DNA from: Shigella phage ESh26
Length of the DNA stretch: 64,000 nt
Sequence record: ON528736
Reading direction: 5' to 3' (one strand)
Shown here: positions 1 to 64,000 of the stretch, piece after piece
How positions within the stretch are numbered: the stretch's first letter is position 1
Layout of the letters: each line of letters begins with the position of its first letter
Translations under genes and position numbers: made by a program
The notes under the pieces: model-generated
What the model saw: only the letters and a program-made list of their open reading frames with translations
What the model was told of the DNA's origin: nothing
Databases searched by the model: none

Positions 1-502
1 TGTATGTCCAAAATGTAAAAAAGAAAAGACAGTTCCATTTGAAATATATCAAAAAGAATTAAAGGAACCTGTTTTTGATGTAGCTAATGTTAAAATTAAA
101 TTAAAGTTTCCTTCTGAGTTTTATGAAAATAAAGCAAAGATGATTACTGAAAATATTCATTCTGTTCAAGTAGATGAAATGTGGTATGATTGGAAGGAAA
201 TTAGCGAATCGAGTCAAATAGAACTTGTTGATGCCATCGAGATAGAAACATTAGAAAAAATTCTCGATGCAATGAATCCTATTAATTTAACATTGCATAT
301 GTCATGTTGTAATAAGTATGTAAAAAAATACACTGATATAGTAGATGTGTTTAAGCTATTAGTTAACCCAGATGAAATATTTACTTTTTATCAAATCAAT
401 CACACGCTCGTAAAAAGTAATTATAGCTTAAATTCAATAATGAAAATGATTCCTGCTGAGCGCGGATTCGTATTAAAACTGATTGAGAAGGATAAACAAT
501 AA
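1..502 (+). CDS. 51: Baseplate hub assembly protein gp51, 3' portion (5' end lies outside the window)
   Basis: Frame is open from the window start to a stop at 500-502; TAATG overlap with the next gene; position immediately upstream of gene 27 as in T4. Confidence 0.6.
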
Positions 503-1677
503 TGAGTATGTTGCAACGCCCAGGATATCCAAATCTCAGCGTTAAATTATTTGATAGCTACGACGCTTGGAGTAATAATAGATTTGTTGAATTAGCTGCT
601 ACTATTACCACATTAACTATGCGGGATTCTCTTTATGGCCGAAATGAAGGAATGCTGCAGTTTTATGATTCTAAAAATATCCATACAAAAATGGATGGAA
701 ATGAAATAATTCAGATTTCTGTAGCTAACGCAAACGATATTAATAATGTTAAAACACGAATTTATGGATGTAAGCATTTTTCTGTATCTGTAGATTCAAA
801 GGGTGATAACATCATTGCTATTGAATTGGGAACTATTCATTCCATAGAAAATCTTAAATTTGGCAGACCGTTTTTCTCTGATGCGGGTGAATCTATAAAG
901 GAAATGCTTGGTGTCATTTATCAGGATCGCACGTTATTAACTCCAGCAATAAATGCTATAAATGCTTATGTTCCTGATATTCCATGGACCAGCACATTTG
1001 AAAACTATTTGTCATATGTCAGAGAAGTTGCTCTAGCTGTAGGAAGTGACAAATTTGTATTTGTGTGGCAAGACATCATGGGAGTTAACATGATGGACTA
1101 TGATATGATGATAAATCAAGAACCGTATCCAATGATTGTCGGTGAGCCATCTTTAATAGGTCAATTCATACAAGAATTAAAATATCCATTAGCATATGAT
1201 TTCGTTTGGTTGACTAAATCGAATCCTCATAAACGTGACCCAATGAAAAATGCTACTATCTATGCGCATTCATTTTTAGATTCTTCATTGCCAATGATTA
1301 CTACAGGAAAGGGCGAAAACTCTATTGTAGTATCAAGGTCAGGTGCTTATTCTGAAATGACTTATAGGAATGGATATGAAGAAGCTATTCGTCTTCAAAC
1401 TATGGCACAATACGATGGCTATGCTAAATGTTCTACCGTCGGTAATTTTAACTTGACTCCTGGCGTTAAAATTATTTTTAATGATAGTAAAAACCAATTT
1501 AAAACAGAATTTTACGTTGATGAAGTTATCCATGAATTATCCAATAATAATTCAGTAACTCATCTATATATGTTCACTAATGCAACGAAACTGGAAACAA
1601 TAGACCCAGTTAAGGTTAAAAATGAATTTAAATCTGATACTACCACTGAAGAAAGTAGTTCTTCCAATAAGCAATAA
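502..1677 (+). CDS. 27: Baseplate hub subunit gp27
   Basis: 391 aa, same length as T4 gp27; conserved order 51-27-28-29-48-54. Confidence 0.85.
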
Positions 1678-2155
1678 AGAAGTTTCTATTCCTAAAATGG
1701 GTCTTAAACATTATAACATTTTAAAAGATGTTAAAGGTCCTGATGAAAATTTAAAACTTCTTATTGATTCTATTTGTCCGAATTTATCACCAGCAGAAGT
1801 TGATTTCGTTTCCATTCATTTATTGGAATTTAATGGAAAGATTAAATCTCGTAAAGAAATAGATGGTTATACTTATGACATTAATGATGTTTATGTGTGT
1901 CAAAGATTAGAATTTCAATACCAAGGAAATACATTTTATTTTAGACCTCCTGGAAAATTTGAACAATTTTTAACGGTGAGCGATATGTTATCCAAATGCT
2001 TGCTTAAGGTCAATGATGAAGTTAAAGAAATTAATTTTCTTGAGATGCCAGCATTCGTTTTAAAATGGGCAAATGATATTTTTACAACTTTAGCAATTCC
2101 TGGCCCTAATGGTCCAATAACCGGAATTGGCAATATTATTGGATTATTTGAATGA
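1622..2155 (+). CDS. 28: Baseplate hub distal subunit gp28
   Basis: 177 aa as in T4 gp28; overlaps 3' end of gene 27; ATGA overlap with gene 29 start. Confidence 0.75.
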
Positions 2156-3924
2156 AAAAGCCACAAGAAATGCAAACGATGCGTAGAAAAGTTATTTCAG
2201 ATAATAAACCAACACAGGAAGCGGCTAAATCCGCTTCCAACACTTTATCTGGACTTAACGATATATCTACGAAATTGGATGATGCTCAAGCTGCTTCTGA
2301 ATTAATTGCTCAAACTGTCGAAGAAAAATCGAATGAAATAATTGGAGCAATTGACAATGTAGAAAGCGCAGTGAGTGATACTACTGCTGGTTCTGAGTTA
2401 ATTGCTGAAACTGTCGAAATTGGCAACAATATTAATAAAGAAATCGGTGAATCACTCGGAAGTAAATTAGATAAATTAACAAGTTTACTAGAGCAAAAAA
2501 TCCAGACAGCCGGAATTCAACAGACTGGAACTAGTTTAGCTACGGTTGAAAGCGCTATTCCTGTTAAAGTTGTTGAGGACGATACAGCTGAATCTGTAGG
2601 TCCTTTATTACCGGCTCCTGAAGCAGTTAATAATGATCCTGATGCTGATTTTTTCCCTACCCCTCAGCCAGTTGAACCTAAACAAGAATCGCCAGAAGAA
2701 AAACAGAAAAAAGACGCATTTAACTTAAAATTATCTCAAGCTTTAGATAAATTAACAAAGACTGTTGATTTTGGATTTAAGAAGTCCATTTCAATTACTG
2801 ATAAAATATCGAGCATGTTATTTAAGTATACCGTCAGTGCTGCTATTGAAGCTGCTAAAATGACTGCAATGATATTGGCTGTTGTTGTTGGAATAGATCT
2901 GCTGATGGTTCACTTTAAATATTGGTCAGATAAATTTTCGCAGGCTTGGGATTTGTTTAGTACAGACTTTACTAAATTCTCTAGCGAAACCGGAACATGG
3001 GGTCCTTTATTACAGAGCATCTTTAGTTCTATTGATGAAATTAAAAAATTCTGGGAAGAGGGAGATTGGGGCGGTTTGACGGTAGCTATTGTAGAAGGGC
3101 TTGGAAAGGTTCTTTATAATTTAGGAGAACTTATTCAGCTTGGAATGGCTAAATTATCTGCTGCAATTCTTCGAGTCATTCCTGGCATGAAGGATACCGC
3201 TGATGAAGTAGAAGGAAGAGCACTAGAAAATTTCCAAAATTCTACTGGAGCATCTCTCAATAAAGAAGACCAGGAAAAAGTAGCAAATTATCAAGATAAA
3301 CGAATGAACGGAGACCTTGGTCCGATAGCAAAAGGATTAGATAAAATTGCTAATTGGAAAACTCGTGCATCTAACTGGATTCGTGGCGTTGATAATAAAG
3401 AAGCACTAACTACCGACGAAGAACGTGCAGCAGAAGAAGAAAAATTAAAGCAACTTTCACCTGAAGAAAGAAAAAATGCTTTAATGAAAGCTAATGAAGC
3501 TCGTGCCGCGATGATTCGTTTTGAAAAATACGCTGATTCGGCTGATATGAGTAAAGACTCAACGGTTAAATCAGTTGAAGCTGCCTATGAAGACCTTAAA
3601 AAACGAATGGATGACCCGGATTTAAATAATTCACCGGCAGTTAAAAAAGAACTTGCTGCTAGATTTTCTAAAATTGATGCTACTTATCAAGAGCTCAAGA
3701 AAAATCAGCCTAATGCCAAACCTGAAACTTCTGCTAAATCGCCAGAAGCAAAACAAGTCCAGGTAATAGAAAAGAACAAAGCACAGCAAGCTCCTGTTCA
3801 ACAAGCATCTCCTTCAATCAATAATACTAATAATGTTATTAAGAAAAATACTGTCGTTCATAATATGACACCCGTAACGAGCACGACTGCTCCTGGTGTA
3901 TTTGATGCGACTGGAGTTAATTAA
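2152..3924 (+). CDS. 29: Baseplate hub / tail length determinator gp29
   Basis: 590 aa as in T4 gp29; N-terminal coiled-coil-like region, hydrophobic central segment; synteny. Confidence 0.85.
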   Translation: MKKPQEMQTMRRKVISDNKPTQEAAKSASNTLSGLNDISTKLDDAQAASELIAQTVEEKSNEIIGAIDNVESAVSDTTAGSELIAETVEIGNNINKEIGESLGSKLDKLTSLLEQKIQTAGIQQTGTSLATVESAIPVKVVEDDTAESVGPLLPAPEAVNNDPDADFFPTPQPVEPKQESPEEKQKKDAFNLKLSQALDKLTKTVDFGFKKSISITDKISSMLFKYTVSAAIEAAKMTAMILAVVVGIDLLMVHFKYWSDKFSQAWDLFSTDFTKFSSETGTWGPLLQSIFSSIDEIKKFWEEGDWGGLTVAIVEGLGKVLYNLGELIQLGMAKLSAAILRVIPGMKDTADEVEGRALENFQNSTGASLNKEDQEKVANYQDKRMNGDLGPIAKGLDKIANWKTRASNWIRGVDNKEALTTDEERAAEEEKLKQLSPEERKNALMKANEARAAMIRFEKYADSADMSKDSTVKSVEAAYEDLKKRMDDPDLNNSPAVKKELAARFSKIDATYQELKKNQPNAKPETSAKSPEAKQVQVIEKNKAQQAPVQQASPSINNTNNVIKKNTVVHNMTPVTSTTAPGVFDATGVN

Positions 3925-3932
3925 GGAATAAT

Positions 3933-5027
3933 ATGGCAATTGTTAAAGAAATAACTGCTGATTTAATTAAAAAGTCCGGTGAGAAAATTTCAGCCGGACA
4001 GAGTACTAAATCAGAAGTAGTAACTAAAACATACACTGCCCAGTTTCCAACTGGGCGTGCTAGTGGTAATGACACTACAGGGGACTTCCAGGTAACAGAT
4101 CTATATAAGAATGGATTATTATTTACTGCATACAATATGTCATCTAGGGATTCTGGAAGTCTTAGATCGATGAGATCTAACTACTCTTCTTCATCTTCGA
4201 GTATTTTAAGTACAGCTAGAAACACTATTAGTAGTACAGTATCAAAACTATCAAATGGATTAATATCAAATAACAATTCAGGAACAATAAGTAAAGCTCC
4301 TGTCGCAAACATTCTTTTACCGAGATCTAAATCTGACGTTGATACGTCATCACATAGATTTAACGATGTTCAAGAAAGTCTTATCAGCAGAGGTGGAGGT
4401 ACTGCTACTGGTGTGTTAAGTAATATTGCTTCAACTGCAGTATTTGGGGCACTGGAAAGTATAACACAAGGTATAATGGCTGATAATAATGAACAGATTT
4501 ATACGACAGCCAGAAGTATGTATGGTGGTGCTGAGAATAGAACTAAAGTGTTTACATGGGATTTGACTCCACGTTCAACAGAAGATTTGATGGCTATTAT
4601 TAATATCTATCAATATTTTAACTATTTTTCTTATGGTGAAACGGGCAAATCTCAATATGCTGCTGAAATAAAGGGGTATTTAGATGATTGGTATCGTTCT
4701 ACGTTAATTGAACCTTTATCTCCGGAAGACGCAGCTAAAAATAAAACACTATTTGAGAAAATGACATCGAGTTTAACTAACGTTCTAGTAGTTTCAAACC
4801 CGACAATTTGGATGGTGAAAAACTTTGGTGCAACATCTAAGTTTGATGGAAAAACGGAAATATTTGGCCCATGTCAAATACAGAGCATCAGATTTGATAA
4901 AACACCTAATGGTAACTTTAACGGATTAGCTATTGCTCCAAACCTCCCTAGTACATTTACTCTTGAGATTACTATGAGAGAAATTATCACGTTAAATCGT
5001 GCTTCTTTATATGCGGGGACTTTTTAA
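3933..5027 (+). CDS. 48: Baseplate tail tube cap gp48
   Basis: 364 aa as in T4 gp48; synteny between 29 and 54. Confidence 0.85.
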   Translation: MAIVKEITADLIKKSGEKISAGQSTKSEVVTKTYTAQFPTGRASGNDTTGDFQVTDLYKNGLLFTAYNMSSRDSGSLRSMRSNYSSSSSSILSTARNTISSTVSKLSNGLISNNNSGTISKAPVANILLPRSKSDVDTSSHRFNDVQESLISRGGGTATGVLSNIASTAVFGALESITQGIMADNNEQIYTTARSMYGGAENRTKVFTWDLTPRSTEDLMAIINIYQYFNYFSYGETGKSQYAAEIKGYLDDWYRSTLIEPLSPEDAAKNKTLFEKMTSSLTNVLVVSNPTIWMVKNFGATSKFDGKTEIFGPCQIQSIRFDKTPNGNFNGLAIAPNLPSTFTLEITMREIITLNRASLYAGTF

Positions 5028-5992
5028 TGTATTCTTTAGAGGAATTTAATAATCAAGCAATAAACGCAGATTTCCAGCGTAATAATATGTTTAGCTGCGT
5101 TTTTGCGACAACTCCATCAACTAAAAGCTCTTCGTTGATAAGTTCAATTAGCAACTTTTCTTATAATAACTTGGGTCTAAATTCAGACTGGTTAGGATTG
5201 TCTCAAGGCGATATTAATCAGGGAATTACCACGCTAATTACTGCTGGCACACAAAAACTGATAAGAAAATCAGGGGTTAGTAAATATCTTATTGGTGCCA
5301 TGAGTCAACGTACAGTTCAAAGTTTATTGGGCTCATTTACAGTTGGTACATATTTAATTGACTTCTTTAATATGGCATATAACTCATCTGGGTTGATGAT
5401 ATATTCTGTAAAAATGCCAGAGAATAGATTATCCTATGAAACTGACTGGAACTATAATTCTCCTAATATTCGTATAACTGGGAGAGAATTAGACCCTTTG
5501 GTTATTTCATTTAGAATGGATTCAGAAGCTTGTAACTATCGTGCGATGCAAGACTGGGTTAACGCTGTTCAAGACCCAGTAACTGGATTGCGTGCTTTGC
5601 CACAAGATGTCGAGGCAGATATTCAGGTTAATCTTCATGCTCGTAATGGATTACCTCATACTGCGGTGATGTTCACCGGATGCATTCCAGTGTCAGTGAG
5701 CGCTCCTGAGTTATCATATGATGGAGATAACCAAATAACTACATTTGATGTTACTTTTGCGTATAGAGTCATGCAGGCTGGGTCGGTTGATAGACAGGCC
5801 GCGCTTGAGTGGCTTGAATCTGCTGCTATAAATGGCATTCAAAGCGTTCTCGGAAATAGTGGAGGTGTTACTGGATTATCTAATTCGCTTTCACGACTTA
5901 GTAGATTAGGGGGAACTGCTGGAAGCATTTCAAACATTAATACTATGACAGGAATTGTCAATTCGCAAAGTAAAATATTAGGAGCAATATAA
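5027..5992 (+). CDS. 54: Baseplate tail tube initiator gp54
   Basis: 321 aa (T4 gp54 about 320 aa); TAATG overlap with gene 48 stop. Confidence 0.85.
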   Translation: MYSLEEFNNQAINADFQRNNMFSCVFATTPSTKSSSLISSISNFSYNNLGLNSDWLGLSQGDINQGITTLITAGTQKLIRKSGVSKYLIGAMSQRTVQSLLGSFTVGTYLIDFFNMAYNSSGLMIYSVKMPENRLSYETDWNYNSPNIRITGRELDPLVISFRMDSEACNYRAMQDWVNAVQDPVTGLRALPQDVEADIQVNLHARNGLPHTAVMFTGCIPVSVSAPELSYDGDNQITTFDVTFAYRVMQAGSVDRQAALEWLESAAINGIQSVLGNSGGVTGLSNSLSRLSRLGGTAGSISNINTMTGIVNSQSKILGAI

Positions 5993-5996
5993 CAAT

Positions 5997-6026
5997 GGGG
6001 ACCGAAAGGTCCCCATATTTTTATTT
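5997..6026. terminator. Bidirectional rho-independent terminator between convergent gene 54 and the minus-strand ORF
   Basis: Hairpin ggggaccgaaaggtcccc followed by a T-rich run; lies between convergent stops. Confidence 0.6.
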
Positions 6027-6311
6027 ACGGAATGAAATGAAAGCAGCAACTGAAGCAACTAAACTGTCTTCAATATAAACTTCAATTTTTACCGGAGCTT
6101 CTGACTCAAATTTACCTGTTACTACACCTTGGAAAATGCTTTCAGTCTGTTCTGGCTTTGAAAAATTTTCAGAAGGAAAAATTCCGAACTTTTTATCTGT
6201 TCCAAAAATTTTGATAAATTCATCATAAACTGCTTCATTAAAAGCGTTATCAGCAGGAATAACGCCTTCAACTACAAGTTCTTGACCTAAAAAGCGTAAA
6301 GAAGATTTCAT
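6021..6311 (-). CDS. Hypothetical early protein (96 aa) downstream of the alt paralogs
   Basis: ATG with GAGGA Shine-Dalgarno; preceded by an early-promoter cassette; acidic small protein. Confidence 0.5.
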   Translation of the reverse strand: MKSSLRFLGQELVVEGVIPADNAFNEAVYDEFIKIFGTDKKFGIFPSENFSKPEQTESIFQGVVTGKFESEAPVKIEVYIEDSLVASVAAFISFRK

Positions 6312-6339
6312 TTTGTGTTCCTCATGTTATGTCAGTAAG

Positions 6340-6375
6340 ATTATTATAACACAACACGAGGGACTTGTAAACTAC
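6340..6375 (-). promoter_or_regulatory. T4-type early promoter (-35 GTTTAC, 18-nt spacer, -10 TATAAT) within a duplicated leader cassette
   Basis: Reverse complement reads GTTTAC-N18-TATAAT; about 50 bp nearly identical to 21832-21892. Confidence 0.5.
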
Positions 6376-8429
6376 ATCTTGAACTTTTTAGACATTCCGT
6401 TGATGTTAACCAAAGAAGCCAAGATTTGAGAAACTTCGTTTTCCTCTTCTTTTGATTCTTCTACAAGGAATTGATTAAACCCAGCCATTGGACGAACTTC
6501 ACCAGTTTCCATTAGATGATCGCCATCATATACCGATTCTTCTAATTGTTCAGAAGGAGGAACGATTGTGCCTTCAATTAGATACTTGTTATAAGCAGTT
6601 TCTTTCATCATGTACGTGCTTACTTTATTAATCTTCAACAAAATTCCACGCGGTAGAATAACTTCAGCTTCTGATGGAAATCCCGATAAATGACCTGGAA
6701 CGATAACTTTGATTCGCTCAGCCCCTTTAATTACCATACCTACGCTAGTTTCAGCATCTTCATTCGCATAAGCAGAATGACTGCCCATATGCATTAAATC
6801 TTCAGCATCAACAGAACCTTCTCCTTCACCAGAAAATACTGCGCCGGAATCATCTAGAGCCATATAGTTTTTACCATGCTCACCGAAGATATTTGGTTTA
6901 AGCGATGTTGATACGAAGTTCTTGAAATAGAACATTTTATTTTCAATATTATGGCGTAAAGTTTTAAAAGTAACTTCTTGTCCACGATAAAGCGTAGTTC
7001 CTGGAGGAAGAACTGAACCTTTGGCAAAGGCAGAATCCAGCGTCTCGATGTGTTTAATAGCTCGTTCCATGTATTCTTCACGGGTAGAATCTGGTTTACC
7101 CAAGAGGAACGAGTTCATTTCAACATATGAATCTGCACAATAATCTTCAATTACATCAGACTCAGCTTGAGTCAGTCCTTTTGGAGTTACTTCGGTGCTT
7201 GCGTATTCATATGCCTGAGCAGCAGATTCATTAATCAATTTATAAATGCCATTCATGACAAATTGAATAATAGCTACCTTTTCGTCTGGTGTGGCTTTAG
7301 AACCTTTAACTAAATCATTGATAATTTTCTTAATAACATCAAAGCTATTAGAAATATTAATGTCAGCGAGATCGCTCAAAATTTTATCGGTTTTATAATC
7401 AAAAAATTCTTTATTCTTTAAATATTCTTGAGAACCTTGATGTGTTATATCGCTCTGCAGTCTGATAGACGGATCACGTAAACGCGCATGGGCCAATGCA
7501 ATATGATTTCGGAAGCTTTCTAGTTCATAATCGTTAGATTTAAAACGAGAAGCACTTCTCATACCACCGATAGCTCCTTTGCCGAAGTTTGAACCAATCT
7601 GAATAACACCAGAGTTCATTGGTCCTTCTGCTTTATATACCGGAACTTTAGATTCAAACTCTTGATATTTCTTGGCAGCGAAGCTATCACCCTGAAGCGA
7701 AGCATCGACAGTAGAATATTGAGCTTGTGCTGCCAATCGACGACTAATTTTAGTTTTCTGAATAACAGCTTGATCCGTGCGCTTATCATTTTCTAAAGCA
7801 ATAGAAGCAGCAACAGCAACAGCTTTAGGAACAGCATTACCTGTTTTAACATCTACATAAACATCACCAACCTTTGATTCAACTTTTGTGAATAACTCAG
7901 TTGAAATAGGAGGTACACCTGGAATGTCTTCTAAATTGGCATTTTTACGGTAAACCATAATATATGCATACTTTTTATCATAATCCCAGATTTCCTTTAA
8001 AAGAACATATCGACCTGCTCCTTTAGTACGTACTAAACGGTCAGCAATAACTTGCATTTGACGAGCTGCGCCATTTGTTTTACTTTTTAGTACGCGGAAT
8101 AAGCATGCATCAATTTTATACTGTTTCATTGTTTGAAGAGCAGTATCAAAAACGGCATTAATGACACCAATTGGATTTCCACCCAAGTTTTTAAGTTTAA
8201 CTAATGATAGTTTCTCATTAACACCTATCATTACGATATGCATCATTTTATCGCCTGGCTTAACGTTTTTATTTGTATCACCACCAGAGGTGTATGTACA
8301 AAATCTAAATCCAGGAAGCACACTTTCTTCGCCGGCTTGAATAGCAAAAATTTGAGGTATTTTATGCTTAGGATTTAAGTTAACAACCGGCGCCGAAGCG
8401 CCGTCAAATAATTCTGTAATAAGTTCCAT
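6372..8429 (-). CDS. Alt-like ADP-ribosyltransferase paralog (685 aa)
   Basis: N-terminal about 220 aa nearly identical to the adjacent Alt; C-terminal ART motifs YRGQ, FKNFVSTSL, EAEVILPRG; divergent centre. Confidence 0.8.
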   Translation of the reverse strand: MELITELFDGASAPVVNLNPKHKIPQIFAIQAGEESVLPGFRFCTYTSGGDTNKNVKPGDKMMHIVMIGVNEKLSLVKLKNLGGNPIGVINAVFDTALQTMKQYKIDACLFRVLKSKTNGAARQMQVIADRLVRTKGAGRYVLLKEIWDYDKKYAYIMVYRKNANLEDIPGVPPISTELFTKVESKVGDVYVDVKTGNAVPKAVAVAASIALENDKRTDQAVIQKTKISRRLAAQAQYSTVDASLQGDSFAAKKYQEFESKVPVYKAEGPMNSGVIQIGSNFGKGAIGGMRSASRFKSNDYELESFRNHIALAHARLRDPSIRLQSDITHQGSQEYLKNKEFFDYKTDKILSDLADINISNSFDVIKKIINDLVKGSKATPDEKVAIIQFVMNGIYKLINESAAQAYEYASTEVTPKGLTQAESDVIEDYCADSYVEMNSFLLGKPDSTREEYMERAIKHIETLDSAFAKGSVLPPGTTLYRGQEVTFKTLRHNIENKMFYFKNFVSTSLKPNIFGEHGKNYMALDDSGAVFSGEGEGSVDAEDLMHMGSHSAYANEDAETSVGMVIKGAERIKVIVPGHLSGFPSEAEVILPRGILLKINKVSTYMMKETAYNKYLIEGTIVPPSEQLEESVYDGDHLMETGEVRPMAGFNQFLVEESKEEENEVSQILASLVNINGMSKKFKM

Positions 8430-8432
8430 GAT

Positions 8433-10526
8433 TTATCCTTGAACGAACTTGTAAGGCATGTTTGTAATATCTATGCAAGACGCAATAATTCCAAGAGATG
8501 ATTCTACTTTTTGTTTAACATTTGATGAAACAAATGATGCAAAGTCAACTCTGTCTTCTATTTCAATATCACCTGTCATTGCAACTACTTCACCAGTTTC
8601 CATTAGACGGTCACCGTCATAAATTACTGATTCGGTGAGTTCTTCCGTAGTCATAACTTCAGCTTGAATGAGTTTTGTATTATTAGATGTTGTTCCGTCA
8701 TTATTAGAAGCATCAGTTATTTTATTAACTTTGACCATCAATCCGCGTGGTAGAATAACTTCAGCTTCTGTTGCTATTCCGAGACTTCCTGGATATACAA
8801 CATTAACTTTATGAGCTCCATCAATTGCCCATCCTATTTGAACTTTAACGTATTCAGGATTTTCTTTATACGCTCTTATTTCGTTTGGATTAATAGTTAT
8901 TCCTTCTTCATTTTTATCAACTGTTAATTCATTACGAGCTTCTGGTTCTAAAAGACCAATACCAGCATGTGTAATTCCAAAACGTCCAAAAATGATAGGA
9001 GTTAAAGAAGTAGATACAAAATTTCTGAAATAGAATACTTTATTTTTAACTAGTGCTTCGTATATAGGAGCAGTCATACTTTGAGCACGATAAACTGTAA
9101 TGCCTTCTGGTATACGGTCACCATTTTCAAAAGCTGAATCTAAGTTATTTATAGCAGATTCAATTTCTTTTTCACTCATTACATCATATCGTTCTGGATT
9201 GTAGCGTCCTAAAAGAAGATTATTGATGTCAGTATATCCTGAACCGCAATACTCTCTAATGCCGCGCTTTTGTGATGGAGTATATTTAGAACCATCACGG
9301 GCAATAGTAATATCAATCATTGGACCTGCACCAATTCCAGAAAAGCTATAAATCATTCGTTTGAGGAATTTAGTTTTTGCTGCGTTCCAGGAATTTTTAG
9401 TTATTTCTTCCCAGACTTCATCTGGCTGTCCTTTACGGGTTTTATTATGTTTATCAAGCCAATTATCTTTATATTCTTCAAAGAGTTGATTAACAGCTGC
9501 TGCGTATTTCTCCAAACATTTTATTGAAGTAGTTGGTTCATTTTTAATCGCATTAAGAATTACATCTTTAATCTTTTCAGAAACTTCATTAACCTCACTT
9601 TTTGAAAAGAATTTATAGTCATAATGAAGTTCATCTGCAGTTCCTTCAGCAATAATTTTTGCTGCCTTAGTTTTAGAAGCTAATGAATTAATTCCAAGCT
9701 TCATTTCTTCTGCTTCGGGAATTAAAGGAGCTGTAGCAGGTTTATTGAAATTAGCTGCGGTAGATTCATACTTCTGGAATAATTCACTTTCAAATCTAGA
9801 AGATTCCAATGACTGACTTTGCGCAATTGCTCTACGGGAAATTTTAACTTTAACGATTACAGCTTGATCAGAACGTTTATCGTTTTCTTGCGCAATAGAT
9901 GCTGCAATTGCCTCATTTTTAGTTACTTGAGCTCCGGTATCTTTATTGATATAAACATCACCGACCTTCGATTCAACTTTAGTAAAGAGCTCAGTACTAA
10001 TTTCCGGAACTCCTGGAATGTCTTCTAGTGATACATTTTTGCGATGTATAAGAATATATGCATACTTTTTATCGTAATCCCAGAGTTCCTTAAGAAGGAC
10101 GTATCTGCCACCTGAACGACTACGGATAAGTCTATCAGCAATAAGTTGAATTTGACGAGCTTGACCAGCAGTTTTAGACTTAAGAATACGGAGCATGCAG
10201 GCATCAATTTTATACTGACGCATTGTTTGCATTGCAACAGTAAAAACTGAATTGATGTAATTAATTGGGCTTGGACCGAGACCTTTTAATTTAGCAATTG
10301 AACCTTTAGCAGTTAATGTAAAAGGAACAATATGCATCATTTTATCGCCCATCTTTAAATCGCGATTAGTATCACCTCCAGATGTATAAGTACATAAACG
10401 AAAACCTGGTTGTTCAATTGCGTCATCAACATGAACTGAAAAAATTTGCGGTATTTTCTTCTTTGGATTTAAGTTTGTAATCGGAAGAGTAGTATCTTCG
10501 TCAAATAATTCTGTAATGAGTTCCAT
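8433..10526 (-). CDS. alt: RNA polymerase ADP-ribosyltransferase Alt (packaged, injected)
   Basis: About 697 aa; N-terminus MELITELFDEDTTLPITNL... and ART motifs YRAQ, FRNFVSTSL, ATEAEVILPRG as recalled for T4 Alt; located between 54 and 30. Confidence 0.85.
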   Translation of the reverse strand: MELITELFDEDTTLPITNLNPKKKIPQIFSVHVDDAIEQPGFRLCTYTSGGDTNRDLKMGDKMMHIVPFTLTAKGSIAKLKGLGPSPINYINSVFTVAMQTMRQYKIDACMLRILKSKTAGQARQIQLIADRLIRSRSGGRYVLLKELWDYDKKYAYILIHRKNVSLEDIPGVPEISTELFTKVESKVGDVYINKDTGAQVTKNEAIAASIAQENDKRSDQAVIVKVKISRRAIAQSQSLESSRFESELFQKYESTAANFNKPATAPLIPEAEEMKLGINSLASKTKAAKIIAEGTADELHYDYKFFSKSEVNEVSEKIKDVILNAIKNEPTTSIKCLEKYAAAVNQLFEEYKDNWLDKHNKTRKGQPDEVWEEITKNSWNAAKTKFLKRMIYSFSGIGAGPMIDITIARDGSKYTPSQKRGIREYCGSGYTDINNLLLGRYNPERYDVMSEKEIESAINNLDSAFENGDRIPEGITVYRAQSMTAPIYEALVKNKVFYFRNFVSTSLTPIIFGRFGITHAGIGLLEPEARNELTVDKNEEGITINPNEIRAYKENPEYVKVQIGWAIDGAHKVNVVYPGSLGIATEAEVILPRGLMVKVNKITDASNNDGTTSNNTKLIQAEVMTTEELTESVIYDGDRLMETGEVVAMTGDIEIEDRVDFASFVSSNVKQKVESSLGIIASCIDITNMPYKFVQG

Positions 10527-10578
10527 CATATCCTCTCTAGTGTTTATTCTATTTATAAAATTAAAGGCCCGAAGGCCT

Positions 10579-10767
10579 TTAATAATCTATTGGTAAGAGA
10601 GTACGGTATATTTCAAACTTTGGACCTTTTTCATAGGCATCAAATGTTTCTGCGAATTTATTATAAGCATATGCATCTATAAATTCAATCATAATTTGTG
10701 ATACAGAAGTAGAAACATCTCCACCTTCTTTTTGAGCCACGACAATTGTTTCTAAGTAAGCTTTCAT
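10579..10767 (-). CDS. Hypothetical small protein (62 aa)
   Basis: ORF between ligase and alt; followed by a GGCC-UUCG-GGCC hairpin at about 10563-10581. Confidence 0.4.
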   Translation of the reverse strand: MKAYLETIVVAQKEGGDVSTSVSQIMIEFIDAYAYNKFAETFDAYEKGPKFEIYRTLLPIDY

Positions 10768-12227
10768 AGACCAGTTACCTCATGAAAATCACCAAATACA
10801 TCCTCGAATGTATTAGCTTTAGTTTTATCTTCACGTAAACGAATCGCAATCGGAAGAAATAATTTAACGTAATCAGTGCGGCCGTCAGATTTTAACCAAC
10901 CATTGCATTCGCACTCTAGAATTTTTCCAATATAATAATTTTGGTTTTCCATAATCCGAGTACGGTCAAGTTCATGCGATTTTACACCGGCTTTATCTTT
11001 TAAGCCTGAACCAGCATTTACTTTAATTTTTCCACATTCTGATTCAAGAATAAATCCACCAGCTTTAGTAGGGTCTTTACGGTGAGGATAAATTCCTACA
11101 ATTTTTAAATCAACATCAATTACTTCTTTAAATTTATAAAGATTTTTTGAACGAGCATTTTCCCACAATCCATCGGTATTTTTGAGAATAATACCTTCAA
11201 GACCTTGGTCAATATACTTTTTATAAATTACCTTAGCTTCATCTAGGTTATTTACTACTTGGTTTTCAATTAAAATTACTTTATCATATCCTGATGTCAT
11301 TTGTTCTAGTTTAGAAAAACGTACATCATATTTTAAACGAAACGCCGGAAGACCATATATTTCTACCAACGGAACATAATCCCAGACCTGAAACTTCATG
11401 CATTTGGCTTCTTTTTCTGAAATAGTTCCTTTTAAGGATTTATTGGCGATTCCATTAGAAGCAGTACGAGATTCCGCTACTTCGGCGAATTCTTTAGCTT
11501 TACTAATTTCAGGATAAGCATCAAAAAGAAAATCTAGGCCTTCTGGTTCCTTTTTAACTTGCTCATGGTATACCAATTCGCCATCGATTAACACACCTTC
11601 TGGATGAATCTGGCGGGCTTCAGCAGTCATTTTGATTAACTCTTCCTTAAGAAGATCTAATCCTAGATATTCATTACCAGCTCGTGATAAAAGACGAACA
11701 TCATCTAATTCATCACCTCGGACTTCAGCAAAACACCGAGCTCCATCTGCTTTTAACTGCGCAAAGGCTGGAAACTTGATATTTTTACTAATGCCTTTTT
11801 CATCATAAGAACTTGCCAACATTTGAGGTTGTTCAGGAATTAAACCTGGCCAAACTTTGTTTGCAATAGATACTGAAGCACCGCATTCAAGGTCTCGCAT
11901 CATCACTCGACGCAAAACTTCAACATCATCCTTTTTACCATCAGTGATATATCCAGTTAATTCCTCAATTGCAGCATTTCCAGTCAATTTCCGAGTAGCT
12001 AACGTGAATTCAATGAAGTCAAGCATATCGGTAATAGTCAGCATTCCAAAACTCTGGGTAGCAATACCAGGCTTAGGCCATTTCTTGATATAATACTGTA
12101 ACCCACGAGAATAAGTCAGACGATATACTCGTTTAAGCAATTCATTATCTTTATTCTTTTCAAGAATTGCTTGCTTCTGCTTAGTTGATCCAATAGATGC
12201 TATTTCATTCAGAATTTTAAGAATCAT
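10764..12227 (-). CDS. 30: ATP-dependent DNA ligase gp30
   Basis: 487 aa; adenylation motif KADGAR; sequence matches T4 DNA ligase as recalled. Confidence 0.95.
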   Translation of the reverse strand: MILKILNEIASIGSTKQKQAILEKNKDNELLKRVYRLTYSRGLQYYIKKWPKPGIATQSFGMLTITDMLDFIEFTLATRKLTGNAAIEELTGYITDGKKDDVEVLRRVMMRDLECGASVSIANKVWPGLIPEQPQMLASSYDEKGISKNIKFPAFAQLKADGARCFAEVRGDELDDVRLLSRAGNEYLGLDLLKEELIKMTAEARQIHPEGVLIDGELVYHEQVKKEPEGLDFLFDAYPEISKAKEFAEVAESRTASNGIANKSLKGTISEKEAKCMKFQVWDYVPLVEIYGLPAFRLKYDVRFSKLEQMTSGYDKVILIENQVVNNLDEAKVIYKKYIDQGLEGIILKNTDGLWENARSKNLYKFKEVIDVDLKIVGIYPHRKDPTKAGGFILESECGKIKVNAGSGLKDKAGVKSHELDRTRIMENQNYYIGKILECECNGWLKSDGRTDYVKLFLPIAIRLREDKTKANTFEDVFGDFHEVTGL

Positions 12228-12493
12228 TGTTCATCCTTCAGAGTTTGATTTACAGCTCTATTATAAATCAATTCATCATTAAGCTCAGGCAAAGACTTAT
12301 GATATGTAGTTCTAACTTTATTTCCTTGCATCCAGTGCTTGACGTAAATGAAACCTTGCTCTACACATTTTTTAAAAATTCGTTCGTCTTTTTGAGCTCG
12401 GAATTCTGGATTGCATCTAAAAAATTGATTCACGTGACCGTAATCGCGTGTAGTATTACCTTCATTTTCATAAATAGTGTGAACGACAAACAT
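12224..12493 (-). CDS. Hypothetical protein (30.1-like, 89 aa)
   Basis: Coupled to ligase and the downstream ORF by overlapping start/stop codons. Confidence 0.5.
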   Translation of the reverse strand: MFVVHTIYENEGNTTRDYGHVNQFFRCNPEFRAQKDERIFKKCVEQGFIYVKHWMQGNKVRTTYHKSLPELNDELIYNRAVNQTLKDEQ

Positions 12494-13332
12494 TAGAATG
12501 CTCCTTGGAAAATATTATCACCACAAGTAGGTCTATTATACAAATACTCTATGCCACCAGGTTTAATATAGTTCCATGTCTGAAACGGATGTGTCTGATA
12601 TGGATGATATAGATGATTATAAGGATTAAATCCAGGCGTTCTCCAGGTAGTGTTCCAACGAAAAGAATCGTTTTTAACCATCTTCTCAATTAAATCTTTT
12701 ATAGCTTTTTCACTATCAAAACTTTCTTTATTTTCCTTTGGTGAAAAAAGCTTATTTTCTATATCATTCCATGTATAAACTCGCTGAGCAGTTTTTGGAA
12801 TATTGTCACGCTCTCCTCGAGCCATCCAATAAACAGGAACATTTAATATTTCACTCGCATGATCGCAGTGATGAGCGAGATCGTCAATATAACAAATTAC
12901 GTTATATTTCTCTTTTGCCTTTTTGAATAACTCTTCTTTTGAAGAATCATGACCACACATCATTACTTCTGAGAAGGCACCAGGAAAAAGAGCATTCAAA
13001 TTAAATTGACGATTCAACAGAGCGTCAATAGAATCACCCAATGCTGTAACAGCTACAAAATTATAATCTTCTTTTAATTTGTTAATTACACACAATGCAT
13101 CTTTATATGGAGACAAGTAACGAATAAAATCTGATCGATTGTATTTTTCAATTAACTTGACACCAAGTTCTTCATCGCATTTAAATAGTTTACCTGGAGA
13201 AATAAATTTCTCATCTTGGATCATTTTTAAAATATGTTCTAATGGAAGATTATATTTCTGAGCAAAATAAGGAAGACCTGATTGCCAGCTTAAACATACT
13301 CCATCAATATCAGTTAAAATAGTAGGCTTCAT
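12493..13332 (-). CDS. HAD-superfamily hydrolase-like protein (30.2-like)
   Basis: 279 aa; N-terminal DIDGV (HAD motif I, DxDxV) and a later YIDD motif. Confidence 0.6.
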   Translation of the reverse strand: MKPTILTDIDGVCLSWQSGLPYFAQKYNLPLEHILKMIQDEKFISPGKLFKCDEELGVKLIEKYNRSDFIRYLSPYKDALCVINKLKEDYNFVAVTALGDSIDALLNRQFNLNALFPGAFSEVMMCGHDSSKEELFKKAKEKYNVICYIDDLAHHCDHASEILNVPVYWMARGERDNIPKTAQRVYTWNDIENKLFSPKENKESFDSEKAIKDLIEKMVKNDSFRWNTTWRTPGFNPYNHLYHPYQTHPFQTWNYIKPGGIEYLYNRPTCGDNIFQGAF

Positions 13333-13787
13333 AGAGAGTCTCTTAATAGGTTTAACACATCAATAAATTCAGCTTCGGTTAGTATTGTATCATCTTTTGT
13401 TAGACCACTAGCCATGCTGTGCTTCAAAACTTTTCCTTTCGAGGCTTGTAATGCATCACGAAAGCCCCTGTTTTGGATCGCTGCTTCAAAATATGCATTT
13501 GTGTATAATTCTTTCCACGCTGGGGAGTATCTTGAAAACGGAACTCCAAGCCAGAAGAGGGTCCCACGGTCCTGAGCTCTAGCATAAGACCTTCCAGCTT
13601 GTTGGGCGGCAAGCCCGGATAACCCAAATATACGACGTTGCTGTTCAACATTTTTCACCTTACACCCTTGGAGGAATCCTTCGAGACCTCCAAATTGGAT
13701 ACCATCCATAACAAAAGGCCATTGGGCGAAATTACTTAATGCGCATGATGGCCATTTAAAATTGCTTCTTATCTCTAGCTCAGACAT
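13329..13787 (-). CDS. YbiA/NADAR-like protein (30.3-like)
   Basis: 152 aa; LSNF...W...GLEGF pattern typical of DUF1768/NADAR proteins; position downstream of ligase as for T4 30.3. Confidence 0.55.
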   Translation of the reverse strand: MSELEIRSNFKWPSCALSNFAQWPFVMDGIQFGGLEGFLQGCKVKNVEQQRRIFGLSGLAAQQAGRSYARAQDRGTLFWLGVPFSRYSPAWKELYTNAYFEAAIQNRGFRDALQASKGKVLKHSMASGLTKDDTILTEAEFIDVLNLLRDSL

Positions 13788-13995
13788 CTTTAATACTTAT
13801 AATTTCAACATCAGCCCAATGACCGTAACCAGGTAAACGGTCTTCAATAGATAATCCACCATCATATTTAAGCATTTTAATTGTCATAATATATGGCTCT
13901 AAATGGTCTTCAGTGAGCGGAGAGACATCAGTCACGCGATAAGTAACTTCAACCATTTCCGTACCTAATAATTTCTGAATTAATTTCTTAAACAT
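13780..13995 (-). CDS. Hypothetical protein (71 aa)
   Basis: ORF with overlapping stop/start to neighbours. Confidence 0.45.
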   Translation of the reverse strand: MFKKLIQKLLGTEMVEVTYRVTDVSPLTEDHLEPYIMTIKMLKYDGGLSIEDRLPGYGHWADVEIISIKDV

Positions 13996-13999
13996 TTTA

Positions 14000-14287
14000 T
14001 TAGAACCTCATCTGAAAGCCATGCGATTTAACATTACCGCCGCCAATATCAGAAATATTAATTTCACGCGCAATTGAAGGGTCAATGTCAATTTCACGAT
14101 TGAGTTTAGTGATAGCTAAAGTATCGCGACCATTTACAGTACGGAACTCTAAAGGGCAGACTACGTTAACGTAGTTTTTAATCGATTCGCTGGTAGGTTG
14201 CAAATGAGCAGGAAGGTCTTTAGGCGCCTTTGAGAAAACCACTTCGCAGAAATTTTTGCGGGTATCAAAATAAGTAGTCATAAACAT
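14000..14287 (-). CDS. Hypothetical protein (95 aa)
   Basis: ORF; preceded by a UUCG-type hairpin at about 14303-14320. Confidence 0.5.
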   Translation of the reverse strand: MFMTTYFDTRKNFCEVVFSKAPKDLPAHLQPTSESIKNYVNVVCPLEFRTVNGRDTLAITKLNREIDIDPSIAREINISDIGGGNVKSHGFQMRF

Positions 14288-14328
14288 AGTATTTTCCTCA
14301 GTAAGGGGCCGAAGCCCCTCATTTTATT

Positions 14329-14694
14329 TTAAATATCAAATTCGTTAAGAACTACATCAAAGATTGCTTCAAGATGCTCAGGTTTAGCTCTGTTACTCAG
14401 AATATGACGAATCCAAGTTTTAACCAGAAGCTTGCGATTAACGCCATTCCAACAAGGATGAGTCCCTAAATCGCGTTGACGAAAATCATCATCCAAAGCG
14501 ATTTTGAAGTTGGAACCTTCCATTGTGATTGAAACCGTGATGCCATTTTCAAATCGCATATAAACGTAGTTAGGAGTCATATACTGTTCAATTTCGCATA
14601 CTGATCCATTTTGATGTTTCCAAAGGCAAATAGTATCAATAGAACCTGCAATACCGTTAGAAACATATTTACGTTCAAAGTTGATGTAGTTCAT
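14329..14694 (-). CDS. Hypothetical protein (121 aa)
   Basis: ATG start downstream of an early promoter/stem-loop cassette. Confidence 0.55.
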   Translation of the reverse strand: MNYINFERKYVSNGIAGSIDTICLWKHQNGSVCEIEQYMTPNYVYMRFENGITVSITMEGSNFKIALDDDFRQRDLGTHPCWNGVNRKLLVKTWIRHILSNRAKPEHLEAIFDVVLNEFDI

Positions 14695-14720
14695 TTTTAT
14701 TCTCCGAGATGTTTAATTGC

Positions 14721-14760
14721 GGTACAGGTATATAATATCATATCCTGTACCAAAGTAAAC
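14721..14760 (-). promoter_or_regulatory. Early promoter embedded in an inverted repeat (PeSL-like cassette)
   Basis: 8-bp inverted repeat ggtacagg/cctgtacc flanks the -10; -35 GTTTAC at about 14755-14760. Confidence 0.5.
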
Positions 14761-14762
14761 AA

Positions 14763-15095
14763 TTATTTTACTACTTTCCAATGCTTCATGTCAAGTTTAC
14801 CAACTTTTTTCATCTTCTCAATTAAGCGTTCTGCACGTTGGCGAGATGTAACATAATGCCATTCACCTAATTCATTTTGTTCAATTTTTCCAACGATTAC
14901 CGTATTCAATTCATAAATCCAACCAGTAAAGAAATTATGAACTTGAATTGTAAAGGTGAAATCTGTTCCCATACCTTCTGTTGTTTCTACTTCAATAACA
15001 TCACCTTCAACTGCCATTAAGAACCACATAGTTTCATCATATTTACCATTGAAGCATTTAGTTTTAACTGTAGCGTTCAGATTAATCGTTTTCAT
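14763..15095 (-). CDS. Hypothetical protein (110 aa)
   Basis: ATG start downstream of an early promoter. Confidence 0.55.
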   Translation of the reverse strand: MKTINLNATVKTKCFNGKYDETMWFLMAVEGDVIEVETTEGMGTDFTFTIQVHNFFTGWIYELNTVIVGKIEQNELGEWHYVTSRQRAERLIEKMKKVGKLDMKHWKVVK

Positions 15096-15122
15096 TTTAT
15101 TCTCCTTTGTTTGTGTAAGATA

Positions 15123-15152
15123 ATACTATCACAAAGGAACCATACTGTAAAC
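15123..15152 (-). promoter_or_regulatory. Early promoter (GTTTAC-N18-TAGTAT) with flanking inverted repeat cctttgt/acaaagg
   Basis: Read on the reverse complement; same architecture as the other cassettes. Confidence 0.5.
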
Positions 15153-15205
15153 AACTTTGTGCAATCTTTGGAAAATAAAAAAGGACTCCCGAAGGAGTCC
15201 TCAAC

Positions 15206-15382
15206 TTATGCTTTCTGCTTACCAAAACGAGAAGCATCATCTCGAAGAACCGCACGTGCTCGGCGCATGATCTTCTCAACAGTTTGATTGATACGAGAGT
15301 TCGACCCACGCTTGTAACCAGCGCGTTTAGAATCACCAACTTTCTTTTCAACTGCTTTCTTTGCTTTAGCTTGTTTTGCCAT
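15206..15382 (-). CDS. Small basic protein (about 58 aa, MAKQAKAKKAVEKK...)
   Basis: Internal ATG of tracked ORF 15206..15424; lysine/arginine rich; followed by hairpin ggactcc-cgaa-ggagtcc at about 15181-15200. Confidence 0.4.
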   Translation of the reverse strand: MAKQAKAKKAVEKKVGDSKRAGYKRGSNSRINQTVEKIMRRARAVLRDDASRFGKQKA

Positions 15383-15501
15383 TATAAATTCTCTTTTAAA
15401 TGAAAATGCAGGACTTATTGGCATTGCCTGCGAAAGCCCTCAAGGGGTACTTAGGTTTTGAATATTTACCGACAGGATAACCATAAACCTCGTCAACATA
15501 A

Positions 15502-15750
15502 TTACTTCAGTGTTACCACAAAGTGACGAACTGCTTTTCGTGCGGCAGAAGCCAGAGGCTTAGCATATTTAAGTTCATCTTTTTCCTGAAGCTCAGCAGC
15601 TAATGCAGTTTGAGCAGGATTCAGATGTTTGAAATAACGCAGGATTTCAAGAGCTTCGGCTTCAACATCAATAGATGCGCCATAGTTTTCGTGACCATTA
15701 TTCCATGCGTTTCGTTGCAGTTCAAGAGCGTGTTGTAATTGTTTAATCAT
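15502..15750 (-). CDS. rIII: rIII lysis-inhibition accessory protein
   Basis: 82 aa, same length as T4 rIII; adjacent to gene 31. Confidence 0.85.
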   Translation of the reverse strand: MIKQLQHALELQRNAWNNGHENYGASIDVEAEALEILRYFKHLNPAQTALAAELQEKDELKYAKPLASAARKAVRHFVVTLK

Positions 15751-15897
15751 TTAAAAATTCTCGTTAGAGATTAAAACTCGGTAGTCACGTTCTTCTGAAT
15801 TTCATCTTCTTTCGACAGATCTCTCAGTTGTAGACTACCACATAGAATTGTTCGGTTAACTTATTATTCCGACACCCAATTCATATTATTATTTATA

Positions 15898-16233
15898 TCA
15901 CTTATAAAGACACGGAATAGCTTTATAGTGACAGGTAACGAATTTTTGTTTAATTTCTTTTGGCTGCTTAAGACCCAGAGCTACAAAAGGATGCGGAACA
16001 TTTCGAATTTGACCAACTGGAAGAGAAGTCAAATCACCAACTTCGCAGAAACCTTCAGGAACATCAGGACCAACAGAGTGAACTACACACAGTTCAGGAA
16101 CTTCACCTTGAACACGTTTACCGATAATAAGTCCTGATTCTGTAACTTCTTCATCACCGGCTTGTGCAGGTTCAGAAACTAAAATAACATATTCACCGAC
16201 AGCACGAATTGGTAGCTGTTGTACTTCAGACAT
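15898..16233 (-). CDS. 31: Co-chaperonin gp31 (GroES-like)
   Basis: 111 aa; sequence [19 protein letters not shown]... matches T4 gp31 as recalled. Confidence 0.9.
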
Positions 16234-16289
16234 CGTTTTTCCTTTTTGTTAACAGATGAATTAATAATAACAAATAATTCTTAAAGCAT

Positions 16290-16598
16290 TTATTTACCAA
16301 TAAATTGGAGCAAATGCTCAACTTTCATGCCATTAACGGAAATCAATTTGTCAATAGAAAAACCTCGCCATGCACCGAGTTCAACATCAAATACTGGAAT
16401 CATATCAGTAGATTCTTTCCGAGCAGATTCAGTCAATTTACCAGTTTGCATGGTTGGCATAAAGTCCGCATCGCGAGTACCTTTCATAGTACGAATAGTA
16501 CCATCAGACTTTTCAAAAACTACATTTGAAATACCCATGGACAATTTAGTTTTCAAAATTTCACGAATTGCTACTTTTTGTTCAGTCGTCAGTTTCAT
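16290..16598 (-). CDS. Hypothetical protein (102 aa)
   Basis: ORF between cd and 31. Confidence 0.5.
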   Translation of the reverse strand: MKLTTEQKVAIREILKTKLSMGISNVVFEKSDGTIRTMKGTRDADFMPTMQTGKLTESARKESTDMIPVFDVELGAWRGFSIDKLISVNGMKVEHLLQFIGK

Positions 16599-16835
16599 TT
16601 ATTTACCTATTACAGTTTTATGATAAATTGTTCCACGTTCTTTAAGGGTGGAAAGTAATTTTTGATATTTTTCTAAATCAGATTTCCAACTATGCGGTCT
16701 ATCAATACAAACCCAGTTTGATTTATAATACTGTTTCCACCTAGAGAAAAAATATTTCTTATACTCTACAGCAAATGAAATGTTCTCGGTAGAATAAGAA
16801 CTAATTGCTGTGAGCTGTACCAAACGAAATTTCAT
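16599..16835 (-). CDS. Hypothetical protein (78 aa)
   Basis: ORF directly downstream of cd. Confidence 0.45.
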   Translation of the reverse strand: MKFRLVQLTAISSYSTENISFAVEYKKYFFSRWKQYYKSNWVCIDRPHSWKSDLEKYQKLLSTLKERGTIYHKTVIGK

Positions 16836-17416
16836 TATTCACCACAGAATTCGTTGATATTTTCCCAGTTTAACTTATTCAAGTTTTTCTTAGGAACATT
16901 AAACACTTCAATACCCGCATTTCGCAGAATATCATCCCAGCCAGGTTTATTTTTATCGTATGTTTCGCAATAAACCAGCTTTTTAATTCCAGATTGAGCT
17001 ATTGCTTTTGCACAATCTGGGCAAGGAGAAAGTGTTACATACATAGTAGCACCTTCAATTGAAGAACCGTTTCGTGCAGCAAACAAAATCGCATTTAGTT
17101 CAGCATGAATTTCATTTTTAGACGACCATTCAGAGTGCGCGCTACGATGTTCTTTCGCCAAGACAAAACGATCAGTTGAACCAAATGATACACATTCAGG
17201 CTTATGACCTTGAATGATAGTATGTTTAGGTTTATTCAACAACCAACCTTGCTCGGCAGCATAATCACAACAGTTCACACCCCCGGCAGGTGAACCATTA
17301 TATCCAGTAGAAATAATACGTCCATTCTTTTCAATTACTGCTCCTACCTTCCAGGAGCAACATTTTGATTCTTGTGATACTAAATATGCAATTTGAAGTA
17401 CTGTACTCGCTTTCAT
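16835..17416 (-). CDS. cd: dCMP deaminase
   Basis: 193 aa; zinc-binding motifs HAELNA and PCPDC. Confidence 0.9.
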   Translation of the reverse strand: MKASTVLQIAYLVSQESKCCSWKVGAVIEKNGRIISTGYNGSPAGGVNCCDYAAEQGWLLNKPKHTIIQGHKPECVSFGSTDRFVLAKEHRSAHSEWSSKNEIHAELNAILFAARNGSSIEGATMYVTLSPCPDCAKAIAQSGIKKLVYCETYDKNKPGWDDILRNAGIEVFNVPKKNLNKLNWENINEFCGE

Positions 17417-17751
17417 TTCATAATCACCAGATAAGCAGATTTAGCAGTTTCAACACGATAAATTTCGTGACGAAGTTTAGTTATACTTTTAATAACAGAA
17501 CTAATTATATTCTGCCCATCTTTAAAGCGGTTTTTCTTATCAATAAAAATTGCGCCAACCATCTTTTTGTGAAGCTCAACTGGATACTTCGTCACAATAA
17601 TAGCATCATACACAGAAGGATGAATACTATTCACTAGAGTATCATTCATTAAAGTTATTCTAATGAACTGTGCTGTTTCAGAATCAAGCGCTCTATGATC
17701 GCCAGTATCATTTTCAAGACAATTATCAATTATATCAGTTAAATTCATCAT
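17413..17751 (-). CDS. Hypothetical protein (112 aa)
   Basis: ORF in the cd-pseT small-gene cluster. Confidence 0.5.
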   Translation of the reverse strand: MMNLTDIIDNCLENDTGDHRALDSETAQFIRITLMNDTLVNSIHPSVYDAIIVTKYPVELHKKMVGAIFIDKKNRFKDGQNIISSVIKSITKLRHEIYRVETAKSAYLVIMK

Positions 17752-17984
17752 AGTACGCCATACACCCTTTGTGCTTCAACTAATCCATCAAAATCCAATT
17801 TAAGATGTGTTATTTGGTCACCATCGCCTGGATTCACAATTACTAATACTGAACGAGGAGTTTCGGTAATAACACGAACCGATGTTTCAGGAAATCGTTC
17901 AGAAACCTTATTTACCAATTCCTGAGCAAATAGTTTAACTTTTTCTTGGAATTCTTTAACAGTAATTGGTTTTTCACTTAGCAT
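17748..17984 (-). CDS. Hypothetical protein (78 aa)
   Basis: ORF, overlapping start/stop with neighbours. Confidence 0.5.
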   Translation of the reverse strand: MLSEKPITVKEFQEKVKLFAQELVNKVSERFPETSVRVITETPRSVLVIVNPGDGDQITHLKLDFDGLVEAQRVYGVL

Positions 17985-18505
17985 GTTGATCCCAGCTCCT
18001 TACTTTCAACGTTTTTAACTAATTTGACAGAAACTAATTCGGCATCTTGGGTAATCATTACCGGGCCTTCTTTATACTCTTCAAGATATTCTAGAGCTTT
18101 CTTTTTAGCTTCTTCCTTCGTATCAGTTTGAGCATAGATATAAAACATGCAACCAGTAATACCTACTACTTTCCACTTAATTTCTTTATCAGTTTTAATT
18201 TCAAATTTACTGACAGAATCATCTTTTTGAACTTCTTCGAAAAAAGAATATTCTAACATATAAGCAATTGAAAATAACGGGCTAACTTTATAGGATTCGC
18301 CCATTACATCAACAGCTTTATACCAGCAATCGTCAATTTCGCGTTTAATGCTAATAACATTTTTCGCAGGATCTATTTTTACTTTAAATGAATTTTCCCC
18401 AATAAATTGAGCAATTCGTTTATTAGCCCCGCAGGTTTCATTAAAAATATCTTTATATCCAGCTTTAAAGCGATAAACCTTATCTTCTTCAAACCATTCG
18501 CTCAT
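17978..18505 (-). CDS. Hypothetical protein (175 aa)
   Basis: ATG start downstream of an early promoter cassette. Confidence 0.55.
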   Translation of the reverse strand: MSEWFEEDKVYRFKAGYKDIFNETCGANKRIAQFIGENSFKVKIDPAKNVISIKREIDDCWYKAVDVMGESYKVSPLFSIAYMLEYSFFEEVQKDDSVSKFEIKTDKEIKWKVVGITGCMFYIYAQTDTKEEAKKKALEYLEEYKEGPVMITQDAELVSVKLVKNVESKELGSTC

Positions 18506-18527
18506 TTCAATTTCCTCATTTGTTTTG

Positions 18528-18565
18528 GTAGAGCTATAATATCACAACTCTACCGTAAAGTAAAC
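18528..18565 (-). promoter_or_regulatory. Early promoter (GTTTAC-N18-TATTAT) flanked by inverted repeat ggtagag/ctctacc
   Basis: Read on the reverse complement. Confidence 0.5.
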
Positions 18566-18567
18566 TA

Positions 18568-18843
18568 TTAAATTGCTTTGAATTCTGATGTCTGCGATTC
18601 AAAACGAATATCGCCTTTGATGACTAGCTCAGCATCAAGACCAAATACGACAATGATATGTGCTGAACCTGGATACAGCGTAATGGCAATAGAATCCACC
18701 TGGTCTGGAAGCAAAGTGTTCAATACATGAGTCACTTGAGCATGAATTCGAAGCTCAGCTGCGTTATCAAGCTTTTCAAACATATTATTAGCGATAATTT
18801 GGCTAAACACTACTTCTACGATTTTAGAATAAGTCGGAAACAT
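18568..18843 (-). CDS. Hypothetical protein (91 aa)
   Basis: ORF. Confidence 0.5.
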   Translation of the reverse strand: MFPTYSKIVEVVFSQIIANNMFEKLDNAAELRIHAQVTHVLNTLLPDQVDSIAITLYPGSAHIIVVFGLDAELVIKGDIRFESQTSEFKAI

Positions 18844-18845
18844 AT

Positions 18846-19038
18846 TTACCTCACATAATTTTCTTCAAGCCAATTAATAACATCCAACGCATTATCAAAA
18901 GTTGAACCATCTACTTTGTCTTCTGTTTCATAATCAAGAACATCTAAGCCTACTCTTCCATCAACAATAGGCCATAAACAAAATAGATATTTCTTTTCTT
19001 TTTCAATTCTATCACAAAGTCGATAAATCTTTTCTATG

Positions 19039-19046
<8 letters not shown>
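18846..19046 (-). CDS. Hypothetical protein (66 aa)
   Basis: ORF. Confidence 0.45.
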
Positions 19047-20457
<1,411 letters not shown>

Positions 20458-20461
<4 letters not shown>

Positions 20462-20688
20462 TTATTTTTCTCAACCAATGATTGAATATAATCATGTAGG
20501 TCTTTAGATGCTTTACCCCACTTGTTTTGATATTCATTTTTAAGATTAGCACGTGATTGAGCTAATAAAACATCATTAGTTGGAGGTAAAGATTCTAATC
20601 GTTGAATCTGGCGTCCGTAAATCATTGCAGCCATCTCGGATTCATAAATCAATCCTTTGAGATGTTCAAATTGATGCCATGAAATCAT
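20458..20688 (-). CDS. Hypothetical protein (76 aa)
   Basis: ORF. Confidence 0.45.
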
Positions 20689-20984
20689 TTACATTTATCC
20701 TCTTTTAACTCTTGGCGATAATAACATATCATAGTTTTCTGATCATGTACATATCGTTTTACATCATTAAGCCAAATACGAAATTCCTGGGAATCTTCGA
20801 ATGGCATACCGACCCAAGCTTTACCATCAATAACTTTAACTTGCCAAGATAGTTTAGCTTCATCGTATGACTTTATTTGTACTGGCCAATTAGGATGAAC
20901 TGTTTCTTTCTTTACTTCTAGAGGCTTTGTCGAACAACCAACTAGAAGACCAATAGATAATATTACTGCTGATAGTCTAATCAT
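20685..20984 (-). CDS. Putative lipoprotein (99 aa)
   Basis: Signal peptide with lipobox LLVGC|S. Confidence 0.5.
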   Translation of the reverse strand: MIRLSAVILSIGLLVGCSTKPLEVKKETVHPNWPVQIKSYDEAKLSWQVKVIDGKAWVGMPFEDSQEFRIWLNDVKRYVHDQKTMICYYRQELKEDKCK

Positions 20985-21334
20985 TTAGAAAGGTCCTGGA
21001 TGTCTTCTGCGAACTTGTTGAAGGAGTTGTTGATTTGTTTTTCAACCAATCCTGGCTTATGAGCCACCACATCCGCCTTCTTTGCGTCTTTGCGCAGTTT
21101 TTCATTTTCACGCTCAATAGCAGCAATTGCCTCACGATTTTTATTATTCATCGCATCAATATAATTATACTGAATTCGCAAATTATTTAATGCTAAAGCG
21201 TTTTCATTGGCCGTTTTTGTAATTTCTACAACAGACGTTTCTAATCTTTCAATTTTATTTTTTAAAATTAAAGAAGTTCCGCCCAATGCAATTACAATTA
21301 ATAGCAAGCCTGTTGTCGTATTACTTAATTGCAT
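20981..21334 (-). CDS. Membrane-anchored coiled-coil protein (117 aa)
   Basis: N-terminal hydrophobic segment LLLIVIALGGTSLIL followed by heptad-like charged region. Confidence 0.5.
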   Translation of the reverse strand: MQLSNTTTGLLLIVIALGGTSLILKNKIERLETSVVEITKTANENALALNNLRIQYNYIDAMNNKNREAIAAIERENEKLRKDAKKADVVAHKPGLVEKQINNSFNKFAEDIQDLSK

Positions 21335-21831
21335 AAAGTTTTAATAACCTCTATAATATCGTCTTGAGAAAGACCGTTAATTAAAATATGATGTTCAGCA
21401 GGAGATTTAGAAATTTTAAAGCATGCCTCAACATCTTCTGCCATATCCGATGCACTACGATTTGGATTACTAATTCCAAGACGATGTTTTCCCGTTAAAG
21501 GATTAACGATTATATAGCATTTACAGTTGTTAATATGAACATTAGGTTGAGTCTGATTAATGAATACATCACAATCATATTTCGCAAGCTGATTTTCTAA
21601 AAAGACTTTCATCTCCTCAACCGCATCAGGAAGCATATCACGGGCTTGCTCAAGACGACGATTTCGATATTCTTTAATGGTCGTTTTCCGCTTGACTTGT
21701 TTAGCTAAATCTTTCTTAAGATCGGTGATATATCCAACTCGACGATTTCCTTTAAATACAGAAATCCCATCTGTAGTATCACCGTATGCTTCAACGACCA
21801 TCTCAGTAGTAATAAGCTGCAAATCCATCAT
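21325..21831 (-). CDS. alc: Alc, inhibitor of host transcription
   Basis: About 167 aa; position between rnlA and pseT cluster as in T4. Confidence 0.8.
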   Translation of the reverse strand: MMDLQLITTEMVVEAYGDTTDGISVFKGNRRVGYITDLKKDLAKQVKRKTTIKEYRNRRLEQARDMLPDAVEEMKVFLENQLAKYDCDVFINQTQPNVHINNCKCYIIVNPLTGKHRLGISNPNRSASDMAEDVEACFKISKSPAEHHILINGLSQDDIIEVIKTLCN

Positions 21832-21857
21832 AAAGTCCTCATGTTATGTCAGTAAGA

Positions 21858-21892
21858 CTACTATAACACAACACGAGGGACTTGTAAACAGC
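21858..21892 (-). promoter_or_regulatory. Early promoter (GTTTAC-N18-TATAGT), second copy of the duplicated leader cassette
   Basis: About 50 bp nearly identical to 6312-6371 including the Shine-Dalgarno region. Confidence 0.5.
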
Positions 21893-23480
<1,588 letters not shown>

Positions 23481-23507
23481 AATAAAATGGGCCTTGCGGC
23501 CCACTCC

Positions 23508-24677
23508 TTAAAAATATTTTTTAAAACTCATCATAACTTTATCATCAACATCATTATCAATCTGTGCTACAAGGTAAGATGACAGTTCTACTTCTTGTGG
23601 CGCGGATTGAACATTATCAGAATTAAGATATTCACGAATCCAAGGATACGGGTGTTTAACCGGAGCATCGGTAATTGGGCATGGAAGACCGCACTGTTTC
23701 ATACGAGATACAGTTAAGTAATCAATAAAGCTCCACATGCTATTTGTATTTAATCCAGGAACATCGCCATCTTTAAATAAATGAACTGCCCAGTCTTTTT
23801 CTTGGCGGTTGACTTCCATAAAAATATCAACTGCTTCTTGTTCACACTCTTGGGCGATTTTAACCCATTCATCACCATCAGTGCCAAGTTGAAGTTGACG
23901 AATAATATATTGGGTACCTTTAAGGTGAAGCTGTTCATCACGAGCAATGAACTTCATAATCTTGGCATTACCTTCCATGATTTCCATGTTTTTATGGAAG
24001 TTAAAGGTACATGCGAAAGATACATAAAAACGAATAGCTTCCAATGCGTTGATTACATGAAGGCAAAGATAAAGAGATTTCATTAGTGCCCGTTTAGTAT
24101 ATTCAACAACTTTGCCTAGCTCTTCTTTATGAAATCCTTCTGATAAAATTCCTTCATAATCTTCAACCGCATTCTGATATTCACGAGTCTTAACTAGAAC
24201 ATCATCGTAATAGCGACCAATGGACTCGGCACGTTTCATAATAGCTTTATCTAATACAATCTCATCAAATACCTTTGATGGATCAGTATAAAGATTTCGC
24301 ATGATATGAGTGTATGAACGACTGTGAATAGTTTCACTAAAAGTCCATGTAGCAACCCATGTATCAAGGCTTGGGTCTGAAATTAACGACATAAGTACAG
24401 CAGACGGTGCACGGCCCTGAATGCTATCTAAAAGTGATTGATACTTCAGGTTATTAGTAAAAATATCTTGCTGATACTGAGGAAGCTTGTTAAATTGTGC
24501 AGCATCCATCATTAAGTTTACTTCTTCAGGACGCCAGAAAAATGACAACTGCTTTTCGGTTAAATCTTCAAAAACTTTATGACGTTGAATATCATAACGC
24601 GCAATACCAAGACCTGAACCGAAGAACATGGGTTCTTTTAAAACATCAACTGGATTTGTATTAAAAACTGTGCTCAT
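23508..24677 (-). CDS. nrdB: Ribonucleotide reductase small subunit, uninterrupted
   Basis: 389 aa continuous ORF; no intron or I-TevIII-like ORF. Confidence 0.9.
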   Translation of the reverse strand: MSTVFNTNPVDVLKEPMFFGSGLGIARYDIQRHKVFEDLTEKQLSFFWRPEEVNLMMDAAQFNKLPQYQQDIFTNNLKYQSLLDSIQGRAPSAVLMSLISDPSLDTWVATWTFSETIHSRSYTHIMRNLYTDPSKVFDEIVLDKAIMKRAESIGRYYDDVLVKTREYQNAVEDYEGILSEGFHKEELGKVVEYTKRALMKSLYLCLHVINALEAIRFYVSFACTFNFHKNMEIMEGNAKIMKFIARDEQLHLKGTQYIIRQLQLGTDGDEWVKIAQECEQEAVDIFMEVNRQEKDWAVHLFKDGDVPGLNTNSMWSFIDYLTVSRMKQCGLPCPITDAPVKHPYPWIREYLNSDNVQSAPQEVELSSYLVAQIDNDVDDKVMMSFKKYF

Positions 24678-24728
24678 AAATTTTCCGCTTAGTTAATAGA
24701 TAGTGACTCGTCCGTGAGTCAAATTATA

Positions 24729-26993
24729 TCATAATTTACAGGATGAACAATCTTCAGCTTTTGGAGTTTCTATTTCATAATCATCAGTACCAGAACCGTC
24801 ACGGGTATTATGATAATAGAAATTTTTTCCGCCAAAATACCAAAAATATAAAAGGTCATCAATCATTATTGACATTGGAACCTTTCCTTTTGGAAAAATC
24901 TGCGGGTCATAATATGTATTCGCTGAAGCTGATTGACATACCCATTTTAGCATAATAGCTACCTGCGTAAGATAAGGTTTATTACCTTTCTTGGCTAATT
25001 TCCACGTATAATCATATAGGTCTATGTTATGCTCAATATTGGGCACGACTTGATTAAAGGAACCCTCTTTTGATTCTTTAACAGAGACTGGTCCACGTGG
25101 AGGCTCGATACCGTTTGTACTGTTAGAAACTTGGGAAGATGACTCACATGGCATAAGTGCTGATAATGTGCTATTACGGATGCCAAAGAGCTTAAGGTCT
25201 TCCCGCAGCGACGACCAGTCACAAACGTATTTTGGAGCTGCGATTTGGTCAATCTTTTTATTGTACCAGTCGATAGGTAATTCGCCTCGAGACCAACGAG
25301 TGTCTGAATAATATTCGCAAGGTCCTTTTTCTTTGGCGAGCTTAATGGATGCTTTAATGAGTCCATACTGTAATCTCTCAAATAGTTCATGTGTTAAATC
25401 GTTAGCATCTTCATAAGAAGCAAAATTACTTGCCAGCCAAGCTGCATAGTTAGTAACACCTACGCCAAGGTTTCGACGCTTTTTAGCTTTTTCTGCTTCA
25501 GGAACCGGATATCCTTGGTAATCTAAAAGATTATCAAGAGCACGAACTTGGACTTCTGCCAATTCATTAATTTTATCTTGGTCTTGCCAATCGAAGTTAT
25601 CTAGCACAAATGCAGATAACGTACACAATCCAATTTCAGCATCAGGACTATTCACATCATTTGTTGGAATAGCAATTTCACAGCACAAGTTGCTCTGACG
25701 AATAGGTGCCTTTTCACGAATAAATGGCGTATAGTTATTCGTATTATCAATGAACTGCACATAAATCCTTGCTGTTCCTGAGCGTTCAGTCATTAGCAAT
25801 TCAAACAGTTCACGGGCTTTAATACGCTTTTTACGAATATTAGGGTCTTTTTCTGCGGCTTCATATAATTCACGGAAACGGTCTTGGTCTTTAAAATAAG
25901 AATAATAAAGTTCGCCACCCATTTCATGCGGACTGAACAAAGTAATGTAGTCGTTCTTTCCAAAACGTTCCATCATTAGGTCATTCAGTTGAACGCCATA
26001 ATCCATATGACGAATACGGTTTTCTTCTACGCCTTTGTTATTTTTCAAAACGAGAAGATTTTCAACTTCCAAATGCCAAATAGGATAATAAGCAGTAGCA
26101 GCGCCGCCACGAATTCCACCCTGTGAGCATGATTTAACAGCAGTCTGAAAATGTTTCCAAAAAGGAATAACACCAGTATGACGTACTTCACCTGTGCCAA
26201 TCTTAGAACCTTCGGCACGAATCATACCAACGTTAATACCAATTCCAGCGCGTTTGGAGATATATTCAACAATTGAAGCGGAAGCCTTATTGATAGACTT
26301 CAGCGAATCACCTGCCTCAATAACAACGCATGAACTAAACTGCCGAGTTGGAGTACGGCAACCAGCCATAATAGGAGTTGGTAGTGAAATCTGTCGAGTA
26401 GATACCGCTTCATAAAAACGAATAACGTGTTTTAGTCTATCAACAGGTTCATCTTGATGCAATGCCATTCCAATAGTCATAAATGCAAACTGCGGAGTTT
26501 CATAAATTTGACCAGTGGTTTTATCTTTAACGAGATATTTTTCTTTTAATTGCATCGCCCCGGAATAAGTAAATTCCATATCCCGTTCGTGCTTAATTTT
26601 TGATTCTAAAAATGTAATTTCTTCTGCTGAATATTTTGACAACAATTCAGGGTCGTATTTACCTTCATTTACACAGTAAGAAATATGGTCAATAAATGAA
26701 CGTGGTTCATACTGTCCATAAACATGCTTACGAAGAGCGAACATTAAACAGCGTGCAGCTACATATTGATAATCAGGCTCTTCAACTGAAATAGAATTCG
26801 CAGCAGCCTTAATTACAATAGTTTGAATGTCATCAGTGGTCATTCCATCACGGAGATATGATTTAATATTTTCATATAATTCATAAGGATCTACAGATGT
26901 TCCTTCAGCTGCCCAAGATAAAACTTTAATAATTTTTTGCGGGTCAAAGCTCTGAGAAACACCACTACTTTTGATAACATTAATTAATTGCAT
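24729..26993 (-). CDS. nrdA: Ribonucleotide reductase large subunit
   Basis: 754 aa as in T4 NrdA; active-site region NLCCEI. Confidence 0.95.
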   Translation of the reverse strand: MQLINVIKSSGVSQSFDPQKIIKVLSWAAEGTSVDPYELYENIKSYLRDGMTTDDIQTIVIKAAANSISVEEPDYQYVAARCLMFALRKHVYGQYEPRSFIDHISYCVNEGKYDPELLSKYSAEEITFLESKIKHERDMEFTYSGAMQLKEKYLVKDKTTGQIYETPQFAFMTIGMALHQDEPVDRLKHVIRFYEAVSTRQISLPTPIMAGCRTPTRQFSSCVVIEAGDSLKSINKASASIVEYISKRAGIGINVGMIRAEGSKIGTGEVRHTGVIPFWKHFQTAVKSCSQGGIRGGAATAYYPIWHLEVENLLVLKNNKGVEENRIRHMDYGVQLNDLMMERFGKNDYITLFSPHEMGGELYYSYFKDQDRFRELYEAAEKDPNIRKKRIKARELFELLMTERSGTARIYVQFIDNTNNYTPFIREKAPIRQSNLCCEIAIPTNDVNSPDAEIGLCTLSAFVLDNFDWQDQDKINELAEVQVRALDNLLDYQGYPVPEAEKAKKRRNLGVGVTNYAAWLASNFASYEDANDLTHELFERLQYGLIKASIKLAKEKGPCEYYSDTRWSRGELPIDWYNKKIDQIAAPKYVCDWSSLREDLKLFGIRNSTLSALMPCESSSQVSNSTNGIEPPRGPVSVKESKEGSFNQVVPNIEHNIDLYDYTWKLAKKGNKPYLTQVAIMLKWVCQSASANTYYDPQIFPKGKVPMSIMIDDLLYFWYFGGKNFYYHNTRDGSGTDDYEIETPKAEDCSSCKL

Positions 26994-27310
26994 AAGTCCT
27001 CAACTTGAAAATCGTCTTTAAACAATCGGTTAACTATATGAGCTATTATATCACCATGACACGGCTTTGGTTTACATGTGCATCCTAGCCTCATTCCACG
27101 TAAAGGCTCTAAATGTGCTTTAGTTATTTCTCCGGATTTAATTCGACGTATAAAATCTTTTTTGAATAATTCAATGGCAGCCTCCCGGCTGCCAGCATCT
27201 TTACCGACGTAATTTCCCCAAAATGTACCACGGTGAATATTAACATCAAAGTCGGATTTATATTTATTCACTACCTGGCATAGACGGCCCGCGCGGTAAT
27301 AATTCGTCAT
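26984..27310 (-). CDS. Hypothetical protein (108 aa), cysteine-containing
   Basis: ORF between td and nrdA. Confidence 0.5.
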
Positions 27311-27539
27311 ATTGTTGTTCCGTTAAAACAGTAATATCATAGTAGCAATCAGAAGAAGTTTTAACTGTGGAAATTTTATTATCAAAATACTCACGAGTCA
27401 TTTTATGGGTATAATACTTTTTACCATAAATGATAATAGGTTGTTCTGGTCCTGGAACTTCTAACTCGCTTGGATTAGGAAGTGTAAAAAGAACGACACC
27501 AGAAGTATCCTTAAATCGTAAAATCATATATCCTCTCAA
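27264..27539 (-). CDS. Hypothetical protein (91 aa)
   Basis: ORF between td and nrdA. Confidence 0.45.
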
Positions 27540-27550
27540 TTAAATTAAAA

Positions 27551-28410
27551 TTACACCGCCATCTTTCCTTTAATTGGCGGGTGAGATACGTAGTTGTTAA
27601 GAACAAAATTATGTGGCTTTGCGAATTGACTCAACCAAAATACCTGTGATTCTGTGTCCCATTCATCAAATTCATCTGGAAATTTTAATTGTAATTCGCA
27701 TAAATCCATAGGTTCACGACGCAAAAGTTCTTTACATTGTTCTACGTGATTCATATAGATATGAGTATTACCACCAGAAAATATCAAATCTCCTGGAATA
27801 AGATTACACATCTTAGCTACAATATGAACTAACGTAGCATATGATGCAATATTAAATGGAAGACCGAGGAAAACATCTACCGAACGTTGATACCACTGCA
27901 AATCCAAATAGCCATTACGTACGTTAAATTGATAGAACATATGACAAGGCGGTAATGCCATATATTTAAGTTCAGCTGGATTCCATGCAGAAACAATTTG
28001 ACGCCTATCATTTGGCAGTTTTTTAATACGATCAACAACTTCTATAATTTGGTCTACACCACCAAAATCGCGCCATTGTTTTCCATAAATTGGACCAAGT
28101 TCACCGCTATGGTATCCTAAATCTTTTGCTTGATTTTCGTAATTTTCATCCCAAACTGTTTTACCTTGAATTAATGAATCATGTTGAATTAATCGTAAAT
28201 CATTGACATTCGTGCTTCCCGATAAAAACCATATTAGCTCAGCAATACAAGCTTTCCAGGCGAGCTTCTTAGTCGTTACTGCAGGAAAACCTTTAGTTAA
28301 ATCCCAGCGTAATTTAGTACCGAACAAAGCAATTGTTCCTGTGCCTGTTCGGTCATCGGTTTCATAACCGTTTTCCAGGATATCTTTAATTAAAAATTGG
28401 TATTGTTTCA

Positions 28411-28411
<1 letters not shown>
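27551..28411 (-). CDS. td: Thymidylate synthase, uninterrupted
   Basis: 286 aa from internal ATG (MKQYQ...); no intron; conserved LPPCH motif. Confidence 0.9.
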
Positions 28412-29443
<1,032 letters not shown>

Positions 29444-29454
29444 ATTATCTCCTA

Positions 29455-29787
29455 TTAAAAAGGATCAGGAACATATCCACTAGCTTTAATCATTTTAACT
29501 AATGTTACCATTCCTTTGTTAACTGCTTGTGAGATTTCATCAAAAACTTCATCATTAAAAAGTTCTAGCACACCCTTCTGAACTTTTAATTTACAGCCAA
29601 CAATTTCGTCATCGCCTATAGTAAATTCATTACCGCCAATTCCACCGAAAAACTTAATTACTCCAGTTAACTGTCTTCCACGAGAATATGGGTCATGTGA
29701 TAAAGTAATATGAGTCACCCCAGGTACAGTTTTAAATTGACAGCGAATGTTTACTTGAGAAATTCCAGTTACATGAATGTCAGACAT
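29455..29787 (-). CDS. Hypothetical protein (110 aa)
   Basis: ORF in the frd-32 variable cluster. Confidence 0.5.
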   Translation of the reverse strand: MSDIHVTGISQVNIRCQFKTVPGVTHITLSHDPYSRGRQLTGVIKFFGGIGGNEFTIGDDEIVGCKLKVQKGVLELFNDEVFDEISQAVNKGMVTLVKMIKASGYVPDPF

Positions 29788-29797
29788 AATATTTTCC

Positions 29798-30040
29798 TCA
29801 AACAGACTTTTTCACAGTTTTCCAATCAGCTTTAAACTGATCAACATCAGAATGGTAAATCCAGAATCCTGCGCTTTCTCCATCTTCATAAAGAGGACAT
29901 CCATCGCATTCATCTTCCCATCCCATATCACGCAAAAGATGTTCAGCTTTTTCAACAAGTTCAGAATCTTTACCGATGATATTAAAATACCATTTACCTC
30001 TAACTTCTGAATCTTTAATGCTCTGACGTTGTAATCTCAT
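29798..30040 (-). CDS. Hypothetical protein (80 aa)
   Basis: ATG start downstream of an early promoter. Confidence 0.5.
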   Translation of the reverse strand: MRLQRQSIKDSEVRGKWYFNIIGKDSELVEKAEHLLRDMGWEDECDGCPLYEDGESAGFWIYHSDVDQFKADWKTVKKSV

Positions 30041-30065
30041 TTTATTCTCCTTAGTTGATAGGGTA

Positions 30066-30095
30066 ATAGTATCACACTACTACCCTTTTGTAAAC
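30066..30095 (-). promoter_or_regulatory. Early promoter (GTTTAC-N18-TACTAT) with flanking inverted repeat agggta/taccct
   Basis: Read on the reverse complement. Confidence 0.5.
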
Positions 30096-30460
30096 TACTT
30101 TTTGAAAGTTTTTCGCAAAAGTTCAATGATTTCGTCTACATTATTTTCGTCAACAATGCAGTGAATTTTTGTTACGCCAGAAACCTTGTCTTCGACTTCA
30201 TCTTCTTCGGAAGTCGGTTCTTTATACTCACGAAAACAATGAAATTCATCTTCGCAGACGTTAAAGTAAAAATGCTTTCCATTTGCGCATTCAATGTGTT
30301 TTATTACTTTAAATCCGTCAGCAAAGAAAGATTCTTTAACTTCAAACCATCCGCCATTTTCTTGAATAATTTTAACTATTGATGAATTAGAACGTGGGCG
30401 ATAACTAATAAATGTATCAATAAGTCTTGGAACAAGCTCATACTTTTTGCCATTATACAT
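30095..30460 (-). CDS. Hypothetical protein (121 aa), Cys/His-containing
   Basis: ORF. Confidence 0.5.
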   Translation of the reverse strand: MYNGKKYELVPRLIDTFISYRPRSNSSIVKIIQENGGWFEVKESFFADGFKVIKHIECANGKHFYFNVCEDEFHCFREYKEPTSEEDEVEDKVSGVTKIHCIVDENNVDEIIELLRKTFKK

Positions 30461-30503
30461 TACGTTTTCCTCATTTTAACGGGCTGTAATAGCCCCTTGA
30501 TAA

Positions 30504-30755
30504 TTATTGTTCAATCAATCCCATGTAAAATTCTGCGTCTTCAGAATCCATGCCGTCACAATACTCATTAGCCATAAAGCGGGTGAGGTCTTCAAGAGGA
30601 CCTTCAATGACAATAGAAAAATTGCAATAATTGGGATCATCGTGAATACTTGTGATACTAAGTTCAGAATAACGATTACGAATAATTTCTTCAATATATT
30701 CAAAATCAACGATGTCAATATCAACTTTAGCCATATTATTTTCCTCTTTAATCAT
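30504..30755 (-). CDS. Hypothetical acidic protein (83 aa)
   Basis: ORF downstream of a promoter cassette. Confidence 0.5.
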
Positions 30756-30764
30756 CAGCAGTAT

Positions 30765-30800
30765 TGCCGATAGTTGTATAGTACCATAAAGCTTTATGCT
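30765..30800 (-). promoter_or_regulatory. Early promoter (GTTTAC-N18-TACTAT), part of a three-copy conserved cassette
   Basis: Reverse complement ...ttttttcacaaaacggTTTACA...ggTACTATacaactatc. Confidence 0.5.
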
Positions 30801-30835
30801 TGTAAACCGTTTTGTGAAAAAATTTTTGAAATAAA

Positions 30836-30860
30836 AAAGGGGACCTCTAGGGTCCCCAAT
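30836..30860 (-). terminator. Rho-independent terminator downstream of gene 32
   Basis: Hairpin ggggaccctagaggtcccc followed by a T-run on the minus strand. Confidence 0.55.
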
Positions 30861-30879
30861 TAATTAGTAATATAATCTA

Positions 30880-31788
30880 TTAAAGGTCATTCAAAAGGTC
30901 ATCCAGGTCCGTGTCATCAGCACTAGATGAACTGCCAGAGCTTGAGCTCATAAAATCATCTTCAGTTTTTGTATTGAAGTCATCAACATTGAATGCATCC
31001 AAATCATCAGCAACTTTATCAGCTTTCTTAGCGGCAGTTGCTGCGGCACCACCCATAGCAGCAGTTCCCATAACTTGACTGAACTTAGTGCTCAGTTCTT
31101 CAAACGATTTGAATTTATCTTTAGAAGTCATTTCAGAAAGGTCAACCATTTGTTCGAACAGTTCTTTCTGGAAAGATTCATCATCAATGTTTGGAATCGC
31201 AGATTGATTCAGGAATTTAGATTCGTCGTAGTTACTAAAACCAGAAACTTGTTTAACTTTCAGTACAAAGTTAGCACCTTCCCACGGACAAGTTACATCA
31301 ACCGGAGTTTCACCCATTTCAACATCAACTGCAATCATTGCATTGATTTTATCCCAGATTTTCTTACCGAAGCGGTATTTAAATACTTTACCTTCATTTT
31401 CTGGAGCAGCTGGGTCTTTTACTACAAGAATGTTAGCCCAGTAAGAAGTTTTACGTTTAACAAGACCGTACTCTTTATTGTCAGTATTGTACAAATCATT
31501 TTTACTGATGTACTGACATACTGGACAAGAATCGTAATCACCGTGGGTAGATGAACAGTTTTCAATATACCATTTACCATTTTTCTTGAAACCGTGATTT
31601 ACAAGAATTGCGAATGGTGCTTGTTCATCATTTTTAGACGGAAGAAAACGAATTACTGCTTGACCGTTACCCGCATTATCGAGTTTCAGTTTCCACTCGC
31701 CTTTATCTTCAGAAGAAAAACCACCTTTATTTCCAGCCAGTTTAGCCATTTGTGCAGCGAGTTCAGCAGTAGATTTACGTTTAAACAT
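30880..31788 (-). CDS. 32: Single-stranded DNA-binding protein gp32
   Basis: 301-302 aa; [17 protein letters not shown]..., acidic serine-rich C-terminus; matches T4 gp32 as recalled. Confidence 0.95.
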
Positions 31789-31887
31789 TTTTATTTCCTT
31801 TTTAATTTAATTAACAGTTGGTGCTATGACGATGTATGACCTCATAGCTGGTCAGTGAGATAATTATAATATATTTATAATAAGCAA
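31789..31887 (-). promoter_or_regulatory. Gene 32 leader: A/U-rich translational operator region plus late promoter TATAAATA
   Basis: Reverse complement contains TATAAATA (about 31872-31879) and an unstructured A/U-rich run upstream of the gene 32 ATG. Confidence 0.5.
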
Positions 31888-32541
31888 TTAATACTTACAA
31901 GATTTCACAGTTTCAATAAAAACACTTTTAGCTTTCTGTGAATCAATATTTAAAATTTTTCTATAAGCCTTTAACTTTATAGAATAATTATTCCAGACTA
32001 AATTATCAGTCTGTTCATCATGTTTATCAATTATATTTAAAAACGAATCAAGCAAGATAAACGTCTCAAACGAAATTATATTCGATTGAAGTAGTTTAAA
32101 AATATAACTTGATTGAACTTTTGGATTATACTCAAAGATTTCTTTAAAAGCAGAAACTTCAACTTTTTTACTAAAATAATAAATGTTGCGAATATCTTCT
32201 TCAAACTTAAATTTAATTTGCTTTAAGCGTCCGATATATTCACGATAAAACACAAGTGCATCAGCGTCAGAGATGTCACCAATCCAAGCATCTTGGTTAG
32301 CAACAAGATTGCTTATAAAGATTAAAGCAAGTTCCTTTAATTTATATTTTTCTGATAACTTCTGGAAAAAATACTTATCCCTTCGCTTTTGATAAGCGGC
32401 ATCAGACACCCGCATGCACCAATTATACTTAATTACATCATACTTTCCATTCATATGTTGTTTTATCATTAAGTATAATTTATAAACTGATTTACCATCA
32501 ATGTATCTTTCACCACCAGCAGGCATGCGGAGTTTAATCAT
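31888..32541 (-). CDS. 59: Helicase loader gp59
   Basis: 217 aa as in T4 gp59; synteny 32-59-33. Confidence 0.9.
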   Translation of the reverse strand: MIKLRMPAGGERYIDGKSVYKLYLMIKQHMNGKYDVIKYNWCMRVSDAAYQKRRDKYFFQKLSEKYKLKELALIFISNLVANQDAWIGDISDADALVFYREYIGRLKQIKFKFEEDIRNIYYFSKKVEVSAFKEIFEYNPKVQSSYIFKLLQSNIISFETFILLDSFLNIIDKHDEQTDNLVWNNYSIKLKAYRKILNIDSQKAKSVFIETVKSCKY

Positions 32542-32876
32542 AGTAGAAAATCTAATGTATTAGTTTTTTCACAACGAACAACAGAAGGACGTAAAAGATT
32601 TTCGTCAATAGCTTCTGACTGAATTTTTTCAATTATACCCGAAGGAATAAATTTAGCAAATTGAGTTTCAGGAATAGAATTTTCTTCTAAGAATGCTGTT
32701 GTAGCTTCAAGATAACTCATTCCAAACTCTTCTACCATTTTTTCAATAATAAATCCATTTTCTTGACGGTCAAGAAGCTTTGCAATTTCATCCTTTTCTT
32801 TCTTAATTGAAAGTTCTTTTTCTGAAAGACCGGTCTCATCGACCGGACGAATATCATTTAGAGAAAACTGTGTCAT
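32538..32876 (-). CDS. 33: Late transcription co-activator gp33
   Basis: 112 aa from internal ATG (MTQFSLNDIRPVDE...). Confidence 0.85.
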   Translation of the reverse strand: MTQFSLNDIRPVDETGLSEKELSIKKEKDEIAKLLDRQENGFIIEKMVEEFGMSYLEATTAFLEENSIPETQFAKFIPSGIIEKIQSEAIDENLLRPSVVRCEKTNTLDFLL

Positions 32877-33123
32877 AAAGTTCAACTACCTCTTCAGTTT
32901 CAGCTTCAAACACATCACGGTTATCTTTATGATACAAAGCTAACAGACGATTAAACATCTTACCATCAACGCCAAGTTCATCTTTGGCACGAATTCGAAT
33001 ATCTTTAATCAATTCATTATAACCAGAAATTTTCAGTTTATGATCAGATGCTTCTTTAATAAATTTAGCCAAGTCTTCGCCATGGATAGCTTCATCAAAT
33101 TCAACCATTTCTTTTTTAGCCAT
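32854..33123 (-). CDS. dsbA: dsDNA-binding protein DsbA (late transcription enhancer)
   Basis: 89 aa as in T4 DsbA; between rnh and 33. Confidence 0.8.
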   Translation of the reverse strand: MAKKEMVEFDEAIHGEDLAKFIKEASDHKLKISGYNELIKDIRIRAKDELGVDGKMFNRLLALYHKDNRDVFEAETEEVVELYDTVFSK

Positions 33124-33131
33124 TATTCACC

Positions 33132-34049
33132 TCAAAATTCATTAATGCTATTAGTTAATTTAGAAAGACCCGCTTTTACAAAATATGAATAAATTTTGCC
33201 ACGCGGCGGTAATTTATATGAATTATAGTAATTCACAATGTTTGAAGCAATATTATCAGGAATATAATCAAAATCAATTAGAACTAAATTTTCTTTATAT
33301 CGATTATATTCAGATTCAGTGAGAAGCACCTTAGCTTGCTCGCGGTCATTAGCAATAGCTTCAACAATAGAGGTTTTCATTGAAGGAGTTCGTTCACCTT
33401 CAACTCTGGTAAACCAAAAGTCAGATCGTACTTTAACTGAAGCAACGTTATCCTTTTTGTCACCTTTAAGGATTTTAGTCATACAGTCAATTTCAGCAGA
33501 ACCGCTTTTAATTTTAACCCATTTCTTGTGCATCGGTGACCATTGCTTAACATTTGGGTATTTATGAAGTTGAGTAAAGTCACCATCCGATGAAATGATT
33601 AAAATCTTGTGTCCTTCTAAAGAGAACTTTTTAACAAGAACAGCAATATGGTCATCTGCTTCATACTTATCAATATCCATAACAATGTATGGCATATAAG
33701 CTTTCAATTCATCTATAACTTTATGACTGGATTCAAAATAACCTTCCCAGTCCCAAGTAGATTCTTCTCGTGCTTTTCCACGGTTTTTCTTATAATAATA
33801 AGCAAAATCACGACGCCAGTATCCAGATTTCGCATTATCAATACACAGTACAATTTTAGTGTATCCAAGAGCTTTTGCTTTTTTGACATTAAACTTAATT
33901 GAGTTCAATATCAAATGACGAACCATTGATAAATTAATTTTTTCTTTATCTGGAAAGTTTACCAAAGCAGTTGAAAGCGCAATTTGACTAAAGTCAATTA
34001 AGCAGATTCCTTCTTTGTAATCTTCATCCAGCATCATTTCTAAATCCAT
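33132..34049 (-). CDS. rnh: RNase H / 5'-3' flap exonuclease
   Basis: 305 aa from internal ATG (MDLEMMLDEDYKEGICLIDF...); matches T4 RNase H as recalled. Confidence 0.9.
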   Translation of the reverse strand: MDLEMMLDEDYKEGICLIDFSQIALSTALVNFPDKEKINLSMVRHLILNSIKFNVKKAKALGYTKIVLCIDNAKSGYWRRDFAYYYKKNRGKAREESTWDWEGYFESSHKVIDELKAYMPYIVMDIDKYEADDHIAVLVKKFSLEGHKILIISSDGDFTQLHKYPNVKQWSPMHKKWVKIKSGSAEIDCMTKILKGDKKDNVASVKVRSDFWFTRVEGERTPSMKTSIVEAIANDREQAKVLLTESEYNRYKENLVLIDFDYIPDNIASNIVNYYNSYKLPPRGKIYSYFVKAGLSKLTNSINEF

Positions 34050-34111
34050 ATGAACCTCGTTCAATTAGTGAGATTTCTATTATATACCATCCAAATCTTA
34101 AAGTAAACAAG

Positions 34112-34119
34112 TATAAATA
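34112..34119 (+). promoter_or_regulatory. Late promoter TATAAATA for gene 34
   Basis: Exact TATAAATA about 35 bp upstream of the gene 34 ATG. Confidence 0.6.
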
Positions 34120-34153
34120 CTTATTATTGAAAACACAATAGGAGCCCGGGAGA

Positions 34154-37100
34154 ATGGCCGAGATTAAAAGAAAGTTCAGAGCAGAAGATGGTCTGGACGC
34201 AGGTGGCGATAAAATAATCAACGTAGCTTTAGCTGATCGTGCCGTAGGAACTGACGGTGTTAACGTTGATTACCTAATTCAAGAAAATACAGTTCAACAA
34301 TACGATCCAACTCGTGGATATTTAAAAGATTTTGTAATCATTTATGATAACCGCTTTTGGGCTGCTATAAATGATATTCCAAAACCGGCAGGAGCTTTTA
34401 ATAGCGGACGCTGGAGAGCATTACGTACCGATGCTAACTGGATTACAGTCTCATCTGGTTCATATCAATTAAAATCTGGTGAAGCTATTTCGGTTAACAC
34501 TGCAGCTGGTAATGATATTACATTTACTTTACCATCTACTCCAATTGATGGTGATACTATCGTTCTCCAAGATATTGGAGGAAAACCTGGAGTTAACCAA
34601 GTTTTAATTGTAGCTCCAGTGCAAAGTATTGTAAACTTCAGAGGCGAGCAAGTACGTTCAGTACTAATGACTCATCCAAAGTCACAGTTAGTTTTAATTT
34701 TTAGTAATCGTCTGTGGCAAATGTATGTAGCTGATTATAGTAGAGAAGCTGTAGTTGTAACACCAGCGAATACTTATCAAGCGCAATCTAATGATTTTAT
34801 CGTACGTAGATTTACTTCTGCTGCACCGATAAATATTAAACTTCCGAGATTTGCTAATCACGGCGATATTATTAATTTCGTCGATTTGGATAAATTAAAC
34901 CCTCTTTATCATACAATTGTTACGACATATGATGAAACGACATCAGTACAAGAAGATGGAACTCATTCCATTGAAGGCCGTACATCGATTGACGGTTTCT
35001 TGATGTTTGATGATAATGAGAAATTATGGAGATTGTTTGACGGGGACAGTAAAGCACGTTTACGTATCATAACGACTAATTCAAATATTCGTCCAAACGA
35101 AGAAGTTATGGTATTTGGTGCAAATAACGGAACAACTCAAACGATTGAGCTTCAGCTTCCAACTAATATTTCTGTTGGTGATACTGTTAAAATTTCCATG
35201 AATTACATGAGAAAAGGACAAACGGTTAAAATCAAAGCTGCCGGTGAAGATAAAATTGCTTCTTCAGTTCAATTGCTGCAATTCCCAAAACGTTCAGAAT
35301 ATCCACCTGAAGCTGAATGGGTGACTGTCCAAGAATTAGTTTTTAATGGCGAAACTAATTATGTTCCAGTTTTACAACTTGCTTATATAGAAGATTCTGA
35401 TGGAAAATACTGGGTTGTACAACAAAACGTTCCAACCGTAGAAAGAGTTGATTCTTTAAACGATTCTACTAGAGCAAGATTAGGCGTGATTGCTTTAGCT
35501 ACACAAGCGCAAGCTAATGTCGATTTAGAAAATTCTCCACAAAAAGAATTAGCAATTACTCCAGAAACATTAGCTAACCGTACTGCTACAGAAACTCGTA
35601 GAGGTATCGCGAGAATAGCAACTACTGCTCAAGTGAATCAGAACACCACATTCTCTTTTGCTGATGATATTATCATCACTCCTAAAAAGCTGAATGAAAG
35701 AACTGCTACAGAAACTCGTAGAGGTGTTGCTGAAATTGCTACGCAACAGGAAACTAATGCAGGTACTGATGATACTACAATCATCACTCCTAAAAAGCTT
35801 CAAGCTCGACAAGGTTCTGAATCATTATCTGGTATTGTAACCTTTGTATCTACCGCAGGAGCTACTCCAGCTTCTAGTCGTGAATTAAATGGTACAAACG
35901 TTTATAATAAAAACACTAATAATTTAGTTGTTTCGCCTAAAGCACTGGATCAGTATAAAGCTACTCCAACGCAACAAGGTGCAGTAATTTTAGCAGTTGA
36001 AAGTGAAGTAATTGCTGGACAGAGTCAAGAAGGATGGGCAAATGCGGTTGTAACGCCAGAAACGTTACATAAAAAGACATCAACTGATGGAAGAATTGGT
36101 TTAATTGAAATTGCTACGCAAAGTGAAGTTAATACAGGAACTGATTATACTCGTGCAGTCACTCCTAAAACTTTAAATGACCGTAAAGCAACTGAAAGTT
36201 TAAGTGGTATAGCTGAAATTGCTACACAAGTTGAATTCGACGCAGGCGTCGACGATACTCGTATCTCTACACCATTAAAAATTAAAACTAGATTTGATAG
36301 TACTGATCGTACTTCTGTTGTTGCTCTATCTGGATTAGTTGAATCAGGAACTCTCTGGGACCATTATACCCTTAATATTCTTGAAGCAAATGAGACACAG
36401 CGTGGTACACTTCGTGTAGCTACACAGGTTGAAGCTGCTGCAGGAACATTAGATAATGTTTTAATAACTCCTAAAAAGCTTTTAGGTACTAAATCTACCG
36501 AATCGCAGGAAGGTGTTATTAAAGTTGCAACTCAGTCTGAAACTGTAACTGGAGCGTCAGCAAATACTGCTGTATCTCCAAAAAATTTAAAATGGATTGT
36601 ACAGAGTGAACCTACTTGGGCAGCTACTACTGCGATAAGAGGCTTTGTTAAAACTTCATCTGGTTCAATTACATTCGTTGGTAATGATACAGCTGGTTCT
36701 ACGCAGGACTTAGAGCTATACGAGAAAAATAGCTATGCAGTATCACCATATGAATTAAACCGTGTATTAGCAAATTATTTGCCATTAAAAGCAAAAGCTG
36801 CTGATACAAATTTATTGGATGGTCTAGATTCATCTCAGTTCATTCGTAGGGATATTGCACAGACGGTTAATGGTTCACTAACCTTAACCCAACAAACGAA
36901 TCTGAGTGCCCCTCTTGTATCATCTAGTACTGCTACGTTTGGCGGATCAGTTTCGGCAAACAGCACATTAACTATTTCTAATACTGGAACGGCAACTCGT
37001 CTGATTTTTGAGAAAGGACCTCAAACTGGAACTAACCCAGTACAGACGATGACTATCAGAGTTTGGGGAAATCAGTTTGGTGGCGGTTCAGATACAACAC

Positions 37101-38023
37101 GTTCTACTGTATTTGAAGTTGGTGATGAAACGTCTAATCACTTTTATTCTCAACGTAATAAAGCTGGGAATATAACGTTTAGTATCAATGGTACTGTAAT
37201 GCCAATAAATGTTAATGCTTCGGGTTCTTTGAATGCGAACGGCGTTGCAACATTTGGTAGTTCAGTTACAGCCAATGGCGAATTCATCAGCAAGTCTGCA
37301 AATGCTTTCAGAGCAATAAATGGCGATTATGGATTCTTTATTCGCAATGATGCTGCTAACACCTATTTTATGCTTACTGCATCGGGTGATCAGACTGGTG
37401 GATTTAATGGATTACGTCCTTTAGCTATTAATAATGCATCTGGTCAAGTAACGATTGGTGAAAGCTTAATCATTGCCAAAGGTGCTACTATAAATTCAGG
37501 TGGTTTAACTGTTAACTCGAGAATTCGTTCTCAGGGCACTAAAACATCTGACTTATATACCCGTGCTCCAACGTCTGATACTGTAGGATTCTGGTCAATC
37601 GATATTAATGATTCAGCTACTTATAACCAGTTCCCAGGTTATTTTAAAATGGTTGAAAAAACTAATGAAGTGACTGGGCTTCCGTACTTAGAACGTGGCG
37701 AAGAAGTTAAATCTCCTGGTACATTGACTCAGTTTGGTAACACACTTGATTCGCTTTACCAAGATTGGATTACTTATCCAACGACTCCAGAAGCACGTAC
37801 CACTCGCTGGACACGTACATGGCAGAAAACCAAAAACTCTTGGTCGAGTTTTGTTCAGGTATTTGATGGAGGTAACCCTCCTCAGCCGTCTGATATCGGT
37901 GCTTTACCATCTGATAATGCTACAATGGGGAATCTTACTATTCGTGATTTCTTACGAATTGGTAATGTTCGCATTATTCCTGACCCAGTGAATAAAACGG
38001 TTAAATTTGAATGGGTTGAATAA
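34154..38023 (+). CDS. 34: Long tail fibre proximal subunit gp34
   Basis: 1289 aa as in T4 gp34; internal repeats ...TATETRRG.A.IAT... Confidence 0.95.
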   Translation: MAEIKRKFRAEDGLDAGGDKIINVALADRAVGTDGVNVDYLIQENTVQQYDPTRGYLKDFVIIYDNRFWAAINDIPKPAGAFNSGRWRALRTDANWITVSSGSYQLKSGEAISVNTAAGNDITFTLPSTPIDGDTIVLQDIGGKPGVNQVLIVAPVQSIVNFRGEQVRSVLMTHPKSQLVLIFSNRLWQMYVADYSREAVVVTPANTYQAQSNDFIVRRFTSAAPINIKLPRFANHGDIINFVDLDKLNPLYHTIVTTYDETTSVQEDGTHSIEGRTSIDGFLMFDDNEKLWRLFDGDSKARLRIITTNSNIRPNEEVMVFGANNGTTQTIELQLPTNISVGDTVKISMNYMRKGQTVKIKAAGEDKIASSVQLLQFPKRSEYPPEAEWVTVQELVFNGETNYVPVLQLAYIEDSDGKYWVVQQNVPTVERVDSLNDSTRARLGVIALATQAQANVDLENSPQKELAITPETLANRTATETRRGIARIATTAQVNQNTTFSFADDIIITPKKLNERTATETRRGVAEIATQQETNAGTDDTTIITPKKLQARQGSESLSGIVTFVSTAGATPASSRELNGTNVYNKNTNNLVVSPKALDQYKATPTQQGAVILAVESEVIAGQSQEGWANAVVTPETLHKKTSTDGRIGLIEIATQSEVNTGTDYTRAVTPKTLNDRKATESLSGIAEIATQVEFDAGVDDTRISTPLKIKTRFDSTDRTSVVALSGLVESGTLWDHYTLNILEANETQRGTLRVATQVEAAAGTLDNVLITPKKLLGTKSTESQEGVIKVATQSETVTGASANTAVSPKNLKWIVQSEPTWAATTAIRGFVKTSSGSITFVGNDTAGSTQDLELYEKNSYAVSPYELNRVLANYLPLKAKAADTNLLDGLDSSQFIRRDIAQTVNGSLTLTQQTNLSAPLVSSSTATFGGSVSANSTLTISNTGTATRLIFEKGPQTGTNPVQTMTIRVWGNQFGGGSDTTRSTVFEVGDETSNHFYSQRNKAGNITFSINGTVMPINVNASGSLNANGVATFGSSVTANGEFISKSANAFRAINGDYGFFIRNDAANTYFMLTASGDQTGGFNGLRPLAINNASGQVTIGESLIIAKGATINSGGLTVNSRIRSQGTKTSDLYTRAPTSDTVGFWSIDINDSATYNQFPGYFKMVEKTNEVTGLPYLERGEEVKSPGTLTQFGNTLDSLYQDWITYPTTPEARTTRWTRTWQKTKNSWSSFVQVFDGGNPPQPSDIGALPSDNATMGNLTIRDFLRIGNVRIIPDPVNKTVKFEWVE

Positions 38024-38031
38024 GAGGTATT

Positions 38032-39147
38032 ATGGAAAAATTTATGGCAGAGTTTGGACAAGGATATGTCCAAACGCCATTTTTATCGGAAAGTAATTCA
38101 GTAAGATATAAAATAAGTATAGCGGGTTCTTGCCCGCTTTCTACGGCAGGACCATACGTTAAATTTCAGGATAATCCTGTTGGAAGTCAAACATTTAGCG
38201 CAGGACTTCATCTAAGAGTTTTTGACCCTTCCACCGGAGCATTAGTTGATAGTAAGTCATATGCTTTTTCTACTTCAAATGATACTACATCGGCTGCTTT
38301 TGTTAGTTTCATGAATTCTTTGACGAATAACAGACTTGTTGCTATATTAACTAGCGGAAAGGTTAATTTTCCTCCTGAAGTAGTATCTTGGTTAAGAACC
38401 GCAGGAACGTCTGCTTTTCCATCTGATTCTTTGCTGTCAAGATTTGACGTATCATATGCTGCTTTTTACACTTCTTCTAAAAGAGCTATTGCATTAGAAC
38501 ACGTTAAACTAAGTAATAGAAAAAGCACAGATGATTATCAAACTATTTTAGATGTTGTATTTGACAGTTTAGAAGACGTTGGAGCTACCGGGTTTCCAAG
38601 AAGAACATATGAAAGCGTTGAGCAATTTATGTCGGCAGTTGGCGGAACTAATAACGAAATTGCACGTCTACCAACTTCAGCTGCGATAAGTAAATTATCT
38701 GACTATAATTTAATCCCTGGTGATGTTCTTTATCTTAAAGCACAGTTATATGCTGATGCCGATTTACTTGCGCTTGGAACTACAAATATATCTATCCGTT
38801 TTTATAATGCATCGAATGGATATATTTCCTCGACACAAGCTGAGTTTACCGGGCAAGCTGGGTCTTGGGAATTAAAGGAAGATTATGTGGTTGTTCCAGA
38901 AAACGCTGTCGGATTTACGATATATGCACAAAGAACAGCACAAGCTGGCCAAGGTGGCATGAGAAGTTTAAGCTTTTCTGAAGTGTCAAGAAATGGAGGT
39001 ATTTCGAAACCCGCTGAATTTGGCGTCAATGGCATTCGTGTTAATTATATCTGTGAATCTGCTTCACCTCCGGATATAATGGTACTTCCTACACAAGCAT
39101 CGTCTAAAACTGGTAAAGTGTTTGGGCAAGAATTTAGAGAAGTATAA
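38032..39147 (+). CDS. 35: Long tail fibre hinge protein gp35
   Basis: 371 aa (T4 gp35 about 372 aa); synteny. Confidence 0.9.
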   Translation: MEKFMAEFGQGYVQTPFLSESNSVRYKISIAGSCPLSTAGPYVKFQDNPVGSQTFSAGLHLRVFDPSTGALVDSKSYAFSTSNDTTSAAFVSFMNSLTNNRLVAILTSGKVNFPPEVVSWLRTAGTSAFPSDSLLSRFDVSYAAFYTSSKRAIALEHVKLSNRKSTDDYQTILDVVFDSLEDVGATGFPRRTYESVEQFMSAVGGTNNEIARLPTSAAISKLSDYNLIPGDVLYLKAQLYADADLLALGTTNISIRFYNASNGYISSTQAEFTGQAGSWELKEDYVVVPENAVGFTIYAQRTAQAGQGGMRSLSFSEVSRNGGISKPAEFGVNGIRVNYICESASPPDIMVLPTQASSKTGKVFGQEFREV

Positions 39148-39152
39148 ATTGA

Positions 39153-39178
39153 GGGAGCCTTCGGGTTCCCTTTTTCTT
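39153..39178 (+). terminator. Rho-independent terminator after gene 35 (UUCG tetraloop hairpin plus T-run)
   Basis: gggagcc-ttcg-ggttccc followed by tttttcttt. Confidence 0.6.
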
Positions 39179-39186
39179 TATAAATA
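39179..39186 (+). promoter_or_regulatory. Late promoter TATAAATA for gene 36
   Basis: Exact TATAAATA 24 bp upstream of the gene 36 ATG. Confidence 0.6.
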
Positions 39187-39209
39187 CTATTAAAATAAAG
39201 GGGCATACA

Positions 39210-39875
39210 ATGGCTGATTTAAAAGTAGGTTCAACAACTGGAGGCTCTGTCATTTGGCATCAAGGAAATTTTCCATTGAATCCGGCCGGTGACGATGTAC
39301 TCTATAAATCATTTAAAATATATTCAGAATATAATAAACCACAAGCTGTTGATAACGATTTCGTTTCTAAAGCTAATGGTGGTACTTTTGCGTCAAAGGT
39401 AACATTTAATGCTGGTGTTCAAGTACCATATGCTGTAAACAATACAAACCCGTGCGGTATTTATCCAGGTAATGGCGATGCAGCTACTTTTGCTACAGCA
39501 AATATTGATATTGTTTCATGGTATGGTATTGGTTTTAAATCATCACAGGGTTCAGCAGCCCGAACTGTGGTAATTAACACACGTAATGGTGATATTAGTA
39601 CAAAAGGTGTTGTGTCGGCAGCTGGTCAAGTAAGAAGTGATGCTACTGCTCCTATAGCAGCAAATGACCTTACTAGAAAGGACTATGTTGATGGAGCAAT
39701 AAATACTGTTACGGCAAATGCAAACTCTAGAGTGTTACGATCTGGTGACACTATGACAGGAAACTTAACCGCACCAAACTTTTTCTCGCAGAATCCTGCG
39801 TCTCAACCTTCACACGTTCCGCGATTTGACCAAATCGTAATTAAGGATTCTGTTCAAGATTTCGGCTATTATTAA
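39210..39875 (+). CDS. 36: Long tail fibre distal-proximal connector gp36
   Basis: 221 aa as in T4 gp36. Confidence 0.9.
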   Translation: MADLKVGSTTGGSVIWHQGNFPLNPAGDDVLYKSFKIYSEYNKPQAVDNDFVSKANGGTFASKVTFNAGVQVPYAVNNTNPCGIYPGNGDAATFATANIDIVSWYGIGFKSSQGSAARTVVINTRNGDISTKGVVSAAGQVRSDATAPIAANDLTRKDYVDGAINTVTANANSRVLRSGDTMTGNLTAPNFFSQNPASQPSHVPRFDQIVIKDSVQDFGYY

Positions 39876-39883
39876 GAGGACTT

Positions 39884-42800
39884 ATGGCTACTTTAAAACA
39901 AATACAATTTAAAAGAAGCAAAATCGCAGGTGCACGTCCTGCTGCTTCAGTATTAGCCGAAGGTGAATTGGCTATAAACTTAAAAGATAGAACAATTTTT
40001 ACTAAAGATGATTCAGGAAATATCATTGATTTAAGCATTTCCGCTGGCGGTAATATCAGTGGAAATATCACTCAAACTGGAGATTATTTACAGAACGGTA
40101 CATATAATCTCAATGGAAATCAGTTTGTTTATGCAGGAAAATATATTGAATTTTTACCTAAAACAGCTGGTAATGGTGCATGGGCAAATCAACACCTAAA
40201 TAAAGCTCCTATCTTTACAGATTTGAGCTCAACTACTTCCGTTTCAGAATATCATCCGCTGATTAAACAACGCTATAAAGATGGAACTTTTTCTGTTGGT
40301 ACGTTAGTAAACGAAGGAAGTTTTAAAATTCATTATATCAACGAATCGGGAACTTCAAAATACTGGACATTTCGTAGAGATGGCGGATTTGTTGTTGATA
40401 CAGGAAGTTTGACAGTAACAGATGGAAATATTTCTGCTTCTGGTAATATTAATTCGGCTACTGGGGTAGTTTCTGCTCCGCAAATCAATACAAAGACTAT
40501 AGTATTTGACACAAAAGCATTTGGACAATACGATTCACAATCATTAGTTCAATATGTTTACCCTGGAACTGGTGAAACAAACGGAATCAATTACCTTCGC
40601 AAATTCCGTGCAAAATCTGGTGGTACAATTTATCATGAATTAGCTTCTGCACAAACCGGAAAAAGTGATGAACTTTCTTGGTGGACTGGTAATACAGCGG
40701 TTAATAAACAAATGGGCCTTCGCAATGATGGTTCTTTAGTATTACGACGTTCACTTGCAATTGGTACAATTACAACAGATGAAAACATCAATAACTACGG
40801 CTCCACTGGAGCAATGGGTGAATGCTATATAGTAATTGGAGACGCCGCAACAGGTGTATCATATAAAAGATCTGGTGTATACGATTTAGTTGCTAACGGT
40901 CTTTCTATAGCATCTATTACTCCTGACAGTTTCCGTAGTACTCGTAAAGCGTTATTTGGGCGTTCAGAAGACCAAGGCGGAACGTGGATTATGCCTGGAA
41001 CGAATGCTGCATTTTTATCAGTTCAAACACAGGCTGATGAAAACGCTGCTGGAGACGGCCAGACACATATTGGCTATAACTCAGGCGGAAAAATGAACCA
41101 CTATTTCCGTGGTAAAGGCAAAACTAATATTAATACTCAAGAAGGCATGGAAGTTAACCCGGGTATTCTTAAAATAGTAACCGGTGCAAATAATGTAATG
41201 TTTTATGCTGATGGCGGTATTACATCCACTAAGCAGCTTTCAATATATAATGGTGTATATTTAGCAGCTAATAATTCTACTGCTGGGCTAACATTCGCTC
41301 CAACTACTACAATTGATGGCACTAAGCAAATTTTGTGGGAAGGCGGTACTCGTGCTGGACAGAATAAAAGCTATGTAACTGTTAAAGCGTGGGGTAATTC
41401 ATTTAACGCATCTGGCGATCGTAATCGTGAAACGGTTTTTGAAGTAGCTGACGGACAAGGTTATTATTTTTATGCGCAGCGTGTAGCTCCTGCATCAGGT
41501 TCAACAACTGGAGTAATTCAATTTAGAATTGCTGGAGCATTATTAACCGGTGGGGGTATTACATCATCAGGTTCTATTGTTACTGAGTCAAGTTTAGTTG
41601 CAAATAATGGATTGTCTGTAAATGGACAAGCTAAATTTGGTGGAACAGCAGATGCATTAAGAATTTGGAATGCTGAATACGGTGCTATTTTCCGCCGTTC
41701 GGAAACTAACTTTTATATTATTCCAACTTTACAAAATGCCGGAGAATCGGGCGGTATAAGTAATTTACGCCCATTTACCATCAATCTCGCAAATGGTAGT
41801 GTTATGATGGGCAATCATACACAAGCCGGAAAAAATTTGCTTACTATTGATAACGTATCAAAATTCGTTCAAACCGATGTTAGACTTCGAGTTAATATGG
41901 ATTCTGACGCTATTGTGGTAAATGCTTCTTCTCAAGCAGCGTCTAACTTTATCCAAGGACGTAAGGCTGATGTTACAAAATGGTATTTAGGTATTGGCGA
42001 TGGCGGAAACGTCGTTCGTATGCATAATTACACCTACTCTCACGGTATTGCATTAAACTCTGATACTGTCGATATTACTAAACCTCTTAAAATTAATGAT
42101 ATTCGAATTGGTACAGATGGTAACATCACAGGTGGTACTGGTAATTTTGCCAACTTAAATACAACGTTAAATCGTAAAACCAGCGTGGGCGGTTGGGCTG
42201 GTAGTTCTGTTGACGGATGGTATAAATTTGCTACGGTAACAATTCCTCAGGGTACTGGTACAGTGACTTTTAAGATTTCCGGCGGCGCTGGTTTTAATTT
42301 TAAAAGCTATGGCCAAGCTTCTGTTGCAGAAATAGTTCTTCGCACAGGTAATAATAATCCTAAAGGCATAAACGCTGTACTGTGGAATAGGTCAGACCTG
42401 AGTTTTAATCAGATAGCTACTATGAATACATCTGGCGATACTTATGATGTATACGTGTTCTGTGCCGGTTATACAAATGCATTAGTGGTTGAATATTCCT
42501 GTAGTGAAAACTCTTCAGTAACCGTAGTCGGTCTTAACGGAGGCATTCAGCCAGTTGTTGATGCATTGCCTGAGGGACATGTTGTAGGTAAAACAGTTCG
42601 TCTGTTAAATAATATTGGCGGAACTTTCGCAGCTGGAGAATCTAACATTGTTACTCGCGGTGAATACGTTACTGATAATCAAAAAGGCATGCGTATTAAA
42701 TCTAACGGTAATAATATCGGTTCTAACGCAGCTTTAATTAGAAATGATGGCGGAAGTTTTTATATTTTAGCTACAGATAAAAATACGGAAGAAAAACCCG

Positions 42801-43762
42801 ATGCAGCTAATGGTGATTGGAATGGCTTAAGACCTTTCTCTATTAATATGACTGATGGCCGCGTTGGTATGAACCATGGGTTGAATATTACTGGTGGTGG
42901 ATTAAACGTTACTGGCGGTAATACTAACTTAGGTAATATTAGCTCAAGACTAGTTTCATACGCCCGCGCAGCATCTGGATGGGGAGATACCTCAGATGCC
43001 ATGAAATCTAAAATCACCTTTATGGCAGATCATGGTGATTTATCTAATTCAGGTAGTTATTATCCTATTGTCGGTGCATGGAGTAACTATGGTTCAGCGG
43101 GTTATCGTCAAACCTTTGAGTTCGGATGGGTCGGTTCCGGCACTACAGCGGGTTGGCGCGATGGTATTATTCGTATTCGCGGAGATAATGCTAATGGCCA
43201 GCAAGCAAGATGGCGCTTTACAATGGACGGTACTTTAGATTGCCCTGGTAAAGTACTGCTACCACAAACAGGTGCCTTTGGTGTCAATACATCAAATGGT
43301 CTAGGTGGAAATAGTATAACATTTGGTGATAGCGATACTGGTATTAAGCAAAATGGTGATGGATTATTAGACATATATGCGAACAGCGTACAAGTATTCC
43401 GTTTCCAAAACGGTGATTTGTACTCATACAAAAATATAAATGCTCCAAACGTTTATATTCGTTCTGATATTCGTTTAAAATCCAACTTCAAACCTATCGA
43501 AAATGCGCTTGATAAAGTTGAAAAACTTAACGGTGTCATTTACGATAAAGCTGAATACATCGGTGGAGAGGCAATTGAAACTGAAGCGGGTATTGTGGCT
43601 CAAACGTTGCAAGACGTTTTACCAGAAGCTGTCCGTGAAACAGAAGACAGCAAGGGTAATAAAATACTCACTGTTTCTTCTCAAGCCCAGATTGCTCTTC
43701 TAGTTGAAGCTGTGAAAACACTTTCTTCTCGTGTAAAAGAACTTGAATCTAAACTTATGTAA
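39884..43762 (+). CDS. 37: Long tail fibre distal subunit gp37 (T2-type) with C-terminal intramolecular-chaperone-like domain
   Basis: 1292 aa; C-terminal about 100 aa begins with SDIRLKSN (S74-like motif) and ends in a coiled-coil-like segment. Confidence 0.9.
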   Translation: MATLKQIQFKRSKIAGARPAASVLAEGELAINLKDRTIFTKDDSGNIIDLSISAGGNISGNITQTGDYLQNGTYNLNGNQFVYAGKYIEFLPKTAGNGAWANQHLNKAPIFTDLSSTTSVSEYHPLIKQRYKDGTFSVGTLVNEGSFKIHYINESGTSKYWTFRRDGGFVVDTGSLTVTDGNISASGNINSATGVVSAPQINTKTIVFDTKAFGQYDSQSLVQYVYPGTGETNGINYLRKFRAKSGGTIYHELASAQTGKSDELSWWTGNTAVNKQMGLRNDGSLVLRRSLAIGTITTDENINNYGSTGAMGECYIVIGDAATGVSYKRSGVYDLVANGLSIASITPDSFRSTRKALFGRSEDQGGTWIMPGTNAAFLSVQTQADENAAGDGQTHIGYNSGGKMNHYFRGKGKTNINTQEGMEVNPGILKIVTGANNVMFYADGGITSTKQLSIYNGVYLAANNSTAGLTFAPTTTIDGTKQILWEGGTRAGQNKSYVTVKAWGNSFNASGDRNRETVFEVADGQGYYFYAQRVAPASGSTTGVIQFRIAGALLTGGGITSSGSIVTESSLVANNGLSVNGQAKFGGTADALRIWNAEYGAIFRRSETNFYIIPTLQNAGESGGISNLRPFTINLANGSVMMGNHTQAGKNLLTIDNVSKFVQTDVRLRVNMDSDAIVVNASSQAASNFIQGRKADVTKWYLGIGDGGNVVRMHNYTYSHGIALNSDTVDITKPLKINDIRIGTDGNITGGTGNFANLNTTLNRKTSVGGWAGSSVDGWYKFATVTIPQGTGTVTFKISGGAGFNFKSYGQASVAEIVLRTGNNNPKGINAVLWNRSDLSFNQIATMNTSGDTYDVYVFCAGYTNALVVEYSCSENSSVTVVGLNGGIQPVVDALPEGHVVGKTVRLLNNIGGTFAAGESNIVTRGEYVTDNQKGMRIKSNGNNIGSNAALIRNDGGSFYILATDKNTEEKPDAANGDWNGLRPFSINMTDGRVGMNHGLNITGGGLNVTGGNTNLGNISSRLVSYARAASGWGDTSDAMKSKITFMADHGDLSNSGSYYPIVGAWSNYGSAGYRQTFEFGWVGSGTTAGWRDGIIRIRGDNANGQQARWRFTMDGTLDCPGKVLLPQTGAFGVNTSNGLGGNSITFGDSDTGIKQNGDGLLDIYANSVQVFRFQNGDLYSYKNINAPNVYIRSDIRLKSNFKPIENALDKVEKLNGVIYDKAEYIGGEAIETEAGIVAQTLQDVLPEAVRETEDSKGNKILTVSSQAQIALLVEAVKTLSSRVKELESKLM

Positions 43763-43792
43763 AAGAGGGCTTCGGCCCTCTAAGGATTTTTA

Positions 43793-44587
43793 ATGGCAAT
43801 TGTAGGTGTTCCTGGCTGGATTGGTGAATCTGCCGTGAATGAAACTGGACAACGTTGGATGGATGCTGCGATGAGAGCAGTTCGTGTTTCAGTTCCTGGT
43901 TGGATGAGCTCAATGGCCGGACAATCTAAAGAAGTATATTACAGCATTGGTGCTAGCAATTCTTATAATAAAGACACACTAATAAATTATCTCAAATCTC
44001 AAGGTAGTACTCCTGTTGTTGTTACTATTACTGGTAACTTAGTTTCTTCATCTGCCGGGCAACCTTGCTTAGATTTTCCTAGTTCATTAACTAATGCTTA
44101 TGTAACGCTTATTATAAATGGCGGTGTAACAGTATATGGTCGCGGAGGACGCGGCGCGCAAGCGGGAAACCAGGCGGGTGAAGCTGGTGGTACTGCAATT
44201 AACAATGGTATAGGTACTCGTCTACGAATCACTAACAATGGAGCGATTGCTGGCGGCGGTGGCGGCGGTGGCGCCCAATCAACTGATAATGGATGGGGAG
44301 GTAAATATGTTTCTGGCGGCGGCGGCGGACGTCCTTTCGGAGCTGGTGGTAATAATGGAGCAAAAGCTCCGGGTGCATCAGCATCTTTAACATCTCCAGG
44401 CGCAGGCGGAAAAATGTATTCCGGCGTTGGATACTACGGTGGTGACGGTGGTAATGTTGGTGAACGAGGTAAGGATGCGGTTAGATTGAACGGCTATTCG
44501 AACTCACCTGGCGCAGCAGGTAAAGCTGTTACTGGTAATGCTCCAACTTGGACTAAAGTTGGTACAATATATGGTGCAAGAGTATAA
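43793..44587 (+). CDS. 38: Tail fibre tip adhesin gp38 (T2-type, glycine-rich motifs)
   Basis: 264 aa; N-terminus MAIVGVPGWIGESAVNETGQRWM; poly-Gly runs separated by variable segments. Confidence 0.85.
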   Translation: MAIVGVPGWIGESAVNETGQRWMDAAMRAVRVSVPGWMSSMAGQSKEVYYSIGASNSYNKDTLINYLKSQGSTPVVVTITGNLVSSSAGQPCLDFPSSLTNAYVTLIINGGVTVYGRGGRGAQAGNQAGEAGGTAINNGIGTRLRITNNGAIAGGGGGGGAQSTDNGWGGKYVSGGGGGRPFGAGGNNGAKAPGASASLTSPGAGGKMYSGVGYYGGDGGNVGERGKDAVRLNGYSNSPGAAGKAVTGNAPTWTKVGTIYGARV

Positions 44588-44618
44588 TTTTGAATAAATA
44601 TCCTTAAAAGGAGGGTCT

Positions 44619-45275
44619 ATGGCAGCACCTAGAATATCATTTTCGCCCTCTGATATTCTGTTTGGTGTTCTAGATCGCTTGTTCAAAGATAACGCTACCG
44701 GGAAAGTTCTTGCTTCCCGGGTAGCTGTCGTAATTCTTTTGTTTATAATGGCGATTGTTTGGTATAGGGGAGATAGTTTCTTTGAGTACTATAAGCAATC
44801 AAAGTATGAAACATACAGTGAAATTATTGAAAAGGAAAGAAATGCACGCTTTGAATCTGTCGCCCTGGAACAACTCCAGATAGTTCATATATCATCTGAG
44901 GCAGACTTTAGTGCGGTGTATTCTTTCCGCCCTAAAAACTTAAACTATTTTGTTGATATTATAGCATATGAAGGAAAATTACCTTCAACAATAAGTGAAA
45001 AATCACTTGGAGGATATCCTGTTGATAAAACTATGGATGAATATGCAGTTCATTTAAATGGACGTCATTATTATTCCGACTCAAAATTTGCTTTTTTACC
45101 AACCAAAAAGCCTACTCCCGAAATAAATTACATGTACAGTTGTCCATATTTCAATTTGGATAATATCTATGCTGGAACAATAACCATGTACTGGTATAGA
45201 AATGATCATATAAGTAATGACCGCCTTGAATCAATATGTGCTCAGGCGGCCAGAATATTAGGAAGGGCTAAATAA
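44619..45275 (+). CDS. t: Holin T
   Basis: 218 aa; single N-terminal TM segment with large periplasmic domain; matches T4 holin as recalled. Confidence 0.9.
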   Translation: MAAPRISFSPSDILFGVLDRLFKDNATGKVLASRVAVVILLFIMAIVWYRGDSFFEYYKQSKYETYSEIIEKERNARFESVALEQLQIVHISSEADFSAVYSFRPKNLNYFVDIIAYEGKLPSTISEKSLGGYPVDKTMDEYAVHLNGRHYYSDSKFAFLPTKKPTPEINYMYSCPYFNLDNIYAGTITMYWYRNDHISNDRLESICAQAARILGRAK

Positions 45276-45548
45276 TTATTTGTTCGTATACATCTCTAGA
45301 TATCGATATACACCCTCAAAACCCTCGTTGAATTCGTCGATGAGGGTTTTCTTATCTTCTTGAGTTAATTCAGAAACAATTTTACGGAATGAATTCTGAT
45401 TCAACTTTCTACCTTCATGCGTTACTCCAATCTCATTCAGAAATGCAATAAAATTAGCACGATTCTCAACAATATCTTCTCGGGAAAATTTAATCAAAAT
45501 AGACGCAACAGTAATAATTTCACGAACTGTATCAATATTTTTATTCAT
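45276..45548 (-). CDS. asiA: Anti-sigma-70 factor AsiA
   Basis: 90 aa; MNKNIDTVREIITVASILIKFSRED... matches T4 AsiA as recalled. Confidence 0.9.
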   Translation of the reverse strand: MNKNIDTVREIITVASILIKFSREDIVENRANFIAFLNEIGVTHEGRKLNQNSFRKIVSELTQEDKKTLIDEFNEGFEGVYRYLEMYTNK

Positions 45549-45560
45549 TAACTATACCAC

Positions 45561-45713
45561 TCAATTAGTTGACTTTACTATAATATCATCAGACGTTTGA
45601 TTTGTAAACTGGTCTGTGGTATTTTCTTCAAAAATTTTTTCTACGAATTCCTTGAACGACTTACGTTCCTGAGCTACATTGTGCTCGATTACCTTTTCAA
45701 GATTATGACTCAT
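45561..45713 (-). CDS. Possible small ORF (about 50 aa) translationally coupled to arn
   Basis: Its ATG overlaps the arn stop (ATGA); hand-called, not in the ORF track. Confidence 0.3.
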   Translation of the reverse strand: MSHNLEKVIEHNVAQERKSFKEFVEKIFEENTTDQFTNQTSDDIIVKSTN

Positions 45714-45988
45714 TCGAAATAATCTTCAATTTCATAATCAAGAACATAAATCATTATAGTTTTTAATACATCATCAATACTTTTTCCTGGAGCTGGAATT
45801 ACGTAAAAATATCCTGCTTTTGAGAGGTCTTTATAAGTTCCAACCAAGAAATCATTATTCTCAAGATGCAGTTCTTCAACTAATTCATTAACAATTGAGT
45901 GGTATAAATTTGGTAGAAACTTATATAGCTTTTCTAGAATATCAATTTTGATTGTGTATTGAACCACAGACTGAGAATCAATAATCAT
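45710..45988 (-). CDS. arn: Arn, inhibitor of McrBC restriction
   Basis: 92 aa acidic protein at the T4 arn position between asiA and motA. Confidence 0.75.
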   Translation of the reverse strand: MIIDSQSVVQYTIKIDILEKLYKFLPNLYHSIVNELVEELHLENNDFLVGTYKDLSKAGYFYVIPAPGKSIDDVLKTIMIYVLDYEIEDYFE

Positions 45989-46071
45989 AGACCTTCCCCT
46001 TATGTTTCTGTTTGCGATTAGATTCTTTAAACGCTTTCTTCTTATCCTTATGGACAGAAGCTTTATTAAAA

Positions 46072-46290
46072 TTATGTTTTGCGACTAAATTGTTCATAGT
46101 GCTGAATTACCTCTCTTAAACATTTGCATGTGAATGAAAACTTTTTAGCTACACCACATTCAAATATATGTTCTCTTAAATCGCGTGTGTCAGTATATCC
46201 CATCTCAACAATAAAATGTCGTATTAGATTTTTATCTTTATCATTGAGAGAATTAAAATAATCGGATTTTGAATTAATTTCCCTGGCCAA
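46072..46290 (-). CDS. Hypothetical protein (72 aa)
   Basis: ORF. Confidence 0.45.
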   Translation of the reverse strand: MAREINSKSDYFNSLNDKDKNLIRHFIVEMGYTDTRDLREHIFECGVAKKFSFTCKCLREVIQHYEQFSRKT

Positions 46291-46570
46291 ATTGAATCAC
46301 CTTCAGTTGACGTTTTAGTTCTTTTATCATTTCTTCGTTCATCGCAATATAAAGATCGCGTAAAGCAGGTTTTAGCATTCCATTTATTGGGGAACTAAAT
46401 GGACATACATAATCTTTTCCTACGAGCTTTTTGGTGAATTCCATATTACAGAATTGAAATGCCGGTTCATTGGCATAAATTCCCCAATTAGTTGACATCA
46501 TTTTATTGGCATATTCCAGTGCCTGGATTTGATTCTTAATTCCATCAATTTGAAACTTTTTAATATTCAT
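46274..46570 (-). CDS. Hypothetical protein (98 aa)
   Basis: ORF. Confidence 0.5.
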   Translation of the reverse strand: MNIKKFQIDGIKNQIQALEYANKMMSTNWGIYANEPAFQFCNMEFTKKLVGKDYVCPFSSPINGMLKPALRDLYIAMNEEMIKELKRQLKVIQFGQGN

Positions 46571-47031
46571 TAGTAAAGGTCCTCAGAGTAAAGTTCTTTT
46601 TCACTACCACCACGTTCAATACGTACTTGTCCAGCGTAAGTTGCAATAATCATTGCTTCTTCACGTGTCCAGTAATTACTATATTGGTCAATAAACCCTT
46701 GGTCATCATCACAAACTTGTTGAGTAACTAATTGAGGTTTAACTACATCTAAAACTTCTGCCATATCTTTAGAATAATGACGAGCACCTGGAATAACAAG
46801 AGTTCGTCCATCTTTTAATTTAAAACGGTTGGCTGCGCAAACAATTCGTCGTTGATATTTTTGATTTTCGTCCCAATATGCAGACTGCCAACAGATTTCA
46901 GGAACTTCTGCAAGAATATCTTCTTCTGTGCATTTATAACCATGCGCTTTAAATTTTTCAACAAGACTTTCTGGAGTTTCACGAGATAAAGGAACATTCA
47001 GCATTTTTAAACGATTAATAAATGGGTTCAT
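46570..47031 (-). CDS. Hypothetical protein (153 aa)
   Basis: ORF; overlapping start/stop with neighbours. Confidence 0.55.
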
Positions 47032-47357
47032 TTAAACCATCCTTTAATACGCTGCCACAAAGTTTTCTGTTGAGCTTTGTTAACACCAATTGAGCGAATA
47101 ACTGGTTGAGATTCCTGGAATTCTTTATAATCAGCAAGGTAAATTTCGTAAGCTGCATCCGTAAATGAACTTATCGCCGCCATAAAATTATTGCGAATAC
47201 CTACTGGAGCATCTTTACTTTCACGAATAATCATGTATTTACCAGTCTTAATCTTTACGATAGTTCCAAGATAAGCTCCATGGTACCAGATGTCCCACCC
47301 CTCTTGAGTGGGTTCTGCACAACGACGAAGTTCATTAACAATTTCTAACTTGTTCAT
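47028..47357 (-). CDS. Hypothetical protein (109 aa)
   Basis: ORF downstream of motA. Confidence 0.5.
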
Positions 47358-47367
47358 TATTTATTCC

Positions 47368-48003
47368 TCACAGTTCAGATGCTACGGTGATTACTGCTTC
47401 AATGTTTTCTGCCGAGCGTTTAATGTCAAGATACACATTACCGTTTTTAGCGATTTTACATGACATTCCGATATCAGTAAATTTCTGAATATGGTGTTCC
47501 ATCATTTTGTATCCAAAAATTCGCATATTTCCATTGTTATTAATTTCAAAATTACGAATTCCGTGAGTGCGTTTTTCTAAAATAGCAAGATAGTTACTGC
47601 GGTAAGTTTCAACCTTTTTAAGAACAAATCCATTTTCATCTAAAAGTTTTAACATGAAGTCTTTATCTTCTTCCATATCGGAAGTAATCTCACGAGCTTT
47701 ACGAGTTGCTCGTTTTTTCAGCAGTTCAGGAGCATTTTCCTGCGCATATAAAGTTGCCGCATTTGAAATAATATCCTGAGCTTCACCAGTAATGATTAAT
47801 CCATCACCAGATTTTTCCACCAGGCCTTTTTTAATCAATACCCCAATATTACTATTAACTACTGCGTTACCTAAATCTGGATGCACCTCACGAACTTCTG
47901 CAGCTGTAATGAAATCTTTCTTAGCAATGGTAATTAAAATCGCAGCAGTTTTTTCATTCAGAACATCGTTAGAAGCTTTGATGATGTAAGTTACTTTAGA
48001 CAT
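47368..48003 (-). CDS. motA: Middle-transcription activator MotA
   Basis: 211 aa as in T4 MotA; ATG with GGAG Shine-Dalgarno downstream of an early promoter. Confidence 0.9.
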   Translation of the reverse strand: MSKVTYIIKASNDVLNEKTAAILITIAKKDFITAAEVREVHPDLGNAVVNSNIGVLIKKGLVEKSGDGLIITGEAQDIISNAATLYAQENAPELLKKRATRKAREITSDMEEDKDFMLKLLDENGFVLKKVETYRSNYLAILEKRTHGIRNFEINNNGNMRIFGYKMMEHHIQKFTDIGMSCKIAKNGNVYLDIKRSAENIEAVITVASEL

Positions 48004-48044
48004 TTTCTAATCTCCGTAATTCTGTATCAGTAGTTGATAGTTGT

Positions 48045-48074
48045 ATAGTACCACAGTATGCTTTGGTTGTAAAC
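48045..48074 (-). promoter_or_regulatory. Early promoter (GTTTAC-N18-TACTAT) upstream of motA
   Basis: Part of a conserved cassette repeated at about 30765 and 51845. Confidence 0.5.
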
Positions 48075-48106
48075 CGTTTTGTGAAAAAATTTTTGAAATA
48101 AAAAAA

Positions 48107-48130
48107 GGGAGAGCCGAGGCTCTCCCTAAA
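48107..48130 (-). terminator. Rho-independent terminator
   Basis: Hairpin gggagagcc-tcgg-ctctccc followed by a T-run on the minus strand. Confidence 0.55.
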
Positions 48131-48132
48131 AA

Positions 48133-48282
48133 TTACTGCATGACTGTGATAACTGTCATGATAACACGTTGAATTCCGAATGCAAGAAGACCTCCTGCTA
48201 CAGCTGGAACAACACCTAAACCCGCCAGTAAAATGCTACCAGATACTAATGCAGCGCTTGTAATACCTATAAATGGACTCAT
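48133..48282 (-). CDS. Small hydrophobic membrane protein (about 49 aa)
   Basis: ATG overlaps the gene 52 stop (ATGA); MSPFIGITSAALVSGSILLAGLGVVPAVAGGLLAFGIQRVIMTVITVMQ. Confidence 0.4.
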   Translation of the reverse strand: MSPFIGITSAALVSGSILLAGLGVVPAVAGGLLAFGIQRVIMTVITVMQ

Positions 48283-49607
48283 TTGATTTCCTCTAAATCT
48301 TTGGTGTATTCTGTAACTACATCAGTAGTTTTCCAATATTCGTTTTCTTCTTTTTTAGATTTAGCTTCTTCAGCAAGTTTCTTTGCTTCGTCGGAAGTCA
48401 TATGAAAAATGTTCATTCCAACTAGTTTATCAACATAAGAAGAATACATATCAATTTTAGAAAGTTCTTCTGTCAGTTCTTTACGAGTTTTACCTTGTAC
48501 AACAATTTCACCTGAAATTACTTTCTTAATGAAATGTGCCTTGGCAAAGGCTAAACGAAATGCTGATTCAGTTTCTTTGATTTTGTTATCAATTCGTTTC
48601 TGAACATAAGTTTTACGAACTTCAACGAAGTCTTTGATTAAATCAACTACGTTATCGTAAACTTGCAGCTTTCCTTTCTCATTAATAACAGTAATATTCT
48701 GGGAACGACGCTCAATCAACCCGAAGTCTTTCATAATTTTCGCGTGACGTTCTTCTTCATTATCGCTCAAAGAGTATTCTTTGCGGAATTTAACTTTGAA
48801 GCCAAAACCATGCTCACCACAAGCATCATCCCACGTAATGAAGCCTTTATCTTCAAGCGGATCTAAGATTTTACTCACATAAGTTTCACGATCATACTTA
48901 TACGGAATCTCAGTGATATTCATTTGAGTTCGTGAAGTAAACTTGTACGTTCCACGAATTTCATATTGACCGTCAATTTCAACGACTTCACCACGAAATT
49001 CTGGGAATTCTACCTTCGGTTTAGTTACTTTCTTTCCTTGAAGAGCTTGTAGTACAGCTTTCTTGACAGAAGAAACACTATGAGGAAGAATGTAAGTTGC
49101 ATAACCAGTTGCAATACCGGAAACACCGTTAAGAAGAACAGTAGGAATAATAGGCAAATAGAAAGCAGGCGGAATGTGTTCTTTATCTTGATGTACCGGA
49201 GCATATTCAGTATCTTTATATACGCTATAGAAATTTTTACTTACACGAGCAAAAATATAACGACTTGCCGCTGCTTTTTGAACGGTACGAGAACCAAAGT
49301 TTCCTTGACCATCTAACAAAGGAAAGTTATTATTCCAAGTATTAGCCATCAAAGCACCGGCGTCTTGTGCAGAGTTTTCACCATGATGATATCCAAGGTC
49401 CGCTACACCACCTGCAATAGAAGCGAGTTTGTGAAACTTATCTTTATTTCCTCGTGCCAAATCAAGAGCTCGAGCAATAACAAATCGTTGAACTGGCTTA
49501 AATCCATCAATCATATTTGGGATAGCACGATTTTCAACCGTGTACATAGCATAAGCCAATGCTTCATTATCAATGATACTTTTTAAATCGCGATTATTCA
49601 GTTGCAT
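48279..49607 (-). CDS. 52: DNA topoisomerase II medium subunit gp52
   Basis: 442 aa as in T4 gp52; GyrA-like cleavage-religation domain. Confidence 0.95.
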   Translation of the reverse strand: MQLNNRDLKSIIDNEALAYAMYTVENRAIPNMIDGFKPVQRFVIARALDLARGNKDKFHKLASIAGGVADLGYHHGENSAQDAGALMANTWNNNFPLLDGQGNFGSRTVQKAAASRYIFARVSKNFYSVYKDTEYAPVHQDKEHIPPAFYLPIIPTVLLNGVSGIATGYATYILPHSVSSVKKAVLQALQGKKVTKPKVEFPEFRGEVVEIDGQYEIRGTYKFTSRTQMNITEIPYKYDRETYVSKILDPLEDKGFITWDDACGEHGFGFKVKFRKEYSLSDNEEERHAKIMKDFGLIERRSQNITVINEKGKLQVYDNVVDLIKDFVEVRKTYVQKRIDNKIKETESAFRLAFAKAHFIKKVISGEIVVQGKTRKELTEELSKIDMYSSYVDKLVGMNIFHMTSDEAKKLAEEAKSKKEENEYWKTTDVVTEYTKDLEEIK

Positions 49608-49611
49608 AAAT

Positions 49612-49752
49612 TTACCATACTAGTGAATGTAGTGCCATAATAACATCAGAAATGAAAAGCACGACTTGAATTAATCCGAACATTACTCCATAATATAGTG
49701 CTACTAATAAAGTAGCAAGGGCTAATGAATAGCCCAAGATTTTCTTAATCAT
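49612..49752 (-). CDS. Possible small hydrophobic peptide (about 46 aa)
   Basis: Hand-called; MIKKILGYSLALATLLVALYYGVMFGLIQVV... Confidence 0.3.
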   Translation of the reverse strand: MIKKILGYSLALATLLVALYYGVMFGLIQVVLFISDVIMALHSLVW

Positions 49753-49903
49753 TAGTAGATAACAACACAAATGTTAAATATGCACACATACCCTGGGCTA
49801 AAGCTTGTGAAAACACACTGCTAGCATCGATACAGATAGTTAAAACACATGCTACTATCCAACAAACAAATGAAATAACTCCTAATAATTTTGCGATATT
49901 CAT
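49746..49903 (-). CDS. Possible small hydrophobic peptide (about 52 aa); ac candidate
   Basis: Hand-called; MNIAKLLGVISFVCWIVACVLTICIDASSVF...; in T4 the ac gene lies between 52 and stp. Confidence 0.3.
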
Positions 49904-49910
49904 ATTTTCC

Positions 49911-49991
49911 TCACTGGCGTCCAAAGACGCCTTTTGTTTTAAGATTGTTACGATAGAACTGCATCACATGTTCGTTATGGAAATTACTCAT
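49911..49991 (-). CDS. stp: Stp peptide (26 aa), activator of the host PrrC anticodon nuclease
   Basis: Translation [26 protein letters not shown] matches T4 Stp as recalled. Confidence 0.75.
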
Positions 49992-50157
49992 ACACACCAC
50001 ACATTTTGCATAAACGTTCAAAACAGATAAATCCGCCACCTACACACATCACGACAGCCACATTATCATTAAGAGGTAGACCTAAAGCCGTAAAGATTCC
50101 AGTCAATGTGAATAAGGCTAAAACTAATAGGTAACCCATTACAAATAGAGCTTTCAT
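49984..50157 (-). CDS. Possible small hydrophobic protein (57 aa)
   Basis: ATG overlaps ndd stop; its stop overlaps stp start; [22 protein letters not shown]... Confidence 0.35.
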
Positions 50158-50612
50158 TAGTATGCCTGCAAAACAAATTTAAAGTTATCAGCCAACATAC
50201 GGTTCATTTCTTCAAGCGTTTGATACTCAGAATGATGATTACGAGTAAACGCCAAAGCTAACTGACCTTTTCCAAATCCTGTCGTCAAAGGTTTCATCTT
50301 AGAAGTAGGAAGATAAAATACTGTGTATGGAACATTGTTATTTGCAATAGTACGCGCAAGCTGAGACCGACGCTGACGAATATGACTTAGAACTGCACTG
50401 AACCCTTGTTTAGAACGCTGATTACCTACATAAAATCGTGCAGATACACACGGACTATCAAATGGACCACCAAATTTGCTCACTAAAAAGTAAAATCCAG
50501 GGTTAGACAAAATGTCTTTATGCGGAGTTCCAAAAACCCATTCACCGCCCTTGATTGTACCAATAACAGTTGCGCCTGCATTATTCAAATCAGTAACAGT
50601 CATATATTTCAT
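50157..50612 (-). CDS. ndd: Nucleoid disruption protein Ndd
   Basis: 151 aa as in T4 Ndd; synteny. Confidence 0.85.
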
Positions 50613-50672
50613 GTTAATTTCCTCTAATTATTTTCTACTCCAAGGCCGCATGAATACATACGGCCCGATAAA

Positions 50673-50888
50673 TTAATCGTCGCAGTCGACGCTCAATTCC
50701 CAAAACTCTTCTACGGTATAAGTTTCAGTATCATTTTCAATACAGAAACGTTCATTGCTGTTGTTTGCTAAAGTAGCATTAACTGTCATTTTCTCGCTAG
50801 TGCTCTTAAGAGGTGAAATACGAATTAACTGATCACCATTATCTAAGCAAAAAATTTCACCAACTTTTACATCTTTAAAAATTTTCAT
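50673..50888 (-). CDS. Hypothetical protein (71 aa)
   Basis: ORF. Confidence 0.5.
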   Translation of the reverse strand: MKIFKDVKVGEIFCLDNGDQLIRISPLKSTSEKMTVNATLANNSNERFCIENDTETYTVEEFWELSVDCDD

Positions 50889-51003
50889 AATTCACCTCAG
50901 GGAGTATAAAATCCAAATGCAGTTGTTGACCATCCCATCCAATACGGAAAATTTGCACCAACGTAAAACATGAGAATATAAAACCAACCACTCAGCAAAT
51001 TTA

Positions 51004-51222
51004 TCATTTTACACCATTCCAAATTGTTTCAACCACAGATTTTAAGCCATTTTGATGAATGTCCATTCCGACAACCGCCATCAAATAAATTCCAACTACA
51101 ACTGAACCTAAGGCAAAAATCAGCATGAAAATGAATAAAGCTGGAAAAATATTATCGAAAAACCATTTAATAAATGTAAAAGCACTGCGTTTACGCTTCA
51201 TATTTTCCTCACATAAATCCAA
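51004..51222 (-). CDS. Small membrane protein (about 72 aa)
   Basis: Hydrophobic segment ALFIFMLIFALGSVVVGIYLMAVV; tracked start may be TTG. Confidence 0.45.
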   Translation of the reverse strand: MDLCEENMKRKRSAFTFIKWFFDNIFPALFIFMLIFALGSVVVGIYLMAVVGMDIHQNGLKSVVETIWNGVK

Positions 51223-51322
51223 AGTAAGCGTTTAATACATCAATCATTAAAACGATTGGGAATATACTCAAAACTATTAATATTATAACTACATTCCATA
51301 TAGCTTTAACAATCTTTTTCAT
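51209..51322 (-). CDS. Small membrane peptide (about 37 aa)
   Basis: Internal ATG with GGAGG Shine-Dalgarno; MKKIVKAIWNVVIILIVLSIFPIVLMIDVLNAYFGFM. Confidence 0.35.
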   Translation of the reverse strand: MKKIVKAIWNVVIILIVLSIFPIVLMIDVLNAYFGFM

Positions 51323-51350
51323 TTTCTGTTCCTCCGTAGTTGATAGGGTA

Positions 51351-51380
51351 ATAATACCACAGAGGAACAGTCTTGTAAAC
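51351..51380 (-). promoter_or_regulatory. Early promoter (GTTTAC-N18-TATTAT)
   Basis: Read on the reverse complement; upstream of the small membrane peptide. Confidence 0.45.
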
Positions 51381-51596
51381 AACTTTTTAAAAATATTCGT
51401 AATAAATGTGAATACCAATCACCACTGCCGAAACTTGCGCAACCCACCATGCACAAGCAATAAGTACAGAATTCAAAATTTTCATAATAACCTCATTACA
51501 AAAGTAAATATTAAACAAATTAATGGAATACTAACTAACCAAACAAAACACCACCACAATGAACTCATAGTTCAATCTCAACGATTTTCATTTTAC

Positions 51597-51803
51597 TCAA
51601 TAATCTGCTAAAAGATTGACGATTGCATCACGAAGACACTTATTCGCAATACGTTTAAGAGCAATTTCAGTTTCTGGAGCATTTTGAATAATCATTGAAT
51701 TCAATTCAGCCTCAGCAAACTGAAGTTCTTTAACTAATTCAGCTTTATATTTTCCTTGCCCTTTCTTAGCTTTTGCTCGTTTTAATTCAGCTGTAGTAAA
51801 CAT
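51597..51803 (-). CDS. Hypothetical protein (68 aa)
   Basis: Internal ATG with GGAG Shine-Dalgarno; tracked ORF 51597..51911 is over-extended through the promoter. Confidence 0.45.
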   Translation of the reverse strand: MFTTAELKRAKAKKGQGKYKAELVKELQFAEAELNSMIIQNAPETEIALKRIANKCLRDAIVNLLADY

Positions 51804-51844
51804 TTTATTCTCCAAATCCGTATCAGTTGATAGTTGATAGTTGT

Positions 51845-51874
51845 ATAGTACCACAGTCCTTGTGGTATGTAAAC
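51845..51874 (-). promoter_or_regulatory. Early promoter (GTTTAC-N18-TACTAT), third copy of the conserved cassette
   Basis: Near-identical to the cassettes at about 30765 and 48045. Confidence 0.5.
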
Positions 51875-51892
51875 CGTTTTGTGAAAATTTTT

Positions 51893-52450
51893 TTAAATGG
51901 AAAGATACCATCCGTTGTAGTTGCTTTTTCTTACAACCTTACGAAGGTCTTCTCTATCACCGATGAACTTCGGAGTGTACTGGATGACACCTGGGTGAAT
52001 TTCTTTAGTGTTGAATATAATTATACAGTCAGCGACCTGATGATTCAGAATGGGCCCTAGATTTATTCCAGAACCGTATGGATACTCTCCGCTGCATCCT
52101 GTTGTTACAGAAATCCAACGTGAGTCAGTTTGATGTGTCTTAACTTCTACACGAAGCCCGCAGTATCTTGGATGCGCCAATACATCCCATGCGTATGTAT
52201 ACGGGTCATTAACATCCTCTTGGCCTTTGTTAACATACCCGCTTAGCCAATCTGCTACAAAAAACTCTGCGTACACCGCGATACGACATCTTTCGATAAC
52301 TTCTGCTTTATCCTGGTTCGGGTTTTGTTTTAAAGAGTATCTTGCTGTATCAGCAATTTTGACCTTCATTTCACTAGTCAAGTCACTGTTCGATAGGGTA
52401 AATGTCGGAATCTGAAATAGTCTCTGTAAACCCGGATTCGTTTTCTGCAT
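51893..52450 (-). CDS. denB: Endonuclease IV
   Basis: 185 aa as in T4 DenB; position between rIIB and ndd. Confidence 0.85.
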   Translation of the reverse strand: MQKTNPGLQRLFQIPTFTLSNSDLTSEMKVKIADTARYSLKQNPNQDKAEVIERCRIAVYAEFFVADWLSGYVNKGQEDVNDPYTYAWDVLAHPRYCGLRVEVKTHQTDSRWISVTTGCSGEYPYGSGINLGPILNHQVADCIIIFNTKEIHPGVIQYTPKFIGDREDLRKVVRKSNYNGWYLSI

Positions 52451-52712
52451 TTAGACTTTCCTTTTTACCGCTGAGATAAGCGTTATATACTTTAAGAGTG
52501 CCGTAATAAATTCGGTCATTTTCATCTAAAGACTCACAGTCAAGTTCATCGAGTTCCTTTTTATCCATGACTATAATATCATTGCAGTAAAGAAACCCAA
52601 GTTTTTCGTGACCAAACTCAAATTTATTGCAGTACACAATATTAGCGTGATGATTTCCGTGCAGTTTAATCTCTTTTATGTCGGAATCACCGATATTCAT
52701 ACAATAAATCAT
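52383..52712 (-). CDS. Hypothetical protein (109 aa)
   Basis: ORF overlapping denB start; preceded by a hairpin at about 52733-52747. Confidence 0.45.
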   Translation of the reverse strand: MIYCMNIGDSDIKEIKLHGNHHANIVYCNKFEFGHEKLGFLYCNDIIVMDKKELDELDCESLDENDRIYYGTLKVYNAYLSGKKESLNAENESGFTETISDSDIYPIEQ

Positions 52713-52750
52713 AATTTTTCCTTAAAACAAAAGGGTCGAAGCCCCTTATT

Positions 52751-52945
52751 TTATTTGAATTGTGAAATTCTTTTTTCTAAACAATCTGCGTAAGATTTCA
52801 TTGAGATGAACTGTGAAAGCAGTAATTCTTGCTCAACTTCATTAATCGTTAGAAACTTTGTGCTTTCTAAAAATTTGCTCAGTGCATTAATTTTGAGCAT
52901 TAATTGATCGTATTCTTCTTTTACTCGTGCTTGATAACCTAACAT
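52751..52945 (-). CDS. Hypothetical protein (64 aa)
   Basis: ORF; hairpin gggccgaagccc just upstream. Confidence 0.45.
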   Translation of the reverse strand: MLGYQARVKEEYDQLMLKINALSKFLESTKFLTINEVEQELLLSQFISMKSYADCLEKRISQFK

Positions 52946-52973
52946 AATTTTCCTTAGTTAAGGGCCGAAGCCC

Positions 52974-53912
52974 TTATTTAAATTGTTCAGTAACGTCTTC
53001 AACTACTTCGTATTGGCAGGTACGCATTTTAGCATCGTTGTAATCAATTGGAATTGATACTACATCACGCGGATGTACTTTAACTTTTACAACTCGGCTG
53101 GTTGAACTGCCAAAGTGACGAATATAAGATTTAGAACACACATGCAGACCACGAGAACAAGTTTGTGTATCATCGTCATTCACACGAGTACGTGGCATTT
53201 TAACTACTTTACCAGGACTGTTATCAAAAGTATTTGAATGACAGTCAAAGTAATTACTGCGAACTACTTTCCAAGCATAGAAGTAACCATCTTCTGTAAT
53301 TTCAATATCGTTTGCTACCAAGAAATCGAAGAGTCGAGATACCGCTTTTTGGCTCGGGTTTTCCAACAGATTTTCCAAGAACGGAAAATAAAATTCAAAG
53401 TTTTCGCCTTTTTCCATCGAATCGAGAATACGATCAACTAAACCAGACCGCAATTCAATATTTTGATAGAACAAGCTTCCACCTTCAATTCGAACATCAC
53501 CGGAAATATATTTTTCAACAGCGCGACGAACATTAATTTTTTGTGCCGCTTCTTCCAATTTATCTGCAACAAGCAGATTAAGAATTTCCTGGAAGTTTGA
53601 ATGAGTATTAGGAGTTGCGTTATAAGTTACACCATCAACAGTAATTGAAATGAATTTTTTAGATGCATTCCAAATAATGTCAGATTTAGCAACTGGAGCA
53701 ATAGCGGTATCGCTATTAACTTTAACTGTAATATCACCGCTAATGGTAACTTTGGAGCGCTCAGCTTCTTCAGCATTTTTCAAAACACGACGGATTGTGT
53801 CAACCGATACACCTTGCCAATCAGCCAATTCCTGCTGGGTGTAATTACCACTTGAATACAGTTTGACAATTTCAGCTTGTTCGTTTTTGGTCAGGCATTT
53901 AATATTGTACAT
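52974..53912 (-). CDS. rIIB: rIIB protein
   Basis: 312 aa as in T4 rIIB; directly downstream of rIIA. Confidence 0.9.
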   Translation of the reverse strand: MYNIKCLTKNEQAEIVKLYSSGNYTQQELADWQGVSVDTIRRVLKNAEEAERSKVTISGDITVKVNSDTAIAPVAKSDIIWNASKKFISITVDGVTYNATPNTHSNFQEILNLLVADKLEEAAQKINVRRAVEKYISGDVRIEGGSLFYQNIELRSGLVDRILDSMEKGENFEFYFPFLENLLENPSQKAVSRLFDFLVANDIEITEDGYFYAWKVVRSNYFDCHSNTFDNSPGKVVKMPRTRVNDDDTQTCSRGLHVCSKSYIRHFGSSTSRVVKVKVHPRDVVSIPIDYNDAKMRTCQYEVVEDVTEQFK

Positions 53913-53923
53913 AATTTTCCTTA

Positions 53924-56101
53924 TTAGGCCGCAAGGGCCTTCATAGTTTTAGCGATTTGGGAAACTTCATCATCACTTAAAGAGTTGCGATAACCGATGA
54001 AGTCGGAAACAATACGGAATTTCTTGGTAAACTCAGCAACCATTTTATCACTATTTTTTGAAGCATTATTTGACAATACATCAAAAAGATTAGTTACTGT
54101 CCAGATGTCATGACCGATGGTACCTTTTCCACCGTTGAAATATATGCCCTGTAATGAACTAACCATATTACCAAGGCGAGTATATTCTTCAGAAACTTCA
54201 TCTACACTGAAGTACTTCATCATAAAATCGAGTTCAGGATACTTAATAATTTTATCAATATATCGTTTAGCTGAACTTGAATAACCTACATACTTATCAT
54301 AATCTACAGCATCAAAAGCATCTACATATAAATCACGTAGAGTTTCAAAAATACATTGGCACTGACCAAGTTCTTTTACCTTTTTCTGTAAAAGTGGACG
54401 AATAACATAAAACTCATTAATGCCAATAAGATTAGCCATACGAGTCAAAATACTCGTAGATGGATGACAAAGCGATGTAGTACCATCCATAGAGAAAATA
54501 TCAGAACGATGCATATACGCTACATAACCAGTAATTTCATCTGCTTCTGACGTAAGTGTAAACAATTCCTCTTTTTCCCAGCGCCCATCTTTAATTTCAA
54601 ACTTAAACGCAGTAGCAGTTTTAGGACGAGGAGCTTTACTTTTAACTGCCTTCGGAATATAACTTTTAACTAAAGCTTCAATTTCTGACAAATAATGAAT
54701 GTTAACTTCATCACTTTCAAACATTGCCATAATATCAGGGAGTAAATCAATCTGCGATTCTACTTCCGGATTAATAAACAGAAGACGCTCATTATGATGA
54801 ATATTCAAAGTGTTGTTAAATTCTTTATCATCTAACGCATGCGCTAATCCACGGACAATATTAACACGATTTTTAATATTATCAATAACGATATTAATTT
54901 TTGTTGTATTAATACCGAACAGACGATAACTTGATGCAATGGCTGAAGTTTCATGGCTTTGCTTAATGCGTTTCAGTCGAGGGTCAAGATTTACTTCATA
55001 CACAACTCCTGCATTGCATAGTTTACTATCAGGTTCAAACATGCTTTGCATCTTCTTATATGACAGATTTTTAGTCGTAAATTTGACTGAATTACTAATC
55101 ATATAATCTCGAGCAGAATATCCCATCTTCATCAATTCACGGTATGTATGACGAGGAGATGTAGATTCTTTAAATCGTTTTACATCTTCATTGAATGCCT
55201 TCTCACTAAGCTCTTTAACACGCTCAATAATATTTTTACGGGTACGATCATCTAGTGAAAGAGCTTCGCGTGATGGAGCAATATCAAGTGAACCCATTGG
55301 AAACTTAATGTAATTCACTTCATTGCGGATGCTTAACCAGTTACGGTCTCTAATAACACCATCGATAGGATAAACAATACCACCATAGATAGCATACAAT
55401 CCACCACGATCTGGCCAGTATCTTTCTGGATTTACGCCATAATAATCATCAAAATCCGGAAAATAATCAATTTCGCGGTCAAGACCATTAATAATAGCCA
55501 AATCTTTGAATGGTCGCATGATATAAGAAACTTCATAAGCAAAGTTTCTAAAGTCTTTTTCTTCAACTGGAACTACGATTTCAATACCAGTTTTATCATC
55601 TGGACCCATTTCTTTTACGAATGTAGGTTTAATTTGTGGACCATCGCCATCCATGTAAGCTACATAACCACGAATTTCGCCTTTATGATATGAAGTAATA
55701 CTAAATGTATCAGTATAACTAAACGGAGATTTAGAACCTAAACCAAATCCGCCAATGAAATCGTTAGATTCAGCCTTAGATGAACTAAAGTATGAATTAT
55801 ACAACCCAGGAGAATTATCATCACCTTGAATATCAAAATCGCTCATACCCGGACCAAAATCTCGGCAAACAAATCGCGGATCTAATCGTCCTGGAACTTG
55901 AATGATAAATTTTTCAGGATTTCCATTGAGAGCATGGGCATCAATCATGTTGGTAATCAATTCACGGACTACTGCGCGAATCTTGTTTGTATACAAATCA
56001 GATGACAGAATTTTAAATACTTTAGGATTTGCTGCGATGCTAAATGCTTTTGATTTAGAACCATTACCAAGAATTGTTTCTTTTTCAGTGGTGATAATCA
56101 T
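53924..56101 (-). CDS. rIIA: rIIA protein
   Basis: 725 aa as in T4 rIIA; N-terminal GHKL-ATPase-like region. Confidence 0.95.
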
Positions 56102-56111
56102 AATTTCCTCA

Positions 56112-56315
56112 TTAATTCATATTGCGTTTAATAACTTCAGCAACTTCTAGTAGTTCATCTTTAGTTGCAGTGTCAGATTGAATTTTATCTCTAATATCCT
56201 TAAAGCGGTTTTTAAACTCTTCGGCTTCTCCCATATCGAAAAAGCGTTGAATGATTCTATATTCTCGATGAACTGCTTTATCAAAAAGTTCTAAATTTAC
56301 TTTATATGATTTCAT
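56112..56315 (-). CDS. rIIA.1-like small protein (67 aa)
   Basis: ORF between 39 and rIIA. Confidence 0.6.
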
Positions 56316-56340
56316 TTCAATATCCTCATTTGCCCAATTA

Positions 56341-56370
56341 ATTATACCACATCCTTGTGGTAAAGTAAAC
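56341..56370 (-). promoter_or_regulatory. Early promoter (GTTTAC-N18-TATAAT)
   Basis: Reverse complement GTTTACtttaccacaaggatgtggTATAAT. Confidence 0.45.
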
Positions 56371-58187
56371 TACTGGCTCATCCATTCTTTACGAAGGTCA
56401 GCATTATCTCCCATGAGCATTTCAAAAAGCTCTTTCCAGTTCTCAGGAAGTTTAACAACATCATATACTGGGTTTTGAATCATCTCACGATATTCAGATT
56501 TTTCCAAAGAGCCAAGTCCCTTAATATAACGGATGCTATGTTTAGGTAGAGCATCTTTGGCACTCTCATATTCAGCGACTGTATAAAACCATTCTTGTTT
56601 TTTACCGACCTGAGCGATGATTACAGGAGTTTTGACGAAACGAATTCTTCCTTGTTCAAACAGTTCTGGCCAATTACTAAAAAATCCGAGCAGAGAAGGA
56701 TAAATGCTTCCTAGACCATCATGGTCAGCATCGGTCATAATAGCAATATTATGATAATTCAAGTTTTCAGCTTTTTCACCAAGAACTAATCCAGTGATTG
56801 CGCAAATATCAAACAGTTCTTTGTTTTTAAGCATATCAGCATATGACATACCCCAACTGTTGAGAACTTTACCACGCAATGGATAACCACCATGAAGTTC
56901 TTTATCACGAACATCAATGAGATATCCGATAGCAGAATCACCCTCAGTCAAGAAAAGAGTCGTGTCAGCATCTTTACCACAAAGATTCGCTTTAATATGT
57001 TTATGAACCTTAGCTTTAGAAGCCTTTTTAGCTGCTTTAGTTTCTGCTGCCTTTTCTGCCGCCAATTTACGAGCCAAGGCAGCTTCAATAATTGGCATTA
57101 AAATTGCTTCATTATTTAAAATAGCGCGTGAAATCTTTTTAGCATCAAGCTGAATATGACTACGAATTTCACCAAATGGAGAAGTCAAACGCTCTTTAGT
57201 TTGAGAATCAAATCGCATGTTTTTCATATCACGAACAAACATGACGATAGTCAAACATTCTTTAACACGTGCTTTAGTTACATCAATTTTGAACTTGCGT
57301 TTGATTTGTGGAATAAGGTCTTCACAAATATCATCCATAACACAATCAATGTGATGGCCACCATTCTTAGTATGAATGTTATTGACGTATGTTAATTGAC
57401 GAAAACCATCCGGTGAACGACCAACCGCAATAGAACAATTTTCTTGTTCTTGAACAATAGCATGCTCATCATATTGGCGTGCATATTTCTTAAAATTACC
57501 CTGAACCTTTTTACCGTTAAAGGTAAATTGAATATCAGGATAAACTACTGCAAGTGTCTGGAGACGATCTAATGTAATGTCAAGATAAACTTGAGATAGC
57601 TCATTAGTTTCAAATGACATAAAATCAGGAATGAAAGTAACACGAGTTCCTTTCCATTTTCCGGGAATATCTTCCCATGATTTATTTTCCATGCCATTTG
57701 AACAACGAACTACAATATTATTTTGACCGTCGCCAGTTTCACCGACAAACATCACAGAAAAAATGTTAGTTAAACTAGAACCAACACCATTCATACCGCC
57801 AGTGACGCGTTCTTTGTCATCACCAAAGTTACCACCTGCTTTTGGAATAGTCCAGGCAGCAACAGGACCAGGAATTTCTTCACCAGTAGGTGTTTTAACC
57901 ATCGCCTGTGGAATACCGCGACCGTTATCTTCAACTGTTACTTGATTGTTTTTGATAGTAACATTAATTTTATTTGCGAATTTAAACTTAGTACGAATAC
58001 CTTCATCTACTGAGTTATCGATAATTTCATCAATAAGCTTAACAAGACCAGGTACATACTGAACACTTTCCCATTTACCAAACAGAAAGCGCTCATGCAT
58101 TTCATTAGCAGAAGAACCAATGTACATGCCGCTACGCTTTTTGATATGTTCAATATCGCTCAGAATTTTAATTTCATTCTTAATCAT
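56370..58187 (-). CDS. 39: DNA topoisomerase II large subunit gp39, unsplit
   Basis: About 605 aa continuous ORF with GyrB-like ATPase and TOPRIM regions; no gene 60 split. Confidence 0.95.
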   Translation of the reverse strand: MIKNEIKILSDIEHIKKRSGMYIGSSANEMHERFLFGKWESVQYVPGLVKLIDEIIDNSVDEGIRTKFKFANKINVTIKNNQVTVEDNGRGIPQAMVKTPTGEEIPGPVAAWTIPKAGGNFGDDKERVTGGMNGVGSSLTNIFSVMFVGETGDGQNNIVVRCSNGMENKSWEDIPGKWKGTRVTFIPDFMSFETNELSQVYLDITLDRLQTLAVVYPDIQFTFNGKKVQGNFKKYARQYDEHAIVQEQENCSIAVGRSPDGFRQLTYVNNIHTKNGGHHIDCVMDDICEDLIPQIKRKFKIDVTKARVKECLTIVMFVRDMKNMRFDSQTKERLTSPFGEIRSHIQLDAKKISRAILNNEAILMPIIEAALARKLAAEKAAETKAAKKASKAKVHKHIKANLCGKDADTTLFLTEGDSAIGYLIDVRDKELHGGYPLRGKVLNSWGMSYADMLKNKELFDICAITGLVLGEKAENLNYHNIAIMTDADHDGLGSIYPSLLGFFSNWPELFEQGRIRFVKTPVIIAQVGKKQEWFYTVAEYESAKDALPKHSIRYIKGLGSLEKSEYREMIQNPVYDVVKLPENWKELFEMLMGDNADLRKEWMSQ

Positions 58188-58256
58188 CACTTATCCTCGT
58201 TTGGTTTCGGGAATATTATACTCCGGTAATCATAAAGCTAAAGGCCCGAAGGCCTT

Positions 58257-58529
58257 TTATTTAAAACGGATAGTCGAATCCTTGAAGAATAGACCAGAAC
58301 ATACGGTTCCTTCTACTTTCTGCCCGGTAGGTCCAATAGCACGAAATCCAGTATGTTGGAAATCATTTTCAGAGCAACCGAACCAATTGTATCCAGTGAT
58401 TTCAATATTAGTAAACCCACTTGAATACAAAACTTTGGTTGCATTATCAGCATCAGTACATCCTGCTAAAGACACTGCTAATACTAATGCCGCGATAGAA
58501 CGATTAACATATTTCATAATTTCACTCAA
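58257..58529 (-). CDS. Putative lipoprotein (90 aa)
   Basis: Signal peptide with lipobox SLAGC|T. Confidence 0.5.
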   Translation of the reverse strand: MSEIMKYVNRSIAALVLAVSLAGCTDADNATKVLYSSGFTNIEITGYNWFGCSENDFQHTGFRAIGPTGQKVEGTVCSGLFFKDSTIRFK

Positions 58530-58893
58530 ATTTAATGGCTTGAAGGAGACTAATAATTCTCAAGCGGCTTCTTTCATCTTTAACCGTAAAAGAAAGAGGG
58601 TCGCCAGATTTCATAGTGATAGTGCATTCAAAACTAAAATCTTCTGTAACTTCTTCGAAGAAGTCAAATTCTTCATCATAAATTAGAACATTACTCTGAA
58701 AACTGTGAAGAATTTTTCCATCATTTCCAGATGCTGTACTAATCATTGTAACATTATGGCCTTTCATATCTTCAACGATAAATTCGCTTGTAGATATTAC
58801 GGCATTAATAGAACCATTCCTATAAATAGAAGAAAGTAGATATTTCTTTTCTTCACCTTCGCGAACACGATATTTCTTACCGATTTTAAACAT
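58522..58893 (-). CDS. Hypothetical protein (123 aa)
   Basis: ORF. Confidence 0.5.
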   Translation of the reverse strand: MFKIGKKYRVREGEEKKYLLSSIYRNGSINAVISTSEFIVEDMKGHNVTMISTASGNDGKILHSFQSNVLIYDEEFDFFEEVTEDFSFECTITMKSGDPLSFTVKDERSRLRIISLLQAIKFE

Positions 58894-58895
58894 AA

Positions 58896-59072
58896 TTACC
58901 CTTTAAGTAAGTCGTAAAATCCACCATTCACATGCTTAGGAGCAGAAGGCCGACGAGTAGACAGACGATGACATTTAGGGCAAACATCATTTTCTCGTTC
59001 AGAAATCTTTTTAATTTTTTCATATTCATGCCCGCAATCTTCGGATTGGCATTTATAATCATACATTGGCAT
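58896..59072 (-). CDS. Possible small zinc-ribbon protein (about 58 aa)
   Basis: Hand-called; two Cys pairs (C-x4-C ... C-x2-C): MPMYDYKCQSEDCGHEYEK...VCPKCHRL. Confidence 0.35.
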   Translation of the reverse strand: MPMYDYKCQSEDCGHEYEKIKKISERENDVCPKCHRLSTRRPSAPKHVNGGFYDLLKG

Positions 59073-59074
59073 AA

Positions 59075-59494
59075 TTATTCCTTAAAGTGTGCTTTCAACA
59101 TCTGATACAAGGACCATGCCTGTTCATTATTTTCAATAGTAACTTTCATGACAGGAAATGCTGTGAAATCTTCTATTTGTTCTTGCTCTTCCTGCTCTTG
59201 CTCTTCAGCTGCCTGATATGGATTTTCAACTTCATCAAAGAACTCAGCTTCGTTAGTAGAAAGCCAGATAAAGTTTTCATCAAGGATATCACCATGTTTT
59301 GCATATCCAATTGTGCCAGTAAATGACATAATTTTAGTAGGACGCCCAAGATAATCAGCATCTAAAATTTTAAAAGGATGCATACCTAAACGGCGCGCAT
59401 AGATTCCATTATCAGTATGGTCTTTAATAAAATTTTCTTGAGCTTGTTTATTTTTAAATTGATACCATTTATTAACTTCAAATTTAATAGCCAT
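59075..59494 (-). CDS. Hypothetical protein (139 aa) with acidic [10 protein letters not shown] tract
   Basis: ORF in the 39-motB interval. Confidence 0.5.
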
Positions 59495-59709
59495 TAATAA
59501 ATTTCCTTCCAGTAAGTTGTGCCATCTTCAGTAATTTCACGGAATACACCGTAAATTGGTTGTTTATCGCCGACTTTCTCATACACATAAACCGAAGTCA
59601 AGTGAGTAAACTTAACAGTATGTTCCTTTTGAACTACTACCAAATCTGGATCGAATAATACATCTTCAAATTCATCATTAGTGCAATTCTGAACAATTTT
59701 GCGTTTCAT
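59494..59709 (-). CDS. Hypothetical protein (71 aa)
   Basis: ORF. Confidence 0.45.
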
Positions 59710-59722
59710 TACAATTTCCTCA

Positions 59723-60004
59723 TTAATTGAACAGTGGAGCGATGCGTTTCAGAAGAGTAGCAGCACCTTTGGCGAATTTTACATCATGAAAAACAGTTTC
59801 TTCTTCCGTTACAACACGAGCTTTAATGTTTTCACAATCCCAATTTTTACGAACAATCTTCAAAAGCTGCAGTAAATCTTTACATTCAGCAATATCGATA
59901 ACACATCCACGAGAATCTTCCATTATCGCACGATAACCGTAAGCCATACCATAATCGTTGAAAGATTGTTCGATGATAATTAAGTTTTCCATTTTATTCT
60001 CCAA
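59723..60004 (-). CDS. Hypothetical protein (93 aa)
   Basis: ORF downstream of a stem-loop/promoter element. Confidence 0.5.
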   Translation of the reverse strand: MENKMENLIIIEQSFNDYGMAYGYRAIMEDSRGCVIDIAECKDLLQLLKIVRKNWDCENIKARVVTEEETVFHDVKFAKGAATLLKRIAPLFN

Positions 60005-60017
60005 GTTGTTTTCTGTA

Positions 60018-60059
60018 TCAGTAGTTGATATTGATATAGTACCATAATCAACTACTGAT
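60018..60059 (-). promoter_or_regulatory. 12-bp perfect inverted repeat enclosing a -10-like TACTAT (PeSL-like element)
   Basis: tcagtagttgat ... atcaactactga. Confidence 0.45.
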
Positions 60060-60089
60060 GTATATAGTTTTATGAAAAAATTTTAAACT

Positions 60090-60587
60090 TTATGCACAGC
60101 GAGCTTTGCTATAGTGTTTAATCCAACTTTCAGGAATGACTTTGTATGTTCCTAAAAATACCGCGTTGTACAACTTAACGCCATCTTCTACCCACTGATC
60201 GGTAATGTATGCACACATAGCGCGAGTACGATGTTTTTGAACAACACCTTCCTCATCTTCAGTAAATTCGAATTCATAAGGAGCAACGAACTTAATAGCT
60301 TGACCGAGTTTCCACTTAAAGTCTACGCCTACATGCGAAGTATCAATCGTTTCAATTCCTTTAGCAGGAACAGCTTTCAAAAACGCAGACTCAAGAAATT
60401 TCGCACGAACATAGCCAAACTGAGGTTTAGACTTTCCATCTTTAGGAATGATACGCACTTTTACTTCAGAATCTTCATCTTTAACACCGTGTTTAAGCTG
60501 AATGCTTACAATTTCAACCAATTTTCCTGCTGCTTTAGAGCGGGATTTATCAGATACACGAGCTAATTCACCAATATTAATAATCAT
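60090..60587 (-). CDS. motB: MotB-like protein (165 aa)
   Basis: Size and position consistent with T4 MotB (about 162 aa) upstream of dexA; downstream of an early promoter. Confidence 0.6.
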   Translation of the reverse strand: MIINIGELARVSDKSRSKAAGKLVEIVSIQLKHGVKDEDSEVKVRIIPKDGKSKPQFGYVRAKFLESAFLKAVPAKGIETIDTSHVGVDFKWKLGQAIKFVAPYEFEFTEDEEGVVQKHRTRAMCAYITDQWVEDGVKLYNAVFLGTYKVIPESWIKHYSKARCA

Positions 60588-60632
60588 AGTTATCTCTCAC
60601 TTGTTAAAAAGATTTTATACTCCACAGGACCA

Positions 60633-60662
60633 TTATACTCTGGTCCCAAGAGTTTGTAAACT
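60633..60662 (-). promoter_or_regulatory. Early promoter (GTTTAC-N18-TATAAT) with flanking ggacc/ggtcc inverted repeat
   Basis: Read on the reverse complement. Confidence 0.5.
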
Positions 60663-60663
60663 A

Positions 60664-61206
60664 TTAATTCAAAATAGCTACCACTGCACTACGAGGTACT
60701 ACACTAAAATCACCCGCATGAACAACGTTCAGAAGTTCAACACCATCTTCAATCCACTGGTCTGTTACCCAACCACAGACCGAAATAAATGGGGTCTTGA
60801 TAGCTACAGCACGAGTTAGAAGGTCAGTAGGATCGCATTCTTGGAAGAGGATAAGCTCTGCTTCAAAGACTATAGTTTTAATTACTTCATCATTATCTAA
60901 GCGTTGTGCTCGAATCACGTAAGCTTTATTCTTATCATGCCAATTACTTTTTGAAAAACTTTTAACCACAAACTCGCCTTCACCCAAAACACTGGTCAAT
61001 GCTTTATAACCCAAACTTAGTTCAGTAGTTTTAATTTCAGTTTCAACCAGTTTGTAGGTTTTGCCAATTTCGATGGTCCGAGCAGTCATAAAGGTTTCCT
61101 TAATTTCTAATGGTTTAACAAGAGTGCCGTACATGCTTGCTATATCCATATCAAATATTTTATCTATAGGATTTGGGGTGTATTCAGGATTATAATTAAA
61201 TTTCAT
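60664..61206 (-). CDS. MotB-like paralog (180 aa)
   Basis: Shares C-terminal motif (C.W.TDQWIEDGV.L.NVV..G.F.VVP) with the adjacent motB-like ORF (CAYITDQWVEDGVKLYNAVFLGTYKVIP). Confidence 0.55.
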   Translation of the reverse strand: MKFNYNPEYTPNPIDKIFDMDIASMYGTLVKPLEIKETFMTARTIEIGKTYKLVETEIKTTELSLGYKALTSVLGEGEFVVKSFSKSNWHDKNKAYVIRAQRLDNDEVIKTIVFEAELILFQECDPTDLLTRAVAIKTPFISVCGWVTDQWIEDGVELLNVVHAGDFSVVPRSAVVAILN

Positions 61207-61208
61207 AA

Positions 61209-61721
61209 TTATCTCATTTCAATAAAATCTACAAGTTCAGCATGGGATTTGCGGAACATTACTTGGTGTCCGCCAATGATAACTTCATCTTCAGGAACTT
61301 CATAAATCGCAATGTACATTCCACGATCTTTTAAGTCTTCACGCTCTTCTCGGGTGAACCATCTCATCATATCATATTCATTAGCGAAAGCAAAATGATA
61401 TAATGAAATAAGCCACAATGGAATATAATTTTCAAATTGTGAATAATCTTTATTCCATTTAGTTTTAATAGCATCATTAGCATTTTCAACTAATAACTTA
61501 TCATCATGCGGAATAGGAATACTTTCATGGCTTTCATAATTATCGCTATGATGATGAAATGATGATGAATTAATACCACAAAATTTTAGCCAGGTTCGAG
61601 TTTTCATAGAATCAAATCCACGGTAAGGAGTTGATTGAACGCATAACTCTTGCCTAATTTTCACTATACCACTATCATCATTTAATGCGCTAAACGATGA
61701 TTCAACACGATAAATTTTCAT
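61209..61721 (-). CDS. Hypothetical protein (about 170 aa), His-rich segment
   Basis: Internal ATG with GAGGA Shine-Dalgarno; tracked ORF is over-extended through the promoter. Confidence 0.5.
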   Translation of the reverse strand: MKIYRVESSFSALNDDSGIVKIRQELCVQSTPYRGFDSMKTRTWLKFCGINSSSFHHHSDNYESHESIPIPHDDKLLVENANDAIKTKWNKDYSQFENYIPLWLISLYHFAFANEYDMMRWFTREEREDLKDRGMYIAIYEVPEDEVIIGGHQVMFRKSHAELVDFIEMR

Positions 61722-61748
61722 TTTATTATCCTCAGTAGCTATGGTGTT

Positions 61749-61778
61749 ATAATACCACAACTAACCGAGGAAGTAAAC
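61749..61778 (-). promoter_or_regulatory. Early promoter (GTTTAC-N18-TATTAT)
   Basis: Read on the reverse complement. Confidence 0.5.
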
Positions 61779-61784
61779 AACTTT

Positions 61785-62468
61785 TTATCGTTTTGTTGGA
61801 AGAGAAAGAGGATCGCACTCTTCCTCTGACGGAGCATCTTCAAGACCCATAGCATATCGCAAAGCATACTTCATCATCAGGATGTCTTTCGCGCAGTCAT
61901 GAATAGAATCATGTGCAACGAATCCATCTAAAGTTCCCTTTGGAAGAGGACACGTGGTCATATCACGAACAAGCAGAAGTGCTTCAATTCTGGTACGAAT
62001 ATCACGCTGATTCCAGAATTTACAAGGTTCTAACTTAAACGTATCAAGCTCATTCTCAGATACACCATTGAGACGCTGAATATCGCGAATGAGATCAACT
62101 AAAATAGGAAAATCAAACGACATTCCACGGCACCAGCCTTGAGATTTCCAAGGATCGATGTTATGTGCATTGATGTAATCATTAAATTTTGCAATACCAT
62201 CGATAGTGCTTACATCTTCATCTGATGGTGCAATATTTTTTCGAGCTTCAGGAGATTGATTTTTCCACCATTCGATAGTGCTTTTAGTAAAAAGACGATG
62301 TCCTTTTTGGCTTTTTAAATCAAACTTGATTTTAATGCCGCGTGAAACTAATTCATCAAATGTTTCAACTACTTCCGGATTAGGGTCAAAGGCAATAACA
62401 GCCAAATCAATAACAGCTGCCTTTTCACCGCTTCCCATTGTTTCAAAATCTATAATAAAATCAAACAT
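61785..62468 (-). CDS. dexA: Exonuclease A
   Basis: 227 aa; DEDD-type exonuclease motif FDFIIDFET; matches T4 DexA as recalled. Confidence 0.9.
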   Translation of the reverse strand: MFDFIIDFETMGSGEKAAVIDLAVIAFDPNPEVVETFDELVSRGIKIKFDLKSQKGHRLFTKSTIEWWKNQSPEARKNIAPSDEDVSTIDGIAKFNDYINAHNIDPWKSQGWCRGMSFDFPILVDLIRDIQRLNGVSENELDTFKLEPCKFWNQRDIRTRIEALLLVRDMTTCPLPKGTLDGFVAHDSIHDCAKDILMMKYALRYAMGLEDAPSEEECDPLSLPTKR

Positions 62469-62743
62469 TAAATTTTCCTCGCTAAATCGCGAATTTGACC
62501 TACAGTATAATCTTGGATATAAACTTTATTAATGGGCTCATCAATAAATTTTGCCATAGATTCAATATCTTTTTGTATCTCTTCAAGACTGTATACTATC
62601 TTTAAAGCTTTTTCGCGAATAGTAACATTATCAGGTCCTGAATTTTCTTGGATGACAGCTTTAACATTTGTCATAAGAGATTTAAACTGCTGCAAACTTA
62701 ATTCAATCATTAATAACCGCCTTATAAAGATGGCTAATTTCAC
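62468..62743 (-). CDS. Hypothetical protein (91 aa)
   Basis: ORF between dda and dexA. Confidence 0.45.
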   Translation of the reverse strand: MKLAIFIRRLLMIELSLQQFKSLMTNVKAVIQENSGPDNVTIREKALKIVYSLEEIQKDIESMAKFIDEPINKVYIQDYTVGQIRDLARKI

Positions 62744-62963
62744 CTAAAACATAATCACTGATTGTAACAGTTTTCACTTCACCGCAAAAGAATTCTAATG
62801 CAATCAAATCTCGTTCAATTTCTTCCAATTGAAGCATTAACTTGCCTGATTCAATTTTCACGTTTTTGCGATTTTTACTATAAGCTATTTCATAAATTTC
62901 GCTCACTTTATCTTGAAGTAGATAAAACTGGTCTTTAGTTATTTCCACGAATAGCTTCCTCAA
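62703..62963 (-). CDS. Hypothetical protein (86 aa)
   Basis: ORF. Confidence 0.45.
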   Translation of the reverse strand: MRKLFVEITKDQFYLLQDKVSEIYEIAYSKNRKNVKIESGKLMLQLEEIERDLIALEFFCGEVKTVTISDYVLGEISHLYKAVIND

Positions 62964-63195
62964 ATTTAATCAGCAGCTTACAGACACTTTCATCTAGCGT
63001 AATTACCGTGTCTGTGTTACTGTGATATGATTGTTTTTCAATTCGTTTAATTGCTAGTATAGTATCACTTATAAGATTAAGCTTATAAAGGAGCTCAGCT
63101 CCTGTTACCATAACACTGAGGTTATCTTGCTTATCAGTATGCTTCTTTATACCATCTATTAGACGATTTAAATATTTTGAATTGATGTTAATCAT
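62935..63195 (-). CDS. Hypothetical protein (86 aa)
   Basis: ORF. Confidence 0.45.
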   Translation of the reverse strand: MININSKYLNRLIDGIKKHTDKQDNLSVMVTGAELLYKLNLISDTILAIKRIEKQSYHSNTDTVITLDESVCKLLIKFEEAIRGNN

Positions 63196-63201
63196 ATATC
63201 C

Positions 63202-64000
63202 TCACACATAAAACACATCATAACGACCACGAGTGACACCAACATAAAGAAGCTGCTGAGCCAATTCAGCATCTGCATAATGAATACAAGGCGTATAGAT
63301 GAAAGCCCGGTCTACAGACATGCCCTGAGCTTTGTGGAATGTTGATGCAGGAAGTGCTTTCACTTTACTAAACTGTGATTTAGCATCCCAAAAATCACTC
63401 CACGGAGCTTTTCCACCTTTATTCCAATTTTTATAAGTTTCTGCCGTTTTACCTAAAAATAAGTTAAACTTATACAGCTCTTCATCGGATGAAATTATTT
63501 TAATCTTTTCACGATAATATTCATCATCGCCGTAAGTTTCTACTGTTAAATCCCAATGACGAATTAGATATTCTCCAGAAACACCACGAGCTTTAACAAA
63601 CGTTGATGTATACTCTGCTTCTATAATACGAACTAATTGTCCGTTATTAAAAATAATTTCTGACACAGGCTTTCCATCAATTTTATATGTTTTAATTAAT
63701 GGTTCCTGCATTACAATAATTTCACCAACGATAAAATCTTTATCAGTTTCAAAAATCTTTTTGCGAATAATGCTATTTAACTTATCAACAGATTTATTCG
63801 TAAATGCCATTACGCGATTTTCAAACAAATCATCTAGTGATTTTACGATTGAAAAATAATTTACCATAAAATCGCGTAAAGCGGTATCACCAGTAAATCC
63901 ACGTACTCCATGCCCGTCAACAACTTTATCATAAATCCACTTACCGTTGCGAACATCAGTAGCTACATCAATAATAGGAGCATTACTGCGTTTAACTTCA
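63202..64000 (-). CDS. dda: Dda DNA helicase, C-terminal part (5' end outside the window)
   Basis: Frame stays open upstream of the tracked start to the window edge; SF1 helicase C-terminal region; position upstream of dexA. Confidence 0.85.
   Translation of the reverse strand, partial: EVKRSNAPIIDVATDVRNGKWIYDKVVDGHGVRGFTGDTALRDFMVNYFSIVKSLDDLFENRVMAFTNKSVDKLNSIIRKKIFETDKDFIVGEIIVMQEPLIKTYKIDGKPVSEIIFNNGQLVRIIEAEYTSTFVKARGVSGEYLIRHWDLTVETYGDDEYYREKIKIISSDEELYKFNLFLGKTAETYKNWNKGGKAPWSDFWDAKSQFSKVKALPASTFHKAQGMSVDRAFIYTPCIHYADAELAQQLLYVGVTRGRYDVFYV

Follow-up and report, generated by a model that had tools for sequence, protein, structure and literature searches.

Gene 38 of Shigella phage ESh26 raises three questions: what kind of protein it encodes, which receptor that protein would recognise, and how the present allele came about. 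The window examined here is the whole stretch of 64,000 nucleotides (record ON528736), and all coordinates refer to it. The window as a whole belongs to Tequatrovirus, its first 20 kb being 97–98.5% identical to several deposited phages. The best explanation for gene 38, to which a probability of about 0.85 can be given as a whole, is that gp38 is a tip adhesin which would dock on gp37, with a polyglycine core carrying loops that would contact a porin (predicted to be OmpC), and that it is encoded by a mosaic allele.

The order of genes around the locus, g34-g35-g36-g37-g38-t-asiA, is that of the canonical T-even fibre module; asiA follows holin t on the opposite strand. The features of the neighbourhood are the following:

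34154–38023, gp34 (Pfam and ORF order)
38032–39147, gp35 (Pfam and ORF order)
39179–39186, + strand, T4-type late promoter consensus TATAAATA, upstream of g36
39210–39875, gp36 (Pfam and ORF order)
39884–43762, + strand, gene 37, encoding the 1292-aa distal half-fibre subunit, the carrier of gp38 (Pfam gp37_trimer, Gp34_trimer and Peptidase_S74)
43463–43759, + strand, C-terminal intramolecular chaperone domain of gp37, aa 1194–1292 (PF13884 Peptidase_S74, aa 1194–1251, E 3.5e-15)
43764–43781, + strand, UUCG-tetraloop hairpin between g37 and g38 (-13.4 kcal/mol, z = -2.1)
43793–44587, + strand, gene 38, assigned as a T2-type long-tail-fibre tip adhesin (ATG open reading frame, 264 aa; stop codon 44585–44587)
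44619–45275, holin t (Phage_holin_T, 1.9e-117)

The chaperone domain of gp37 is presumed, from the known behaviour of this domain family, to be auto-cleaved at an S-D-I-R-L-K motif. The last 292 residues of gp37 are similar to the gp37 tip that carries gp38 in phage S16 (6F45 chain A, E 2.6e-11). The hairpin between genes 37 and 38, which has the Shine–Dalgarno sequence of gene 38 (AAGGA) immediately on its 3′ side, has been kept, with compensatory changes, in PP01, T6, S16 and T4. The late promoter upstream of g36 is the sole exact + strand match to the consensus from g35 to g38, a second exact + strand TATAAATA lying ahead of g34, at 34112. As there is no exact + strand late promoter consensus ahead of g38, transcription of gene 38 probably starts at the g36 late promoter, so that g36, g37 and g38 would be co-transcribed, by analogy with T4.

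The original prediction was of a 264-aa T2-type adhesin, and the length and the N-terminus that it gave (MAIVGVPGWIGESAVNETGQRWM) agree exactly with the ATG open reading frame on the + strand. Its family is equally clear from Pfam, PHROGs and the PDB. PF05268 GP38 (Phage tail fibre adhesin Gp38) is matched over its full-length model by aa 47–264 (E 8e-73), and PF21721 Gp38_N is matched by aa 1–42, better than its curated cut-off (E 8.3e-18). The PHROG match is phrog_2056, “tail fiber protein; host specificity” (7e-102). The best PDB matches are the two solved gp38 adhesins: the receptor-binding domain of PP01 gp38 (9V85 chain A, a GFP fusion; E 1.9e-55, aa 39–264) and the gp38 of Salmonella phage S16 (6F45 chain D; E 7.7e-46, aa 8–262). 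These similarities make it virtually certain that gp38 is a T2-type adhesin and, judged by sequence, its subtype within that family is that of ime09, KRT47 and Sf22.

The gp38 of S16 (PDB 6F45) was the first polyglycine-II sandwich adhesin to be solved. The structure of PP01 gp38 has a beta-helix domain together with a polyglycine-II sandwich and five loops (A to E) that protrude, and the glycine runs of the solved homologues form the structural core, as polyglycine-II helices [see PMC12892980]. From homology to these structures, the gp38 of the window would have the same fold of beta-helix plus polyglycine-II sandwich.

The layout of the protein can be read directly from two alignments, one of the window gp38 with nine reference gp38s (10 sequences), the other of 14 mutually divergent gp38s (<90% identity) that include IMG/VR loci, 19 of which were returned by gp38 as a single-protein query. 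In both alignments, invariant glycine motifs alternate with troughs of conservation, as had been predicted. The window protein fits the scheme of five glycine-rich motifs (GRMs) and four hypervariable segments (HVSs) described by Trojet et al. [PMC3157838], in fixed order and followed by a conserved C-terminal motif. With boundaries that are approximate, the segments are:

43793–43918, + strand, putative N-terminal gp37-attachment domain, aa 1–42 (PF21721 Gp38_N)
43919–44131, + strand, middle region, aa 43–113, aligned to PP01 and S16 and the counterpart of the solved beta-helix domain (names from PMC12892980)
44132–44155, + strand, GRM1, aa 114–121, VYGRGGRG (G116, R117, G118, G119 and G121 invariant in both alignments)
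44156–44182, + strand, HVS1, aa 122–130, AQAGNQAGE, a conservation trough corresponding approximately to PP01 loop A (window aa 122–127)
44183–44272, + strand, GRM2, aa 131–160, with seven glycines at its end (invariant columns of the 10-sequence alignment)
44273–44314, + strand, HVS2, aa 161–174, AQSTDNGWGGKYVS, with the lowest conservation in the gene, approximately PP01 loop B (window aa 164–173)
44315–44350, + strand, GRM3, aa 175–186, GGGGGRPFGAGG, with five glycines at its start (G175–G179, R180, P181 and G183 invariant in 10 sequences)
44351–44440, + strand, HVS3, aa 187–216, approximately PP01 loops C (window aa 187–192) and D (aa 207–214, with a 2-aa insertion)
44441–44470, + strand, GRM4, aa 217–226, GDGGNVGERG (G217, G219, G220, G223 and G226 invariant)
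44471–44509, + strand, HVS4, aa 227–239, KDAVRLNGYSNSP, a conservation trough, approximately PP01 loop E (window aa 230–236)
44510–44584, + strand, GRM5, aa 240–248, and the conserved C-terminal motif, aa 249–264, NAPTWTKVGTIYGARV (invariant columns)

The attachment domain (aa 1–42) is 98–100% identical to those of T2, IME339 and Lutter, and 45% identical to those of PP01 and S16. The invariant residues of GRM2 are G132, G133, I136, N138, G141, L144, R145, I146, N148, G150, I152 and G154–G160, and those of GRM5 and the C-terminal motif are G243, A245, V246, G248, P251, W253, V256, G257, I259 and G261 (10 sequences). GRM3 is 92% identical to that of every reference gp38. In the variable segments, the gp38 of Lutter has a 6-aa insertion at HVS1, and aa 220–242 reach no more than 52% identity with any reference outside the window's own subtype.

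The fold of the solved homologues, together with the mapping of the loops, suggests that the glycine runs make up the structural core and that the variable segments are exposed loops. Thus, the prediction that glycine runs separate variable loops stands as a description of the layout, with the refinement that the runs are more than spacers, being the structural core of the solved homologues [PMC12892980]. The mechanism that can be proposed starts with the N-terminal 42 residues of gp38, which would dock on the tip of gp37 once this tip has been exposed by cleavage of the gp37 C-terminal chaperone domain. The five glycine-rich motifs would then form a sandwich of polyglycine-II helices, i.e., a rigid core, on whose distal face the four HVSs would form five loops that touch a porin of the outer membrane. 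In the case of this allele, the porin is predicted to be OmpC, probably contacted via its loops 5 and 7. Likewise, gp38 would be present at the fibre tip of virions and would mediate adsorption.

The prediction of OmpC comes from the close relatives. In the phage collection, 761 records match gp38, and 12 do so at 95% protein identity or higher, some of these being GenBank and RefSeq duplicates of one phage. R28K is the sole difference between the window protein and the gp38s of KRT47 and ECP2301 (99.6% identity), as A262S is for ime09 (99.6% identity). The gp38 of Sf22 differs by G89R and A262S, that of CrRp10 by R28K, G167R and A262S, that of SA21RB by five substitutions and that of SP21535 by six. 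Residues 90–261, which contain all four HVSs, are identical in the window, KRT47 and Sf22, and aa 29–264 are identical to those of KRT47. According to the accounts of Tinney 2022 given in PMC12892980 and PMC11654681, KRT47 and Sf22 require OmpC on Shigella, and mutations in loop 5 and loop 7 of ompC impair their adsorption. Because all gp38 loops are identical to those of KRT47 and Sf22, OmpC is the likely primary receptor of the window allele, and its extracellular loops 5 and 7 are probably the site of contact.

The comparison with other gp38s that had been proposed as a means of predicting the receptor also points to OmpC. The reference receptors are FadL for T2, Tsx type for T6 and IME339, and OmpC for PP01 [PMC3157838 among the sources]; the gp38 of S16 is likewise counted in the OmpC-binding subgroup, with those of PP01, KRT47 and Sf22. 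Among the references of known receptor, HVS2 and HVS3 of the window are closest to those of the OmpC binder PP01: HVS2 is 50% identical to PP01 but 0–21% identical to T2, T6, IME339, Lutter and S16, and the HVS3 region (aa 187–219) is 67% identical to PP01 but 27–33% identical to the other references. Y159, Y209, A228, K168/Y169 and the loop-E conformation around Y230 have been shown to be important for OmpC-dependent infection by PP01. Of these residues, Y209, Y230, K168 and Y169 are conserved (window Y214, Y235, K171 and Y172). The PP01 infectivity residues Y159 and A228 are replaced (window Q162 and N233), and loop E, the main determinant of PP01 [PMC12892980], differs as well (VRLNGYS against NPGAGYS). 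Given these changes, the gp38 of the window may bind OmpC in another way than PP01 does, or may recognise another OmpC variant; the latter is probably the case. The supplements of a 2026 receptor-screen preprint do not mention ime09, KRT47, Sf22, CrRp10 or PP01, so this subtype was apparently absent from that screen.

The lack of conservation of PP01 loop E, Y159 and A228 could also be read as a sign that the adhesin, although of T2 type, has OmpA, OmpF, Tsx, FadL or LPS rather than OmpC as its primary receptor on the natural host. A receptor switch by one HVS substitution is on record (Q206L in RB51/RB68, from OmpF to OmpW), and the hosts of phages that share this adhesin are E. coli, four Shigella species and Citrobacter rodentium; both facts lend some weight to that reading. 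Against it, the stretch with all four HVSs (aa 90–261) is the same as in KRT47 and Sf22, OmpC-dependent by the accounts cited above, and the identity of the HVSs to their counterparts in T2 (FadL) and in T6 and IME339 (Tsx type) is just 0–33%. A primary receptor other than OmpC is therefore improbable.

The third question is how the allele arose. The runs GGGGGGG and GGGGG that had been pointed out, with GGC/GGT repeats placed at about 44260–44330, are present at aa 154–160 and aa 175–179, respectively. The DNA of the first is GGC GGC GGT GGC GGC GGT GGC (44252–44272) and that of the second is GGC GGC GGC GGC GGA (44315–44329). The stretch 44251–44273 is scored by Tandem Repeats Finder as (TGGCGGCGG)x2.6 with 100% matches, and a repeat search pairs 44247–44274 with 44310–44328. 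Glycine makes up 22.7% of the whole of gp38 and 31.8% of its C-terminal 151 residues (aa 114–264), and the part of the gene that encodes the latter (nt 340–792) has a G+C content of 52.5%, versus the window average of 35.9%. The exact 9-nt tandem repeat is present in this allele and in IME339, but is missing from the nearest alleles: the closest relatives have the same seven glycines, but with other orders of GGC and GGT.

The gp38 allele is a mosaic of a T2/IME339-like N-terminal half and a specificity domain related to that of PP01. The N-terminal 113 residues are 75–90% identical to those of T2 and IME339 and 41% identical to those of PP01, and homology to PP01 in blastn starts at 44204, with none earlier in the gene. 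Further junctions become visible in comparison with the Shigella phages SH-1 and SH-2, in which the g37-g38-t locus is 96.4–96.6% identical to the window over its full length in blastn (98.5–98.6% over the 96% that is aligned in megablast). The gp38 DNA of SH-1 is identical to the window from 43793 to 44244, is of Lutter type between 44274 and about 44515, and from about 44516 matches the window again, with one differing site (44576). Thus, in SH-1 and SH-2, codons 1–160 specify a protein identical to that of the window, with almost identical DNA, whereas HVS2–HVS4 form a Lutter-type cassette, the 45 amino acid differences all lying in aa 161–239 except for A262S. The upstream junction falls within 44249–44273, i.e. 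in or at the Gly7 tract, and the downstream junction in GRM5. Homology to IME339 likewise breaks off at 44273, to resume at 44510. The gene 38 sequences of the window and ime09 differ at eight nucleotides, six of them within 44245–44320, around the Gly7 run (P ~7e-4 by simulation, for a span picked after seeing the data).

These junctions support the exchange of the HVS2–4 block as a cassette, presumably by recombination in the flanking conserved glycine-motif DNA, and they support the proposal that this region is a recombination hot-spot. The natural chimeras follow the published model, in which exchange takes place between conserved motifs [PMC3157838]. In the laboratory crosses of Trojet et al., none of 14 chimeras showed recombination between GRM1 and GRM5 [PMC3157838], so natural junctions inside the domain are of some interest. 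A more tentative suggestion is that the Gly7-coding GGC/GGT tract (44252–44272) may be a preferred crossover point, which would free HVS1 to reassort apart from HVS2–4. If this were true, the window phage and SH-1/SH-2 would be a natural near-isogenic pair, with gp37 type and codons 1–160 in common and essentially only HVS2–4 different, and could be used for clean mapping of receptor switching. Across the 14 divergent subtypes, third-position identity gives no indication of extra synonymous conservation of the Gly runs (0.44, compared with 0.42 for other invariant Gly codons and 0.46 for invariant A/V/P/T codons). The crossover role of the Gly runs may simply reflect conservation of the protein. 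The idea that the glycine tracts have been selected as recombination homology at the DNA level was set aside, as the extra DNA conservation expected from it is not seen.

The tracts had been proposed to drive slippage or recombination. The SH-1/SH-2 and IME339 junctions speak for the second; the first finds no support, as the lengths of the runs are constant in the close relatives. If the GGC/GGT tracts were a slippage-prone contingency locus, changes in glycine number or frameshifts would diversify or switch the adhesin. The perfect (TGGCGGCGG)x2.6 repeat at 44251–44273 and the seven haplotypes of synonymous GGC/GGT order among ten close-relative genes are what can be said for this, but the nearest alleles lack the perfect repeat and there is no variation in the length of the Gly7 and Gly5 runs among these relatives, exactly 7 and 5 glycines being found in 10/10. 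In 27 homologues the runs are of 7–9 and 4–5, the surplus glycines being at the start of HVS2, and T6 does not tolerate the loss of GRM2, GRM3 or GRM4 by deletion [Trojet et al., PMC3157838]. Diversification by slippage is thus very unlikely. Nor do the Gly runs qualify as mutation hot-spots: an apparent excess of polymorphic third positions (5/7 versus 63/257 for all third positions, p = 0.014) is gone when the comparison is with other Gly codons (22/48), and among close relatives the Gly runs, with 7/12 polymorphic third positions, do not exceed those codons, which also tempers any stronger claim on recombination.

Cassette exchange, the preferred account of the allele, matches published knowledge, as do the modular layout, the fold and the prediction of a receptor from gp38 similarity. 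The GRM/HVS layout was published from 1987 to 2011, structures showing the fold date from 2018 and 2026, and the use of gp38 phylogeny to predict receptors was described in 2025–2026. The small point of value added here is that the comparison of the window with SH-1 and SH-2 documents a natural swap of an HVS2–4 cassette with its junction in the Gly7 tract. In practical terms, the sequence of gp38 allows OmpC to be predicted, along with a host range over Shigella and E. coli, possibly also Citrobacter, like that of KRT47, Sf22 and CrRp10. Such predictions could be of use in choosing or engineering therapeutic phages.

The gp38 of T4 is an assembly chaperone and is not part of the virion. That the gp38 of the window could be a tail-fibre assembly chaperone of this type, as the equivalent slot of T4 gene 38 between g37 and t and the name “distal long tail fiber assembly catalyst” of the near-identical proteins in the ime09, SA21RB and teqsoen records might suggest, is ruled out at the sequence level by direct BLASTP against the 183-aa T4 protein (NC_000866; E = 0.8, the best segment being 6 residues with 4/6 matching), alignment to the T4-type chaperone being what the original prediction had named in advance as its refutation, and all else agrees: a length of 264 aa, matches to the adhesin family alone in Pfam, PHROG and PDB with no chaperone-type match in Pfam or PHROG, an intramolecular chaperone domain in gp37 itself, and the T4 RefSeq annotation, which describes the “gp38” of the T2 subfamily as an adhesin unrelated to T4 gp38.

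Thus, of the known systems, T4 has in common with the window the name and position of gene 38 only, the sequences being unrelated. The gp38 of S16 (Gelderlandvirus) is homologous over aa 8–262, with the glycine motifs in the same order and a homologous gp37 tip, but belongs to a different genus, has shorter HVS2 and HVS4, and is 47% identical to that of the window. The gp38 of T2, the prototype of the family and an adhesin for FadL/OmpF, has the same architecture and gene context and an N-terminal attachment domain that is 98% identical, but overall identity is 57.5% (tblastn) or 65% (multiple alignment), and HVS2 and HVS3 are 21% and 33% identical, so that a different receptor is expected. 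The gp38 of PP01, an OmpC-binding phage of E. coli O157, has the same domain plan, with 62% identity over aa 114–264 and related loops B, C and D, despite a 2-aa insertion in loop D of the window; its N-terminal 113 residues, at 41% identity, are of a different gp37-docking type. Closest are the Shigella phages KRT47 and Sf22 and Escherichia phage ime09 (Tequatrovirus ime09 / sf22). Their gp38s have 264 residues with identical glycine motifs and HVSs, and share with the window the g37-g38-t context and the intergenic hairpin. Differences in gene 38 amount to 8–15 nt, mostly synonymous, whereas the gp37 genes of KRT47 and ime09 are without blastn homology to window positions 40073–40513.

The gp38 adhesins of Shigella phages SH-1 and SH-2 are identical to that of the window as far as the Gly7 run, and then carry a Lutter-type cassette comprising the hypervariable segments HVS2-4, the counterpart of which in the window is 44273-44515.

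4010-4798 in each of the two loci (L034 and L035): gp38 of SH-1 and SH-2

The gp38 of SH-1 and SH-2 is a natural intradomain chimera and, thus, window-type HVS1 is found with two different sets of HVS2-4.

Within the gp38 subtype of the window, all four hypervariable segments have been hit by natural substitutions.

Sites of substitution in the hypervariable segments of the window gp38
44180: codon 130
44291: codon 167
44363-44364: codon 191
44490: codon 233

In the gp38s of SA21RB and SP21535 there are E130Q, K191A and N233S, the last of these at the tip of loop E. Within the subtype, G167R (loop B) occurs only in CrRp10, a phage of Citrobacter rodentium, where it may be a host adaptation.

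The fibre partner, gp37, has its own pattern: window 40073-40513, in its N-terminal third, was not matched by blastn in KRT47, ime09 or IME339, and is found in CrRp10, SH-1, SH-2 and Lutter. Thus, gp37 is mosaic independently of gp38.

More divergent homologues of gp38 (58-65% identity) are present on three IMG/VR metagenomic contigs of 151-225 kb (loci L023, L026 and L027), in which the regions matched by tblastn are 929-991 nt, i.e., longer than expected. Two of the three have unusual N-termini (LSVSATPGWI).

In the public records of ime09 (L003, 4180-4974) and SA21RB (L032, 101-895), this adhesin bears the product name of T4 gp38, “distal long tail fiber assembly catalyst”; on this adhesin, the label is a misannotation that has spread through similarity transfer. 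Where gene 38 encodes its glycine-rich part, it is overlapped by two open reading frames in frames other than its own; most probably, these are not genes but arise from the high G+C content of the glycine codons.

44232-44393, minus strand: 53-aa open reading frame
44238-44390, plus strand: 50-aa open reading frame

Around the fibre genes there are two exact copies of the T4 late-promoter consensus and one variant matching at 7/8 positions; none of the consensus lies directly upstream of gene 38.

34112-34119: TATAAATA, exact, upstream of gene 34
39179-39186: TATAAATA, exact, upstream of gene 36
44592-44599: AATAAATA, variant, between gene 38 and the holin gene t

The region between genes 37 and 38 contains a hairpin, and the Shine-Dalgarno sequence of gene 38 is directly 3′ of it.

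43764-43781: hairpin AGAGGGC-UUCG-GCCCUCU, -13.4 kcal/mol

This hairpin has been kept, with compensatory changes in the stem, in PP01, T6, S16 and T4, a conservation which suggests that it is a functional RNA element, e.g. for mRNA stabilisation or as an attenuator.

Follow-up and report, generated by a model that had tools for sequence, protein, structure and literature searches.

Between the genes ndd and 52 of T4-type phages lies a short interval filled with very small, mostly hydrophobic reading frames, and the question that it raises is whether these frames are genes, to which families they belong and what their products may do in the infected cell. The stretch of DNA analysed here, called the window, comprises 64,000 nucleotides of Shigella phage ESh26 (record ON528736) and carries on its minus strand, at 49612-50157, four consecutive frames: 52.1, ac, stp and an ORF of 57 codons (the 57-aa gene, or ORF57). 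A sequence-only reading of the window had described three ORFs of 46-57 codons beside stp that encode predominantly hydrophobic peptides, and these are present on the minus strand with GRAVY values (hydrophobicity of the products) of 1.34-1.68, namely 1.68 for 52.1, 1.41 for ac and 1.34 for the 57-aa ORF. The best 19-residue hydrophobic windows of these three products reach 2.3-2.7, and the product of stp is hydrophilic (-1.03). The features of the string and its two anchors are as follows.

50157..50612, minus strand: ndd (nucleoid disruption protein), the upstream anchor, 95% identity to T4 Ndd
49984..50157, minus strand: 57-aa gene, phrog_5941 (E=2.1e-27, residues 1-57 of 57), VOG5642
49911..49991, minus strand: stp, encoding a hydrophilic 26-aa peptide that activates the host anticodon nuclease PrrC (PF08133, E=2e-21)
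49916..49931, minus strand: GC-rich hairpin GGCGUC-UUUG-GACGCC, located within stp at its 3' end and shortly upstream of the ribosome-binding site of ac
49745..49903, minus strand: ac, 52-aa acridine-sensitivity protein (phrog_2501, E=1e-24)
49612..49752, minus strand: 52.1, 46 aa, DUF7396, phrog_3595, with full-length HMM matches and T4 synteny
48279..49607, minus strand: gene 52 (topoisomerase II medium subunit), the downstream anchor, 99% identity to T4 gp52

The region shares 97-98% identity with the ime09 group of Tequatrovirus (ECP2301, SA21RB, ime09), and the genome that hosts the string is that of an ime09-like Tequatrovirus rather than T4. In the direction of transcription the genes are ndd, the 57-aa gene (phrog_5941), stp, ac, 52.1, gene 52 and motA.1, and the T4 reference annotation maps onto the locus one to one, with motA, motA.1, 52, 52.1, ac, stp, ndd and ndd.1 through ndd.6. 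The T4 D-region 52.1 - ac - stp - ndd (NC_000866, T4p265-T4p268) has the same order, strand and overlaps as the window, its proteins 52.1, Ac, Stp, Ndd and MotA.1 are 94-100% identical to those of the window, and its promoter and terminator layout is alike. The two phages differ in that T4 lacks the 57-aa gene, that Ac of the window has one Thr more, and that ndd.2a is intact in the window (65 aa) and frameshifted into ndd.3 and ndd.2a in T4. The explanation that best covers the locus as a whole, and that is held with high confidence, is that the string represents the cluster of small genes in the D region of a T4-type phage, here an ime09-like Tequatrovirus. In T4 this cluster is removed by the saDelta9 and GT7-type deletions.

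The small ORFs had been supposed to be coupled to each other, each by overlapping stop and start codons; of the five junctions that the string comprises, three overlap in this way and two are spaced. The ndd/ORF57 junction is TAATG, with an overlap of 1 nt, and overlaps of 8 nt join ORF57 to stp and ac to 52.1; a 7-nt spacer holding a GAGGA Shine-Dalgarno sequence lies between stp and ac, and a spacer of 4 nt lies between 52.1 and gene 52. The overlaps recur in related phages, that of ndd and ORF57 being -1 in 18 of 23 loci, that of Ac and 52.1 being -8 in 9 of 9, and that of ORF57 and its next gene being mostly -4 or -8. Translational coupling is plausible at most junctions.

The hairpin at the end of stp has a UUUG loop in the window, where T4 and ime09 have UUCG, the stable C(UUCG)G tetraloop. 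On the plus strand the hairpin is followed by a T-run and resembles a terminator for antisense transcription; the SA21RB record annotates a terminator at this position.

Further small ORFs lie outside the string. The 49-codon membrane ORF reported at 48133-48282 is motA.1, the start of which overlaps the stop of gene 52 (ATGA), and the two ORFs noticed at 51004-51322 are ndd.2a (65 aa) and ndd.4 (37 aa). These ORFs and the transcription signals around them are the following.

51351..51379, minus strand: T4 early-type promoter TTTACA-17-TATTAT with TG, the equivalent of which is annotated in SA21RB
51209..51322, minus strand: ndd.4, 37-aa hydrophobic protein (phrog_3098, E=3.9e-21), 95% identity to T4 Ndd.4
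51004..51201, minus strand: ndd.2a, with its ATG at 51201 and a length of 65 aa, DUF7248 (PF23906, E=5e-20; phrog_2401, E=1.2e-29)
48133..48282, minus strand: motA.1, 49 aa, hydrophobic, GRAVY 1.60 (phrog_3487, E=2.2e-31), 100% identity to T4 MotA.1
48106..48127, minus strand: intrinsic terminator after motA.1, a 9-bp stem followed by a T-run, annotated in SA21RB

The string lies on one strand between the early promoter and the motA.1 terminator, and this promoter can drive a transcription unit that runs from ndd.4 to motA.1. Time-resolved omics of T4 places 52.1, ac, stp, motA.1, ndd.2 and ndd.2a in the early RNA class, and the same data set detects Ndd and Ndd.1 early as proteins and the products of the six small genes not at all (PMC9697503 supplement). 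Such non-detection is expected because the products are hydrophobic peptides of 4-6 kDa. The literature searched yielded no usable ribosome profiling of small proteins of T4, and a scan of 47900-52000 against Rfam gave nothing near any gathering score.

At 6433-6629 of the T4 locus lie ndd.3, of 26 aa, and ndd.2a, of 40 aa, which correspond to the two halves of a single 65-aa DUF7248 gene. Compared with 51004-51201 of the window, T4 has a deletion of 1 nt right after ATGAA(G), and given this deletion the split T4 annotation reflects either a frameshift or an error of sequencing.

The view that all small ORFs other than stp and ac are unannotated does not stand, since 52.1, motA.1, ndd.2a and ndd.4 are annotated genes of the T4 reference, Pfam has DUF families for 52.1 and ndd.2a, PHROG has families for all of them, and the 57-aa gene carries a hypothetical-protein annotation in related genomes (ime09, Shfl2 and SA21RB, where it is VOG5642). 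Every small ORF matches its PHROG family over the whole length, with E values from 1e-15 to 1e-31, and a search of NCBIfam gave no meaningful match. The string consists of already catalogued T4-type genes plus a catalogued hypothetical family and holds no new kind of element. Annotation of these genes is uneven among GenBank records: that of SA21RB includes all small genes of the string except stp, that of ime09 lacks 52.1 and stp, that of Mexia lacks the 57-aa gene, and several matches sit under no annotated feature of their records.

Conservation of the frames was followed through loci that comprise 36 from viral contigs, found with Ndd as anchor, together with those of T4, ime09, KP179, Vettismorki and UPEC07. 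Complete loci numbered 39, that of the window among them, with Ndd identities of 45-99%. In all 39 the interval from ndd to gene 52 consists of a series of very small hydrophobic ORFs that belong to a limited number of families, and the families, lengths and overlaps seen in the window recur across these loci. Gene 52.1 is present in 37 loci, the 57-aa family in 25 (with three further loci seen by tblastn only) and stp in 17; the Ac type is present in 14, or in 18 if one adds four that fall in the 'GVWxP' family as well. Internal controls are given by 13 out-of-frame ORFs that overlap the string genes, which have low hydrophobicity, belong to none of the six families and show no conservation across the 39 loci. 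Because family, length, order and overlaps are conserved and dN is lower than dS, the frames of the string are protein-coding genes under purifying selection and not chance ORFs.

At the position of ac, other Tevenvirinae (loci L005, L010-L019 and L027-L041) have two further hydrophobic families that are absent from the window, one marked by a G(V/A)W(V/T)P motif and about 53 aa long (the 'GVWxP' family, 22 loci) and one about 43 aa long (4 loci). All-against-all comparison of the five small families with hhalign gives probabilities below 3% and thus no evidence of paralogy or duplication among the small genes, and the five families have no detectable relation to solved structures. The interval is modular: throughout the Tevenvirinae, stp and five or more small-TM families that are unrelated to each other come and go between ndd and gene 52.

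Gene 52.1 is the most widespread member of the string, being present in 910 phage records and, in 37 of the 39 loci, directly upstream of gene 52. Its product in the window is 98% identical to T4 gp52.1 and matches PF24129 (DUF7396 of Pfam) with 81.9 bits over residues 1-46 of 46, the cutoff being 27, and phrog_3595 with E=1.2e-25. The family has the conserved pattern LYYG...LFISDV...SLxW, which the gp52.1 of the window also has, and against RB69-like loci dN is 0.04-0.09 and dS 0.4-0.86 (Nei-Gojobori, as for the other genes). The AF2 model of gp52.1 is a single unbroken helix of residues 2-45 with a pLDDT of 96, and the protein is accordingly predicted as one long hydrophobic helix; a fold search with this helix found no match.

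Stp of the window is 100% identical to that of T4, and stp has a dN of 0 and a dS of 0.27-0.52.

The 57-aa gene is the only member of the string that is missing from the T4 reference. In T4 the ndd stop is joined straight to the stp start (TAATG), leaving a 166-nt gap, and the window has there 166 extra bases that are flanked by ATGA on both sides and encode the 57-aa protein. By tblastn the gene is found in 221 phage records, with at least 90% identity in just 21 of them; 161 are Klebsiella phages, in which the identity is about 40% and the gene always adjoins ndd. In each of the 25 loci that have it among the 39, it comes directly after ndd. An exhaustive profile search of 1.84 billion representatives returned about 11 relatives, all of 47-61 aa, and no credible bacterial or larger homologue, and a word-indexed search returned three proteins. 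The dN/dS of the gene is 0.25-0.44, as in comparisons with a dN of 0.22 and a dS of 0.90, or a dN of 0.18 and a dS of 0.41.

Homologues of phrog_5941 (VOG5642) occur in Jiaodavirus, Slopekvirus, Winklervirus and Gaprivervirus, for example KP179 gp247 and Vettismorki CDS0287. Like the gene of the window they encode 57-61 aa, come immediately after ndd with an overlapping start and combine a two-helix hydrophobic pattern with a C-terminal ER...G motif, but their identity to it is a mere 30-68%, and in those phages the next gene is a small one of the ac type or 'GVWxP' type, whereas in the window it is stp. The residues conserved family-wide are L10, G20, G26, E47, R48 and G54. The AF2 model, with a pLDDT of 71, is a helical hairpin formed by residues 2-24, a GLPLND loop and residues 31-52, so the product is predicted to be a two-helix membrane hairpin; Foldseek comparison of the hairpin with the PDB gave generic helical hairpins alone, with E>1.

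The expectation that one of the ORFs is ac is borne out by the gene between stp and 52.1, the position that ac has in T4, which matches phrog_2501 and encodes a protein 94% identical to T4 Ac with a known extra Thr near the C-terminus. Ac is found in 471 phage records, and its dN is 0.008 against a dS of 0.17. Among the hydrophobic products of the string, a phenotype is known for Ac only. Deletion of ac or the change G38R makes T4 resistant to acriflavine, and ac expressed alone sensitises E. coli to acriflavine and ampicillin; both T4 Ac and the PP01 variant with the added Thr have been shown to have the acriflavine phenotype (bioRxiv 10.1101/2025.06.30.662393). That Ac blocks AcrAB-TolC is the proposal of the same authors, repeated in PMC13250531, so that the publications on Ac point to drug efflux or permeability, with AcrAB-TolC as a proposed target.

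As for function, the sequence-only reading took the ORFs for candidate small membrane proteins with putative roles in exclusion, transport or host takeover, and they do encode hydrophobic, membrane-type products of conserved genes. In the preferred reading the three hydrophobic products would enter the inner membrane of the host in the first minutes of infection, gp52.1 as a single long helix and Ac and the 57-aa protein as two-helix hairpins, and would there modulate host membrane complexes or permeability. Ac, following the published proposal, would block AcrAB-TolC efflux and in this way sensitise the cell to acriflavine. By analogy, gp52.1 and the 57-aa protein may bind the transmembrane part of a host complex, a tentative suggestion that falls somewhat short of an even chance. 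T4 has other small membrane-associated proteins that are early or nonessential and alter the host envelope, such as Imm, Sp, rI and rIII; these are encoded at different loci from 52.1, Ac and the 57-aa gene, library searches found no sequence relation between the two groups, and 52.1, Ac and the 57-aa gene are not known to affect exclusion or the timing of lysis.

Taken together, the conserved early small membrane proteins of the string are present in 910 (52.1), 471 (Ac) and 221 (57-aa gene) records. The saDelta9 deletion, which removes 52.1 through denB, leaves the phage viable in the laboratory with a burst of about half, and the phospholipid synthesis that T4 stimulates is lost in it (PMC6071114). 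Re-engineering has also yielded a comparable deletion that spans 52.1 to rIIB (PMC9712115). Acridine sensitivity and the stimulation of phospholipid synthesis that is lost in saDelta9 are the two phenotypes of the locus, and any product that specifically inhibits an efflux pump or other membrane complex would be of interest for antibiotic adjuvants and phage-antibiotic synergy.

Instead of modulating specific complexes, the products could be membrane-damaging or gate-keeping peptides, such as factors of superinfection exclusion in the manner of Imm and Sp of T4, depolarising toxins or holin-like aids of host shut-off. A large number of the small immediate-early genes of T4 kill the host when they are cloned (PMC6071114), the size and hydrophobicity of the products are like those of small membrane toxins, and the hypersensitivity of Ac-expressing cells to the unrelated compounds acriflavine and ampicillin would fit general leakiness too. 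The motifs LYYG...LFISDV of 52.1 and ER...G of ORF57, however, are strongly conserved, which suggests specific contacts, and the single G38R change in Ac abolishes its effect, so this reading is possible but unlikely.

The tight linkage of the small genes to their neighbours, with the start of ORF57 overlapping the ndd stop in 18 of 23 loci and 52.1 standing immediately upstream of gene 52 in 37 of 39, would suit membrane tethers, the 57-aa protein anchoring Ndd (and with it host DNA) and gp52.1 anchoring the gp39/52/60 topoisomerase and the replication complex. Ndd itself attaches host DNA to the membrane (T4 record NC_000866). T4 nevertheless lives and disrupts nucleoids without the 57-aa gene, and deletions that remove 52.1 are viable with a burst size of about 50%, which makes tethering improbable.

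An extension of the preferred reading, in which the products act on host membrane complexes, is that small-TM families, unrelated to each other and at least five in number, are exchanged in the interval from ndd to gene 52, each being aimed at a different inner-membrane machine, with gp52.1 and Ac acting together on AcrB and the 57-aa protein on a further target. This extension is speculative and has a low probability; if it were true, the locus would amount to a natural collection of small phage proteins that inhibit membrane complexes of bacteria.

The acridine link prompted a comparison of the small families with AcrZ (PF10766), a 49-aa regulator of AcrB, the sequence of which was verified against PDB 4c48. 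AcrZ belongs to the same size class as gp52.1, is likewise a single long hydrophobic helix, shares a weak colinear motif with it and connects by theme with the acridine phenotype of ac, which overlaps 52.1. The hhalign score of the 52.1 profile is 19.7 against the single AcrZ sequence (probability 16%) and 20.7 profile against profile (probability 38%), with 34-37 aligned columns in which K...GxxYG...S...V is in register. These scores exceed the highest values obtained with 300 TM-shuffled AcrZ sequences (17.4) and with 140 natural hydrophobic windows taken from inner-membrane proteins of E. coli (15.2), and the other four small families have hhalign probabilities of 0.1-0.2% with AcrZ.

A score above all 440 controls would favour gp52.1 as a mimic or competitor of AcrZ that binds AcrB and cooperates with Ac in shutting efflux, as would the confinement of both to enterobacteria or their phages, AcrZ not being known from outside the enterobacteria. 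This mimicry is nonetheless very doubtful. Pfam AcrZ is not matched, not being listed at E<=1, and the 52.1 HMM found nothing at E<=10 among PDB sequences, AcrZ included. The bend of the AcrZ helix at Pro16 is essential for AcrB binding, and AcrZ has an N-out/C-in topology (PMC7267776); the 52.1 family is without Pro, the aligned residue being Thr or Ala, the AF2 model is unbroken from 2 to 45, and the MIKK N-terminus of gp52.1 predicts N-in by the positive-inside rule. The resemblance was also noticed post hoc. Membership of gp52.1 in the AcrZ family itself is ruled out by the failed PF10766 and HMM matches, the missing Pro16 bend and the opposite predicted topology.

Hydrophobicity alone is within chance for this genome: the window has 267 six-frame ATG-ORFs of 26-75 aa, 22 of them with a GRAVY of at least 1.3, and hydrophobic ORFs of this kind with at least 45 aa number five, of which four are in this cluster. 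The fifth, at 35638-35784 on the minus strand (48 aa, GRAVY 1.64), may be out of frame within a larger gene. That the string ORFs are chance products of T-rich, AT-rich sequence, which those 22 of 267 ORFs and the absence of the products from the T4 proteomics detections would allow, has a probability close to nil against family, length, order and overlaps kept over 39 loci of several genera, dN < dS, curated Pfam and PHROG families, and the genetics and expression phenotype of ac.

The locus also bears marks of exchange between phages. At 3441-3684 of locus L039 the 57-aa gene is 95% identical to that of the window and stp 100% identical to it (window 49911-50157), the latter measured over an L039 stp ORF of 25 aa, one residue short. 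The flanks of L039 are more distant, with 62% identity for Ndd and 81% for gp52, and dS against the window is 0.11 in the 57-aa gene and 0.39 in the flanking 52.1. Because the small genes of L039 are near-identical to those of the window while Ndd and gp52 have diverged, and because dS is lower, the comparison points to a recent lateral exchange of the small-gene module.

Two kinds of repeat are present in the region. A 67-nt early-promoter cassette occurs in three copies (48031-48097, 51337-51403 and 51831-51897) with 63-84% identity, the early promoter at 51351-51379 belonging to this family, and a 28-nt repeat (82%) occurs both at the stp/ac junction (49899-49926) and at that of ndd.4 and ndd.2a (51197-51224). 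The cassettes and the 28-nt repeat could serve as substrates for modular shuffling.

A last observation concerns the upstream anchor. In several GenBank phage records, as shown for that of Klebsiella phage Mexia (446-901 of locus L042), Ndd is annotated as 'naphthalene 1,2-dioxygenase', apparently an annotation error passed on from one record to the next.

Follow-up and report, generated by a model that had tools for sequence, protein, structure and literature searches.

Shigella phage ESh26 very probably carries orthologues of the phage T4 genes stp, pseT and rnlA in a T4-like genome, with a Stp peptide predicted to unmask the anticodon nuclease PrrC, and with polynucleotide kinase/phosphatase (Pnkp) and RNA ligase 1 (Rnl1) predicted to repair the cleaved tRNA-Lys. 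The three genes lie in a 64,000-nucleotide stretch of ESh26 DNA (sequence record ON528736), referred to here as the window. All three are present with exact or near-exact identity to their T4 counterparts and occupy syntenic positions, the checked catalytic residues of the two enzymes are intact, and nothing in the sequence contradicts a trigger-plus-repair reading. The triad is already known T4 biology, and nothing about it is new.

The window is part of a mosaic Tequatrovirus (T4-like) genome. In the stp region the closest DNA matches, at 97-99% identity, are vB_EcoM-101117BS1 (MZ234018; hereafter 101117BS1), ECP2301, ime09, and Sf24. Across window positions 40000-64000 no record in the phage collection matches throughout, the best covering 92% at approximately 97% identity.

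Identification of the stp gene

A first-pass annotation had proposed a 26-codon open reading frame at positions 49911-49991 as a homologue of T4 stp. The frame exists exactly there and its peptide was quoted correctly; the strand, which had been left unstated, is the minus strand.

49911..49991, minus strand (read 49991->49911): stp, a 26-codon ORF plus stop, its translation identical to T4 Stp

The proposed match to T4 Stp is borne out by tblastn and by direct comparison with T4: the alignment is full-length with 100% identity, all 26 residues being the same as those of T4 Stp (NP_049878.1; NC_000866 165505-165585), a protein annotated in T4 as 'activator of host PrrC lysyl-tRNA endonuclease' (NC_000866). 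The two genes differ at three bases, all of them synonymous and none non-synonymous. The N-proximal 18 residues, which include the cluster of mutations at residues 4-14 described in T4, are consequently intact. With Pfam PF08133 ('Anticodon nuclease activator family'; gathering cut-off of 25) the peptide reaches 75.3 bits, covering residues 1-26 of the 26-position profile, and matches PHROG 6763 with an E value of 4e-21. A tblastn search of 50,697 phage records returned a match in 817, of which 422 are at least 99% identical; among the matches listed, those that are full-length with 100% identity have E values of 1e-10 to 3e-10. Such a match is, on these comparisons, far beyond chance expectation for a 26-codon ORF.

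The longest mechanically called ORF at this site is 42 residues long, starting from a GTG at 50039. This start was rejected because the extension falls in sequence that T4 does not have, which leaves the ATG at 49991 as the homologous stp start. A plus-strand reading of 49911-49991 was also rejected, as it contains no meaningful ORF. A six-frame search of the whole window revealed no second Stp-like motif, and the gene is present in a single copy.

In GenBank and RefSeq, many T4-like phage records leave stp unannotated despite 100% identity, with the feature at that site given as 'ndd' or 'none', and in phage EO1 the site is mislabelled 'naphthalene 1,2-dioxygenase'. Because many pipelines apply ORF length cut-offs that stp does not reach, flagging this 26-codon gene was both correct and useful as annotation.

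Genomic context and expression signals of stp

The stp gene sits within a minus-strand array in the order ndd, a 57-aa ORF, stp, ac, 52.1, and gene 52, which is the T4 order apart from the 57-aa ORF. The peptide, its orientation, the presence of ndd upstream, and the ac/52.1/52 series downstream are all shared with T4.

50157..50612, minus strand: ndd, nucleoid disruption protein (Pfam PF06591, 294 bits, and synteny); upstream neighbour as in T4
49984..50157, minus strand: hydrophobic 57-aa ORF between ndd and stp (alignment with T4 and 101117BS1; PHROG 5941, function unknown)
49745..49903, minus strand: ac, acridine resistance membrane protein (synteny, alignment, PHROG 2501); downstream neighbour as in T4
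48279..49607, minus strand: gene 52 (T4 gene order)

Relative to T4, the window carries a 166-bp insert here, which encodes the 57-aa ORF. The closest DNA matches in the stp region, 101117BS1 and similar phages, have the ORF at the corresponding site, and tblastn gave no match to it in the T4 regions that were fetched. Neither this ORF nor ac nor the 106-aa ORF beside pseT described below has a Pfam match, and their PHROG matches are all to families of unknown function.

The 57-aa ORF is tightly packed between its neighbours, its start overlapping the ndd stop (TAATG) and its TAA stop overlapping the stp start (ATGAGTAA). In T4, by contrast, the stp ATG overlaps the stop codon of ndd itself. 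No good Shine-Dalgarno sequence precedes the stp ATG either in the window, where GTGGTGTGT lies upstream, or in T4. Because the ATG overlaps the stop of the upstream ORF and lacks a good Shine-Dalgarno, stp is most likely translated by coupling to that ORF; in the window the 57-aa ORF has probably taken over this coupling, and as a membrane ORF overlapping the stp start it could alter Stp dosage. The Shine-Dalgarno of ac (GAGG; TGAGG) in turn overlaps the stp stop codon. A scan for sigma-70 promoters across 49400-52400 found 14 sites compared with 11.9 +/- 4.3 in shuffled sequence, and since this is no enrichment, the scan says nothing about stp expression.

Small variations are also evident downstream of stp. 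The window ac is one codon longer than T4 ac, and in 101117BS1 stp and ac are separated by a second ac-like gene (L001 1915-2070) that the window lacks. The extra ac-like gene and the longer ac mark this short stretch as a hotspot for small-gene insertion.

The repair genes pseT and rnlA

The first-pass annotation had also assigned a polynucleotide kinase and an RNA ligase 1 to the window, and both assignments hold, at exactly the positions proposed.

19236..20141, minus strand: pseT, polynucleotide 5'-kinase / 3'-phosphatase (Pnkp), end healing, 301 aa
21893..23017, minus strand: rnlA (gene 63), RNA ligase 1 (Rnl1), sealing and tail-fibre attachment catalyst, 374 aa

PseT is 95.7% identical to the T4 protein and matches the T4 Pnkp structure (PDB 1ltq) over residues 1-301 with an E value of 2e-202, with an AAA_33 kinase domain at residues 5-148 and a HAD_PNKP phosphatase domain at 159-301. 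None of the 13 substitutions falls at a checked catalytic position: K15, S16, D35, R38, R126, D165, and D167 (the last two in DxDxT), which we take to be the catalytic positions of the T4 enzyme, are kept together with the other residues checked, and both the P-loop and the DxDxT motif are intact. RnlA is 98.4% identical to its T4 counterpart and matches T4 Rnl1 (PDB 2c5u) over its full length with an E value of 6e-253. Its six substitutions likewise avoid the checked catalytic positions, and K99-E100-D101-G102 (the KxDG motif, with K99 as the motif I lysine of the nucleotidyltransferase domain), E159, E227, K240, and K242 are all retained. Two Pfam domains are recognized, RNA_lig_T4_1 (PF09511) at residues 52-246 and T4_Rnl1_C (PF20819) at 253-374, the latter a C-terminal domain linked to tRNA specificity.

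Both proteins thus match T4 over their full length with motifs intact, and their gene neighbours cd.5, pseT.1, pseT.2, pseT.3, alc, and denA match those of T4. The window differs in having an additional 106-aa ORF (20141-20461, minus strand; PHROG 2364, function unknown) between pseT and pseT.1, overlapping the pseT start and without counterpart in the T4 pseT region. The stp gene belongs to a different cluster from pseT and rnlA, approximately 27-30 kb away, and the three genes are a functional set rather than a genomic one.

Stp-like peptides in siphophages

The tblastn search with Stp also matched small siphophage genomes of 40-52 kb, and the siphophage records that contain a Stp-like peptide with an HNEH-MQ-YR core number well over 100, across Kagunavirus, Drexlerviridae (Nouzillyvirus and Tlsvirus), Segzyvirus, and Skatevirus. 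From six of these phages an ORF of 25-27 codons with a plausible ribosome-binding site was extracted.

RP180 (Kagunavirus), L004 3001-3078: Stp-like peptide of 25 aa
Ro145clw (Kagunavirus), L005 3001-3078: Stp-like peptide of 25 aa
PH1062 (Nouzillyvirus), L006 1501-1578: Stp-like peptide MSSHHNEHVMQLYRHNLKSHGRLGK
PHB07 (Tlsvirus), L007 1501-1581: Stp-like peptide of 26 aa
LPSTLL (Segzyvirus), L008 1501-1581: Stp-like peptide MSNWHNEHIMQWYRRRIKAITSSYEV
seszw (Skatevirus), L009 1501-1584: Stp-like peptide MINWHNEHIMQWYRRRIKAIIKSYEVQ

The residues M1, H5-N6-E7-H8, M10-Q11, Y13-R14, and K18 are invariant in these six peptides and T4 Stp, and fall inside or beside the mutational cluster at residues 4-14. 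Over the first 18 codons, RP180 differs from the window stp by five synonymous and no non-synonymous changes. A reciprocal tblastn search with the LPSTLL peptide recovers the T-even stp genes, along with 129 records that share 80% identity or more with this form. These siphophage ORFs are nearly all unannotated, and no paper connecting Stp with Kagunavirus, Guernseyvirinae, Jerseyvirus, or Drexlerviridae turned up in our literature search, which covered sources other than subscription journals.

The Stp-like ORF of RP180 is the leading gene behind a terminator, a promoter-like site (TTGACT-17-TATATT), and a GGAG, and shares an overlap with the start of the gene that follows. The RP180 genome, the only siphophage genome examined in full, was also searched for a T4-like repair set, and yielded a stand-alone phosphatase only, with no annotated RNA ligase. 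The phosphatase, RP180 gp20, is a HAD_PNKP protein (69.9 bits) encoded between a dNMP-kinase-like ATPase and an exonuclease (gp19-gp21, L010 13561-15727). A similar HAD_PNKP-type gene, PHB07 gp71 (L007 2766-3054), is located 1.2 kb downstream of the stp-like ORF of that phage.

Predicted action of the triad and its other possible roles

T4 mutants defective in pnk or rli are restricted on prr+ strains of Escherichia coli, and the suppressor mutations that relieve this restriction define stp (PMC3014915). Stp alleviates type Ic restriction, by EcoprrI and EcoR124I, and not type Ia restriction (PMC3014915, PMC1484252, PMC12707154). How it blocks EcoprrI has, according to PMC12707154, yet to be explained. 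Its loss-of-function mutations cluster at residues 4-14 (PMC3014915). PrrC cleaves tRNA-Lys 5' of the wobble base, after which Pnk heals and Rnl1 seals the ends (PMC3014915, PMC1484252, PMC12707154). The account offered for the window – Stp inhibiting the type Ic enzyme EcoprrI and so unleashing PrrC, with Pnk and Rnl1 repairing the cleaved tRNA-Lys – corresponds to this published T4 story.

By analogy with T4, Stp would be made early in ESh26 infection, through coupling to the upstream ORF. On a host carrying prr (hsdM-hsdS-prrC-hsdR) it would bind the type Ic complex EcoprrI and block DNA restriction, and this block would unmask the EcoprrI-associated PrrC anticodon nuclease. PrrC, acting with GTP hydrolysis and dTTP, would then cut tRNA-Lys 5' of the wobble base to leave a 2',3'-cyclic phosphate and a 5'-OH. 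Pnkp would remove the cyclic phosphate and phosphorylate the 5' end, and Rnl1 would reseal the tRNA-Lys such that infection proceeds. In this scheme the timing of expression, EcoprrI binding, PrrC activation, and tRNA repair are all inferred from the published T4 work.

Triggering PrrC and countering it need not be the main role of these genes. Stp could act principally against type Ic enzymes or on some other target, Pnk in mRNA decay, and Rnl1 in tail-fibre attachment. Both the T4 annotation and PHROG 562 describe Rnl1 as 'RNA ligase and tail fiber protein attachment catalyst', EcoR124I is inhibited by Stp even though it is without an anticodon nuclease (PMC3014915), the siphophage Stp-like peptides head an apparent operon, and stp lies 27-30 kb from the other two genes rather than in one module with them. 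Moreover, few strains carry the optional prr locus (PMC1484252); with most E. coli strains lacking prr, the triad would have no PrrC target in most infections. Against this, it is only on prr+ hosts that T4 mutants in pseT and rnlA are known to be limited in growth, a defect that stp mutations suppress (PMC3014915), and the PF20819 domain of Rnl1 is complete. We regard a different main role as unlikely; such roles fit both the data and the published work, are in any case not mutually exclusive with a PrrC countermeasure, and the gene identifications are uncontradicted by them. The proposal that the phage carries both trigger and countermeasure therefore stands as to the identities of the three genes, with their function assigned through identity to T4 and their relevance dependent on a prr+ host.

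A hairpin within stp and selection on the peptide

The 3' end of stp contains a G+C-rich hairpin.

49916..49931, unstranded: 6-bp G+C-rich hairpin GGCGUC-UUUG-GACGCC within stp codons 21-26 (fold z ~ -2.45)

The loop is UUUG in the window as opposed to the stable UUCG tetraloop of T4, a silent change. Read on the plus strand, this hairpin precedes a T-run (TTTTGTTTTA) and was picked up as terminator-like in a scan. Phages SA21RB and G28 have a 'terminator' annotated at the same spot, and the plus-strand hairpin looks like a terminator of antisense transcripts.

These features raise the question of whether the conserved entity might be an RNA or DNA element – the G+C-rich hairpin itself, a plus-strand terminator, or an mRNA-stabilising stem-loop – rather than a peptide, the more so because the C-terminal eight Stp codons are largely dispensable for its activities, their loss having a moderate effect only (PMC3014915). 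However, the hairpin spans codons 21-26 only, whereas strict conservation is in the N-proximal 18 residues, and the siphophage homologues keep HNEH-MQ-YR without an equivalent hairpin sequence. Mutations at T4 residues 4-14 that leave the hairpin in place have already been reported to abolish the stp phenotype (PMC3014915). We consider a nucleic acid element in place of the peptide highly improbable; as hairpin and peptide can coexist, the hairpin adds to the main reading and does not replace it.

The alternative that this short frame arose by chance or is a decayed remnant, with no peptide made from it, has a practically negligible probability and is excluded by exact identity, synonymous-only divergence, and conservation across hundreds of genomes: the ORF is very short, without a clear Shine-Dalgarno, and absent from the annotation of many GenBank records, but its product is identical at 26/26 positions to T4 Stp, which has been characterised by both genetics and biochemistry (PMC3014915), the synonymous to non-synonymous differences from T4 are 3 to 0 and 422 records encode a protein at least 99% identical, distant siphophages preserve the core of the peptide although their genes have many synonymous changes, and the overlap of the stp start with the upstream stop in both T4 (ndd) and the window fits translational coupling. 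The synonymous-only differences from T4, together with the mostly synonymous changes in the first 18 codons of the siphophage homologues, indicate that the Stp peptide itself is under purifying selection.

Discussion

The stp, pseT, and rnlA triad of ESh26 restates one of the oldest worked guard-type abortive-infection systems together with the phage countermeasure to it. The published logic is shared with Ronin and other guards that sense restriction inhibitors, in which a type I Hsd complex keeps a toxic effector in check until a phage anti-restriction protein binds (bioRxiv 10.1101/2023.04.06.535777). Ronin-type guards differ in being host systems with other effectors and triggers, and nothing comparable is encoded in the window.

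The Stp-like peptides of siphophages lie outside the window and are the only lead with research value. From sequence comparison it is possible, if doubtful, that Stp is a horizontally mobile anti-type-Ic peptide, widespread in siphophages and almost wholly unannotated there. Type I enzymes would not be expected to restrict the DNA of T4, which is glucosyl-hydroxymethylated. If Stp is indeed mobile in this way, it would help to explain the presence of a restriction inhibitor in T-even phages despite their modified DNA, and the siphophages that carry Stp would be natural targets and triggers of PrrC-type guards.
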